A stretch of 64,000 bases of DNA from Selaginella moellendorffii (GCF_000143415.4 NW_003314287.1:68783-132782); one strand, 5' to 3'; shown: positions 1 to 64,000, counted from the first letter of the stretch. Notes: a model not told the origin generated them from the letters alone. Numbers and translations are program-made.

Positions 1-99
1 AGAGAGAGAGAGAGAGAGAACACTTCCGAAAGCCTTGCCTCAAAAGTAATTATCTTCCCCAAATCGCTGTGAAGGATCCAAGCAATTCGTGCTGGTCCA

Positions 100-480
100 A
101 TCTTGTACATTTCATCCTTTGTGAAAGGCCTGCCAGAGATTTGGATCTCTATGTGTAGACTACAAAATAGCACCTGGTCGATCTCTGGGACAAGCAGCCA
201 AAGTAGAAGCTTTGATGGCTGGAATGGCATTTCCTCACACTTTGGTGATGCTAAAGTCCATGATGGAAGGTGAACTCAGAATTACAAAGTGGAAGATTTA
301 CCAAGAGATTACGAGCATCTCTTACGAGCCACTGGATCTGAGGGGTATGGTTTCTGCTGAGATCCAATCAAGCTGGCAGTCTTGGCAAAGCTGATCCAGC
401 GCCTGAGCTATGGATCGCCCAAAAGAAGATGAGATCTGAGAAGGAGAACGATATCACTGAAGAAGTCCAGCATTAGGTGC
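100..480 (+). pseudogene. 3' remnant (E-domain and tail) of a PLS-class PPR gene
   Basis: 125-310 is collinear with the 3' end of the PPR pseudogene at 15367-15600 (MAGMAFPHTLVMLKS vs MVGMPFPPTLVMLKS). 320-470 matches 13260-13436. Confidence 0.65.
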
Positions 481-2599
481 CCATCCTAGAGCAGAATAGC
501 ATGTTATAGCTATTCGACTTCATGGCAGCGGGTGCTAGATTTTCTCACACTGATAAGTATGAAGCAATGGGAAAAATCCTAAAACTAGAGTTTCTCGCTA
601 CAATCCATGGCCAACGTATTCACCAAGAGTGCATCCATAGACAGAGCAAAGCTGAGCAGCAGCAAAGTTGTGCTCTCCCTTTATAGCCACCCATGCCAGG
701 ATCAATAGCCTCTTTGTCATGCATCGCAAGAACAAGCAGTGCACACAAAGTGTAGTTTTGGGTCTCATCCAAAACAAACTAATGCCCAACACCAAGGTCA
801 TGAGGAGTCTCTCCATCACCTTCCTGGCCGTGCACAAATGGGTATTGGATAATCGTTTTGTGCTCTCAGTTCTGACTCCCACTCGTAGGAGTATCTCACA
901 GCCAAAATCCAGAACCCACAACAGCAACAGACGGGGCTAGTCACAGGTAAAGCTCATGGTGCCAATTGATCCATTGTCTAGCTCCCCCACAAAGAAAGGA
1001 TGGGATGATGAGATTCATGAGGCAATGGAAAGTGATTAGATGGAGCACTTTCTTTAGAGTCTAGTATTTTGGAAGTCACTTCTAATGCACAGCTTGGATA
1101 TGTACTTGAGTACATTGGCAGTGCAAGTCTTGTTTTCTTTTAGAAATCTATCTTTATACTTTTGGACAAAAAAAGTGAGAGAGCATGTCTTCTAGATACA
1201 GAGACCCCCCGGACACCCAAACTGTAAAAGGTGATATAGAAAAAATTGGATTTATTGTGCATTCATGATTAGTATAGGTTACAAGACAGATGATCCCAGA
1301 CAAATGTATCCGGAAATGGCCAAATTAATCTACTTAACCAAAAATGGCCAACTTGGAGCTTGCATTTGTGGTTAGGGCTATTCTCCACTAAGCTTATTCA
1401 AGCACTTATGGCTGCCATCACCCCATGTTGCCCTTGTGCCAAAATGCCACATAACACAAGCAAGACAAGTGATGGAAACCTATCCTGCCAAAGGAAATGG
1501 TTTAGGGTTCTACCACATTCCATAGCATATTCTGCCAGCCTGCCAAGATAGCATATTCTGTTGAAAGTTATTTAGCAAGGCAACTCAGAAATGGAGAAAG
1601 ATTTCTGCCTCAACACTAATGCATCCTAAGTTGTCCAAGGAGAAATCCAACTTGCAAATATATATACTTGATTTTGCCATTCATTAAGGTGCCCTGGTTC
1701 TTTCCACTTAACTAGAAATCCCTGAGAGAAGGGAATGAGATCCATGAGTTTACAATTGCTACCATGAGCTCTGCACATCTGCAGAACAATGCTAGCACGT
1801 AAAATTCTTTGGATCACTCTTCTCAATCAATAATGTAGCAAGGAAACTACAGTGATACATGATTGGAACATCATCAAAGAACCCTAATATAGGGGATTAC
1901 AATAGTGGTAGTTGTGAATGAGGTAGATGGTGCTAGCATCATCATCTCAACAGGAACCTTGCTCTCCACAAGAAACACTACATAATAAAGAAAGAATAAA
2001 TCCCAAGAAAATTTATTAAAATACTTTAAAATTATATTTATAAGTTATACCACAAGATTAACCTAAATGTATATTAGCTGTCACAATCCCATATATATGA
2101 ATATTCTAGGTATATCCACTATCCCTTAAAATATATAGATATAAAATCAACCAAGCATTACTGCATGCAGTAAATTTTTCATATATGCATATTTGTTTTT
2201 GGCAATTATACTACTTAATTTATAATTTTTAATATTATCTGAGTATCTCTACTAAAATGAATAATGTTTTGAAACTTTAATAGTATCTCTATTAAAATAT
2301 GTTAAGTTTTAAATTTTTTGCTCTAATTGCAAAAAAGGCTTTACAAGTATTTTTAGTAGAAGCATTATTGGCTTGAAGTGCTTACATTATTCCTTACAAT
2401 AAAGGACACCAAAACTATTGTCTATAAATATAATTATTTTCTAAAAAAAACAAAAATAATTTATTGCATATTGGATTGTAAAAAAATATTATGTTTCTCT
2501 TGTTTATCTGAATATTATTTACTATAAAATATAGTTTTTGTATATTATTTATAGTTTTGTGAGTTTATGGAATATATAAATATGCAGATTTAATTACCC

Positions 2600-3000
2600 C
2601 AAAAACCATTGTTGATGTAGGAGAGAATGAGTGTGCCTAGTTAATGTCATCTTATAATGTATATCAACTGTATATTGTAATTAACTGAGGTGGACTACTC
2701 TATAACAGAAAAAGAGTGTTTAGTAGTAGTTTGAGATTTTGATAAATTTTATTATATACTTGCATACTTCTTGGACATGGTGATCATACTATATTCACTT
2801 CATTATTGAAGTGGAACAATTAAGTTGGTCAGTGGGCTCATTTTAGATTATATATAACTTTGAGGTTGTTCATTATTTAAAGAGTTTTATGGCTAATGAT
2901 GACAATCTTTCTCAAGCTCCTCTCCCTTCTTTACTCTTTTTTTTATATTTTTGATGAGTCTATTGTTCCAGCATCAATAGGTTTTCTAAACAAAGATTTA
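2600..3000 (+). mobile_element. Ty3/gypsy RNase H fragment, same family as the element at 8500-12560
   Basis: Matches the reverse complement of 9740-9830 joined to 10510-10680 (cttcattattgaagtg...aaagagttttatggct). Heavily decayed. Confidence 0.6.
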
Positions 3001-3004
3001 TTGT

Positions 3005-6000
3005 TATTGAAAAGGAAGCCCCTCAACATAGGGCACACTAATCTATCATCACTCAAATGTTGCTCAAAATCTTTTTGAAACCTTAGCAATGTGGGAGAAA
3101 GTATATCCCCTCTCCTAGAATATCCCTCATACCCCTTAAATATTTTAATAGTGGATTATTTCAAAGAATCTCACTCAAAGCTATATATATCCTAATAGAT
3201 GACCACAGGGGATTGCACGTCGCATGTGAAAGAGATGAAGAGAATCCAAAGAAAATAAAAAGAAAGAAAAGAATTTACAAAGTTTTGGGATTAAGGGAAA
3301 ACCCTATAAGAAAAATGTGATCCAAGAACTAAGAATTCAACTCAAAAGAAGAGGAAAAAGGAAAAATAAAGAAGAAAGAAAATATAAAACAAAGAAAAAG
3401 ATAAAATTGCCAAGAAAGTAAAAAAGTACCTTAAATCAACTTTAAAATCCCAAAGAAAAGAGAGTGAAAGTGAAAGTGATGCCCAAAAATGGTAATTATG
3501 ATAAAGTGAAAAGATTGTGGCTGTAATGATGACTAATAAATGATGGAAAGGCTAAATGGTATGATAGGATAGTGGTGGGGGTCTTTTAGTATGTCATAAC
3601 TTTCAAATGTGTCTACAACTAACATACTTATTGTAAAAAAAAAAAACATGTGTAGTTAGTGGGTGGCATTTGCTTGGATCATTGTTTTGTCATTGTAGAA
3701 AGTGCAGGTTCAAGAAAAACATCTTCTTGTTGAAAGCATTTGGTGTTTTGTTGTGATCAGGTCTAATTAGCTAAAGAAATCTGTTGCTAGTGTCCAAAAA
3801 CTTGCCAAAAGATGTATCAAGATGGTTTACACTATATCTTGAGTTTGGTATGTCAGAATTCACTTATTGTTATTGCATATACTGTGGATTGTTATGCTGG
3901 ATATTGTGATGTAGTAAAACCCCCAATATTGTCTATGCATAGTGTGGAAATGGGATGGAATGTGAGTGGGCAAGTGTAATAAATGATGGACAATAGTGTA
4001 TTGAATGACTAAATTAGCGAATGATGACTATGAGTAAATGAGAATGGAGAGGATGATATGTAAAATAAAGTTATGTTAAGAAAAATTAGGACAAAAAACT
4101 AAATCTGGAAGAAAAACTTGAGTTTCCAAATAAACAAGATTGATATAGCCTATGAAGAACAACTCATGGAAGAGCATAGTTATCCAAAGGAAATACCATT
4201 TGAAACAAAACTGAAGAAAGGAAGAGAAAGAAAAAAGAGAAAAAAAATGAAAGATTTCATAATAGAAAAATTCTCTTCTGTGATTGAGCTGGTGCCAAGA
4301 TGTTCTAGGTTGACAAGATATCACACTTTAGAGGGCAATATAACTAGCTTTTGCAACATCTTCAGCCTCCTTCAAGATTCTTTAAAATGAGTAGCATCAC
4401 CATAATGAGGAAATCTACAGCTCATGTATAAAGCATGAAAGGAAGTGTCCTCAAAGTAGTGAACTCAATTTGAAGCACTCACAAGAATTTGGTGGTCGAG
4501 TGAAATGTTAATGATTGCAAAAGATACCACAATCGGTATAGATGATGCCACAACTAATATCCTCTGGCTGGAGAGATTCATAATGATGTTCTAAGGTTGG
4601 AGAAGCTTCTAAAAAGAGCTAGGCTGGTGTTGAAGGAAGGGTGCCACCTTTAGCTAATAGATAATCCACAAGCTTTTAGCATGCATGCACCTTGTCCATC
4701 TATTGTATCAGAGTATTATAAACCATAAAGAAAAATCATATTCCATGGTTGCAAACTTCCTTAGCAACATGAATATGAGTGACATTAGTTCAATCTCAAG
4801 TGAAGTAGCCTCATATAGTGGCCAAGGCTGCATCTCTACCTCATTTAAGTGGACCTTGTGCTCCACAAGCTTAAAAGCCATTGCTTCTCCCTAAAAACTC
4901 ATATGGATATCACCTTTGTTGATAGAGTTGAGTGGAATCTCCAAGCTAAAAAAAACTGAATTTGACACCTTTTATTATATGAGGAGGTATTATAAAGCCT
5001 CCTTCTATGTCTTTACAATAGGATCTATCTTAAAAAAATTACTTTTACAAAAAGTATATTCTCCTCCAACTCAAACATTTTTGAAATCTTAAAAATCTTG
5101 TTTGAATCTTTTACCTTCTTAAGCCCAAGTGAACATGGTGATGTAGAGTGGATGGAGGAGAAGTTGAGGAACAAGATTGTTTAGTTAGTGTGCTGAAAAT
5201 TAATCATATTGCATCACAATGGCAAAGACTTCTTTATCATGTTGATATATAATAAGCTAAGTATTGAATCACTGCAAAGAGGGGTTTAATTGTGCTATTG
5301 TAACCTAAAACACATTTTAAGAAGCTAAAGTTTACCATTTAGCATTGAGTATTATCACTTGGTTGGCTCCTCATACAATTTACAATTAACTATTCTTAAA
5401 GTTGAAGAAGCAATACATTATATCTAGCAATGGCCTCCCTAGAATGATTAACTTCTTCTATGTGAAGGCTTCTAAAGCAACATAAACCACGATGAAGAAG
5501 TTTGCTATCATCTCATGCCTATGCACTAGAATGCAAACATGTCAACAAATCCCTACAAGAGCCACCATATGATCTACAAAGGTTTTAAGGATAGCCTTTG
5601 AATATTCCTTAATCTCCAGGCTTGATTTTTGAGAGCAAGTATCAAGGAGAGGCTGTATTGAGGAGAGGATCTAGATCAACAAATTCCTCCACATCAATGC
5701 CTACATCATTGTTGGGATGAAGAGGAAATCACACCACCTAGAGCACACACTTAAATCTCAAGTTTTTGCCAAAATCTTGGGAATTGGTGATAAGCCCACT
5801 AATAGTCATTGTAATTAGAGTTGCGAAGACTTGATCAATGAGACTGCTTGGCCAGCCATTTGGCATCACTGAGGTCTCTCATAGGGGCATGCTAGCCAAA
5901 TTTAAAAGTAAGCAAATGTTAGAGTTTAAGATATAAGAAAGGATGTTTGTGTTGCTACAAACACCTCTAAGAAAGGCAAATTGCAAGTAGTGAGTGTTGG

Positions 6001-7758
6001 AAGGGATAAAAAAACCCCTAGAGCTAAGGCTAGAGATGAGTTTAACTCCCCAATAGTAGTGTGTTATTTCAATTGAGTCTGTTGGCTCAACTCCCCCACA
6101 ATATGGATGGTGTTCACCAAGAACTTATTATGATCGCTTATTAGTGGTGACTCAATGGCTCTTTGCTGGAGTATTTCATGGTAATTTGTGGAGGATGAAG
6201 TTAGGACTATGTTGTTTACAAACAGTTGTTGCTAGACTCGCTACTCGCATGATGCTATGTGTTGTGGTCACAATTCTAAATATTGTGTGTCTCAACTTTG
6301 CATTCCTCATACCATTATGGTTGTCATCAAGGACATTCTTGTACAAGCATTCTAATGTTTGGAGCTCCTTCATGAGCTTGCTTTGTTACTTTTGTTATTG
6401 CTGAAGAATTGCCTTATACTCTTTGAACTCAGACAATGCCATCTCAACTGCTATGGGCATCTTCTCAACAACTAGCTAGGGCACAATGACACAAGCAGAG
6501 GCACAAGAATGTGCTTTAAGAAGGCCCTAGATGAGCTCCTTAATGAATGAGACACTGAATTCATGAAACATCTTTGACTCAAGCATGTGCATAGGTATGG
6601 TGGCAATGCTATTGGCATCTATTATCCACTTTCTTTTGGAGTCCAAGCTTGAGGCCTTGCACAAAGGTTGAAACTCCAATGGACTCCATCATCACTTGCT
6701 TATCAAGGTAAATCTTCCAAAAAAATTTGAATTGTGTTGTGTAGGCAAAGACTAATTCATTGGCTCCTTGTTAAAAAAGGAAGAGATCCTAGACAAATTG
6801 CTACATGGGAATCTTTTGCAAGAATGTGCTTTTGAAGGTCATAACCAAAGCCTCATAATTCTACTTATCTTTTAACTCCAGAGTAAGAACCTAGTGCCTT
6901 GCATATCCACACATTGATTGTCGCATCGTTAATGATTTTGTTGCTAGCATAGTATGAGGAGAATGCTACTAGATGATTGTTTACTAAGATTCTAATGCCT
7001 AGCTCAAATATTAGTAGCTCTATTCCTCACTGTAAAAATGTGTAAAAATGTCAATGAGAAAAATCACAACTCACCCTAAACTCAACTAAAATACATATGT
7101 AAACCATTCACCTAAAGAGTAAGAGTAAGTGTATTAGTGGAGCCTAAGAAAGATTAAAATGGTAGAAGAACAAGCAAAATCTAATCTTCCAAAATAATTA
7201 CTGTTCACAGCACAAGATAAAACATCTTAAATGTCACACTTTGAAAGTTAAATCAAACGATTCTTGATGCTAGGATGTAGAGTTTGATGAGATTTACAAG
7301 CCCATAATCTCTATAGCCCAAAAGAATCTACAACTTGAGAAAACTATTGTTTCTTATCCAAGAAGAAAGAAAATTTGAGAGCTTCTCTAATTCTAGCATG
7401 ACATTAGAAATTTTGTAGACAAGCACATTCATTCTCACCTCTAGAATTTCTCTAGTCCCAACACCATCAAATCACCCATAACAAGAAAAATGACTAGAAC
7501 TAAAAGAACAAGGGGATGATTGACTAAGCAATCCTCCCTAATAGAGTTGCCAAATGTTGAAAGGGAAGCCCCTCAATATGGGGAGAAACACACTAATTTA
7601 TCATCATTCAAGTGTTGCTTAAAAACTTTTATGTGAACTCTATAAAAATCTAGCAATGGGAGAGAAGGGGGTATATGTCCCCTTTCCCAAAATATCCCTC
7701 ATACCCCTAAAATATTCTGATAATGGGAATCTCACTTAAAGCTGTACATATTCTAACA
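3005..7758 (-). mobile_element. Degenerate LTR retroelement with ~200 bp LTRs, possibly Ogre/Tat lineage
   Basis: Direct repeats at 3005-3197 and 7555-7758 with TG...CA-like ends. Minus-strand TGGCAACTCTATTAGGGA next to the right LTR resembles a deaminated tRNA-Arg PBS. No TSD and no clear ORF. Confidence 0.55.
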
Positions 7759-9830
7759 CTATCAGTAGTTGTTATACTTGATATTTAATATCCATAATAT
7801 GTAAAGCTAGATTACCTTTTCTAGACAATTTGTGAGGCTTAAAAGCGTAAGTCATGGATTTGAACACTTCAATCTTATATCATTTACTAATGAATTATTA
7901 TTTTGCTATTTATATTTTTAATATCGCCTTATGGTCAACCTTCTTTACTTTGTAAGGATTATTTCTAATGACCATTTGTGGCTGATCATGCCTTCAATCT
8001 TTATTCTATATTTTCTCCATTGTTACTATAATTCTATTATTAACATATGGGATATCATTGTGTAACTAAGAAGCTACAAAAGCTTTTTTATTAGCTAGAG
8101 ATGGTATATGATATCATACAATATATACATAGCTGCATTTAATGTTAAGCTCATAATACCCTCTCTTATGTTATGAAAGGACAATTAGACTCAATTGCAA
8201 TTTCCCATTTGTTTAAGTTGGCAATGTTTTATCTAATGGGGCCTTCAAAAGGATGTTCAGAAAGTATGAGAACTTTCACAATTCAGGTTGGGATAATTAT
8301 TTGCCATTTCTCTTATATATGTATATCATAAGGGTGCATAGTTCCATTAGTGCTTTACCATAAAAACTCTTATATAGTCATGATTTAATATTACTAATAA
8401 GGTTAAGTTTACCTTTGTGATTGCTATGAACAACTAATGCTAGCTTTTAGGATCAATATTTAATGAGTATTCTTCCATTAGTTTAACTAGAGTCTGCTAA
8501 ACACTTACAAGTGGGAGAACAATAGAGTCATCTACTTTGTACTTCGCAGGTGGACGATGATGGGAGTTATAGTGTTGTTGTCCCACTTGTACGTGGCCTA
8601 AGTGTTCGGCAAACTCTGCTTGGACAAGTGGAAGAATACTCATCAAATACTGATCCCAAGACTTAGCATCGGCAGCTTGTGGCAATCATGAGTAATATTG
8701 GATCATGACCATATAGAAGTTTATATGGTGAAGCACCAATAGAACTCTGCACCCCTATGATATATGCATACCAAAGAGACAACGAATAACCATCATAATC
8801 AGAATGCTGAAAGTTCACATACTTTGTGATCATTCCTTTGAATGTTCAAACAAGCCGTTCCACCAAATTGTTTGATTGTGGATGATAAGCACTCTTGAAA
8901 GTGTGGTATATCCTCAACCGAGACATCAAAACATGAAATGCCTTAGCCATAAATATAGGACCATTATCTGAAAAAATCCGCTCTAGACAAGAATGCTAGA
9001 ACACCACTTGATTGAGGAGGAAATATCCAATAGTAGTTGCAGAGGCACTAGTAAGAGCACCAACTTCCACCCAACAAATCAAATAGTCAGAAGCAATAAT
9101 AACATACTCATTGTCAGCAATCAATCCTGGACAAGATCCCATAAGATCAAACACCATCAACTCAAATAAACGGGAAATTGCAATTGACTCCAATTGTCCT
9201 TTTGTAACACGAGGGAGAGTATTACGAGTTTGGCACCAAACGCAGATACACACATACCAGATAACATTACGTTGCATCTTCAGCTAATAGAAAGACCTGT
9301 GTAACTTCTCAGTCACACGACAATGTCCTATATGCCCGCCTAGAATAGAAGAATCATGGTAGGCATGACGAAACCGTGGAATAAAGATGGAAGACACCAC
9401 TAGCTGTAAAAGATCATCATCCCCACAAAATAAAGAAAGTCGTCTTCAAATCAATATTGAGAATGTAAATGTCGGAATGGCAAGTTATCAACAAGTGATG
9501 TAGGATTTTCAAACCTATCTCAAAACCTTCGAATCCATGGCTCAAACTTTTGAGCTTCGTGAATCTCATCAAAAGAAGGTAGATCTTGCTCTACACCTTA
9601 TGGACACTAAACATCAAGTACAGCAAGCACTGATAGCACAGAATCCTTGTCTAAAAAATCCACAGATGCTAGAACAACAACGTCAGAAACATGAAAAGAG
9701 AGTGGAGAAGGAAGAGGAGCTCGAGAAAGAGCATCAACATCAGCCATAAAACTCTTTAGGTGATAAGCAATATCAAAATCATATATCTGAAGCTTTAAAG
9801 CCCATAAAGCAGTATGACCAACCAGGTTCT

Positions 9831-10508
9831 TGTAAGCTCCTAAGTTTGGACTTCCCGGGAGGTCACCCAGCCCAGTACTATTCAAACCCAAGGACGCTTA
9901 ACCCCAAATATCCCAAGACCCTTAACCGATTGGAAAAGAGGGTGCACTCTTATTCATGGGCCCTTTCCCTCTATATTTGAACCCCATGGATCGTCTCTCA
10001 AGTCGTTCCCTTTGGTTGCTTACAATCCACCACGCTTTCCTGCAAGTTCACGCTCTCGTGAACAGAAGCTGAGAGCCGCAGCTCTCCCGAGAGCCCCGCT
10101 CTCTTGACACCCTACCCCTCGGGTCGAGCCCAGACGCCCTCGTGAACAGAAGCTGAGAGCCGCAGCTCTCCCGAGAGCCCCGCTCTCTTGACACCCTACC
10201 CCTCGGGTCGAGCCCAGCGGGAGCAAACTGGACCAGCCAGATGTCAATCAACATGTGGTGTGATTCCCTTAGCCAACCAACAGAGTCGGACCTGAGACCG
10301 CTCCGATACCAAATGTAAGCTTATGAGTTTGGACTTCCCGGGAGGTCACCCAGCCCAGTACTATTCAAACCCAAGGACGCTTAACTCCAAAATATCCCAA
10401 GACCCTTAACCGATTGGAAAAGGGGGTGCACTCTTGTTCATGGGCCCTTTCCCTCTATATTTGAACCCCATGGATCGTCTCTCAAGTCATTCCCTTTGGT
10501 TGCTTACA
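9831..10508 (-). mobile_element. Complete Cassandra-type TRIM with 5S rRNA-derived LTRs
   Basis: LTRs at 9831-10024 and 10314-10508 with TGTAAGC...GCTTACA ends. 5-bp TSD GTTCT (9826-9830, 10509-10513). PBS TGGTATCGGAGC (tRNA-iMet type) at 10300-10311 on the minus strand. Purine-rich PPT at 10025-10040. 5S A-box/C-box segment at 9848-9902 and 10331-10386. Confidence 0.93.
10050..10217. repeat. Two 84-bp tandem units in the Cassandra internal domain
   Basis: 10050-10133 and 10134-10217 are near-identical (one mismatch near the unit start). Confidence 0.95.
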
Positions 10509-13500
10509 GTTCTTTCACTTCAATAATGAAGTAATGGCAGCATGATCACCTTCAAGTAATGTTCGAGAACCATATAGAACTTCATAAATTTAGAGTCCAA
10601 CTTTCCACAACACTTGATATAGTCTCTTCTAATGGTCAAGGTGCATGAAATTTTTCAAAACCCCAAACTGCTACTAAACACTCCTTCTCTATCATGGAGT
10701 AGTTCACCTTCACTAGTTGTAATGTATGGCTTATATACGCAATAGGATGATATTAACCAGGCACACTTGGGCTTTTTTGCATTAACACACTTCTAAGATC
10801 AATATCAAAAGCATCCACGCATAAAATAAACGCTTGAGTGTAATCAGGATATGCCAAAATTGGAGGAGTTGTCAAGAGCTCTTTGAGATTTATGAATGCC
10901 CACTCACAATCTGGAGACTAAATGAAAAATGACATTGATAACTTCAATAATGCTCGCAACGATGTAGTGCGATCAGAAAGATGATCCACAAAACGACTGA
11001 GATACTGCGTCTTACCCAGGAAGCACTACACATCAGTCACATACTTTAGAGTAGGGAACTTCAGAATAGCTACAAGTTTGTCAAGATCAACTTGCAAACC
11101 CTCACGAGAAATACAGTACCTAAAATAAGTCATGTCTTTAGACCCAAACATGCACTTTTACCATTTTATCTTTAAGCCAACGTCCCATAGCTAATTTAAC
11201 ACTTTACAAACATAAGGAATGTGCTCTTCCCATATCCCCTCCGAGTGAATCAAGACATCATCAATGAAGTTAGCAATCACCTTTGGCATATCACAAAAAA
11301 CTTCGTCCATCATCCACTGAAAAGTTGTTAGAGCATTGTTCAAACCAAACTGCATCACCAAGAACTCATACAAACTAAACAGTACAAAAAGCAGTTTTAG
11401 GAATGTCTTCTTTAGCCATCGGTATCTGCAAATACCCAGAAGCAAGATCTAGCTTGGTGAACCAACAACTTCACCCCAAATGATCTAAAATATCAATAGT
11501 GTAAAGATGAAGGTACACATCTAGGATCATCACTTTATTTAATGGATAATAGTTGATGCAGAAATGAATACTCCTATCAGGCTTCATCACAAAATGAGGT
11601 TCACATGCCCAAGGACTCCGTAACTTCTGAATAACACTCTTCTCTAACATCTCCTTTACAAACTTGCATGTAAAATCTTGATCTCTTTGGGTGATCGACG
11701 ATGAATATAAACCTTGATTGGACGCACATCCCCAGTTGGAATAGGATGATCTTGGCCCCAGACAATAGGTCAAATTCAAAAAGATCAAAATACTCCTTTA
11801 TGAGCCGATCAACTATTGCAACACAAAAATTGTCAAAGGGATAGGAAAAGGGAAGAGTAGAACAAGACGAAAACGAGTGGGGGGATAAAAGTAATGGAAA
11901 CAGAGGTAAAAACAAAGGGACGAAGATGTACGGAAGTGAGAGGAATGGATGAAATATAAAGAAGTATGAGACAAAGGAGAAGCCTCAAAATCACATTTGG
12001 TATGATTGCATTGCAACTAATCTATACCAAGGATGAGGTCAAAATCTTGACTCAGCATCACCCGCAATGATTGCAACCCAAGCTTGAGATCGCCCATATG
12101 CACAATTAAGTTTGCCTCATCCCGTGCACATGCATGTGTACGGCCGTTGCCATAAAACATGAAAACTAGCTCCACCATATGACTCAAGTGTAGATGGCAA
12201 CGTGTGGCAACGGGTTAAACAATAGAAGATAAACTCAAACTTGTATCAACCAACACAGAGAGAATAATAGAAAATCACTTGTCATAAAAATGAGCTTGGA
12301 AATTAAACATTGGATGAATTGGTGTCGACTAGCAAACACTTCCAATGCTTTGAACATTCCTTACTCCATATCCAAAGAATTCTGCCCAGCAGTGCCAAAG
12401 TGATTCACTGGGCGCAACTTCTTGACAATCCTATGGACCAGTCCTATGCTTCGTTCTATCAAAGAACTATAGCTTTTCTACCAAAACTCTATCACTGCCG
12501 ATAGGACTTTTTGTTCATTCTTTCAATTCTGCAGGAGTTGAGACGAAACTGCTATTGTAAAAACCTCTTGTGAGTGAGATGTGGAGAGAGATGTGGAAAG
12601 CCAGAGAGGATCCAGCTGCTACTTAGTGAGGTTGTAGACTTGGCGACACACTGGAGGAGGAAGAGAATGGCCAGAAGCAGGGAGGAGGAGAAGGAAGAGC
12701 TTTGTTGAAGGCCTTGTGTGGATAATAGTTGCTGCATTATAACATCTAAACAATTAATTCCTGGACGATTGACTGTCATGGGCCATTTTTCATAATGTTC
12801 ACACACAGCTTTTTCATGTAACTCTCACGACATAGTTATATAATATATATTCTAATTATAAATCAATCAGGTTTTTATTGTAGATAGCATATGATTTTAT
12901 TTTTAGAATGTTTACTTTAATAGGAGCTATGCTTGACGATCTATTCATTTGTAGATTAAGCTTTTTGTTTACAAATATAAGAAGATGATTGTGTTTGGAA
13001 ATACAAACTTTGTTATACAAACCTCAGCTGTGCCACATGACTCGAGGTGGTTTCCACAAGAGTGGTTTGGTTGGTTTGGTATGCTTTTGAAGCCAGCTCC
13101 ATGTACCTGGACTTCCCACTCTAGTACTCATCTCTTGCCAAAGATCAAGCAAGTCCCCAAAGTAGGAATTTGTCATGGCTCAAGAATAAAACTTAGTTGA
13201 AGTTAGGAGTTTTTCCTCCCAAGAGATTGATTCCAAGAGATTGATTCCCAAGAGCATCTCTCACGAGCCACTGGATCTGTGGCATGAGAGGGTATGGGTT
13301 CTGCCGAGATCCAATCGAGCTGGCAGTCCTCCCTCCTGGAAATTCGAGACACCAATTCCCAGCGCCTGAGCTGCGGATCGCCCAAAAGAAGATGAGATTC
13401 GAGCAAGGAGAATGATATTACCGACGACATCCAGCAGCTCATCCGAGAGCCGCCGCTTGCAGTAGGGCTCCTCGTCCGGAGGTTCCCGACATCACCCCAA

Positions 13501-13685
13501 TCGTCGCCAAAGCCGAAGAGCACCTGTGGTAGAACCCTAAGCCATTTCCTTCAGCTCGATGAGGTTTCCATCGCTTGTCTTGCTCGTGTTGTGCGGCATT
13601 TTGGCGCAGGGGCACGGCGGCGGAGGCCATTAAGATGTTAGGCCTTTTAGATTTCAAATTCCCGCCACTTTCAAAACTAGGGTTT

Positions 13686-15631
13686 ATGCTATGGAGTGTC
13701 GGGCGGATCCTTAGGCCTAGGTTTCTGCTGCATTGCCGGTGTCGTGCGCCAGAAACCTAGAAGCGCTTCTGGAGGTGCCGGAATCATCGCCAGATCGCGA
13801 GGGGATCAGGCATTTCAAGGCGCTGCCGCACGTACTTGAAATGTGGCGCGGTGGAAGACGCCAGGGACGTCTTTTCTCGTCTTCCTTCGCGGGGAGTGAT
13901 AGCTTGGACTAGAATGATCGCCGGATTCATCGAGCAGGGTGATGAAGAATCAGCTATGATTTCCTACGTCCAGATGTGGAGCTGCGGATTGGGATCCACA
14001 GGAGGATCGCGAGAATGTTGTGGTCGGGAATGCACTTGTTGGGATGTACCCGAGGTGTGGAAGTCCAGAGCTCGCCAAGAGAGTGTTTGATAGGCTGGTT
14101 TACCGCGACTTAGCGACTTGGAACGGTATTCTCTCGGCCTTCTCTCGAGAACAGGATGGTTTCAGTGACACTTTCCAGATCTTCCGGACAATGCTGCTGG
14201 AAGGGACGGCTCCAAATCGGCGGAGTTTCGTCACCATTTTGGAAGCTTGCTCGGCAGCACTGATTAACTTTTATAGCCGGTGCGGGGATTTGGACGGAGC
14301 ACGGAGAGTTTTCTCGGGAGTTTGAGAGCAAGACGTGGTTTTGTGGACGAGCACGGTATCAGCAAACTCACAACACGACCAAGGTGGCCTCTACAGAAGA
14401 ATGCAACTAGAGGGATTCCAGCCAAACGAAGTTACTACTCAAGGCTCTTGCTAGCGAAGAGTTCTCTTGGGCTTTGGAACGAGCTCGTGATGGAGGCTGG
14501 ATTTATCTCGCACGGGTTTGTCCGCACCTCTCTCGTCAATTCTTTCGGGAGATCCGGGAAACTAGCCGAAGCTCGCAGGATCTTTGACGAACACTGCGAT
14601 GAGAAGGATATTTTTTTGTGGAACACCATGCTTGGTGTCTATGCCGACCATGGAGAAGCCGAGGAAGATGGAGTGTTTTTGTTTTGGAGGCTACACTTGG
14701 AAGGTTTGAAGGCTGACAGGATAACTCTCACGACCATGGCCAGCGCTTGTGACAGTCCAGAGCTTCTTCGGGGAAGCACTCGCATCCACGATCACTGTGT
14801 GGAGCTCGGCTACATGACCGACGTGGTTACCTCAAACTCCATCATCACAATGGACGCAAGCTGTGGTAACTGGGAGGAAGCTGTCGCCATCTTTCGAAAG
14901 TCACAGCACAGGGATGTGGTCACTTGGAGCGCAGTGATCGCTGGCTACTTTAAGCAAGGACGTCACTCTCCAGGGATCAGATTCTTCCAAGAGATGGTTC
15001 TCGAGGGACTCAAGCCAAGCAAAGTTACGCTGGTGGCAATGCTCGGTGCCTCGGGATTGCTTTTGGAGGAGGCCAAAAAGATACACGCCGGTGTTGTGGC
15101 GATTGGGTCTGAAAACGACTCTACAATCGGGAATGCCATGGTTAGGCTGTATGGAAGGTGTGGGAGCACTCTTGACGCGAATAAAGCTTTCGACAAGCTG
15201 GGAGACAAGAGCGTTGTCTCGTGGAGCGTGATGATTTCGGCACTCTCTCAACACGGTAACATCGACCAAGTCCACAGGCTTTTACACCAGATGCAACAGG
15301 AAGGACTCAAGCCAAACCAACGTTTGTAAGCGTCTTCGCGGCCTACAGCCATGCTGGGATTTTGCAAGAGGCCTGCCAGATTTATGGATCCCTGGGTGGA
15401 GACTTTGATACGGTAGCTTCTCTGGAACTTTATGGATGCATGGTAGATCTCTTAGGACGAGCAGGGTGGCTGGCCAAGGCAGAAGCTTTGATGGTTGGTA
15501 TGCCATTTCCTCCAACTTTGGTGATGCTAAAGTCGCTGTTGGGAGCGTGTGGAACATATGGAAATCTGGAACGTGGTCAAAGGCTTGCTCAAGAGATTAC
15601 ATGTTCTGTGTTCATGGTGAAGAAAAGCTAA
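13686..15631 (+). pseudogene. Frameshifted PLS-class PPR gene with E-type C-terminus
   Basis: PPR motifs KCGAVEDARDVF, VGNALVGMYPRCG, DIFLWNTML, DVVTWSAVIAGY and YGCMVDLLGRAG..LLGAC lie in several different frames. Intronless. Confidence 0.9.
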
Positions 15632-17349
15632 AAAAGTGTGTGTAAAGGCAATTATTGTTTTCCCCATTTGGGAGGCTTTGGGGCCTAACATAATAAGAGC
15701 ACCACACAGGTTGTAGAGATCAATCTCAAGCTAGCTAGAACTTGTTGCCTAGAAGCTTTAATAGGTTGGCGACCACCTACTTCAATAAAACTCACATAGA
15801 ATAACAAAGAAAAACATTATACCACTGATGCCCCAAGGATAAGATTGGTCACTATCATTCTCAAAACTTTTGTCTTAGAGTCACTCCAGTATCTCCAACT
15901 TAGTTTTACAAGACTTATACAAGATTAACAGCGTTAGCAAGCATTGCTATTGCCAGCCAGGGATCTCTTTGTAGGGACCCTTCTGCCCTCTCTTGGATAT
16001 GGGATATTGCAGCCTGTTTATGAGGAACTGGAAGAGCTTACAAATGTTCAATTGTGCATGGCTGATCTTGAAAGGAAATTGCTATCCTTCACATCTTGGA
16101 GAAAAAAAAAATGCTAACTCTCTTCATAGTCCATCACAATAGAATAATCTAATAAATTAGATTATAATAATAAATTTAACTACTTTTGCAAAGATATTTG
16201 TGAGGTAAACAAGGACTTTCACATTAAAACAGGTTATACACACAAATAGTATTTGAAATTTTAAAATATATAATATGTGTGGGAATAGGTATATTAATTG
16301 GGCCTACTTATATTGGACATATTGATATATACACACAAATATGTATTTACTAACTCAAATTCATAACTATCAAAAAAACTTTCCTTTATTCTATATCTTT
16401 CTTGTGGTTAACCTTTGAAACCTATGTTAACTCAAATTCATAACTTTCATCTTTGTTTAGCATTATATATAGGAGGTTAGACACACTTTATTCATTTTCC
16501 TTAACTTCATTTTTTCTTTGAAGGAAAAAAAGTTTTAAAACACTGACTCTATTTGGATTTATTATGTTTGTCTTCACTTTACCATTGATGCTTAACTTCA
16601 TTTCACTATCATATTTATTCAACTTTATTATGTTAAAGTTATATATTTTTGCAATGTTCACCCTCACTCCACAATCTATATTATTCATTCACATATCCAT
16701 TTGTCCTCACTTCATCATTAGGTTAAATTGTCATCCGTCCTCTTTACCCCTCCTTAAAAAAAAAGAAAATTTGAAATGTCAAAGCAAAGAGGAGAAAGCA
16801 AGAAAAATTAAAGAAGAAATATTGTAGAAGAAAAAAAAGTAAATAAAAAAAATTAGAAAAAGAATTTTTAGCAATTATTACTATGAAAAGGGGGAAATAA
16901 AAAAAAGATATGTGCTCAAACAAGGGACTTCCTTTAGCTACCACAATATAAGCAAAAAATTCAGATTACTTAACCTCCTTTCAACACATAACTCAACATG
17001 TAAGAGAGGAAAATCAATAAAAACATCTTACTCTTAACCACTATGTACTCCACATGACTCCCAAAATGCCTCTGTACCTGAGCTTCTACCCATATCAAAG
17101 GTCTCACTTGATCAAAGGAATGGTCCTTCGAAGTGCAATAGCCAAACACACCTATTCCAAGGGAACGTGGTGAAGACAGTGTAGCACAATATGTATAATG
17201 CCTTACTGGTAAAATTCGAATCATCCAGGTCTATGGCCTCACCCTTCGTCAAGTGTCCTTGTGCCTCTAGAAGAACTGAGACCGAGCTTGCATCCTGGCA
17301 TACCCCGAAAACCTGAAACACACACACAAATAGCACAGGACAAAGGTCA

Positions 17350-17620
17350 GCAATCGCATGGAGATACTTTATGTACATCAATAACTCGATGCAGAAACTG
17401 GCAGCGTTGCAAGTTTGCTTCATGCCGTCAGTCATTACGTACACGTTGTTGTGCTGGACGAAAAGATAAGCCACCCCATCGTTGAAAACAACAGGGTCTC
17501 AGTAGCTTGGATCACTCTGAAAAGGCATGTAATTTCTAAAGCAACCAAAAAGAAGAATCTGGACGTACCTCTCCTCCTTGTATCTTGGCAAAAAATCGTC
17601 CGGCCCACACCTACCTAGGC
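17350..17620 (-). pseudogene. AP1M: Fragment of clathrin adaptor AP-1 mu subunit
   Basis: RFFAKIQ..E, a short intron, then DPVVFNDGVAYLFVQHNNVYVMT..QTCNAAS, resembling plant mu1 (DPVAYDNGVTYMFVQHSNIYLM..QNCNAAS). In-frame stop and truncation. Confidence 0.7.
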
Positions 17621-17851
17621 CCAACCGTCATATCTAAAAGAAAGATTGCTGTTCACTCTTCACGATTAAGTCCCTACGATTTTCCTATATCAGTTCCTGC
17701 TCCAGATCCATCGGGCCCGCTACCAGTGCCAACCAACGTTGAGAAGCTGGATTATCAACACTGGTGACGCTTCTAGCTGCACAGCTGCATTGCAATCGAA
17801 AGATGTCCTCTTGGATTTCTAGGCCTACAAGCTGCGTCTCAATTCTTCTGC

Positions 17852-17853
<2 letters not shown>

Positions 17854-17884
<31 letters not shown>
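17854..17884. repeat. (AG)n microsatellite
   Basis: Pure AG run. Similar runs at 1-18 and 42912-42930. Confidence 0.95.
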
Positions 17885-17887
<3 letters not shown>

Positions 17888-18149
17888 CAAATCCTAACCG
17901 TCAGATTTCTTCTCGACATCGCAGCCGTTGACATTTAGAGCTCATACAGCTATAAACGATGTGTGGTAGTATGCCAATACTCAATGCTATAAACAATCAA
18001 AGACTCCACAAATGAAATAAAAGCAAGATTCTCAATTTCATGAATATGATTAACATTTAAATTAGTGTGAGGGAGATAGAAAATGTAACTTAATATTATG
18101 TAACGCTAATTATGTGTGCTAAATGTGACATTTGGGATGAACCTAAAAA

Positions 18150-19860
18150 TTAGGTGAAAGTATACGCTGAGGATAATGTTTTCCCGAGCCCCGATGTGAT
18201 CAGTTCCCATCCCACCACGGCAGCATTCCGGGCGACGGATGGAATGCTTTTGAGGGACGGTCTGGGCAGGATTATGGGCCATCGCCCGAGCGTCATATAG
18301 AGGGTTCGCAGCGCAAGGGATGGGCGCAAATCCAGGACACCCGGGCGGAGGCACGGATCCTGAAAGGAGGGAGGCACGTCTACCTCAAGATCGTGCACCG
18401 TGACGACGACGTCGCCCAGCGCAGGTTTGCCAGGGATGTCGCGGCGGCAAAGCTGGAAAATGGGATCTTGGAGCTGCAAGGAGCGCCATCGGCCGTTTGG
18501 ATCCATCCGAACTATGTCCTCTTGGAGGAGCTGATTGAGCGCGAGCTGGAACAAGCCCGCTGGCACTGCTTCCATGTCGTTGGGACTCCGGGGATTGGGA
18601 AGAGCTACTTCGCCTTGTACTGGCTCTACAAGCTCGCGCGGCGAAAGACGCGAGTTATCCACTGCCTCGATCGCGATGACCACCGTCATGGTGGGGATGG
18701 CGATGACGATGGCGATCGAGATAAGTGGTTTCTCTACGACTTCTCTCTCGAAGATCCTCTTGTCTGGACCGGGCCGAGATACTAGCAAAAGACGTCTTCC
18801 ATGGGAATGGAGGGCTGGGACGCAGAAACTGCGTGGCTGATCGTGGATGGGCGCTTCAGTGCGCGAATCCAAGCCGGGCAGGATACCACAACTTCGCCAA
18901 AGACTTTGGCAAGCTCTGCCACCTCGAGGCGTGGTCTCTGTGCGAGCTCCTCGCGTGTAACCGGGCGCTGGAGCTGGGCTTTAGCGACGAGGAGCTGGCT
19001 GCGCGGTTTAGGATCGCTGGAGGACTGCCCAGCCTGGTGCTTTGCAAGCATGAGTTCATCGATGGCTTAGTGATGGATGCTGCTGCAAGCACTGTGGATG
19101 ATCCGGACTGGGAGAGGGCCCCCGTGAGCGCCGAGAACGGCATTCTTGTGCACTATAAGCTCCCAAGGTGGAGCTCTGGGAGGTTATGGGAGCGCAGCCA
19201 CCTCGTCCTTGGATCGGTGTTCATACAGAGCCTGGCGTTTGAGAAGCTGCGGCGACGAAGGGAAGTGGAGAGCTACCTTGGACACTTCTTTGATCTCAGA
19301 GGAACGCTGCTTTTCGAAGGATTGGCGTCGCAGATTTTCGAGAAGTTTGCGCTCGAGGTTCTCTCCCGGGGTGGAGCTTTCCAGTGCAAGTCTCTTGAAA
19401 CCATCACAGGTTTGGAGGAGAAACTTGTCTTGCCGAGAAGCGATGGTGATTTTGTGACCAAGAGTGTCGAGCTGTTCTTCCCCGCTCAAGGTGAGTTTTT
19501 TTTAAAAGAAATTATAATTTTTTATTTTCTTAAAAGTCTGGATAGATAAAGGTTCTTTTGTGATAGATCTTCGTGTTTACCGTGAGCTCCAAACGTCCAG
19601 TACATCGCTGCGCTGTTGCTCAGGCGATCGAGGGGTTTGATCGGTGGCATGTCGAGCGGGGCCCGGCGGCGCCACGGTGTTACAAGCTGGTCTTCCTCAT
19701 ACCAGATCTGAGGGACGAGCTCATCTTTCAGGACCGGCAGGAATACGTCCACGAAGATTTCACTACTTGTTCCGGCCCACTGAACCGCGATGTCAAGCAG
19801 TGCTCCAAAAGAAAAAAGGGGAAGAGAAAGACTCGTACGGATCATGTTAGCAAAGTCTAA
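18150..19860 (+). pseudogene. Crinkler/RHS (CR)-type gene: header + P-loop NTPase + degenerate REase, frameshifted
   Basis: Walker A VVGTPGIGKSYF, Walker B WLIVDG, LEAWS..ELLAC..F.IAGGLP helical region, FEKFAL, C-terminal YKLVFLIPD. Reading-frame breaks near 18298 and 18785. Confidence 0.8.
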
Positions 19861-20253
19861 CAGTATTTATTCTTATCTGGAAATAAATATCAAATAAGCA
19901 TTTCAGGGATCCTGGCATGGCAAGAAACTGGCGGGAGGAGACCTTGATCTGGTCAGATAATGCAAAGATCTCGTTAAAAAAAACTTGCTGTATGTATATT
20001 AATCTAGAGATGGCTCAAACTATGTTCTGCCATGCTCCCCGTGCAACCAGACTTTCCCATGAGGCTGAGCAAGTTATGTCGATCATGCTCAAGAACAAAT
20101 TTAGCGACTTGTTATCATGTCTAGGTTGGGAACAGTTAATTACATTTCATAACAAAAAAACAAAACAAAGAGGGCTTCTTTAAATTCCAATAAAATAAAC
20201 AGATAGTTTAGAAACATTTATAGTTATGTTTTAAAAGTCAAAGTCTGCTGGAT

Positions 20254-22067
20254 TCACCACGGCACAGAAATCACGACTTGTTTCAACCTCTTCATCGCAT
20301 CGAGCTGAACACCGTACCTTCGGCCGTCATCCTGGAGGTACTTCTGCTCCTTTATTGAGTGAAACATGTGTTCCGGCACCACAAACACAAGCTCGTAACA
20401 CGGAGGCAGCTTGTGCTGGCGATGCTTGTACCATTTATCCGCAATGACTTCAGCTAGCTTACTCCACGACAGTGGGTGTTCTTCTGCAACAGTGACCTGG
20501 TACACCTTGCAAAGCGTTTTCAAATCCGCCAGCCCGATCCCATCGAATGCCTTCTGGTTGGATGCATAAGGCTCAACGAACGTCCACTCTGCTAACCCAT
20601 TCGTGCCCCTTGCGTCTGCAGCTGTGAGTAGACTGTTGGAATGCTGCCCTTTCTTCCGCTTCTTGCTATTTTGCACACTCTCATCTCCTTCGACCATTCG
20701 TTTCACTTGTTTGTACCTGATCTCGTGAACGAGGATTTTCCCAGTAGCTAGACAGCGCATCTTGTACTTCCTTCCCTGGCTCGATCCTTCCAGCTCATTT
20801 AAAACATGTCGCGCATACACTTTCCCTGCTAAGGCTCCAGCCCAACCAATGTGTTGGCAGTGGTTGAAGAATCTATGAGCTTGCCCTTTCGTCTGGAGGC
20901 TATCCAAGGACAGGGTCTCGATCCTGCTGGATCCGAACTCCAGGTGCATCTTTTCTACGTTCTTCTCCCCATTTTCGTCCTTCTCGAGTTTGTAATGGAG
21001 GAGAAGATCTGGAATGTCTGGATCCTCGATACAGCTACCGGCGCAATCGACCACCCTCTCCCAGTTTTTGACCAGCCCGACAGCAGCTCTGACGACTGTG
21101 TCCAGCTCCTCAAGGTCCAATGACCGACTGAAAACATACCGTGGCAAGCCACCGCATATCTCAAAGCGTCTCTTGATATCTTCGTCACTGAAGGATAGCC
21201 CAAGCGCGTTCTTGCAAGCTACCAAGTCCTCCATCTGCCATGCCTCCAAATGACAAATCCGTCCTGTATCCTATAATAATTAAACTTCTCATCACAATCT
21301 AAAATCCATTCAAGTTTGTAAACATTATCCTCTTATAAACTTGATTCTCAAACACTTTCTAAGAACCAGATTACATTATTTATAGCTCTCCAATCAATGC
21401 TATGATCACACTTCACATCAATAAAAGATAGCAAAACATTGAGAATAAAAGAATCTATATAATCATATCTCATAAAAGCTAGAGATGGTAATTGACCAAG
21501 AATGGGCACACCACCAATATAATCATGCCTTAAAACACCAAAAGTTTAATTTAACAGAGTAGCATTAGCAATATCAACTGATATACTTTTTGATTAATGA
21601 CAATGTGATATAGTAGAAAAAGAGGAATGCAATGAAAATAAAAACAAATAAGCACAATGATAACTAGAACTCTAGATCCGAGCACCTGCTAACTCTTTCG
21701 CGTATCTCTGATGTACGGCGAAGTTCGCCACACCTTCAGCCGGGCGTACCAGGGGAGGTAAGGGATCTTGGACTACGAGTTTCATGAAGATATCGCTTCC
21801 CTTCTTCATGACTGTAGAAGCGCTCCTGGTGTCCGCAATTGGATACCATCCCTTCGTCTTTGCTCCGCGCAGCACACACACCACAACACTTGGGTGATGG
21901 CCCATGATCTCGCCCAAAACCTCACTCAGCTCCATACCTTCCGTGGCGTCGAAGCAGCGCTGAGAACCAGAGGAGATTACTGCATCCTCACTTGGGTAGA
22001 GGGTCGCACCATTAGACACGACCGCGTACCAGACACGGCAGTCTGGCTCGCTCTCTTCCTCCGCCAT
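20254..22067 (-). CDS. CR-type paralog: header (22067-21680) plus NTPase C-terminal helices and intact-looking REase (21270-20254); NTPase core missing
   Basis: Header GEIMGHHPSV..KGW matches GRIMGHRPSV..KGW of the first copy. LEAWQMEDLVAC..FEICGGLPR. REase motifs P..SNQKAFDG..YQVTVAEEHP..ELVFVVP. Confidence 0.78.
21271..21678. repeat. 408-bp AT-rich direct repeat, copy A (inside the CR gene)
   Basis: Near-identical to 22857-23264; two substitutions seen by eye. Confidence 0.95.
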
Positions 22068-22856
22068 CGCGCACCCTTGATATTACACGATGGTGGATTA
22101 TTCCAGGGATAGAATATTCTTTCTTCTTGAGGAAACGATTGTCACGCTTGGATCACCCAAAAGGCCACTGGCCGGACAGAGCAATAGCCGCCTTGTTTCA
22201 TTTAGATCGAAGTTCACTTCCTGGAGCTTCCGGAGTGGCTAGGCGAGCTGGCACACAGCATCTCCTGAGTTCTTCATGCACTGGAACAGGTTTCACAAGC
22301 GTCCCGGTCGCCTTTGTGCAGCTCCAGCACAACAACGGATCCATCAAGTTGCAGGAGTGCCGGCAAAGCTAGTTACAGAGAGTCCACAGATCCCAGGGAG
22401 AGCTGCATTGATACTTAAGTGAATCTTAGACACAATAAATAAAATAAATGATAATAACAGGCATGTCGCTAAATTGTATGATTCGGCTCAAGCTGAGGCG
22501 CTTTCTGTCTTTATGCCTCTTGAGCATGATCAACATCTTCATGGGCAGGGCAGAGTCTACCACCTCATAGTTTGAGCCACTCCAGTATAGCTTAGCTCTA
22601 GTATATATGCAGCAAGATTTTTTATGAGATCAATATCCTCCACACAGTACAAATGACTTGATCTTCCATACTATGATGATCCCATAGATGTTCTCATGTT
22701 GGGTGTGGTGCCATCTGCAAGAAGGTGCAGCTCAATCTCTACATTGGTGCCATATGAGACTGGAAAGCAAACACTTCTATTAATTGTGTTCATGCGTGTT
22801 AGGAGAAGGAAATATTATATATAAGGTGATTGAAAAATTAATCTCTAAAGCTATCT

Positions 22857-23264
22857 CTATAATAATTAAACTTCTCATCACAATCTAAAATCCATTCAAG
22901 TTTGTAAACATTATCCTCTTATAAACTTGATTCTCAAACATTCTCTAAGAACCAGATTACATTATTTATAGCTCTCCAATCAATGCTATGATCACACTTC
23001 ACATCAATAAAAGATAGCAAAACATTGAGAATAAAAGAATCTATATAATCATATCTCATAAAAGCTAGAGATGGTAATTGACCAAGAATGGGCACACCAC
23101 CAATATAATCATGCCTTAAAACACCAAAAGTTTAATTTAACAGAGTAGCATTAGCAATATCAACTGATATACTTTTTGATTAATGACAATGTGATATAGT
23201 AGAAAAAGAGGAATGCAATGAAAATAAAAACAAATAAGCACAATGATAACTAGAACTCTAGATC
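22857..23264. repeat. 408-bp AT-rich direct repeat, copy B (intergenic, likely donor)
   Basis: Near-identical to 21271-21678 and embedded in similar AT-rich DNA. Confidence 0.95.
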
Positions 23265-23589
23265 TTGCAAAAAGCTAATATAAATTTAAATCCACAAAAG
23301 AAAAAAATGAATAAAACTAAAATCACAATCCCAAACACTAAACATTGCTAAAAACATTAGGGATATAGAAATACAATATTTAGACTCGAAATTCAGTCTT
23401 AAATAGATGGTTAACTATAATTAACATATTACTTTATATATAGAAAGACAAAAATTAAAATTTATGAGATAAAGTTTAAACTTTTCTAGAATTTTGGGTT
23501 ATGACATTCTTAGTATACCTCTTATCCCACAGAAAGAAAAATTATCCTGCTTGCAGCCATTCACATTATCTTTTGCCAAGATTTCACTT

Positions 23590-25030
23590 CTATTCAAGGA
23601 ACTTGATCCATTCATCAAGAACTTTGGGAGATCCATACCATGGCCTCTCTTCATCATTCGCACCAACAGGTGAGTGGTAGACACCATCAAATGTTATGTT
23701 TGTTGCTCCTCTCAAATGTGCTGACATTGCAGGAACAACACCATCGCCCCACACATCACCTCTCCCACAAACCTGGTAAAAAACAACCATAGCTATTATC
23801 TCTCCAAAATTCATTCCATTTAGTTACCTGCTTGTATCCTTGGCCAATAAGTCTATCTTCATACGAAGGAGTTAATTCTTCCCCATCGTCAATTTCTTCC
23901 TCGTCGCTTTCTACTATTGTTTCAACCAGCGTGCCTGTTGTCACACTTCCAACGCCTGCTGCTACCACAGCATCCGGGGATTTAGATCGAGTAGCACCCT
24001 TTATATATCTGTATGCAACGAACAAAAAACGATCATAAACGATAGAATTGAAACCGGTACATGCCTGCTAGCAATGCAAACGTATTTTACTTGAGGAGCA
24101 TGAAAGGCCCCGGGGCACTTCTCTTCGACGTAGTCTAGCAGGCCCCGTGTTTGATCGAAAACACCGGGGACTCCTTTTGGAGGTGGCCTGGATAGAGTTA
24201 GAAAACGAAGCTACAACTTCGATTCGAATCGACCAATCAGTGAAACTTACAAGTGAGGAGTTCCAAGTGTGAGCAAAAGAGAAATATCGTCGGTTCCAAA
24301 CTCCAGCATGAAAACCCGGGCAAGCCATCCTCCCGCTGAATGAGCAATCAGCGAGACTTTGTCATGACCTGCGAGCAAAGCACTGGAAAAAAAGCTGAGA
24401 AAAAAGAAAGCTTGCGAAAGTCGAGATGAGATCGAAAGAAGCTTCTACCGTGCTTGGCCTTGACAGCATCAATAGCAACTTTTATTCTTTCCAAGTACCT
24501 GCAAAAAGTTCGATCTTCTAAAGAGTTCACGAGATGATTCAAGACTGTACCAGTCAAGAACAGGCCTGGGCTTGAGCGTTCCTCTCCAGTAATTCCCGTC
24601 GAGCAAACCAGCAGCATTTCGTAGCCAATCCAGCCTCGAAACTTTCAAAACCTTGACTGGAAATCCTTTGCTGCGGAGAGCTGACGAGAGTGGAGCATAG
24701 TCTCCAGTGTTATTGCCTAGTCCCTAGCTTGAAAAATAATGAGAAACCAAAAGAAAACTTTTCGACTAAATTGCGAAGTTCAAGGAAAAAAAACAAGATC
24801 TAGACAAGAAATCCAAGTAAACTTTCGACTAGATTAGAACGTTCTAGACTAAAAAGAAGAGAAAAACCTAGCCAAGCAATCGAGCTATTGTAAAACTCTT
24901 GAAGGAGTGACTGACTTACGGGTAGTATGACAGTGCTTTGTCGCTGGGTCAAGTGGCCATTGTTTGATGGCGAGGCGAGGCACCCAACAATGTGGCTGGA
25001 TTGGGTGCATACCATGGGTGCCATCACCAT
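23590..25030 (-). CDS. Multi-exon alpha/beta-hydrolase (PGAP1/lipase-like), probably plastid-targeted
   Basis: Spliced ILPGLGNN, DWLRNAAGL..YWRGTL.PRPVLDWY, nucleophile elbow AHSAGG, LTLGTPH, DQTRGLL, GDGVVP, VYHSP..WYGS. GT-AG introns. Confidence 0.88.
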
Positions 25031-25105
25031 ATCACTCCCACCACGCAGGAGCTCCAATTCACAATCCCTCCCCTTGCCCTGGGATGAAATCAAACAAAAA
25101 ACATT

Positions 25106-25358
25106 GTCAAATAAGTCAAAACAATGTCAAAGTTCGTCAAATTAAGTCAAGGGCTAAAAGATCAAAGTCTAATATTAATTAACCAAAAAACTCTAATTTA
25201 TATAGCTATTAAAATTTTATTACAGTCGTAAATTTAAACCGTCGTAAACCGTCGTAAATTTAAACCTCACAAGTCCATAATAGTTAAATTCGTTTACTCG
25301 TAAAATACAAAATTAAAAAGCCAATGTAAGGGTCAAAATAAATCAAAGTCAATGGTCA
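25106..25358. promoter_or_regulatory. W-box core (GTCAA/TTGAC) cluster in a bidirectional promoter
   Basis: GTCAA starts at 25106, 25115, 25126, 25136, 25146, 25332 and 25348, between divergent starts at 25030 and 25398. Confidence 0.6.
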
Positions 25359-25397
25359 CTTACAAGACCAACTTTTAAACTTCTTTCAAAGAAAGAA

Positions 25398-25790
25398 ATG
25401 GCAACGCTAATGTCACAGGAAGAGGCGGAGAGCTTCGCAGTGGAGTGGTGCGCATCACTCAACTCGCACAGCCTGGCCTCCATCCTCGCGCACTACGAGC
25501 GAGGCGCCACTCTGGTGTCACCCCTGGTATGTGATCTCCTCGCGCGGAGCTCGGGAGCGCTCCAGGGCCTCGTGGAGCTCTCACATTTCTTCCACAAGCT
25601 CATGCTCCGCTTCCCAGATCTCCACCTCCAGATCCTCCACGTCTTTGGAGGCGTGTCCAGCTTAGTGGTCGTCTACCAGGGAGTTCCAGGACTGTTTCTA
25701 GTTTCCGAGATGTTGGAGATCGATCCAAAGTCACGTAAGATCTCTAGAGCTGTGGTGCACTTGAAGAAATCCTGCCACAGCGCTGCTTGA
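25398..25790 (+). CDS. Intronless SnoaL-like/NTF2-fold protein, 130 aa
   Basis: FAVEWCASLNSHSLASILAHY..LVSP..G.LQG...L..FF...FPDLH..GVSSLVVVY resembles the bacterial SnoaL_2 pattern (W..AWN.HDL..IL.HY...SP). Confidence 0.8.
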   Translation: MATLMSQEEAESFAVEWCASLNSHSLASILAHYERGATLVSPLVCDLLARSSGALQGLVELSHFFHKLMLRFPDLHLQILHVFGGVSSLVVVYQGVPGLFLVSEMLEIDPKSRKISRAVVHLKKSCHSAA

Positions 25791-26016
25791 GCCAAAAAAA
25801 AAAGAGAGAGAAAAAAGAAGAAAAACACTGTCAAAAAGCAGATGTAATGAAGCAAACCTGTCTTATTCCCCTGGCACGAATTCCTTTACAGCTATGGCTG
25901 GCTAACGAGCAAAACGATTACTTACAGTAAAGAACTTACACCCGGAGTCGTTGCTGTGCAAAATATGTATAGAAGATTTGGGCTGTGATCTCTGCCGGAT
26001 TAACTGGATGGTTGGT

Positions 26017-27388
26017 TCATTTGTCCGGCTTAAGATCGGCCAGGACTTCCTTCAAATCCGTCGGAGGCTTGGACTTGCCATTGATGATCTCGAATGTGAC
26101 GTTCGACAGTGGACAGAGTCCTTGCAAGCAAGCCTGAGCAATCACTGCAACGTCCTTTCGAGCAATGGTCCCCAGCCCTTTGTCACCTGCAGACAAAGCC
26201 AAAACCAGCACCGTCAAAAGAATTAGCTTCGCAACAAGAACTGTCAAAGGAAAAGAGCCCAAAAGCTAGAAAACGATGAGAGAGAATTTCAAGCAATATG
26301 AGTTCCTAGCGTCTCAACTCACCTTGTTCGGCGATGATCTTGTATTGACCGCCTTCTTTGTTGAGTAATCCCCCGGGCCTGATGATAAAATACCCGAGCT
26401 CCTCGTGCTGGGAGTAGGCTTCCTTGACAGCTGCCTCGCCCTACAGCACAACAAGAGTCAGAGAGTTGGATGCTACCTACACGTGTTCGTGCAACAGCGA
26501 TGCTGAAACGTCAAACGGAAAGCGAAATGAAAGCTGACCTTAAGCTTCCACACCAAAACTCGACCTTTAACCGCATTGAGAATGAGAGAAATGGGTGAGT
26601 AAGGCCTTGTCACTCCCATTGACGAGACGAGTACGAACTTTGGAACCTGGAAAATGTGAAAGAAAAAGAAGAGTTAAAAAATCTCGAGCTAGATAGCTAG
26701 CGCTTTGATGCTCTTACCTTTGCAGAAGCAGCGGCCTCGGCAAGGTGTTTAACTCCCAGATAGTCGACGAACTTTGGTGTGTCCTCCATGACAGAGCCAG
26801 GGAGCTTCCATCCAGCTCGAGCACCAATCGTGCACACAACCCCGTCCATTCCTTCGCAAGCAGGCGCCAGCGTCTCGGGTTTCGTTACATCACCAAGGAC
26901 GAATTTCACCTTGTCGCCTGCCAGAAGAAGAAGAAGAAAAAGAAGAACACTTAAGCCTGACACTACCAAGTCTCTAGAGTTCCTAGAGATTCAAGAAAAG
27001 TGGACAAAATTCACTGACTTGTGGAATCCAAGGCCTTGGTTGCTCGCTCCAAATTCCTCACGAGAGCATACACTTCAAACTCCTCGGACGCGGCGAGCAA
27101 TTTCGCGACCTGGAAAGAACCAAGAACACATCAAAACACCCCAAATTATGGAACGCAAACCCTGAGAGCACCGGCAGAAAACAGTCAAAGATCGATCAAA
27201 CACCCCGAAAACCCTGTGCGCTACCTCCATCTCGAGCATCGGCAAAGAGTGCCGCTAAATCACGATTCAATCTCGAAAGAATGCAGGCAAAGATCGATCC
27301 AACACCTCAAAATCCCTGCGCGCTCGTGAATGCAGCGCCATACCTCGAGGCCGCAGCCGCTGCTGCTCCCGACGACTAGCACCTTCAT
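26017..27388 (-). CDS. Multi-exon NAD(P)-binding Rossmann-fold protein (atypical SDR, Tic62/Ycf39-like)
   Basis: MKVLVVGSSSGCG, GDVTKPETL, VDYLGVKHL, FVLVSSMGV, IIRPGGL, GTIARKDVA. GT-AG introns. Confidence 0.88.
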
Positions 27389-27542
27389 CCCTCCGCCGCG
27401 ACGGAAATGAAAAACCCTAGTGCTGTTCTTCCAAGAGCACACATGTAAAGGCGGTGTGGTTTGATTTTTACTTTGGAAAGTTTCTAGCTAGTAATATTTC
27501 TCCCTCTCATATACCTTTCGATCGATCGATCCTTCACAGGGG

Positions 27543-28629
27543 CTAGAAAGAAGGCACGATTCCATCCGCCATAGCCGAGAGCACGAAATGCTCCACATCC
27601 GATCGCTTCACGAAGCGGCCTTTGATCCTTGGCCGGATCTCCGCGTAGGCCTTCCGGGACGCGTAGCGCACCGTCTTCTCGAATTTGCGATTCTTGCGCT
27701 TCTCCTTGTAGCGCAGCACTCGCTCCTCCCTGGCGATCCCGGGACTTTGCTGCTGGATGCCCTGCTCGCCTCGAGAAATCTGGCACAGGAACTCGATCAT
27801 GTTTCCTGGATAGGGTTTGGAGATGTCGCTCATGCTGGAGCTGGATTCCGGGACCGCCGCCACTGAGGAAGATCTCTGCGATGAATTGGCAGCACAGATC
27901 ATCAGAAGAAAGCACGAGAAATCTCTTTCCGCAGCGATTCTGTGTGGGAAATGCATCGCTGAGCAAAAGCCCTCTCTTGATTTCACGGTATCGAGCGAGA
28001 TTTTTGCGAAGAACACGCGAGAACTTTCTTGCAAGAACACGAAGAACACGCGAGAGGAGGGAGAGAGAAATGGCGCTTACTGTTTGGCTGAGAGAGATCG
28101 TTGTGCCAGTCCCTCCCAAGCTATAGGAGCCACCCTCGGGCTGTTCTTGCAAGAATCCCGGAAGATTTGGCGCTGCTCCCACCTCGAGGAAGGAATCGAG
28201 CGAATCGATCACGCCGAAATTCGCGAGAGGCTGCTGCTGTTGTTGTGGATTCTGCCAGCAATCCGGCGCGGCGAGGAGGAGAGGATTGTAGTTTGGAACG
28301 ACCGACGAAGCGTTGATGTGCGCGACCTTGATCATGCTTGGGCACTCAAAGAACGGCGTGACCGCGACCCTCTCGTGGCGATTGGCGAGCGGATTGGCCG
28401 AGTGGATGTCGGTGTCGCACGACGCGCACAGCGCCGCGGCATCGGCCTTGCAGATCACCGCCGCCGGGGCGTGCTCGCACACCTCGCAGATCCAAACCCT
28501 CTCGTGCCGCGACGCGAGCTTGTTGGCGCCGTGGACCTTGAGATCGCAGCCCAGGCAGATGTAAGCCATGTCCGCCGTGCAGTAGATCGCCGCGTTGGAG
28601 ACTCGACATCCATCGCAGAGCTTCGTCAT
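27543..28629 (-). CDS. COL: CONSTANS-like transcription factor (two B-boxes + CCT)
   Basis: B-box1 [22 protein letters not shown]-box2 [20 protein letters not shown]. One intron at ~27876-28080. CCT domain [40 protein letters not shown], ending GIVPSF. Confidence 0.95.
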
Positions 28630-28839
28630 CGATCGAGCAAGCACCAATCCGAAGAAATCTCTAGAAAATTTTCACTCCCGATGGAACTAGAATCGTCTAG
28701 GATCTTTTCCAATCCCTCCAGTGGCTGTCCTCTGGGCGGGAATTGCTGGATTGCCCCCCAGATCGCTGCTCTACTATCTCATTGCAGCGTGCGCTAGCGA
28801 TTTAATGCGAGATTTCATGTGGGTAGGGAACAGGGAGTG

Positions 28840-29150
28840 AAAAATCTGTGCGCGATCCGTCAGTACAGGCTGGATTACATTGGAAAATGGGGAAGAACAA
28901 TCGATGAGAGGGGGGTGTTTGCTTAGAACCCTAAAACCATGGACCAGCTGTGCGGATGATAATCGCAGGGAGCCCAACGCCGTCGATCCGGGCAGCCAAT
29001 CACATGATAGTTCTAGATCCTTTGCGTCTTCACGTGGCATTTTCACTTTTCCCGCCGGAGAAAAGAAGGGTCCAAAAACAAAAAATTGCGACAACGACCC
29101 CACTTGCCACTCTGGCCTTCTGCCATTGGTCCAGCGCACAGAAAAAATCT
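28840..29150. promoter_or_regulatory. Light/circadian motifs upstream of COL
   Basis: AAAAATCT (CCA1-binding-type) at 28840 and 29143, CCAAT near 28996, G-box CACGTG at 29031. Confidence 0.4.
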
Positions 29151-29723
29151 TTTCCCGGGCGCTCAGAGCTCCCGTATCTGGCGAGAAGATTTTCCGGAAT
29201 AGTTTTTCCGGGAGGATGAGGGATTCCCGGGCGGAAGGCTCTGATGATCTGGACCGTTGGATGTGTTGTCAGTATGAGGCCTCAGTGCTTTTCAATCGTG
29301 GCTCCCAACGACAAGCAGCTGTAAGAATGGATTCAAGAATCATGGCAACAAAAAGAGAGCACTATCTTTAATCAAAGTGGGGGCACAAAAAGGTTTAAAG
29401 TTTAAAAAAGGTCCAAAATGTTGAGCACTAGGGGAAACATTGGATGGAATTTTTTGTTCTTTATGCAAGTCAAGTTCTACTATAACTTCTAGAATGGAAA
29501 AATAGACTCCAGTTATAATTACAAGGTCAATGGTTTCTCAATGTGGGTTACAGTATTTTAACTTTAAACAATAACTTTAAATATTATAAATATAAATTTT
29601 TATATAATGCAATCTCACAAATGCTTTTACTTTTATTTGATTATATAATGAATATTAATTTAATAATATAAAAGAATTCATTTTGGATAAATAATGAAAA
29701 ATCAAATATGTCAATATATGGAA

Positions 29724-29833
<110 letters not shown>

Positions 29834-29924
29834 TATTAGATTGGCCCAAAAACTCTAATTTATATATATGAGCAAATGAAACTAATCCAATAACTATCAA
29901 CTCAATATACTAATAATAGTAAAC

Positions 29925-32900
29925 TGTAACACACTTGAATTTGAAGCCAAATTCCAAGTCTATTACATTATGAAACAAGGGTTTGATACACTTTTAATTT
30001 TACAAGCACCAACTCCCCATAGCTAACATTTGCACGCAAAATGGTATTTAGGATGATTTTGGCATACCAATGGTCTAATGTAAAGAAAAGGGTATCCCAC
30101 CAACTAAAGCAGTATAGAGCTTAAACTTAAACCTAAGCTAAATATAAAACAAAGAGCTACATAAGCCCAATAGAGCTAAACTAATGTTTCAGGTGGTCGG
30201 ATATCTATTATACATTTGAAAACCCTTATAGCTCCAAGCCACCCATAGTATTAAAAGTTAGTCTTTGGGACAAGTGTGAAAACTTATTAAATATGAAATG
30301 GTATTAAATTGCAAATTTGGGAGTAGGAACAACACCAAGGGTTCAAGACACTCTCTAAATTATATAGATATACCCTTTAGGTGGATCTAAACACTTACTA
30401 TAAATAGCATATGGTTCTAAAACAGAACCAACATATAAGGTATGATAACAAGGGTGTTTAGCAGATATGGTAGGCTACCATATAACAATCTTGAGGGATT
30501 AATCTTAATATTATAAGGGTTCCCAACACTAGTAAGTGCAAGCAAATAACATAAATTTTTTATCACTGTATCAAGTATGCTTAACTTAATGATAATTTAG
30601 GATTTTCTTCCTTAGTGCCCTTCCAGTTTAAGTGTATATATGCTAGCTAGTTTCTCAACTAACTTGGGTGGAGATCATAAAGGGAATCAGTAGTACCAAC
30701 CTTTTGTTGTTATGGCAGTAAAGAAAAAATGTCTGCAAGGAATACTTGATAAATATCTTTCAATACCCAAAGTCACATTTGCAACACTCTCTCCCCCTTA
30801 GAGAAGATTAACATCATTGTTGATACATACTTAAGTCTAGCAAACTATCAAGGAAACAACTTTGAATGTTAATGGAAAGCACACTATATGAGAAAGACAT
30901 CAACTTAAATGAGTTATAAAACTACTTTTCATCTACGTCCAAAGATGTTAAAACTCAAACACTTTCCAGCCATCATCAACAAGGAACTAATTAACAAAGT
31001 TAGCCACCCTTGTTGCTTCAAGTACCACTCGGATTACAAAGGAATGATACATCCTTGCTTGCAAGGACATAGGGAAAGAGCTAGAGGCCCAAGTTCCCTT
31101 GAGCAAGAAATGAACTCCATTGGGAAGATTTAGAATCTATTATAAATTGGCAAATGAAGTTGTTTAATTGACCATGCCCCTTTTTAAAAATGAGTCGAGA
31201 GAGAGGTAGGGATTTGTGATCGGTCTATAATAGTTATCCCCATGGTTATGGATTGAACCCATGTATTGAAGTGCTAAAATCAACTTGGCAAAATTGATCT
31301 TAAAACTAATGAACGAGAGAAATGAAACTTTTGATTTTATAGACATACATTTTTTTATTGATTTGTAAGAATTATTACAAGATTTACAAGAGCTATTCTT
31401 TATTTTGATTCTCATACTCCATGACAAGCTCACAAGTATGCATAAGGTCCTAAGAGGCTCCCAAGTTAATTCACAAAATAGATAACCTTTTTATTTAATT
31501 AAATATTCTTTACCACATGCCTTATAAGATAAAAGAATGGCCTCAACCTTGTACTAAAGTTCACCATTAACAACATTCAGAGTTGGACGAACGTCCAAAG
31601 AGTGGCCAAAGTCCCTATAATATAGGGCTAGTAAACTGACATGAAACACATTATGAAGACTAGACATCTTTTTTGGAAAATTCAATTGATAGAGTATATC
31701 ACCAATCTACTTCAACATTTGATAGGGACCAACATATCTTGATAACAGCTTTCGAGACAAATATCCCTTCACATTTAAACTTCAAGAAAATAGCCACACC
31801 TGATCTCCCATGTGATAGAATACATCCCAACGATGTTAATCCTTATCACATCAATACCTATCCTGAGCTTTGGCCATTGCTTTAGTAGCTCTAGACCAAT
31901 TTTTGACATAGCTACTCCACATAAATCTCAATAGCCGAGACCAACGCTTCAGACATTTGTTTCGGTATAACAATTTGTTGAAAAACCCCACAAGCATTTC
32001 CTTGTAGCATCTTCCATAGGGAACAACCAATACCGCTATGAAATGTCTTGTTATAACAGATCTCTGCTATATCTAAATGCTCAACCTAGTTGTGTTGGTC
32101 TGCCACGACATAATACCGTAGATAATCCTTAACTTGAGCATTCACACATTTGGTCTGCTCATCAATTTGAGAATGATAAGTTGTATTAAACTTCAACTTT
32201 ATATTAAATAACTGGAATAGTATGCTCTAAAACTTCCCCATAAATCTCTAATCTCTATTTGAAATCATCTCTTCAAGAAGATCACAAACCCATACTAATT
32301 CATGGAAAAAACACTTTGCTACTTGCTTCACATTTATTGTTTCTACAGCTGGAATGAAATGTGCAATCTTTGGCAATTAATCCACAACCACCATTAAGTC
32401 CTCCAATCAGTTTGAACTGATTGTTGACATTGCCTGGAATTGAGCCTAACAACTCAATGCATCCAAAACAATATTGTCTTTACCAGATTTATAGATGATT
32501 TCAATATCAAATTTAGCGAACTTCTCTTGCCAACAAGCTTGCTTTGGCATAAGCTTCAACTGCGTAGCAAAGTAGTTTAATGTGTTATTATTTGTATAAA
32601 CCTTGGTATTTCCACCTAAATAGAAATTGGATGAAATACAATAAAGATGGCCAATGCACAAGAATTAGATGTTTGCTATAGTGTTGTCATCATAATATAT
32701 AAGATAACAAATGTGTCTAAATAATCTCTAAATATTATATCCATTATTGTACTGAACGTTGTTAGAGCATTACATAACCCAAATGGCATGACAAGAAACT
32801 CATATGATCCATTCTAAGTTTTAAAGGTTGTCTTTTGCACATCCTGATCTACCACTCGTATCTAATGATACCCGGACCATAAATTAAGTTGTGTAAAATA

Positions 32901-35900
32901 CTTAGCCTTTAAGAGTTGGTTAAACAAGTCATCAATGCGAGGCAAAGCATAATTTTTTTGACTGTGATTTTGTTGAGTGCCCAATAATCGATACACATCC
33001 TCATGGTTCCATTTTTTTCCATAACAAAAAGGATTAGTGCTCTATAAGGTGACTTGTTTGGTTAGATATGACCTTTGTCAAAAAGTTCTATAAGTTACTT
33101 TTTGAGTTCAGCCATTTCTTTGATGTTCAAATGATATAAAGCCTTCATAAGTGATTTAGAACCCAAAACAATCTCAATCTGATAATCAACTTCACGGCTA
33201 GGAGGTATCTTTAGCAGCAAATCCTTTGGAAAGATATCTTGATTCCATACTAACAACTCTAATATTTCTTTTAGTACAAGATCAACCCCATCACCAATCA
33301 AATTGAGTCACCATCACCCTCAGCTTCCATCACTTGAACGCAAAAAGTCCAACATCCTTCCTTAGCTGCTTTTTGAGTGGCTCTCGCAGTTAAAAACTTA
33401 GCATCCCAATCCTTTAAGGAGTGCTTTTACAATTGGAAAGACACATCAAGACATCCTTCTGACCTCAATGTGATATGACTTTGTGTAGCTCCTTAAATCC
33501 CTTTTTATAAATTTGTCAAAGAAATCCATACCACACCATATGAAAATTTGGTATCTTTAACACCACCAAATCCAATATTTCTTTCCACTTGGATATTTTT
33601 AGTAGAATATAAGTCATAAATCTTCTAGCTGCTTACCCACCTTTTGCAAATTGGAAGTATATGGATAACCTTTGCTCAATTTTCAATCCTAATAACTTTA
33701 CTAAGTCTTCAAATATCATGCTATGTGTAGCTTTTGTATCAATCATTAATTGGTTTTGGTGTTCATGGATAAAGCCTATTAGATATATCAATAGATTAGT
33801 GTTTGCATTGACTATGAGAAAAGCTTGAGGAAAGTAATGAAAGTAACTCACCTCCTCTTCCTCACAATCTGCATTGACCAACTCATCAACCCCCTCAGCT
33901 TCACCACCATCATCTTCCCTTATGATATTAACACAAGATCTTGTCCTATGCTTGTTAAGACACATTCCAAAGACCTATATCCTATCTCTTCATAATGGAA
34001 GCAATGACCCACATTACTCATTCTGCTAGGAGCAAGTTTTGCAAGTTGCTACTACTTGTACTCGTTAGAAAGAGGAATAGAGAGAAGTTGCTAGTGATCG
34101 CTAATAACCATGTTGCTTGTGAGCCTCTAGGGCAAACCCAAACTTTCTAAGAAATAATTTCAAGCATCTTTGTCACTCATATTTGCAATCATAATATGCT
34201 CTAAGCAAATGCATTAATGTAATGCATAATGTCCCCTCGCTGCTTTAACCACCACAACTCTATGCAAAGTCTCAAACCAAGATTGTTTGATAAGTATTCC
34301 TTATAGATACGAGACTGCATCTTAGTCCAACTTCTAATGCCATCAAGTTTTGGCATGATCGGTGAGAAAGGACTCCACACACACAACTGTCATACAATTA
34401 CTTATGTCTGCTGATATAAAATTGTTTTCCATATCATAGACTCAATCTTCCAAAACCTAACAATATTATATGCCTCTGAAATTAAGTGGTTTTGGAGGCT
34501 TGCTTAGGTTTAGCTAGTTTAGCTACCTTAGCTTCTTTCTTCCTCCTTTTGTTTTCCTTTTTCAATTTGCAAACTTCTTTTTACAAATTCTCAATCTTAT
34601 TTCCTAAGCTATATACTACAATGTTGTAACATTAAGCTCTTCCTCCTTTGATTCAACCTTAGCCTCTTCCATAGCAGGAGTTTCCTCCTCTCGATTTGTC
34701 CATTTAGAGGTTTCAGCATCATCAATATGGTTCCTTTTCACCATTTTGCTAAGTGTATGTATGCCTCTATCAGTAATTGAACATACATATAATGTTCTTA
34801 TCAAATGGTGCAATCCAATTAATTCTACACAAGTCATTTTGGATCTACTAGAGAATTCTCTGCATATGCAAATTGAGTTAGAAATTTTGACAAAAGTTGG
34901 ATAAAAATCATTGAGACAATTCTTCTGATACCGAATGTAGCACATTTGAATTTAGAGCCGAACTCCAAGCCCGTTACACTACAAATAAGGGTCTAATACA
35001 CTCTCAATCCTATGAGCACCATCTCCCTATATCTAACATCTACATGCAAAATAGTGTTAGATGGTGTTTAGCACAATTTTGGCATACTGATGGCTTAACG
35101 CAAGGAGAAGGGTACCCCACTAACTAGAGTAATGTGGAGCTTGGGTCTAGACCCAAGCCAAACGCAGAACAAGAAGCAATATAGCCCAATGGGAACTAAA
35201 TTAATATCTTAGATGGTCAAACATATATTCCAACCACTATCCCTATTATATACTTGGAACCCCATATCCCCCCACCCTCCACACACACATGTGATTTAGG
35301 CTTTAACCTTTAGTCTCCCTTAGTACCAGGAGTTAGTCTCTGGGACAAGCATGAAAACTTACTAAATAATATTACAATCTAAATAGTATTTGGAAGTTAT
35401 ACCCTAAAATTCTTAACTAATAAAGAAAAGGGTGCAAATATCATTATATGGCAGTTTACCATGTCTACTATACACTCTCATTATCATGCTTTATATGTTA
35501 GTTCCATTCCAAAATTATATACTATTTATAGTAAATATCCAGATTTGCCTAAAGGGCATATCTACAGAATGTAGAGAGTGTCCTAAACCCTTGGTGTTGT
35601 TCCTGCTCCTAGATTCACAACCTATACCATTCTAATTCTATCAATAAGAGGAGACTATTGAGGGATTAATCTCAATATCGTTATCAACATTAGCAAGTGT
35701 AAATCAATAATATGAATTTCTTATTATCGTGTCAAGTATACTTGACTTAATGATAACTTAGGATTTCCTTCCTTAGTGCCCTTTTGGTTTAAGTCCATAT
35801 GTGCTAGCGAATCTCTCAACTAATTTGGGCAGAGACCACAAAGGGAACTAGCAATCTTAATCTTTTACTGTCATAATAGTAAGGATAGAGTGTTTGTAAG

Positions 35901-35947
35901 GACTAGCTAACAAATATCTTTCAATACTTGAAATCACATTTGCGATA
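29925..35947 (-). mobile_element. Full-length but degenerate chromovirus (Ty3/gypsy with chromodomain)
   Basis: LTRs at 29925-30786 and 34936-35947. TSD TAAAC on both sides. PPT at 30787-30800 and tRNA-iMet-like PBS at ~34922-34933. Protease MIDTKATHS, RT, RNase H, integrase VFHVSLL, chromodomain YKVEAIL..EYLIK.KGY..TWEP (~31440-31570). Confidence 0.9.
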
Positions 35948-36330
35948 TAAACCTTATATCATCTCTTCTTTTCAGAAGAATAAAATATAGTTAGGGTCTC
36001 CTAGTTGATAAGTTAAAATTTAGAGAAACTTTAAAAGAAGGCTTTAGTGGGTTTGTATATAATATAATTTATCTCTAATCCCTTTGTATAAAGTGTTTTA
36101 GCCATTAAAAATATAATTTATTTGTTAAATATTATAGTAAACTTCATAAACTACTTGTTATAACACTTGATATAATCAATTTCCATTAAGCAAGGAGCCC
36201 CTTAAATAAATTATGTATTGTAAGATTGGGATACTTATATTATAATTGTGGAATTTATATCAATATTTTAACTTTAAATAATAAATTTAAATATTTTAAT
36301 CATAAATTCTTACTAGAATCCAATATCAGA

Positions 36331-36373
<43 letters not shown>

Positions 36374-37076
36374 CTTTATCTGATTATATAATGATTTTTT
36401 AATTTTCATTTAATATTTCATTTTGAAAATAACTAAAATAAAAAATATTAAAGAAGTTAACTTTTATTTTAATCATTATCACTCTAAAATTAGTATTTTA
36501 ATGATTAAAACAACAAAATCAAATACCTATTATAAGGTTAAGCTGTATAGGTACACTAATATTAGGACTTTGATATCCATTAGATTGATTTAATTCAGAC
36601 CACTTGCTATTATATATAAATTAATGTTTTTTAGGCTAATTAGATATGCACATTTTTATATTCCATTTCCATATTCTGTGAACTTATATTGGTGGGGGTG
36701 AAGAGTAACTCTGATTATCCTTGGAAAATGCTTGGATTTATGTTTTTTATTTAGATCTAGGTTTTGTATTATTTAAATGTCTCTTATTCCCTTAGCTTTT
36801 TCATTTCTTCACTTTTACTTTTCAAGTTTTTTTTTTCAATCATCTTTATGGTAGAATGACATACTATTAACTCTAGAGCAATAATTGGTGTAATTGCTCA
36901 ATGCTATATAGTTGTAGTTGACCAATAAAACTCAATTGATAGTAGTGTTCATAGCATATGATGCAACTCATCTAGCTCTTGCTGTCAATCTTTGCATCTG
37001 GCCAAATTTTTTTACATAAGAATTTTGGGGATGATATTTATCATTGGTTTGATCATTTTATAATAATTGCCATTTA

Positions 37077-38224
37077 TGTCGCGAATGTGATTTCAGGTAT
37101 CGAAAGTTATCTGTCGGCTAGTCCTTACGGACACTCTTACCTTACTGCCACGATGGCAGGAGGTCGGTATTGCTGGACCCTTTATTAGTCCCTCTTGTTC
37201 AAGTGTTAGTAAACTGGACTTTGCATCTGTACTTGGCTGGATGAGCATAAGGAAGGAATTCCTAAGTGTCTATTTAGCTGAGCATACTTGGCCCAGCTTG
37301 TTAGTTCTCTTTTGCTCTGTCTTGCACTGGCTTGACAAAAACCCTCGCGTATTGAGATTGGTCCCTCAATATCGCTACATGATAGCTTACCGTGTCTGCC
37401 AAACACCCTCGCTATCATGCCCTTTGTGTTAGTCTCATTTCGGTCCCAAATGCTATTTATGGAAAGTGTCCAGATTTGCTCATTTGGCATATCTACGGAA
37501 TGTAGAGATCGGCCTGAACACAATGGTGTTCGTCTCGTGTCCAAATTCACAATCTAGGGACATTCCATATTTAGTAAGTTTCGAGCTTGTCCCAGAGACT
37601 AACTCCTGATACTAAGGGAGGCTTGGGGTGAAAGCCCAAAGCGTGTGTTCCTCAAGGGGGGGGGGGGGGGGGGGGGGGGGGCTATGGGGGGTTCCAAATG
37701 TATAGTAGGGATAGTGGGTAGGTCGGGCATGGCCGACCAACCTGAGGCATAGTCTAGCTCTCGCTTGCGTGCCTGTCCTTGTTCTGCGTCCGGCTTGGGT
37801 CTAAGCCCAAGTTCCATTCCATGCTAGTTGGTGGAGTACCCATATCCTCGCGTTAGGCCACCGGTATGCCAAAATAGCGCCAGACTCCGTTTGGCTCCAT
37901 TTTGCATGCTAGTCCTGGCATTGGGATGCTGGTTGCTCCAGGACTGTTCCAAGTCGCTCCGGGCCCCTGTCCCTTCGCTCTTTGGGCTATATGCTCGAGA
38001 GTTGCTCCGTGGTTCGGTTCCATCACTCCTTGGCTCTATGCTTGGGAGTTTGGCACCGTTCCTTCGTTCAGTGGCCCAAGGCCCTGAACCTCGGGTTCCT
38101 GTGGACACGTGGCATGGACACGTGGCATCTGTCACGTGGCACAAAGAGGGTTTAGGTTCCGCTTCGTGGTGTTATCCTATGGTAGATCACCATAGGATAA
38201 AGGGTCAAAACCACGTGCGCTACA
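37077..38224 (+). mobile_element. Solo LTR of the same chromovirus family
   Basis: TG...CA ends, TSD ATTTA (37072-37076, 38225-38229), collinear with the reverse complement of 29925-30786. Poly-G run at ~37655-37681. Confidence 0.88.
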
Positions 38225-38732
38225 ATTTATTATTCTTGGGATGATGACTAGTGTTTGTGCTAGTTCCCTATGTACAGAAGGCATTGCAAAGGTATAATGG
38301 CTTGAGTGCAGCCATTTATATGGATTAAAACCTTCTCTTAGATATCTTTAAGCATGCATCTAGACATACTGATGATTGTGATAATGCCTTTTAGCAATTA
38401 TATCATTTCTATCAAGGGTTACTTAAGTCAATTATGCAATTTGGTGTTCATTTTTAGAGTCTCTTGCTCTATACAAAGTTAAATATATCAAATCTTTTGA
38501 GATTTGTGCATGCATTTGCCTTAATTAACCTTAACTCTTCAATTAGCACAATGATATGAGATATTATCTTTCCCACTTATAGCGTTCTATTAGTGTTATT
38601 GCAATGGAAGGTCAAGACATTATCTCTCCTATTTATAGCTTTCTATTAGTGTTGCTACAATGGAAGTTGCACAAATAGTGGAGGGACTAAATACCTTTAT
38701 TTCTTAGGTTCTATTTCTTAAATGAAAACCAA

Positions 38733-38974
38733 TGGTGTGATTCTCATACCTAATCAATAGAGTTGGACTTAAGACCCCTCTAATACCAAATGTAAGTTCA
38801 TGAATTTGAATTCTTGAGAAATCACTCAACTCAGTACTATTCAAACCCAAAGATGTTTAACCCCAAAACCTTAATTGATTGGAAAAGGGGGTGCATTTTT
38901 GTTCAAAGGCCCTTTTCTTTTATATTTGGACTTATATAAATCATCTTTCAAATCGTTCTATTTGGTTGCTTATA
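38733..38974 (-). mobile_element. Truncated, degenerate Cassandra-type copy (LTR + PBS + partial internal domain)
   Basis: LTR 38791-38974 aligns to 10314-10508. Decayed PBS (ctctaatacca) and internal sequence match 10255-10311. Confidence 0.8.
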
Positions 38975-39600
38975 TATAACTTTTCTATTCCTCTCCTTTG
39001 TTAAATAATATGGTGATTCCAAATATGTACCCTATACTACCAATTTTCTAAATTATTGAAGTGAAGTTATTGGTAATTGAATCTTGCTTCCTAGTACTTA
39101 CAACTTTTGATGGCTAAGAAGGATATTCCTAATATTACTTTTCATATACCATTTAGTTTGTACAAGTTGAACAAGGCTTTAATAATTTTTCAATAGATAA
39201 TGGATAAGGTTCTTTGTGATATGCCTTAATACATTTTAAGAGGATGTAGAAAGAGCATATCCATGATATTCATAAAGTGTTGGATTGGATGTAGAAAGTT
39301 TGTTTAAAGTTGAAGTGGTTAAAGTATGTATTTCAATCTAAAGATACGATTTATCTTAAGTACCACAGTTCTTGTGAAGATTTGTCAGTTGATCTTGACA
39401 AACCTATAACTATTCTAAAGTTTCTTATTCGAAAGTATGTGAATCATGTGTAATACTTCTTTCATAAAGTGTAATATCTTAATTAAATTATTGATCATCT
39501 TTCTGTTTATACTACACCATTGCGAGCATTGATGAAGTCATCTAAGCAAGTTTGAAAACTATGAGTAAGCATTTGTAAATCTTAAAGAGGTGGTAATAAC

Positions 39601-39897
39601 TGTAAATAACTAAAGAGAATGACTCGAGAAATAGTCCATAGGGTTTAAATATAGAGGGAAAGGGCCCATGAATAAGAGGGCACCTCCTTTTCCAATCGAT
39701 TTTGGGATACTTAGGGTTAAGTGTTTTTGGGTTTGAATACTACTAGGTTGGATGATCTCATGAGAAGTTTAAATTCAGGAACTTACATTTGGTATCAGAG
39801 GGGTCTCGAGTCCGACTCTATTAGTTGGCTAGGGGAATCGCACCACAAGTTGATTGATATCTTGTTAGTCCAGTTTGTTCCCACTGGGCTCAACCCG
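39601..39897 (+). mobile_element. Truncated Cassandra-type copy (LTR + PBS + partial internal domain)
   Basis: LTR 39601-39787 (tgtaaa...acttaca), PBS TGGTATCAGAG at 39790-39800, internal sequence matching the reverse complement of 10205-10300. Confidence 0.85.
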
Positions 39898-42800
39898 AAA
39901 TAGTTTTGAAAAACTTCATATGTATTTATATGGTTCTTGAATGTTGTTAGAGGGTTATTATAATGTTGTCACTTCATTATTGAAATGAAAGAGTACAACT
40001 CAATGGGTTTTAAAGCTTTAGATATATAATTTTAAGGTTATTAATCACTCAAAGAGTTTTATAGTTGATGGTTACACCTTTTCTCGAGTTTATTTTCCTT
40101 CTTGGCTCTCTTTTCATATTTCTAATGAGTCTGTATTTTAGCATTAATGGATTTTCTAGCTGAAAATTATGTGTGATTGGACTGGCTGCAAATAATTATA
40201 AGGATAAAGTTCATCCTCATGACAATATTAAGAATGTAAATGCCATCACATAGCCTTTGGATCTTGTGTTTTCCTACATAAGTGAGCAAAAGGGAAGTTG
40301 TAGTCTATAGAGGCTAAATATATTGAATTCATGGTTTAACCCTTTAAGCCTCACAAATATTACATCTTATGGATGTTATATATTAAATATAGCAATTGTG
40401 TTTTCTCCATACTTACTACAACTCTCTTATTTTATATGAATATATAGGACATCATAATGTGGCACAAGTCTTTTTATTAGCTGGAGATGCAACATAATGT
40501 TATTTAGTATGTGCCAAGTTTATAATACCCCCCCCCCCCCCCTCCCCCCCCCCCTTTCTGTACTATAGAAGGATAATTGAAGTTAATTGTAATTTCCTAT
40601 TTATTTGACCTTGTGGCATTTGATTTGATGGGGCCCTTTTTATATGATTATAATCTAATATTGTTAACAAGGTTAAGTTTACCTTTTGCAACTACCATAA
40701 GTTGCTAATACTAAGTCCTAGGATTACTATTTGATAGGCATTCTTCCATTAGTTCAAGTAAAGTTTACTAAACATTTATGTTGCATACAAGTGGAACAAC
40801 AACACAATAACTTTCATTATCATACATTTATGTAAATGAATTTAGTGTTGATTCATTTTCCCAATCTTATAGTATATAATTTATTTAAGGGGTTTTTTAC
40901 TTAGTGGAAGGGACTATATCATGTGTTCTAGCAAATTGAACTATAAGTTTATGGAGTTTGGCATAACATTCAATAAACTAATCCTCCAAAAATTATGTAT
41001 ATATAATAGCTTAAATGCTTCATGGAAAAGAATTAATAACAAATTGCACTACCTACAAATCCACCATTGCCTCTTTTAATATTCATTTAAATCCTAGACC
41101 ATCAACCTAAAGACTTTAATTGCCTTCCATATTTCCAAGAAGAGGGGATGATATAAAGTCTATGATGCAGTGGTAATTTGATTGCCATCAAATTGGTTTC
41201 AATCAAGACCACTTATTTTTGTATATAAGCTAAGGTTTTTGGGTATTGGATATGCATATTTTTTTATCCCATTTCTAAATTCCATACACTAGCACCATTA
41301 TAATATTAGAAAAATTATTTTAAATTTAGAAATTAAAAATAAGAAAAGAGAAATGATGCCATATCCTATTACTAGCATAGTTGGATTTTGATACCTGTTA
41401 AATTAGTTTTGATATGAACCATTTTCCTATATTTAAATTAGGGTAGAAAAAGCTAATTTCATTATCACTTATTCAAATCCATTTAAAGATTATTTGTGTT
41501 GGTAATAATCAATCATAAAGACTAATGAGGGTCCAGTTCAAAACCACTAGTTAGCCTGATAATTAAAAATTAAATAGAAAGTATGAACAACCCAAGTTAC
41601 AATAAAGTGCAGCAGCTTTCAATTAGGCACAAGCTGAAATGTAAGCCTTCTCTTCCTTGACCTTCCCTTGCTCCCTATGCTTCATACTAATAGAGATAGC
41701 TGAGAACTTTTGGAGGGCCTCATTTGATTTACTTAGATCATGAGATCTGGTATTAAATTGCAAGGGCTAAAGTGATCTAGGGAAGTGGTTAGGCATCAAG
41801 TATAGAAATCATCAACTTATATGCTTTGCATGCTTTGAATAGGATCTTTTCATGTAATGCATCTTTGAACTTTTCTTTTATGGACTTTTGTTCTTTGTTT
41901 ATGTGCATGTGTGTGACTCTTAGGTTGCTGTAAACTCCAATATATCCAAATGTTTAGAAGGATCAACCTAGCTTCCAAAGTGTTTACTCTAAAGGGTTTA
42001 CTTCCTAATTAAGGTCTAAAGTAATTTAAAATATGGTACTCAATACATGCATCTTGGTCTTTTTATATATGTCAAGTAAGCAAGTTTCTCCCTAACCATA
42101 ACAGCATATCCTGCAAGAATCCATAGTCTTTTATCTAGTGATTTGAGGAGTATTAAAAAGCAACTTTAATGCAAACATAAAGGAGATGTTGGAAATGGGT
42201 GTTATTCGGAAGTCGTGGAGTCCTTGGGCAGATGAAATCAAAACTCTTCATCTTCATTTCTAACTGCTTTTCTAGGCAAATTTGTGATTGTGTAAATGGA
42301 TTTTATATTTAACATAGATATTATTTGTACAAAATAAATATATCAAAAGAATTAATTTCCATAATCATTTATATATAGAAAGAACACCAAAGGTTGTCAC
42401 ATACTATACCAAATTATTCTAGAATTTTTCTAATAGTTCAAATAGTTATTACAGTAGTGATGTTGATTAATAACAACAATTGGGATGCATATTTTTTATC
42501 AAATTCATTCTCATTTTTATTTTCTAAAATTAAAAAAAGTCCCATTTGAACGTTATATTATATTATTAACCAGATCATCTCAATTATAAAAAGAATATTG
42601 TAATAAGTGTTCAATTTTGTTCATTTGAGGTGAATGCTTGTGGCAAGGTGGAGGCAATTGCAATGCAACCCAGGGAAATATCAATCATGGCAAGTTCATC
42701 TTTCTCAAGGATAAGCTATGTTCTTTGATGTTTTTGATTTGGAGATAAACTCATGAGTTACTTTCGTAATGTGCATTGAGGTCTGGTAATCCAAACATAA

Positions 42801-43026
42801 TTGTCACAATTGACGGTTTGATTTTACTTTGAATTCAAAGATCCAGATTTTTTTGGCATTCTTAATCCATGTGGACTGTAGATACACACATAAATTTATA
42901 TAATTTGCTCTCAGAGAGAGAGAGAGAGAGCTAGCTCCTGTATTTACAAGCATCTTTGAATCCATAGGCCAAACTTTTTGGTAGAAAGCTTTTAAATGGA
43001 GATAGCCCTTCGAAAAAGGAAATACC

Positions 43027-43781
43027 TCACTCTAGTATAGTCGGACGGTCCGGCATTATCCCATCCCTCCAAGGCAGATCGCAAATGCGTCGGTACTTTT
43101 CCGGCTTGATAGACTTTGCCTTAGCCACGACCTCCTTCCACTGTCGCAACACTTTCCCCTCGTCGCCAAACAGCTCGCGCAAGCCCTCACTCACGTAAGA
43201 ATCAATCCCTTCGATGGATACTTCCTCACTTGTGAGCACCTCCACCACTTCATACGGCTGTGGATGGCCCTTGATGGCATCGTAGCCGCAGAAACTCTCC
43301 CGGGGAATCACCTGTATGTGTGTGAGAGAGAGACGCAATGCAAACAAGGGAGTAGGGAGCGTGAGCTTACATGCATTGGCTGGCCTCGCAGCACCACTGG
43401 AAGGGCCCGAGAGATAGCATGGTGGACACCCCACCACGAGTTGAAGACGAGAGTGATCGGGTAGAAGATAGAACCGGTGAGGAAAGAAACGCAACCTTCC
43501 AGCACTTGCTCACTCGACCCGCTTGCTATCTGCACTGGCTCGCTCTCCCACTGGAGCAGCGTGGGATTGTCGGAGACGAGCTGCTGCATGCCACCCGCAT
43601 CCACGCCCAGCATCAAGCACAGATCTGGGCCGGAGCGCGGCGTAGCATAAGCCGACGCAGCGACGGATCCAGCAAGCGCAGCCACTGCTCCATGCTGCGA
43701 CAGCCACGCCGTGAAACCCAACGCCGCATCGACTTGATGATGCCCGTACCACAGGCATTGTGCATCAGACCATTCGGTTAC
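43027..43781 (-). CDS. Pseudo-nucleotidyltransferase (DUF6036/AbiEii-like fold, catalytic residues lost); 5' end unresolved
   Basis: AALAGSVAASAYATPRSGPDLCLML, then ITLVFNSWWGVHHAI, a phase-0 GT-AG intron at 43312-43370, then VIPRESFCGYD..WKEVV. Collinear with the + strand paralog. In-frame TGA TGA at 43782-43787. Confidence 0.65.
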
Positions 43782-44262
43782 TCATCAGCGCTCCTGGCGC
43801 CAGATTTTTGTTGGCGACCAGCACCCCAGCTCCTCAAGCGACATCTCCAGTGCACTTCCTTGGGGACGAACTTGGGTTTGCTGCTTTGCGGCTGCGTAGC
43901 GCAGCGGCCATGATGCCAACATCACGCCAGCTTGAATTTTGTGAGGCTTGTGTGCTAGGAAAACGTGAGCTCGGCAGTCAGCTCAGCTTTTTCCTGAGAG
44001 TGACTAAGGAGGGTTCTTGCGGCATGGCTTCGTCACGGTGCGCGCCCCTGCCCCTTCTGAGCGGATGCTCATCGCTGTCACGAAGCAAGGTAAGCCTCTG
44101 GGCCTTTCATCTGTCTGCCATCTTCTGTTCCTCCAGCTCCCGTTGGATCTGCTCGCGGCTCCTGCTACGATTCACTTCCACACCCTGCACGGCCCGCGCT
44201 CCATCGGAGGTCGAGGAAGGGAGCCGATCCTGCCGTTTTGCGCTCGTCCACGAGTGGAAGCA

Positions 44263-44914
44263 ATGGGCAAGGTTCCGGACCCTCCACGAGTGGAAGCAAT
44301 GCCCGAGGCCGACAAGGTTCCGGACCCTCCACACCGCAAGCTTCCGGACCCGCGACTGCTGAAGGAGGTCCTTGGCATCCTGGAGACTTGGAATCAGGGG
44401 TGTTGTCGCCGGATCCTATGCCGCCATGGCACACTCTGTCTGGAGGACGAGCAAAGACATGGATATGAACATCTCTCTCCAGACGAGCGAGACTGAGCGG
44501 TTCCAAAAGATGGTGGATGAAGTGCAAGATACGCACTGGGTAGAGCGCTTGTCGGGCCCTTTTTATATTTTCTCTGCCTTGTCTTATTTGTTTTTGTCTG
44601 TTGACTTCTTCGATACGTGGTGGGGATCGGCTGAGGCCATTGAAAGCTCAACCTTCAAAGCTATCCCCGAACCAGGAGTTCCACCGGAGCAAGCTGTGGT
44701 GCTCCCTGTAATCCCCCCCGAGTCAATCTGCCTTTTCAAAACCATCAGCCTCGATTTCAACAGGCGTCGTGGTCGAAAGGATCGAACCGACATCTTCAAT
44801 ATTCTGAAGTGCGCCTCTCCGTCCGAGCGCCAGCGGATCAACGACTACCTGGGCAAAATCATTCCCAACAAAGCTCTCTGGCGCGAAGTCATGGTGGAGG
44901 CTGTAGGCTGTTGA
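44263..44914 (+). CDS. Prokaryote-type Pol-beta superfamily nucleotidyltransferase (DUF6036/AbiEii-like), one frameshift at ~44385
   Basis: LLKEVLGILE/RLGIRGVVAGSYAAMAHSVWRTSKDMDMNI (hGS.A...R.S.DhD), third Asp in SVDFF, PVIPPESICLFK, RKDRTDI..IL. Intronless. Confidence 0.75.
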
Positions 44915-45359
44915 GCCATAGGTACGGGTTTCTTTGCTTTTGTGCATTTTCCATCGAGCTCAACCACTGCTCTCAGGTAGCCCGAGGAGCACAGCGTCCT
45001 CCCTTCTCGTTTTGAAGCATGCAGAGACGTCGATCCGCACCTTTTCTTTTTGTTCCATCTTGTAGAAATGCTCCTGCGGAAATGCGCAAGTTCATTTTGC
45101 AATGATCTCTGGCTCCGCGCTCCTCTTGACAGATTCAAAGGTGACGAACTGGCTCGGAGGGGAGGACGTTCCAGTCTCGAGGACACAAGGTTGTTCCACT
45201 ACTGCCGCTCCAAGATCCAAAACAGGTGAGCTCAACCAAATAGGTGATGTTTTTTGAGAAGCAATTTGTTTGAGATCCACTTCTATGAATGAGTTTATGG
45301 ATGTTTCATGAATGGCAGAACGAAATTAGTTTCACAATTGCATCTTTGTCATTTTTATT

Positions 45360-46918
45360 TTAAAAGTGAAAGAGAAAACCTTCAACATCCACTAATGTGG
45401 CATTGGTACCAGAGTGGTCTACATCAACAAAAAGGAGCTGGCAGCGGTGTTGTCTACCTAGTGCGAGCGTCCCACGCCTTGACAAGCTCCAGCAGCGCAC
45501 TCTGTTCGTCTCGGTTGGATGGTAGCACTCTAGGAAGCGCTGGCGTGGACTCACACGCGAACATCGCGTTGTAGAGAGCAAGTTCCTGCCAGGAACCACG
45601 TCAAGTCAGTCGAGGGGGGAGGGTAAAGGGAGAGGGAGAGGGGAGAGCCACCTTTGATCCAGCAGTAATCTTCACTTGCACATGAATCCTTTGTTCACCA
45701 CTGCACTCCTCCTCGGGCTCCGTCCGCATGACGAACGCTTCCAGCTGCACAGAAGTCCCGAGCTTGGCCTGGACGCACAGAGGATTAGCACCAGGAAGGA
45801 ACAAAGAAGTCAAGCTCACTCACCCCCTCCAAGAACTTGACGTGATATATGTGCTTGAGCCGTGGTCTACTGCGGCCGTGGCCAAAGCGCGCGGCAAAGC
45901 CATATGCAGTGCACATGGCCAGCCCACAAGCTTCAGCCAAGAGCTCCCCCCCAAACACTGATCCCTGCGAGTTGAGCTGCTGAGGCTCCACCACAAAACA
46001 CGTTTGGTGTCGAGTCCTCTGGATCAAGACAGCACTAGCATCATCCTTGCTTCCCGCCGCCAGCAGTTGCCGCCCCTCGTCGAGCATGCATCCCACAAGT
46101 TGCTGCCAGGCTCCAGGCGCGGCGTGATGATCGTGGTGATTATCCACATCCACGCGTCTGGCTTCAAGAGCGTTCACCCGCGCTGGCTTGCCAGTTATCC
46201 TGTCGCGGGCCACGAAGACGAGGCCAGCCTCCAGGGCAGTAGCTTGGTGCTGCACAGCTTGGATGTGAACGTGGAGGGAGCTGCGGCCGGCTCGTTGCAC
46301 TGTGCCAATGAGCTCCACGTCCACATCGAACAGGAGCGGCTTGTGGATGACCAGGCCATCCAAGAGTACCGTCAAGAACACAAGCGGCCTCGAGGTACCT
46401 TCGTCTCCGAGGCAATGCTGCAGCACAGCCAAATTAGCGGTAGCTTGGAAGAGAGATAGATATGGCGATCTCACCTTGCGGCAGACGTGCCCTCCCAGGC
46501 AATCCATATCTTTGAGCAGCCTCGCCATGCTAATCTCCTGCATGTGGTCCTGGTAGTGGAGCTGGAGGAGCCTGTCCGTGGCCAAGGGGAAGTGGACGCT
46601 CACACGCCCGTCTTGCACTGATCGCCGCGGCAACGAGAGCTGGGAGGCGGCCAGCGAGTCGAGGCGAGTGAAACAACCGTCGCCTCCTTCCCCGCCACCC
46701 TCAGCAGGCCAGTTGATGAGTCCCAGCGAGTCGCGAGCTGCGGGCCTGGAAGCCAGCCACTTCCACTGCTCCACGGTCACGGGGGATACGTACAGACTGC
46801 CTGGGAACAGCGCCATCGGCATCTTCTGCTGGTAATGCTGCTGGCGCTGCCGTGGCGGCGGCGGCGGCGGGGGCACCAACAGCGCCGGATGACTTACCTC
46901 CTGTATGCTCCCCGCCAT
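45360..46918 (-). CDS. Double hotdog acyl-CoA thioesterase (plant ACOT9-like); ends uncertain, possibly degenerate
   Basis: ALFPGSLYVSPVT resembles plant LWPGMYHSPVT. ARLLKDMDCLGG, GRSSLHV, VFVARD..TGK.A.VN, PQQLN.QGSVFGG.L, VKFL. Short introns. Confidence 0.8.
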
Positions 46919-47339
46919 CACCGGTTTAGGGCCGACCACAAAGCTGGATGGTTATTCATTGAAGGGTTACAAGAAGTTCCCTATCCCTCCATTGACAAGC
47001 TCACCGCTTTCTCCGCTTCCTCTCGGGCAGTCAGATCTCACGCTAGCGCGCCGGGCATGATCCTGGCCAGATTGAATTTCGATATAAGCATGAGTCGCTC
47101 GCTACCAGTGAGCGGAAAGAAAACAAAAAATCTCGAGCTTGATGCTTGCCTGATATTTTCTTGTGGTGGCTCCGGCTCACTCACTGAGCAAAATCCTTTG
47201 TTACCCCCTTGGAAGAGAACAAAGACATACTTTGCCGATTGTGTAGAGATCGCTGTTGGTGTTCCCCTGAAAAACCAAGGACAAAAATAAAATAAAATAA
47301 GAGCTGTCGAGGGACATCCAAGCCGCTCGAATGCAACTG

Positions 47340-48252
47340 CCTGGAATAGTTACATCCAAGCCGTCTAAATGCAGCTGGATGTCCGGATGTTAACGGAATT
47401 TCCCGAGGCGTGCTCATGAGCTCTATGGTCTGGCCGTGACAACAAGCACACTCCACCTTTGTGTTTGATCCCCGAGACGATGCCATCGCAAGAACGTGGG
47501 AAAGTGTTGCACGCTTTGGCATTAGTGACCTGTGCGCACTCCCCACGATGCTGATCGCGGGCATGAAGTACCCCATCCCCACGGGCTCTTTGGGAACACT
47601 CAAACGTATCTTCTACGGGGGCGATGCATTCCCTGAGCGACAGGAGATCGAGTCTCACCTGGCACCCGTGCGCCTGGTACAGCAATACGGGATGACGGAG
47701 TGCGGCCAGATTTCCATGGGAACCACGGCAAACGCGGGCTACCTCCTTCCAGGGATCGAGGCGAAGGTCGAGTTCAACGGTGTGAAGCTTTACCCCGGAG
47801 AGCAGGGCCGTCTCTGGGTGAGGGGAGACGGCGTGGTCACTACTGTGCGTGGCAAGGATAGGTTTGCGGACACGGGGGACATTGGATTTTTCGACTCGGA
47901 CAACCGGCTCCACCTAGTTGGACGTGAAAAGGACATCACCAAGGTCAAATGCAATCAGGTTCCGTGCTAGCTGCTGGAGGCCATCGCGCTCCAGTGTCCG
48001 GGAGTCCGAGAGGTTGCAGTTGTGGGCAAACCAGAGCGAACCTACGGTCACGTTCCCGTGGCATTTGTCGTCATGGATCCACCCAGGGATGCCAACGCCA
48101 TCATTGCCTTCGTCGGGAAGCTTGCACCAGAGTGGTACATGCCGATTCACGACGTCATCTTCGTCCCCGAGCTGCCAAGGACGCCCATCACTGCCAAAGT
48201 CATAGCGTACACTGTTGAAAACCATACAAAATGCAAAGGAAAAAGAAATTGA
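47340..48252 (+). pseudogene. C-terminal half of an ANL-family acyl-CoA synthetase, intronless, with premature stops
   Basis: YGMTE (A5), DTGDIG (A7), GREKD..K (A8), LPRTP..KV (A10). In-frame TGA at ~47438 and TAG at 47968. No P-loop seen upstream. Confidence 0.85.
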
Positions 48253-50422
48253 ACAAAGGATTCATGTGCAAGTGAGCACGTCCTTACTCTCTACAGCGCG
48301 ACGTTGGTCCACTCCAGCGCTTCCTAGAACCGAGACGAGCAAAGTGAGCCGGTGGAGCTTCTCACGCTCGCACTCGGTAGAGAACATCGCTGCAAGCGCC
48401 TTTTTGTATGCGCTCAGCTCAACGCCAGGACACTTCCCAACGTGCCTCCAAACTCTCCGACCGATTCAGTCTCCATAACGCTGCGCACCTTGAGCACCAT
48501 CTCCTCGCCTCTTTCCGTCACCGCCAGCAGCGCCTAAGGGACAGTCTGCTGGATGGCTCATGCTCGATCTGAGAAAGATCGCGATGAATGAGAGAGCGGC
48601 GATCACAAGAAACTTATGTTCAGGACATCGTTTAATCAAACAGGTTTGCAGTGCTGCTCCGGGGAACGAACTGGTGCTGGAGCGGTAAAGATTGCTGTCG
48701 ACATGGTTGGCGAAAGGCTTGTGGACCAGCGCCTTTTTACCATTAGTTTTTTTATTTCGATGACCGTTGAAATAGGTTTTTGGAGGCGGAATTAAAATGT
48801 AGATAATCTAATTTTATACCTTACAACCTTGAACAATTAATTTTAGGTCGAAAATGGTAATGATAACCACTTTATTGCTTGTGCTTAACTAAGAACACAC
48901 ACAAACAAATGGGGGAGAAGATCATTTGGAAAGTTTTCAAAGATGATTATATGTTGTACCTTGGTCACCCCAAAACCTCACTTGGACTAATCATAAGCAT
49001 ATAGAATATTGCTTCTCCAAGTGGAGGTCCTCCTAGCATCACTCATAAATATCATATAATCATTGACTACAGCTCCACTGGGAAAAGAATTATCACAAAT
49101 AGTTGGAAATTTTTTTGACTAGAATCCAGAGCTAATCCCAGTCACCACCACTGATCATCATCTCAAGAACACAGTGTTTAGTTTCAAAGATTCCAAAGAT
49201 GTGTTAAATTTTTAACTATCAAAGCACAAATAAAAGTGTATCTATTTAGATAATAAGCGCATAATAATAAGTATAACAAAATTTTATTCTTCGCTCAAAA
49301 TTTCAATTATGGAAAAATTACTCTATAATACCTAATATTTTTTAATAGCACTATAGAATCTTTAATAATGTTTTTTTTTGTTATGTGTGTAAATACACAA
49401 TGTTTTAACATGCTCTATTTGAGTGAAATATTATAATTCCAACTTCACAATGCTATAGATGGCATGGTTCTACCAACAAGGAAAATCTAATGTACTATCA
49501 AAGTTTATTTATTATCCATCAACTTTTCTTGTAAAGGGTGATTCTTATGTTTTTGAATTTTTCTCAGGTTCTTTACAGCTTAGATCAAGATGCTCCACCA
49601 CCTCCTAGTAGTGATCGAGAATAGTTTGAGACAATCATGTGCCACTACTCAAGCCTCGTCTACTATCATAATTTTCTTGTGCATCGTGGTGAGGTAGATT
49701 TTATTCCAATTGTCAAGCTTGGACATATTGTCCTCACCTTATGGCAATGACTCATCCCTATTGCCTTTTTTTCATCCTTTCTCCCTCATTGCATCCCGAT
49801 GTGCTTCATATGCTTTCTTCTTCACCTGCTAAGTACCACACAGCATGTTACCTGACACCCACCATCTAACAAAAACGTTGCGTAAAGCAGTGTCAAAGCT
49901 GTCCGATCCCTTGTTACCAATGTAGACACAGTAGGATCGGAGTGGAGAGACAGTGGGTAATCACGTGGAAACATTTGTTTTCTCTTTTCATTGTGGGAAC
50001 ATATGTTTTTTTAGGGAAGGCTGAGTAGCACTGGGATGTGGTGCAATTTGTTCCTGATACTCTATTTTCTTTTATCTATAACAAGTCTAGCTCCTCTGTT
50101 TATGTAAATTGAAACCATTACCTTATTGTTAAATGCCCAACTTGCATTTATATTTTCCACACTATTAGACTTTCATACGCAGATCATAACCACCATTCTG
50201 GGTGATTCAACAATAGCCACACTGACAAGTAGATCTAGAACAATAGCTTGATCTCATTCAAGAGATACACAAGGCCGTCTGGAGCTAGTCCCCTTGCCAC
50301 TGACTGTAAAAACATCTATCTTTATATATGATATACATTATGATATTAATTACAGATTATTCTAATCTATATAACTTCACTTATTTATGTTGAGTCTACA
50401 TCTTGATGAGCTTTGATATACA

Positions 50423-50746
50423 GCTACTAAATTTTAAGATTATTAAAAAAGAAATTAAAATTTCGTTAAAAGTGTAACACTATCAAAAAGATCTCTAGTA
50501 TAAAAAATATATATGACCACTATATCAAACTATAAAAGTGTGACAAAGTATGCATTCTATTCCATATCTTAGGATTCAATAATTAACATTAAACTTAGTA
50601 TGTCTATGGTTGTTAAAATGTGTGTAGGGAAACTACTTTATAACCAAAAAAGATCATATATTTTTTTTACTAGAGATCTTTTTGATAGTGTTACACTTTT
50701 AACTAATTTTTAATTTCTTTTTTAATAATCTTGAAATTTAGTTAGC
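50423..50746. mobile_element. Foldback/MITE-like element with ~95-bp terminal inverted repeats
   Basis: 50423-50518 is the near-perfect reverse complement of 50652-50746 (e.g. aaaagtgtaacactatcaaaaagatctctagta). No TSD recognised. Confidence 0.7.
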
Positions 50747-50750
50747 ACAA

Positions 50751-50990
50751 TTGCCATGTCAAAAAAATCCAGTGTTTCACTCCAGGACAAAACACATTGA
50801 TATCCAACATCACTTTGTTTGGGAGACAACAGATGGTGAAATCAACTCAATCTACACACCAACGCACAATCAGGTAGCACATATTTTCACAAAGGCACTT
50901 GGAGAATCCAAGTTTTTCAAGCTCAGACATAAGTTCAATCCAAGTTTTTCAAGCTTAAACATAAGTTCAGAGTCCGAGCTTGAAGGTCAA
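50751..50990 (+). mobile_element. Ty1/copia RNase H C-terminal fragment
   Basis: KNPVFHSRTKHIDIQHHFV..PT.NQVAHIFTKAL. Confidence 0.9.
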
Positions 50991-51138
50991 GTTGGTTGCT
51001 ATTTGTATTAGGTTTTGTCAGTGTTTTATATACAAGTTTCTTGTTTCTTGTGTTGAGCTGAAGCTCTGCCTTTCTCGTTTCACTCCCGGATGCGAACTCC
51101 AGCCCGTGGTTGAACTTTTTGACGAGTTCTACTTGATA

Positions 51139-52010
51139 ATGGCAGCGGCCTTAGCACCTCTCGGAAGCCTTTCCATCCCAGGTAGAGTCTTCTTATGAAT
51201 GTTTCCACTAGACAGCTCAGTGTTTGTTTATTTTTTCTAGACAAGCACCACATGAGCGAATGGGAGCGAGACGTAAAGCAACTGCGTGCTGCATTCGAGA
51301 AACTCGAGGATGTGGTTGCGGAAGCTGTGTCGTTGCGTCAAAAGCTACCAGAGGCGTCGGAGCCGCTGCTGAGTTCGATCTTTCGCTGCACAGAGGTAGA
51401 CAAACAAACGCGAACCCGAAGCTATGTTCTTGTAAAAGTTCTCAGCTGATCATTGTTTTCCTTTGCCAGGGAGTAGCATCATCATCAGCGCCCTTGCTCT
51501 CATACAGGGACCGAGAGAGGGTAGCGGAAAAGCTGTTTACCTCGCAGAGCGTGAGCGAGACGTGGGAGGAGAGCCTGCAAATGGGCAACTTCTTAAACGG
51601 GCTCTGCAGGGACGTGCTCCTGCCTTGCTACGAGAAGGAAGCGGTGGTGGTGGCAGCAAGAACAAGACCAAAAGGAGATCCAGCTCGCCCATCTACATGT
51701 TTAGATCCCGTTGGTAGTGTCACAGTTTTAACAATAGTGGTCACTATTTTTGTGTGGTCAATTATAACAATGTCGGATGGTAAACTTCTACGCGGGTGAT
51801 AAAATGTGGATTCAATGACAAAATTCTGCTGATTTATCTATAGTTTCTTCAAGGGCCTTGAACTTTCGCAATGTTCGCGGCTGGTTTGTACAAGGCTATG
51901 CAGGAACCCGTGGAGAATGGCCTCTCTGAAGAAGCCGTGAAAAGTCTGGCTAACTTCTACCGAGGCGTTATCGAAAGGTACGTTGCGAACTGGATATGGA
52001 CAGCCTTGCT
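51139..52010 (+). CDS. Multi-exon hypothetical protein, no recognisable family
   Basis: GC-rich open exons (MAAALAPLG.., EWERDVKQLR.., GVASSSAPLL.., MFAAGLYK..) separated by short GT-AG introns. Confidence 0.5.
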
Positions 52011-52413
52011 AACTTGCAAACTTCTAAGGAGGGGATGCTTGGTCCAGATTAACAAGAAAACCTCGCTTTTGACAAAGCTAGTCTTTGTTTGCAACTTCAC
52101 CTTGATTCTGGAGATCAAAAAGTTATTATGTTAGATTTTGAAAATAATGGCCTTGGGAATCCCTTACTTTTCTTTCCTTTGTTGCCGGTGGTGTTCTTCC
52201 TGCTTTTCCGTTGCTATTGATAATTCCCGGTGATCCTAATGAAATGCCTCGAGATTTTCTCGCTCTGCTTGGCAACGATGCCGACTGGAAGGGCGTGGCA
52301 GCAGCAGTGCCAAGGAAAAACAGGAGGGGTGATATCTCCGTTTCCAGAGCAGGAGAAGCCTAGAAAAAACCTTTCGAGTGACTGCAGCGTTGAGTTTATC
52401 AAGCATGAGGTAT

Positions 52414-52896
52414 TTATAGTGTTTCTAAATCACTTTCAATGCCTTCCTTCCACTGCTTAAGCGGCGGCCTCAAATCCTCCAGCGACGAAATCCCTTCGAG
52501 CAGCGGCAGTAGCTTGATCAAATTCTTCTCGCGCTCTTCCTCCTCCATGCTCCACTCCGAAAAGGGCACAACCGCCAAGCCATTCTCCTCATTGCCCGCA
52601 AACGCGAGTGGATTGTCGTCTATGGCCACCACTCTTCTCAAATCCTTTCCCAAAATCTCCAGCGGCTTGGTGCCCCGGACGCAAGAATCATTGTAGAGGC
52701 GGCGCGCGACATTCACTTTGAGAATGTGGTCGATGATCCGATCCGCGCGCTCCCGGTTGCCGGATGTGAACACGACGATCTCGTAGAGCTTGCTTACTCT
52801 GGCCAGGAATTCATCCAGCCCCGGCCGCTTGGTCGCCCTTCCACATACCAGCGTGTTGTCGATGTCCAGCACAAGCGTCGGCTTGGAGCTCTCCAT
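52414..52896 (-). CDS. Minimal FCP1/SCP-type (NIF) HAD phosphatase, intronless
   Basis: TLVLDIDNTLV (DxDxT), KRPGLDEFL, YEIVVFTSG, K.L..LGKDL..VVAIDDNP. Confidence 0.9.
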   Translation of the reverse strand: MESSKPTLVLDIDNTLVCGRATKRPGLDEFLARVSKLYEIVVFTSGNRERADRIIDHILKVNVARRLYNDSCVRGTKPLEILGKDLRRVVAIDDNPLAFAGNEENGLAVVPFSEWSMEEEEREKNLIKLLPLLEGISSLEDLRPPLKQWKEGIESDLETL

Positions 52897-52970
52897 ACCG
52901 CTACCCTAAAAATTTAAGCCTTGATTCTAGGGCATATCCGTTTTTCTTCTTCCTCTTGAGAGCTTTGGCA

Positions 52971-53303
52971 ATGGCAAAGGCGCAGGTTTTGGGAGCTGGA
53001 AAGTACGGAACCGTGTACGCCGCAGGAGAATCGATGGCGCTCAAGGTCGGAAAGGCGGTGGCGGCCTTGGATTACGAGTATTCCACTCTCGAAAAGATTT
53101 CGCTAGCTTGGAGCGCCAAACAAGATCGGGGAGTCTCGGTACCGCGGCCGCTGGGTGTTTTCGTGTCGGCAGAGAATTTCGCGACGGCGGAGGGCGGGCA
53201 GGCTTTGATCCAGGGAGAAATCGTCGCCGACAAGGATGAGCCGTGTTTTCTCATGGACCGCGTATTTCCGTTGCCTGTTGGGACGCTGGCGCTGAGGGTT
53301 TGA
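52971..53303 (+). pseudogene. Truncated protein-kinase-like N-lobe, resembling the fungal DUF3669-associated type
   Basis: LGAGKYGTVY glycine loop, ALK, EY..L, VPRP, FLMDRVFPLP. Stops before any catalytic loop. Confidence 0.6.
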
Positions 53304-53623
53304 CGACTGGGCCGCCCAAGATTTGCAAGCTCTACCTCTGCGGACGCGAGTTTCCGATAATGGATCCAAGCCCGCGCTCTAAGTACGGGTTCGCTAGCGC
53401 GCAAGGTTCTTGAACGGGTTCTCGAGCGTTCCAAGTGATTTTTAGGGTTCTAACGGACACTTAGAGGTGAGATAAGCCACTTGACACTGAGAAAAATTCA
53501 TAGTTTCGAAACTTCGAACTGGCAATGTAGAAATTGTGTATAGCTCGCTAGAAGAAATCTCCACTAATATCCGGAATGAAAAATTCATAGCTTTGGAACT
53601 TCGCGTTTTCCCGACGATTCCTG

Positions 53624-55289
53624 TTAACTTGCCACTGCTGGCGACGGCCCGTTTGCGTGATTTGGAGCGTTATTGTTGTTGGAGCTGCTGCTGTTGCTGT
53701 AGTAGCCTCTACCGCGACGATTTCCTCCACTTCCATAGTAGCTATTGCGTTGGTAGTAGCCACTCTGATCGTAGTACTGACCACCACCGTTCCCTGCGTT
53801 ACCACCGCCTCGGTTACCATTTGCCGGTGCGTAGTTACCGCCGCCGCGATAGCCTCTACCGCCACCACGGCCACGTCCACGAGGATAGTTAGCACCACCG
53901 CCACCGCCAACGTTACCACCGCCGCCGCCACGGTTTCCTCTAAACTTCTGCTGGAATCCTTGTTGCGGTTGATGTTGGCGAGGAGTGGTTTCATCGGGTT
54001 GTCGTTGGTCCTCGGCTGGCTGGGCTTCCTCGTGAGGCAAGCTCTTGATTGGATTCACGTCCAGCTAGAAAAACCATAAATCTCAGCCTCTAAAACATGA
54101 AAGATGAAGCTAAACCTGAAAGGCCTCGGAATTGGCCCCGGAGCTGTCGGAGACGTTTTCGGTGGGAGCATCGCCATTCACGTAGTGTTCCTGAGGGACC
54201 TGAAAGTTATGCGAACTATAAGCTTCCAAGGTTGAAAACTTTACCCCAAGCTCGGGTCCAAACTGTCCCACTGCGATCTCTGATGTTACAGTCTGCAGCT
54301 CAGGCGTCATGGTGAAGTACTCGGTCGCCAATATCCTGTTTAGTCTGTCTCGCAGCTCAGTGTCTATGAGAAAAACAAGAACAAAGTTAAGGAAAAACAC
54401 GAAGAGAAAAACACGAGAGCCAGTGGATACATGTCACGTTGAGGATGTTGGCATCGATGATCGCGTCCGAGTTGAGCAGCCAGTGTCTCGCATGAGCGAT
54501 ACAGGCCTGGAGAGCGTCCCGGTGCGATAGCGTCGTGTTTGGCGGCCGAGAAGTCATGAGCGATCCAAACGCAGCCAGGGCGTCCAAGTCGGCGTCGGTG
54601 AGATGCGAAGTGGAATCATCGGTGACGAGATCGTAGGACAGGCACGAAACTCTCTCGTGGTACTTGACAGTCCGCATGAACGAGTGAGCCTCCCCCTGGG
54701 ACTGGACGTCGAAGAGAAGCGCAAAGTAGAGGAGCTGGATGAGCTCCAGCATGAGATGCTCGTCCACAGCAACGCTGCCACTGTCAACCGGAACTTCGAT
54801 CTTCTCGTTCTCCTCGGTAGCAGCAGCGGGAGTAGCAGTAGCAGCAGCGGCAAAGGCAGGATCACCACCACCACCACCAACATTGTCAGCCTCGCCACTA
54901 CCAGCATTCTCCAGGTTTTCATTGCTGGCCTCCTCCGACTCGGTTCTGGCCTCCTCCAAGTTCTCGCTGGAAGCCACTCCAGAAACTTGCTCCTCCTTGG
55001 CAGCAATCCATTCCTTCTCCTTCTCGGCAATCTCCTCCCTCACCGCGACGAGCAAAGGTTGCCGGAGGCGATCATACTCCTCCATCAGCGTCAGCACCTG
55101 GACCTTGCTCTTGAGAACATCCTCCTGCTCCTTGTTGATAGCCTTGCCTTTCTCCTTGGCCTCCTCGAGCTGGACGATTCGATTGTACTTCTTCTTCAGC
55201 GCTCGCAGCCGCTTGTTCATCATCGTCAACACCGGCCCATCCTTTCCACAGCTCGAATCCTCCACACCACTTACATCTAGAGCTGCCAT
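53624..55289 (-). CDS. Caprin-1-like glycine-rich RNA-binding protein, three exons
   Basis: GPVLTMMNKRLRALKKKYNRI..INKEQ, LLYFALLFDV, HERVSCLSYD, EYFTMTPE and an RGG-rich tail. Introns at ~54364-54430 and ~54065-54115. Confidence 0.88.
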
Positions 55290-55920
55290 CTCTCTCTCTC
55301 CCTCCCCCTTTTACTTTTCCTTCTACAAACTAAGAAAAGACCTCGTTAGAATGGAAGAACCTCACAGCTCACAGCTCCATCTCCTCTCTCGAGATTTCGC
55401 TCGCTCGCTCGCTCGCCCGCCCTAAATCGAAGACCAGACCTTCCAAACAGTGGCGAAAGCGAGGAGAATCCGCGCGCCGAGCTCGCGCCGAGAGCCGCGC
55501 CCTTGCAATGCCGCCGCTCTCGCACAGAGGATGAGGAACGACGGAACCCTAAAAATTTGTGACGCCCAATTTTTTGGAGGGGGGGATATACCCGAATCAT
55601 CCTAATTCGCTTAGCTCGTGTGGTTATCAAAGAATATTCATCGCATCGTATTTACACAGGCAAGCCACAGGGGAAAAAATTCAAGCAAGAAATAAAAATC
55701 ACGAACCTCTGTGATGTAAAACTTGAGCTTGAGCTGGGCTTGCTTCTCCCGCCAGTTTTTTTTTACTCAGTTTTTTTCTCTCGGTTTTTCTTTGTTTTTC
55801 TTCTTTTTTTTGCCAGTTTTTTTTCTCCAATACATATTTTTTTCATCTTTTTTCTTTCCTATCGATTATCCTTTTTTTTCCTAGTACCTGCTTTCGAGCA
55901 ACAATGGAGAGATAAATAGA

Positions 55921-56980
55921 TCAATAGTAAGGCCTGTATCGCATGGGCCTCCGGAATCGAGGAACTTTTCTGGAGATCACAGAAGCAAGGGCGTGAGTGA
56001 TAGATCGAGCAAAGGTTTGCAACTACGTACCCAAAGCCGTAAGGATATGGATAGGATGGGTAAGGCATGTAAGGCCTTCTCGGGAAGTAAGGCATGTAAG
56101 GAGCTCCAAAGCCGCCACGGCCGCGGTGCTGCTTGAGTCCAGGAACATTAGTCCGCTTAGCAGCAACCTGTGAACAATCCGAGTGAGTAAAAGGAGATAC
56201 CAAAACACCGACGGAAATCCTTGCCTTGATAGGCCGACCGTGAAGCTCTGATTCGTTTAGTATGAGAGCGTTCTGGACAGCTTCGACTTCCAGGAACTCG
56301 ACATAGGCAAATCTGTAAGCAGAGAAACGATCATCAGCATTAGAACCGGCACAGGGAAACGTTTTTGCGAAGATTTACCCCTTGGGCTGTCCGAACTTGT
56401 CAGTTAGAATAGTAACCCGGTTAACAGTGCCACAGGATTGAAAGTGTTGTTGGACTTCCTCTGGTGTGCACGAATAATCCACCTAAGAACATACCACTCA
56501 CTAAGTTCCAAGGCAACGAGAAGAGAAGAAAAGAAGACTTACGTTTCCAACATACACCGAGCGAGCATCGGCTTCTTCCTTGCTCGCTTGTTGGGCAGCA
56601 GCAGCCGGATCTACAAACACACAAACACAAGAACACAAAATAAGCGACACAAAATCCACGAAGTTACACCAAGTTTGATCGAAAAATCTCACCTTGCCCA
56701 GCGCCCATTTCTTTCTCGACCTTGGCTTGCATATCACGCAATGCAGCGGCCTCGTCCTCCATTTCCTTGAGGCGTTTCTTCATCTCTTCCAGCTCCTGGA
56801 ACAATCGCAATGAGCAATCGATTCATCCATACCCTAGGAAGGCGCTGAGCTTACCGTGGAGGTGGGATCGTCGCCGCCCGCATCGTCGCCTTGGTCGCCC
56901 TCGAGATCGCCCTCCACTTCCTCTGGAATCTCGCCGCCATAGACCTCGTGCTCGTCCTCCACTCCATGTGTCGCCTCCAT
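55921..56980 (-). CDS. PABN: Nuclear poly(A)-binding protein (PABPN1-like)
   Basis: [67 protein letters not shown], ending RPMRYRPYY. Multi-exon. Confidence 0.93.
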
Positions 56981-57127
56981 TGCCCTAGCCCTTTAGCTCA
57001 CTGTCTGCTTCTAGGGTTATATAAGCTACTTTACTTTCATTTGCTCTTGCATCGCAGCCGTCCATTCCCCCCACACATCTACAACCGTTGGATGCTTTTC
57101 ATTTCTCTGGAAGAACCCTAAATTGCT

Positions 57128-58348
57128 ATGGATATTGGCGCTCGTGGGAACGAGCTCATCGCTGGCGCTGCAAATCGAGGTAGGGATTGCGGCCAGCGCG
57201 ACCAGCGATCGCAAGCTGGAATTCGAGGCCGGAGGATGGGAATTGCTGCTAGAGATATGAGATTGCGGCTTCTGATGGAACAGATGCACGATTCTCCTCC
57301 GAGGAAGGACGGATTTTCATCTTCCAGCACCGGCATTGGATTGAGATCTCTCGATTTGCTGCGCGGTTGCTTTCTTCGCCAGTTGGCAGCTCTAGCCACA
57401 TCTATATTTCTGGTTTTCACAACGATCCCGAGCTTTCGAAGAGGGCCAAGAAGATTTCCAGAGCTCGTTCATCCGCATTTGGCTTCCATTAGAACACAGG
57501 TGCCGCGAGAAAAAAATCTGGAAGTTTCTCATCGCTCACACAGGCATGCGGAGGATAGATTCTCGAGGAAGATCGAACTTCGAAACTCCAAGAACAAACT
57601 TTTCGGCGCAAGCCTGGTGGACATGACAATCCAAAGAGCTCCCGAGTATGGATCCGTTCTACAAGTCCCAAATCCTCGAAGCTGGAATTGCTGGGTATCC
57701 GATCAAGCTCACGTCCTCAGTCGCTCCACCGTCGAGCATCTCAACTCGGTTATCGATGCGTTGAAGTTCGACACTGGTGCTGAAGTTACGGTAGTGACGA
57801 TCAAGAGCACCAACTTACCAGCCGAAGAGTTTGCTTCCTGTCTTTATAAGAGATGGAACATCGAAGATGAGTCTCAGGGAAGGGGCCTATTGTTCTTGCT
57901 GGTTACTTCGGAGGGGAGGCTAGAAGTAGAACTTGGCTGGAACATATCGAAACTTCTCAAAGGGGATGGTACAGTCGCGGGGAGTTTATGGGATCCAGAG
58001 AAAACAGGATGGCTGAGATCAGTTGTGAGGAACAAAGTTTTGTCGGAACTCAAGCGAGGGAAGTATGACAAGGGCGTAGTTTTTGCGGTGGAGGAAGTGG
58101 CAGAGAAAGTCTGGGAAAGTGCTGGATTTGGAGCTTCAAGTCTAGCAAGTGGAAAATGGTGGAAAGTTGTGGATCTAGCCTGCTTGAGTGTGATCCCTGT
58201 CCTCGCGTTGTTTGTGAAGCTCACAAGCATTGCTGGTGCTCCCAAAAATCAACAGGATTGCCATCCGAGAACAACTAGCCGATTCTTCAGGTTCGTCAAT
58301 CTTTCGCGGTACTGTTCTTCTTTTGCTCGACACTTGATTTCCTCCTAA
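57128..58348 (+). CDS. TPM-domain (TLP18.3/Psb32/MOLO-1) membrane protein; start and 3' exons uncertain
   Basis: VPNP..WVSDQAHVLS..EVTVVTI..FA..LY..WNI...GLLFLLV...RLEVELG..LKRGKYDKGV, followed by a hydrophobic segment. Confidence 0.8.
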   Translation: MDIGARGNELIAGAANRGRDCGQRDQRSQAGIRGRRMGIAARDMRLRLLMEQMHDSPPRKDGFSSSSTGIGLRSLDLLRGCFLRQLAALATSIFLVFTTIPSFRRGPRRFPELVHPHLASIRTQVPREKNLEVSHRSHRHAEDRFSRKIELRNSKNKLFGASLVDMTIQRAPEYGSVLQVPNPRSWNCWVSDQAHVLSRSTVEHLNSVIDALKFDTGAEVTVVTIKSTNLPAEEFASCLYKRWNIEDESQGRGLLFLLVTSEGRLEVELGWNISKLLKGDGTVAGSLWDPEKTGWLRSVVRNKVLSELKRGKYDKGVVFAVEEVAEKVWESAGFGASSLASGKWWKVVDLACLSVIPVLALFVKLTSIAGAPKNQQDCHPRTTSRFFRFVNLSRYCSSFARHLISS

Positions 58349-58654
58349 ACAGGAACTTGGAGATTTAAACTCGTCGGCAATGAAGTGATGAGTTATTCAT
58401 TCGAAGTAAGCAAACTTTACGCATTGACAACTTTGAGTCCAAGCTCACAGGCATTCCTGACAGTATGAACAACTAGCCGAATCTCCAGGTTCGCCAATCT
58501 TTCACGGTACTGTACTTCGTTTGCTCGACTCTCGATTTCCTCCTAAACAGGAACTTGGAGATCTAAAAGTGTCGACAATGAGGATCAGTTGGAATAAGCA
58601 AACTCTACTCGAAATTCTTTCGAGAAGCGCATTGTGAGTCTAAGCTCACAGGCA
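58269..58654 (+). repeat. Tandem ~190-bp duplication of a mini exon-intron unit at the TPM gene 3' end
   Basis: 58269-58454 vs 58467-58654 (gaacaactagccga...gatttcctcctaaacaggaacttggagat...aagctcacaggca). Confidence 0.85.
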
Positions 58655-59624
58655 GCAAACTTTAATTGCAATTCTTTCAAGAGCGAGCTTTCCAGGCCAG
58701 GAACTTTCAGAAGTTATACGAACAGAGCTGACAAATTCGCCGTCCCGGGTCAATCGTTCCATCGATTGAGTAAAGTCGTCAACAAAGAAACGATAGATAC
58801 TCATGCTTTGAGCTCGCAACATCTGACTTCTACATTGAAATGTTTCGAAGCGATGGACTTTCGCTCGGAGACGTCGGATGACATGCGCGGACGGTCCAGA
58901 TTCGCACCACCTGGATCACCAAAAAACAATGCGCGAAAGTCGTAAGCTCGCCATCTAACTCCTTTATTGTTGACGCTGATGTTTGGTGGTATAGCTTGCA
59001 GGCAAGGAACTGTATTAAATCCGCAAGGCGTCGAATCGAAAGCAATCCAATCTACAGGACTCTCCTCCTCGTATTAAAATTTTGGGACGTCGAGACTTTT
59101 GGTGTTGCGTGTTGCGAGTTGCGGTATGTTTTTCCTATCTCGCGAATCGTTCTCATCGACTTGCTCGCAGGCAGGCAACAAACATTCAAAGGTTCGCGCA
59201 TTGACTATAGGCGGAAAGGAGAAAAAAACACACACACAGTCTTATTAGAAGATTTATTCAAGAAGCACTCGAGAACAGCGAGGAAGAGCTGTCCATTTCT
59301 CTTTCGGTGAGGCGCCAACGATTTGTGGAAGCTCTTACACACAGGCAAGTTGTTTGATAGATTTCTTTTTCTTCTTCTCTTTCTTTATCCATCTGTTTTG
59401 TTCTTCACACGTTGCTCGTGGTTTACCGGCTGTTCTTGAGTGATTTCCCTGCTTTCTATTCTCACAAGGTCTGTTTTGTTGCTCGATTCAGGCGCCCAAT
59501 GCGCCGCCGTGGGCGACTGTCGCATCAAAATCGCTTCTTGGCATCGTTTTCTCGGACCCTTTAAGCAGATCTCCTCAGTGCTGCGCTTTGCGAACGCTAG
59601 GAGATCTCTCCTCTCTCAATCAAG

Positions 59625-60173
59625 ATGATGCAAGCAGCGTCTCCTCCTCGCCCAGCTCCGGCTCCTCTCCCAGCAGCAGATTCAAAGTACTCTGGAATCG
59701 TCCCAAGGCTCTACAATTCCTTCGGAGGAAACGATCGATCCTACTACGTGAAGCTGCGAAACGACGATGAAGATGTGGGCTTCCTCGGCAAGAAGAAATC
59801 CAAGAAGAAGAGGCCAGCGATTCGAATGGGCAGCAGGAGGAAGACCAGGTTTGCCGCTATGCCCAGGAAGATGAGATTTCGAATTCGTCTGGCGAGGCCC
59901 AAGATTCGTCTGGGATTTCTATCCTCTTTGCTCTCGCCCATCAAGCTCTTGAGGCGGCTCCGCGATGCCTATGTCAACATGATGCTGTCGCTGGCTTCAA
60001 AGGGGGATTTTAGCGGCGCTGTCATGGGCAACACGATGTATATCCCGAGTGGGCAGCCGTATAGGATTCCAATTGGGGGAGTCGACTCCAGGAAGGAAGA
60101 TGAGATCCTGGCATACATCGATTATCTCCGGCGGAGCGGGAAGCTATTGCCGGATCCGGTGCTTGATAGATAG
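59625..60173 (+). CDS. Basic plant-specific protein of unknown function
   Basis: Intronless 182-aa ORF with an R/K-rich region and the plant-type motif SP.KLLRRLRDAYVNMML. Confidence 0.75.
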   Translation: MMQAASPPRPAPAPLPAADSKYSGIVPRLYNSFGGNDRSYYVKLRNDDEDVGFLGKKKSKKKRPAIRMGSRRKTRFAAMPRKMRFRIRLARPKIRLGFLSSLLSPIKLLRRLRDAYVNMMLSLASKGDFSGAVMGNTMYIPSGQPYRIPIGGVDSRKEDEILAYIDYLRRSGKLLPDPVLDR

Positions 60174-60399
60174 ACTCTGTTTCTAGGGTTCTTGAAGAAG
60201 TTGTTTTACCTGCAAATGTAAATAAGACATTTAGTATCTTTAGAATATTCAAGTAAATTCTGGAATAATGTTAATCCAACGGTCAAGATTTCCCACTGCT
60301 ATCGTTGGTTTAATGCTAAGTTCTTTATAAGTAATTTGCAAGATAAAACATACAGAAGCTTATCACCACAGCTCTTGAAAATATCAAAGAACATCCAAT

Positions 60400-61405
60400 C
60401 TGCAGCCTCTTCCTCAATGTAGCTGACAAAGCAGTCTCTTCTTTTTTCCCAAAGTAAATCAGAAATCTGCTCGTTGCCCAACCCCGGGACAAAATCTGTG
60501 ACAAAGTTTACTACATGACTGTAAAAACCAAGGAGATTGCACAGCTTATATGAAAGTACAAGACAGGGTTGCGATTGTAAGACTTGCACCATGCGCACCT
60601 TAAAGGGTCGATAAATGCCTTGGTCTAGAACAAATAGCAAATGGACTTATATGAAGATTGGGAGAAAGAAATCTTCATTACCTCCTAGCTCAGTACTTGA
60701 ATAGAACAAGATGTTCGTTCAAAAATCTGGAGGCTGTCTTGAGAAGCTTGCTAACCTCTGGATGATCATTGTTATTTATGGCATTCAGATTGGACCCATT
60801 TGAAAAGAAAACCAAGAGATCACTATTACCAGATCTGATACCAAACATTAAAAGGACCTGCATAGACACTCAAATGCTTGCATTGAGAGATACGAATGCT
60901 ATCTCAGGCTGGTTGTTGAAGCGCAAACTCCTATCGGCGGCATGTATCCTCAAAACCTGGAGTGTTGTGTCAAGTCTACACAAAGGTGGTGTGGACCAAA
61001 AGACCTCTCCTGATCTTCAGCTAGCAACCACACTTGAGGTGCACCTGGCTCACATCGTGGTTACTTGGATTGCTCCACATTTTGTAAGTTTGAGGCACCA
61101 CCAATACCTGGGCGGTCATCACTATCCCCAAAGCTCTCACCTCTAGCATGAAGCATCCTTGGAATCCCTTTGCCTCTTGGACGCTGCTAGAAACTATGCT
61201 CATTTTTGAGTCTACAACTTGCTTTGGCAGCAGCACATTGGTCAGGTTCCTAAAGCTCACCCAAGCAATACCAGCATGTTTGAGCCTGTTGCACACTGAG
61301 TTAAGCCCGAATGCACCCTCTTGATAAACTGCCATAAACTATGAACAAGAAAATTTGTCATGACACCAAATTCGGACAAACAAAAATAGTTTATTACCTG
61401 GTAGT
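60400..61405 (-). pseudogene. COG6: Degenerate COG6 fragments
   Basis: MAVYQEGA and YRPFKVRMVQVLQSQP.LVLSYKL.NLLGFYS..ISDLL resemble plant COG6. Intervening coding sequence is disrupted and runs into the gap. Confidence 0.7.
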
Positions 61406-61408
61406 GTG

Positions 61409-62366
61409 NNNNNNNNNNNNNNNNNNNNNNNNNNNNNNNNNNNNNNNNNNNNNNNNNNNNNNNNNNNNNNNNNNNNNNNNNNNNNNNNNNNNNNNNNNNN
61501 NNNNNNNNNNNNNNNNNNNNNNNNNNNNNNNNNNNNNNNNNNNNNNNNNNNNNNNNNNNNNNNNNNNNNNNNNNNNNNNNNNNNNNNNNNNNNNNNNNNN
61601 NNNNNNNNNNNNNNNNNNNNNNNNNNNNNNNNNNNNNNNNNNNNNNNNNNNNNNNNNNNNNNNNNNNNNNNNNNNNNNNNNNNNNNNNNNNNNNNNNNNN
61701 NNNNNNNNNNNNNNNNNNNNNNNNNNNNNNNNNNNNNNNNNNNNNNNNNNNNNNNNNNNNNNNNNNNNNNNNNNNNNNNNNNNNNNNNNNNNNNNNNNNN
61801 NNNNNNNNNNNNNNNNNNNNNNNNNNNNNNNNNNNNNNNNNNNNNNNNNNNNNNNNNNNNNNNNNNNNNNNNNNNNNNNNNNNNNNNNNNNNNNNNNNNN
61901 NNNNNNNNNNNNNNNNNNNNNNNNNNNNNNNNNNNNNNNNNNNNNNNNNNNNNNNNNNNNNNNNNNNNNNNNNNNNNNNNNNNNNNNNNNNNNNNNNNNN
62001 NNNNNNNNNNNNNNNNNNNNNNNNNNNNNNNNNNNNNNNNNNNNNNNNNNNNNNNNNNNNNNNNNNNNNNNNNNNNNNNNNNNNNNNNNNNNNNNNNNNN
62101 NNNNNNNNNNNNNNNNNNNNNNNNNNNNNNNNNNNNNNNNNNNNNNNNNNNNNNNNNNNNNNNNNNNNNNNNNNNNNNNNNNNNNNNNNNNNNNNNNNNN
62201 NNNNNNNNNNNNNNNNNNNNNNNNNNNNNNNNNNNNNNNNNNNNNNNNNNNNNNNNNNNNNNNNNNNNNNNNNNNNNNNNNNNNNNNNNNNNNNNNNNNN
62301 NNNNNNNNNNNNNNNNNNNNNNNNNNNNNNNNNNNNNNNNNNNNNNNNNNNNNNNNNNNNNNNNNN
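61409..62366. other. Assembly gap (N run)
   Basis: Continuous Ns. Confidence 1.
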
Positions 62367-64000
62367 GTATATTGGATAGACCACAAAAATGTTTTTAGTT
62401 ACATAAAAAACACATATAAAAAACAAAGAAAATCAAGTATTATTGCATAGTTCAATATATTATTTTGAAATTTCACTTTAGTTTCTGCATTTTTACTTCC
62501 TTATTGTTTTATTCATATACTATTTACATAGCCTTAAAAAGCATAATAGAAGGATCTAAATAAGTTACTTATATGATTATTTTAGTTATGTGTTGGATAA
62601 TGTTCTTTGTACCCTGCCAATTAATTTAGCTAACATAGAAATTATAGTCATCATTGCAAAGAAAAAATTACATATAATTTCAAGAAGAATATATATAATT
62701 AATTTGGGTTCTTATCAATTTTTTATATGTTACACTTGCTTTAATTGTGTATGGTTAATTTATGATTCACACTAAATTTTTATTCACTCTTTTTTATCTA
62801 TATAATTTGTAAAGCTCTTATTTACCCTTCTAAAGTTACATGAACTTAATCAAATGCTCATAATATTTATTATTATTCACATTGTCTTTCACAAATTTTG
62901 ATTTATAACTTTTACTACTTACTCAATTTAAATGGTAACACTAGAAGGAAATATATAATATATATAAAAATAAATTTTTATGCTTTTTATTGTTGCAACA
63001 CTTGGTTTTCTTATGTAATTTAGTATTATATACAGTTTATTATGATTGATGCAGCCAAACCTAAATAATTATGTTTTAGAAATTTTTTACTACAATTTAA
63101 ATTATTTTATTTGCTAGAGTGAATCTTTGATTTCTATAATTTCTCATATTATACATTTGCAATTTAAGAACCATGAAATATAAAAATAATTCTAACCTTC
63201 AAGTGGAGTATTATCCTTATTAATGAGGCCATTACTTTTTATATACTTGATACATTTTTTAAATGATTTTTATATTAGTCTTTACACTCTCATCACTAGC
63301 AATGTCAATTACTCTTGGATCAATGAATCCACAACTACAAAAGAAAATAAAAGGAAAAGAAGTAATAAAAAATTTTAATGTCCTTAACAAAAAAACTTTA
63401 TAATTAGAATTATCCCACTTTTTCTACTTCCTACATCCAGAAACTTTTATCTTGTAAATTAAAAAAATAAAGAATCAAGACACAAGGGTAAATAACATAC
63501 TTATAAGTTTCAACTATCAAATTTATCTTATGCAATTCCTAGGAACTTCAAAGAACAATTCAGAAAATTACCTTTCTTATTGTCATATTGAGGCATGTGA
63601 TCATTGTGGCTTCTAATGCCACAACTTGTATCACCTCTATCACCATCAACATCAATATCCCCACAAAAAGTATAAGCAAATTTTGCTATAAATTCTATAG
63701 CATGTTGGATTATATGTCACTCTATCCTTTGCCATGATCTTGGCTTTCAAGGTCATTGTCCAATATATGTACTTTGGAACTTGAAGAGGCTATAACACTT
63801 TTAAGAGCTCTAAACTTTTGCAGACTTGGTTGATGTGGTCTTGTTGTTGCTAAAAACAAACATTAAACATGAATAGTAGTCAAATTAGAAGTATCTTCTA
63901 AATTAAAAATATTCTGAAAAGGAATATGTGCTCCTAAATGCTAGATTTGAGTTACTATTTTAAATGAAGGAGTGCAATTCTAATTTTTGTTCTCCCAGGA

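Follow-up and report, generated by a model that had tools for sequence, protein, structure and literature searches.

The spikemoss Selaginella moellendorffii carries two divergently oriented paralogs, at 43027-43781 (-) and 44363-44914 (+) of a 64-kb window (the whole stretch of DNA analyzed, 64,000 nucleotides), which are probably old, divergent copies of a small nucleotidyltransferase (NTase) of the AbiEii/MenT1/DUF2204 type, one now a pseudo-enzyme (the minus copy) and the other a disabled enzyme (the plus copy), on a sparse eukaryotic branch. The two proteins would be NTases of about 180 to 230 amino acids (aa). Their genes are separated by a spacer of ~0.5 kb, and the main features are given in Table 1. 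The core frame of the plus copy is open from 44363 to 44911, and GC content by codon position was gene-like in the plus and minus ORFs alike. Long ORFs were present in several frames of the GC-rich region containing the pair.

TABLE 1 Coordinates of the paralog pair and of its catalytic positions in the window
Feature	Position	Strand	Comment
Minus copy, exon 2	43027-43311	-	94 codons plus stop (43027-43029); C-terminal helical lobe
Minus copy, intron	43312-43370	-	59 nt, GT..AG
Minus copy, exon 1 core frame	43371-43781	-	Open from 43781; includes helix α1 and T105
Minus copy, AGS (G33, S34)	about 43670-43665	-	
Minus copy, D48-L-C50 in place of DxD	about 43625-43617	-	R44 kept
Spacer and 5' regions of both genes	43782-44298	.	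GC-rich
Plus copy, upstream piece, frame 1	44299-44385	+	Possible ATG at 44299; last part is helix α1, DPRLLKEVLGILE
Plus copy, frame break (frame 1 to frame 2)	44383-44390	+	Between helix α1 and strand β1
Plus copy, core	44387-44914	+	175 codons plus stop (44912-44914)
Plus copy, motif I (G9, S10)	44411-44416	+	
Plus copy, family-specific Arg R20 and S22-K23-D24-M-D26	44450-44464 (S22 to D26)	+	
Plus copy, third carboxylate D73	44603-44605	+	
Plus copy, motif III Lys K118	44738-44740	+	
Plus copy, motif IV K131-D-R-T-D135	44777-44791	+	

The spliced minus copy and the plus ORF were 27% identical over 132 aa (E = 4e-5, BLASTP), and the alignment passed directly over the splice junction (MH/VIPRESFC against LPVIPPESIC, with the slash marking the junction). 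In addition, a hidden Markov model (HMM) built from the non-spikemoss homologs only was run on the 1,527 ORFs obtained by six-frame translation of the window and on the spliced minus copy. The plus ORF matched at E = 1.6e-28 (96.3 bits) and the spliced minus copy at E = 3.5e-19 (66 bits), whose exons also matched singly (exon 1, E = 3.6e-8; exon 2, E = 1.2e-7); the next best ORF of the window had an E value of 0.38. Because the model contained foreign homologs only and nothing else scored below E = 0.38, these results, which greatly exceed chance, indicate that both copies are true members of one small family. A preliminary description of this DNA had reported two divergent paralogs with common landmarks, and the identity and HMM scores confirm this. 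A tree of 10 family members lacked resolution, with an AU p of 0.52 for the sisterhood of the two copies. The spikemoss copies and the Symbiodinium proteins have 'AGS' and 'TWWG' in common, a grouping without tree support.

Relatives of the pair were searched for exhaustively by phmmer with the plus ORF as the query against 1.84 billion representatives (E < 1e-3), which returned only seven, the best with an E value of 4.3e-9. Relatives were found in Amoebozoa (transcriptomes of Arcella intermedia and Endostelium zonatum), in Symbiodiniaceae (Symbiodinium necroappetens, S. microadriaticum, and S. pilosum), and in four environmental or unlabelled assemblies, and they carry N-terminal extensions of 50 to 110 aa. 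This search returned no recognizably bacterial close relative, all placeable ones being eukaryotic. No protein relative in other plants was found in it or in further homolog searches, which agrees with the earlier statement that no characterised plant family of this kind was known. Family signature peptides detected no relative in 185,579 prokaryotic genomes (GTDB) or in JGI metagenome contigs, and word-index homolog searches with the plus ORF and minus exon 1 as queries gave no matches. The pair had been described beforehand as prokaryote-type and horizontally acquired. The NTase fold class is overwhelmingly prokaryotic, and to this extent the description holds, but all placeable close relatives are eukaryotic and the prokaryotic genomes gave an empty result, so that the rest of it is not supported. 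The very patchy distribution would fit massive loss as well as gene transfer, either into eukaryotes or from one eukaryote to another. In the literature, we found nothing on an AbiEii/MenT1/DUF2204-type NTase family in plants and no description of the eukaryotic branch.

The Symbiodinium family genes (L005, L006, and L007) are multi-exon, with four or more exons, and the three Symbiodinium loci are single copy, with no second copy, even a degenerate one, in their flanks. A glycogen-debranching-enzyme gene (hDGE_amylase) adjoins the family gene in two Symbiodinium species, and a TLDc-domain gene adjoins the relative on one unlabelled contig (L001). In the 533-aa gene model of S. pilosum (P0014), the NTase seems to have been fused to an unrelated gene model lying upstream. 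In one environmental assembly (L003, 762-1016), the C-terminal part of the relative P0007 is in another frame, reflecting a frameshift or a sequencing error.

The superfamily was assigned by profile, structure, and language-model searches. The window's own NTase proteins lay below the reach of the Pfam models: they had no match at E values up to 10 and hence none to AbiEii (PF08843) or DUF2204 (PF09970), and NCBIfam-style and PADLOC models likewise matched neither copy. The closest relative (P0001, 32 to 33% identical to the plus copy) matched DUF2204 with 27.2 bits over model positions 3 to 167 of 181, above the Pfam gathering cut-off of 20.3 bits. DUF2204 matches were seen in 7 of the 11 family members, although five besides P0001 scored 15 to 18 bits, below the cut-off. 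PF08843 was touched by 2 of 11 relatives (E of about 0.05), the best reaching 14.3 bits against a cut-off of 22.5 bits. The sole paper found to name DUF2204 concerns an unrelated subject, and thus there is no function to transfer from this family. A single-sequence search of the PDB gave noise only, and the best PDB match of the family profile was MenT1 (8an4; E = 0.018), with 149 residues aligned and the catalytic motifs in register. A low-confidence AF2 model of the plus core (pLDDT, 64; pTM, 0.57) also matched MenT1 in Foldseek (E = 1.3e-7; TM, 0.61 to 0.71), followed by a fungal NTase-like antigen, MenT3/TglT, JHP933, LnuA, TM1012, and ANT(2''). In the ESM Atlas, the shape search returned bacterial AbiEii/DUF6036/DUF2204 clusters of 180 to 200 aa with TM values of 0.72 to 0.76 over 175/175 residues, and language-model features placed both copies beside clusters of these three classes (0.94 to 0.96). 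Because four independent sets of results (Pfam, PDB profile, fold, and language model) agree, the placement in the NTase superfamily is supported, and both copies are regarded as NTase-fold proteins of the AbiEii/MenT/DUF2204/DUF6036 class. The NTase fold proposed in the preliminary description was thus recovered, with MenT1 at the top and with the AF2 topology and every Foldseek and ESM Atlas match being of the NTase type.

MenT toxins transfer nucleotides onto tRNA acceptor stems, and a defining trait of MenAT and AbiE systems is growth arrest brought about when tRNA 3' ends are modified in an NTP-dependent manner. To our knowledge, AbiEii and MenT NTases have been studied solely as prokaryotic toxins, with fungal homologues mentioned in passing. 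Four AbiEii/DUF1814 motifs were defined by Dy et al. (2014), who abolished toxicity by mutating each of them and also noted fungal DUF1814 homologues without linked antitoxins (PMC3985639). In MenT1, the substitutions D41A, K137A, and D152A each abolish toxicity, NTP binding is also lost in D41A and K137A, and the toxin is under the control of a protein partner (Xu et al. and a later study; PMC10435456, PMC11375011). MenT1 (Rv0078A of M. tuberculosis; PDB 8an4, 8an5, and 8rr5) was the best match by both family profile and structure and is of like size (about 190 aa) and fold, although its identity to the spikemoss proteins is only 16 to 18%. Its residues T39, R40, D41, and D43 correspond to S22, K23, D24, and D26 of the plus copy, K137 to K118, and D152 to D135. 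In contrast to MenT1, the spikemoss gene is eukaryotic and has an intron, and any activity on tRNA is putative. The gene neighborhoods also differ: MenT1 has a MenA1-like antitoxin and AbiEii (PF08843, the type IV toxin of AbiE abortive infection) an adjacent COG5340 winged helix-turn-helix (wHTH) antitoxin, whereas each spikemoss copy lacks one. No AbiEi/MenA-like antitoxin was found at the locus, where the adjacent gene is the opposite-strand paralog, dead in the case of the plus copy's neighbor, and where Pfam models matched none of the ORFs, whether those of the two copies or those in the spacer. AbiEii is also ~100 aa longer than the spikemoss protein. The fungal NTase-like proteins (PDB 5uvd, a Paracoccidioides antigen) are eukaryotic and of the same fold class; they ranked sixth in Foldseek with a weak structural match (TM, 0.45) and were not among the sequence relatives found, which makes them a separate branch.

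The plus copy has the complete set of family motifs (AGS, R..KDMD, VDFF, LFK, and RKDRTD). All four AbiEii/DUF1814 motifs of Dy et al. (2014) are present, as hG[GS] in motif I, x13 followed by DhD with the family-specific Arg, the motif III Lys, and +DxxD. It likewise carries the hG[GS], [DE]h[DE], and third carboxylate that define the Pol-β-type NTase fold. As judged from its sequence, the plus copy retains every residue needed for NTP binding and toxicity in the AbiEii and MenT1 mutagenesis. Its reading frame, however, is broken. Helix α1 (LLKEVLGILE), found ahead of the G-S strand in all homologs, lies in frame 1 and ends at ~44385, while the core ('LGIRGVVAGS...') lies in frame 2 from ~44387, with a frame 2 TGA just upstream at 44360-44362. 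With an X bridging the break, the plus copy scored 103.7 bits against the foreign-homolog HMM, compared with 96.3 bits for the ORF alone and 98.0 bits for the best of 120 formal models having an ATG and one intron. A 717-nt contig of run X1 (43948-44664) shows no splicing and matches the assembly exactly over the break, with 0 differences and 0 gaps. This independent contig indicates that the break is not an assembly slip of the reference alone. The catalytic plus copy in this accession is therefore most likely a recently disabled gene, the disabling being placed recently because the 175 downstream codons have kept an open frame, their homology, and a gene-like GC pattern by codon position. 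It could still function through splicing outside the RNA coverage, since there are many formal GT-AG introns whose removal would yield an intact product starting at an ATG. Of the single enzyme initially proposed for this pair, the catalytic motifs stand, but the catalytic unit is not supported, as the frame is broken in both the reference and the independent contig.

The minus copy has a different pattern. At the DxD position the first Asp is kept, but Cys (C50) replaces the second carboxylate. The third carboxylate has become Thr (T105, PITLVF), the motif III Lys has become Asp (D143, 'VIPRESFCGYD'), the basic-acidic part of the +DxxD pentad is deleted, and Gly-Pro stands instead of the Ser/Thr-Lys pair at the position of MenT1 T39. 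Only motif I and the Arg are left of the AbiEii motifs. The NTase fold is nonetheless assigned by homology despite the loss of carboxylates 2 and 3, and the structural landmarks WWG..AI and VIP.ES.C are kept, with the W.EV region well conserved. The C-terminal segment of the minus copy is closer to the protist proteins than that of the plus copy. A spliced contig of run X8 skips 59 nt (joint, 43309/43369; ends, CT..AC), which confirms the intron, and the protein alignment of the minus copy with the plus copy and the foreign homologs is continuous over the junction. The minus copy is thus transcribed and correctly spliced. Losses on catalytic positions with the scaffold kept look like the pattern of a pseudo-enzyme, and the retained structural motifs together with transcription and correct splicing point to a pseudo-enzyme rather than random decay. 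It is from this pattern of kept and lost motifs that purifying selection on the minus copy would be argued. The minus copy is also the longest branch of the 10-member tree (2.5 versus 1.45 changes per site), which would be compatible with relaxed constraint as well. Both the spliceosomal intron and the loss of catalytic motifs (DLC, TLVF, and GYD, with no RKD) had been described beforehand and were confirmed here.

The 5' ends of both genes are less well defined by the RNA data, which had a depth of ~10 reads per run in two raw-read runs. No in-frame ATG occurs directly upstream of the core in either copy, and in the minus copy none separates the core from the double stop (TGATGA, about 43782-43787). 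The ATGs at 43911, 43922, and 43844 could be joined to the minus core by several short formal GT-AG introns; none of these introns had read support at this depth, and the sole contig over the minus 5' region (run X8, 43752-43958) is unspliced. RNA reads cover 43803-44470 and 44805-45138, with none in 44471-44804, the body of the plus ORF.

The spacer has several features of its own. ATGs of opposite strands overlap on a palindromic CATG at 43909-43912. The + strand reads ATG ATG CCA..., and either, both, or neither of the ATGs may be used; the - strand reads ATG GCC GCT... and would give the transit-peptide-like MAAALRSRKAANPSSSPRK. Upstream of the plus core, at 44247-44308, 36 nt are duplicated in tandem (88% identical). 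A piece of 34 to 36 nt at 43929-43964 (+), encoding 'LEFCEACVLGK', is identical to part of a Ty1/copia GAG-pre-integrase sequence that is expressed from other places in the genome; the matching of RNA reads and contigs is confined to this piece, beyond which they continue into unrelated sequence on both sides, and its match to PF13976 is weak (E = 0.15). The peptide MMPTSRQLEFCEACVLGK, starting at the ATG at 43910, was considered as the family's N-terminal motif and exon 1 of the plus copy and was rejected, as it is this copia fragment, and the "loose-end" reads there derive from copia transcripts elsewhere. No flanking repeats that would place the pair inside a transposon were found.

Next, we weighed the reading of an old enzyme and pseudo-enzyme pair against its alternatives. 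It is unlikely that the pair consists of two decaying remnants of an old acquisition that yield no functional product, with transcription as noise and ORFs kept open through GC-richness. This would account for the lack of an in-frame ATG directly upstream of either core, the broken frame of the plus copy, the long ORFs in several frames of the GC-rich stretch, the very low RNA depth, and the retrotransposon fragment in the spacer. However, at 27% identity between the paralogs, each copy still aligns over 158 to 194 residues with distant protist homologs without an internal frameshift or stop, and such intact alignments argue against relics because long neutral decay would erase them. The working splice sites of the minus copy intron, the concentration of its losses on catalytic positions while structural motifs were retained, and the gene-like codon-position GC also do not agree with decay.

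A working enzyme and its pseudo-enzyme could instead form a module for immunity or stress under a bidirectional promoter, acting as toxin and inhibitor or as executor and decoy, the plus copy being intact through splicing, another allele, or recoding. The divergent arrangement over about 0.5 kb, the complementary retention and loss of catalytic motifs between the copies, the expression and splicing of the dead copy, the reads on the spacer and the plus 5' region, the formal introns that could remove the TGA of the plus copy, and the regulation of MenT1 through a protein partner (PMC10435456, PMC11375011) are all in line with such a module. We nevertheless consider it decidedly unlikely, mainly on account of the broken catalytic partner. 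The plus copy scores best when read with the frame break (103.7 bits, against 98 bits or less for spliced models), and the contig at 43948-44664 agrees fully with the assembly and shows no splicing. In addition, an AbiEi/MenA-like partner is absent, the three Symbiodinium loci are single copy, and relatives in which linkage could be tested were not found in other plants. A predicted complex of minus exons 1 and 2 with the plus copy scored 0.02, a value that neither favors nor disfavors an interaction, and none of the analyses pointed to physical or regulatory coupling of the two genes. The head-to-head layout itself is real and, on present evidence, specific to this locus.

The locus is plant nuclear DNA, and contamination is very unlikely. 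The window consists of GC-rich genes in AT-rich spacers and also holds a PPR gene, a B-box gene, and a TPM-domain gene; the pair stretch occurs at 100% identity in contigs of runs from several studies that are labelled as this species; and the 59-nt intron of the minus copy is similar in size to the 55-nt intron of the neighboring gene. A contaminant or misassembly from a protist or bacterium, which the protist nearest relatives and the lack of plant homologs might suggest, is extremely improbable in view of these plant genes, runs, and introns, and the region thus passes the contamination check raised at the outset. The neighboring ORF (45785-46939, -) has 384 codons and no Pfam match; its intron (45768-45822, 55 nt, GT..AG) is at the 3' side and is spliced in run X8, indicating an expressed gene. 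A perfect 26-nt inverted repeat, with arms at 45672-45697 and 48250-48275 that are 2.5 kb apart, flanks the region of this gene. GC content is extremely low at 62001-64000 (20.6%, compared with 30 to 58% elsewhere in the window).

Altogether, the pair is best described as part of a sparse eukaryotic branch of a known NTase superfamily, with a pseudo-enzyme paralog, whose function we infer from its relatives. By analogy with MenT toxins, the ancestral enzyme would transfer nucleotides onto RNA 3' ends, as the protist members probably do too. As the catalytic copy is most likely disabled, the surviving product would be the non-catalytic paralog, which may be non-catalytic but still bind a partner or the nucleotide or RNA ligand of the enzyme. 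We give a low probability to the bolder proposal that a domesticated MenT1-like RNA-end NTase and its dead paralog make up a two-gene, self-controlled effector whose natural alleles differ in having an intact active copy. If this were true, the active copy would be kept in check or guarded by its dead paralog, and a eukaryotic toxin-antitoxin or abortive-infection logic would have arisen from a duplicated toxin and not from a separate antitoxin.

The small eukaryotic branch, comprising Amoebozoa, Symbiodiniaceae, environmental protists, and one spikemoss, includes spliced nuclear genes with all catalytic motifs. Should their products act on RNA ends in eukaryotic cells, a class of RNA-tailing or translation-control enzymes new to eukaryotes would be at hand. 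The two spikemoss genes provide a natural contrast between enzyme and pseudo-enzyme, as well as a case for asking how a gene of such patchy distribution reached a land plant.
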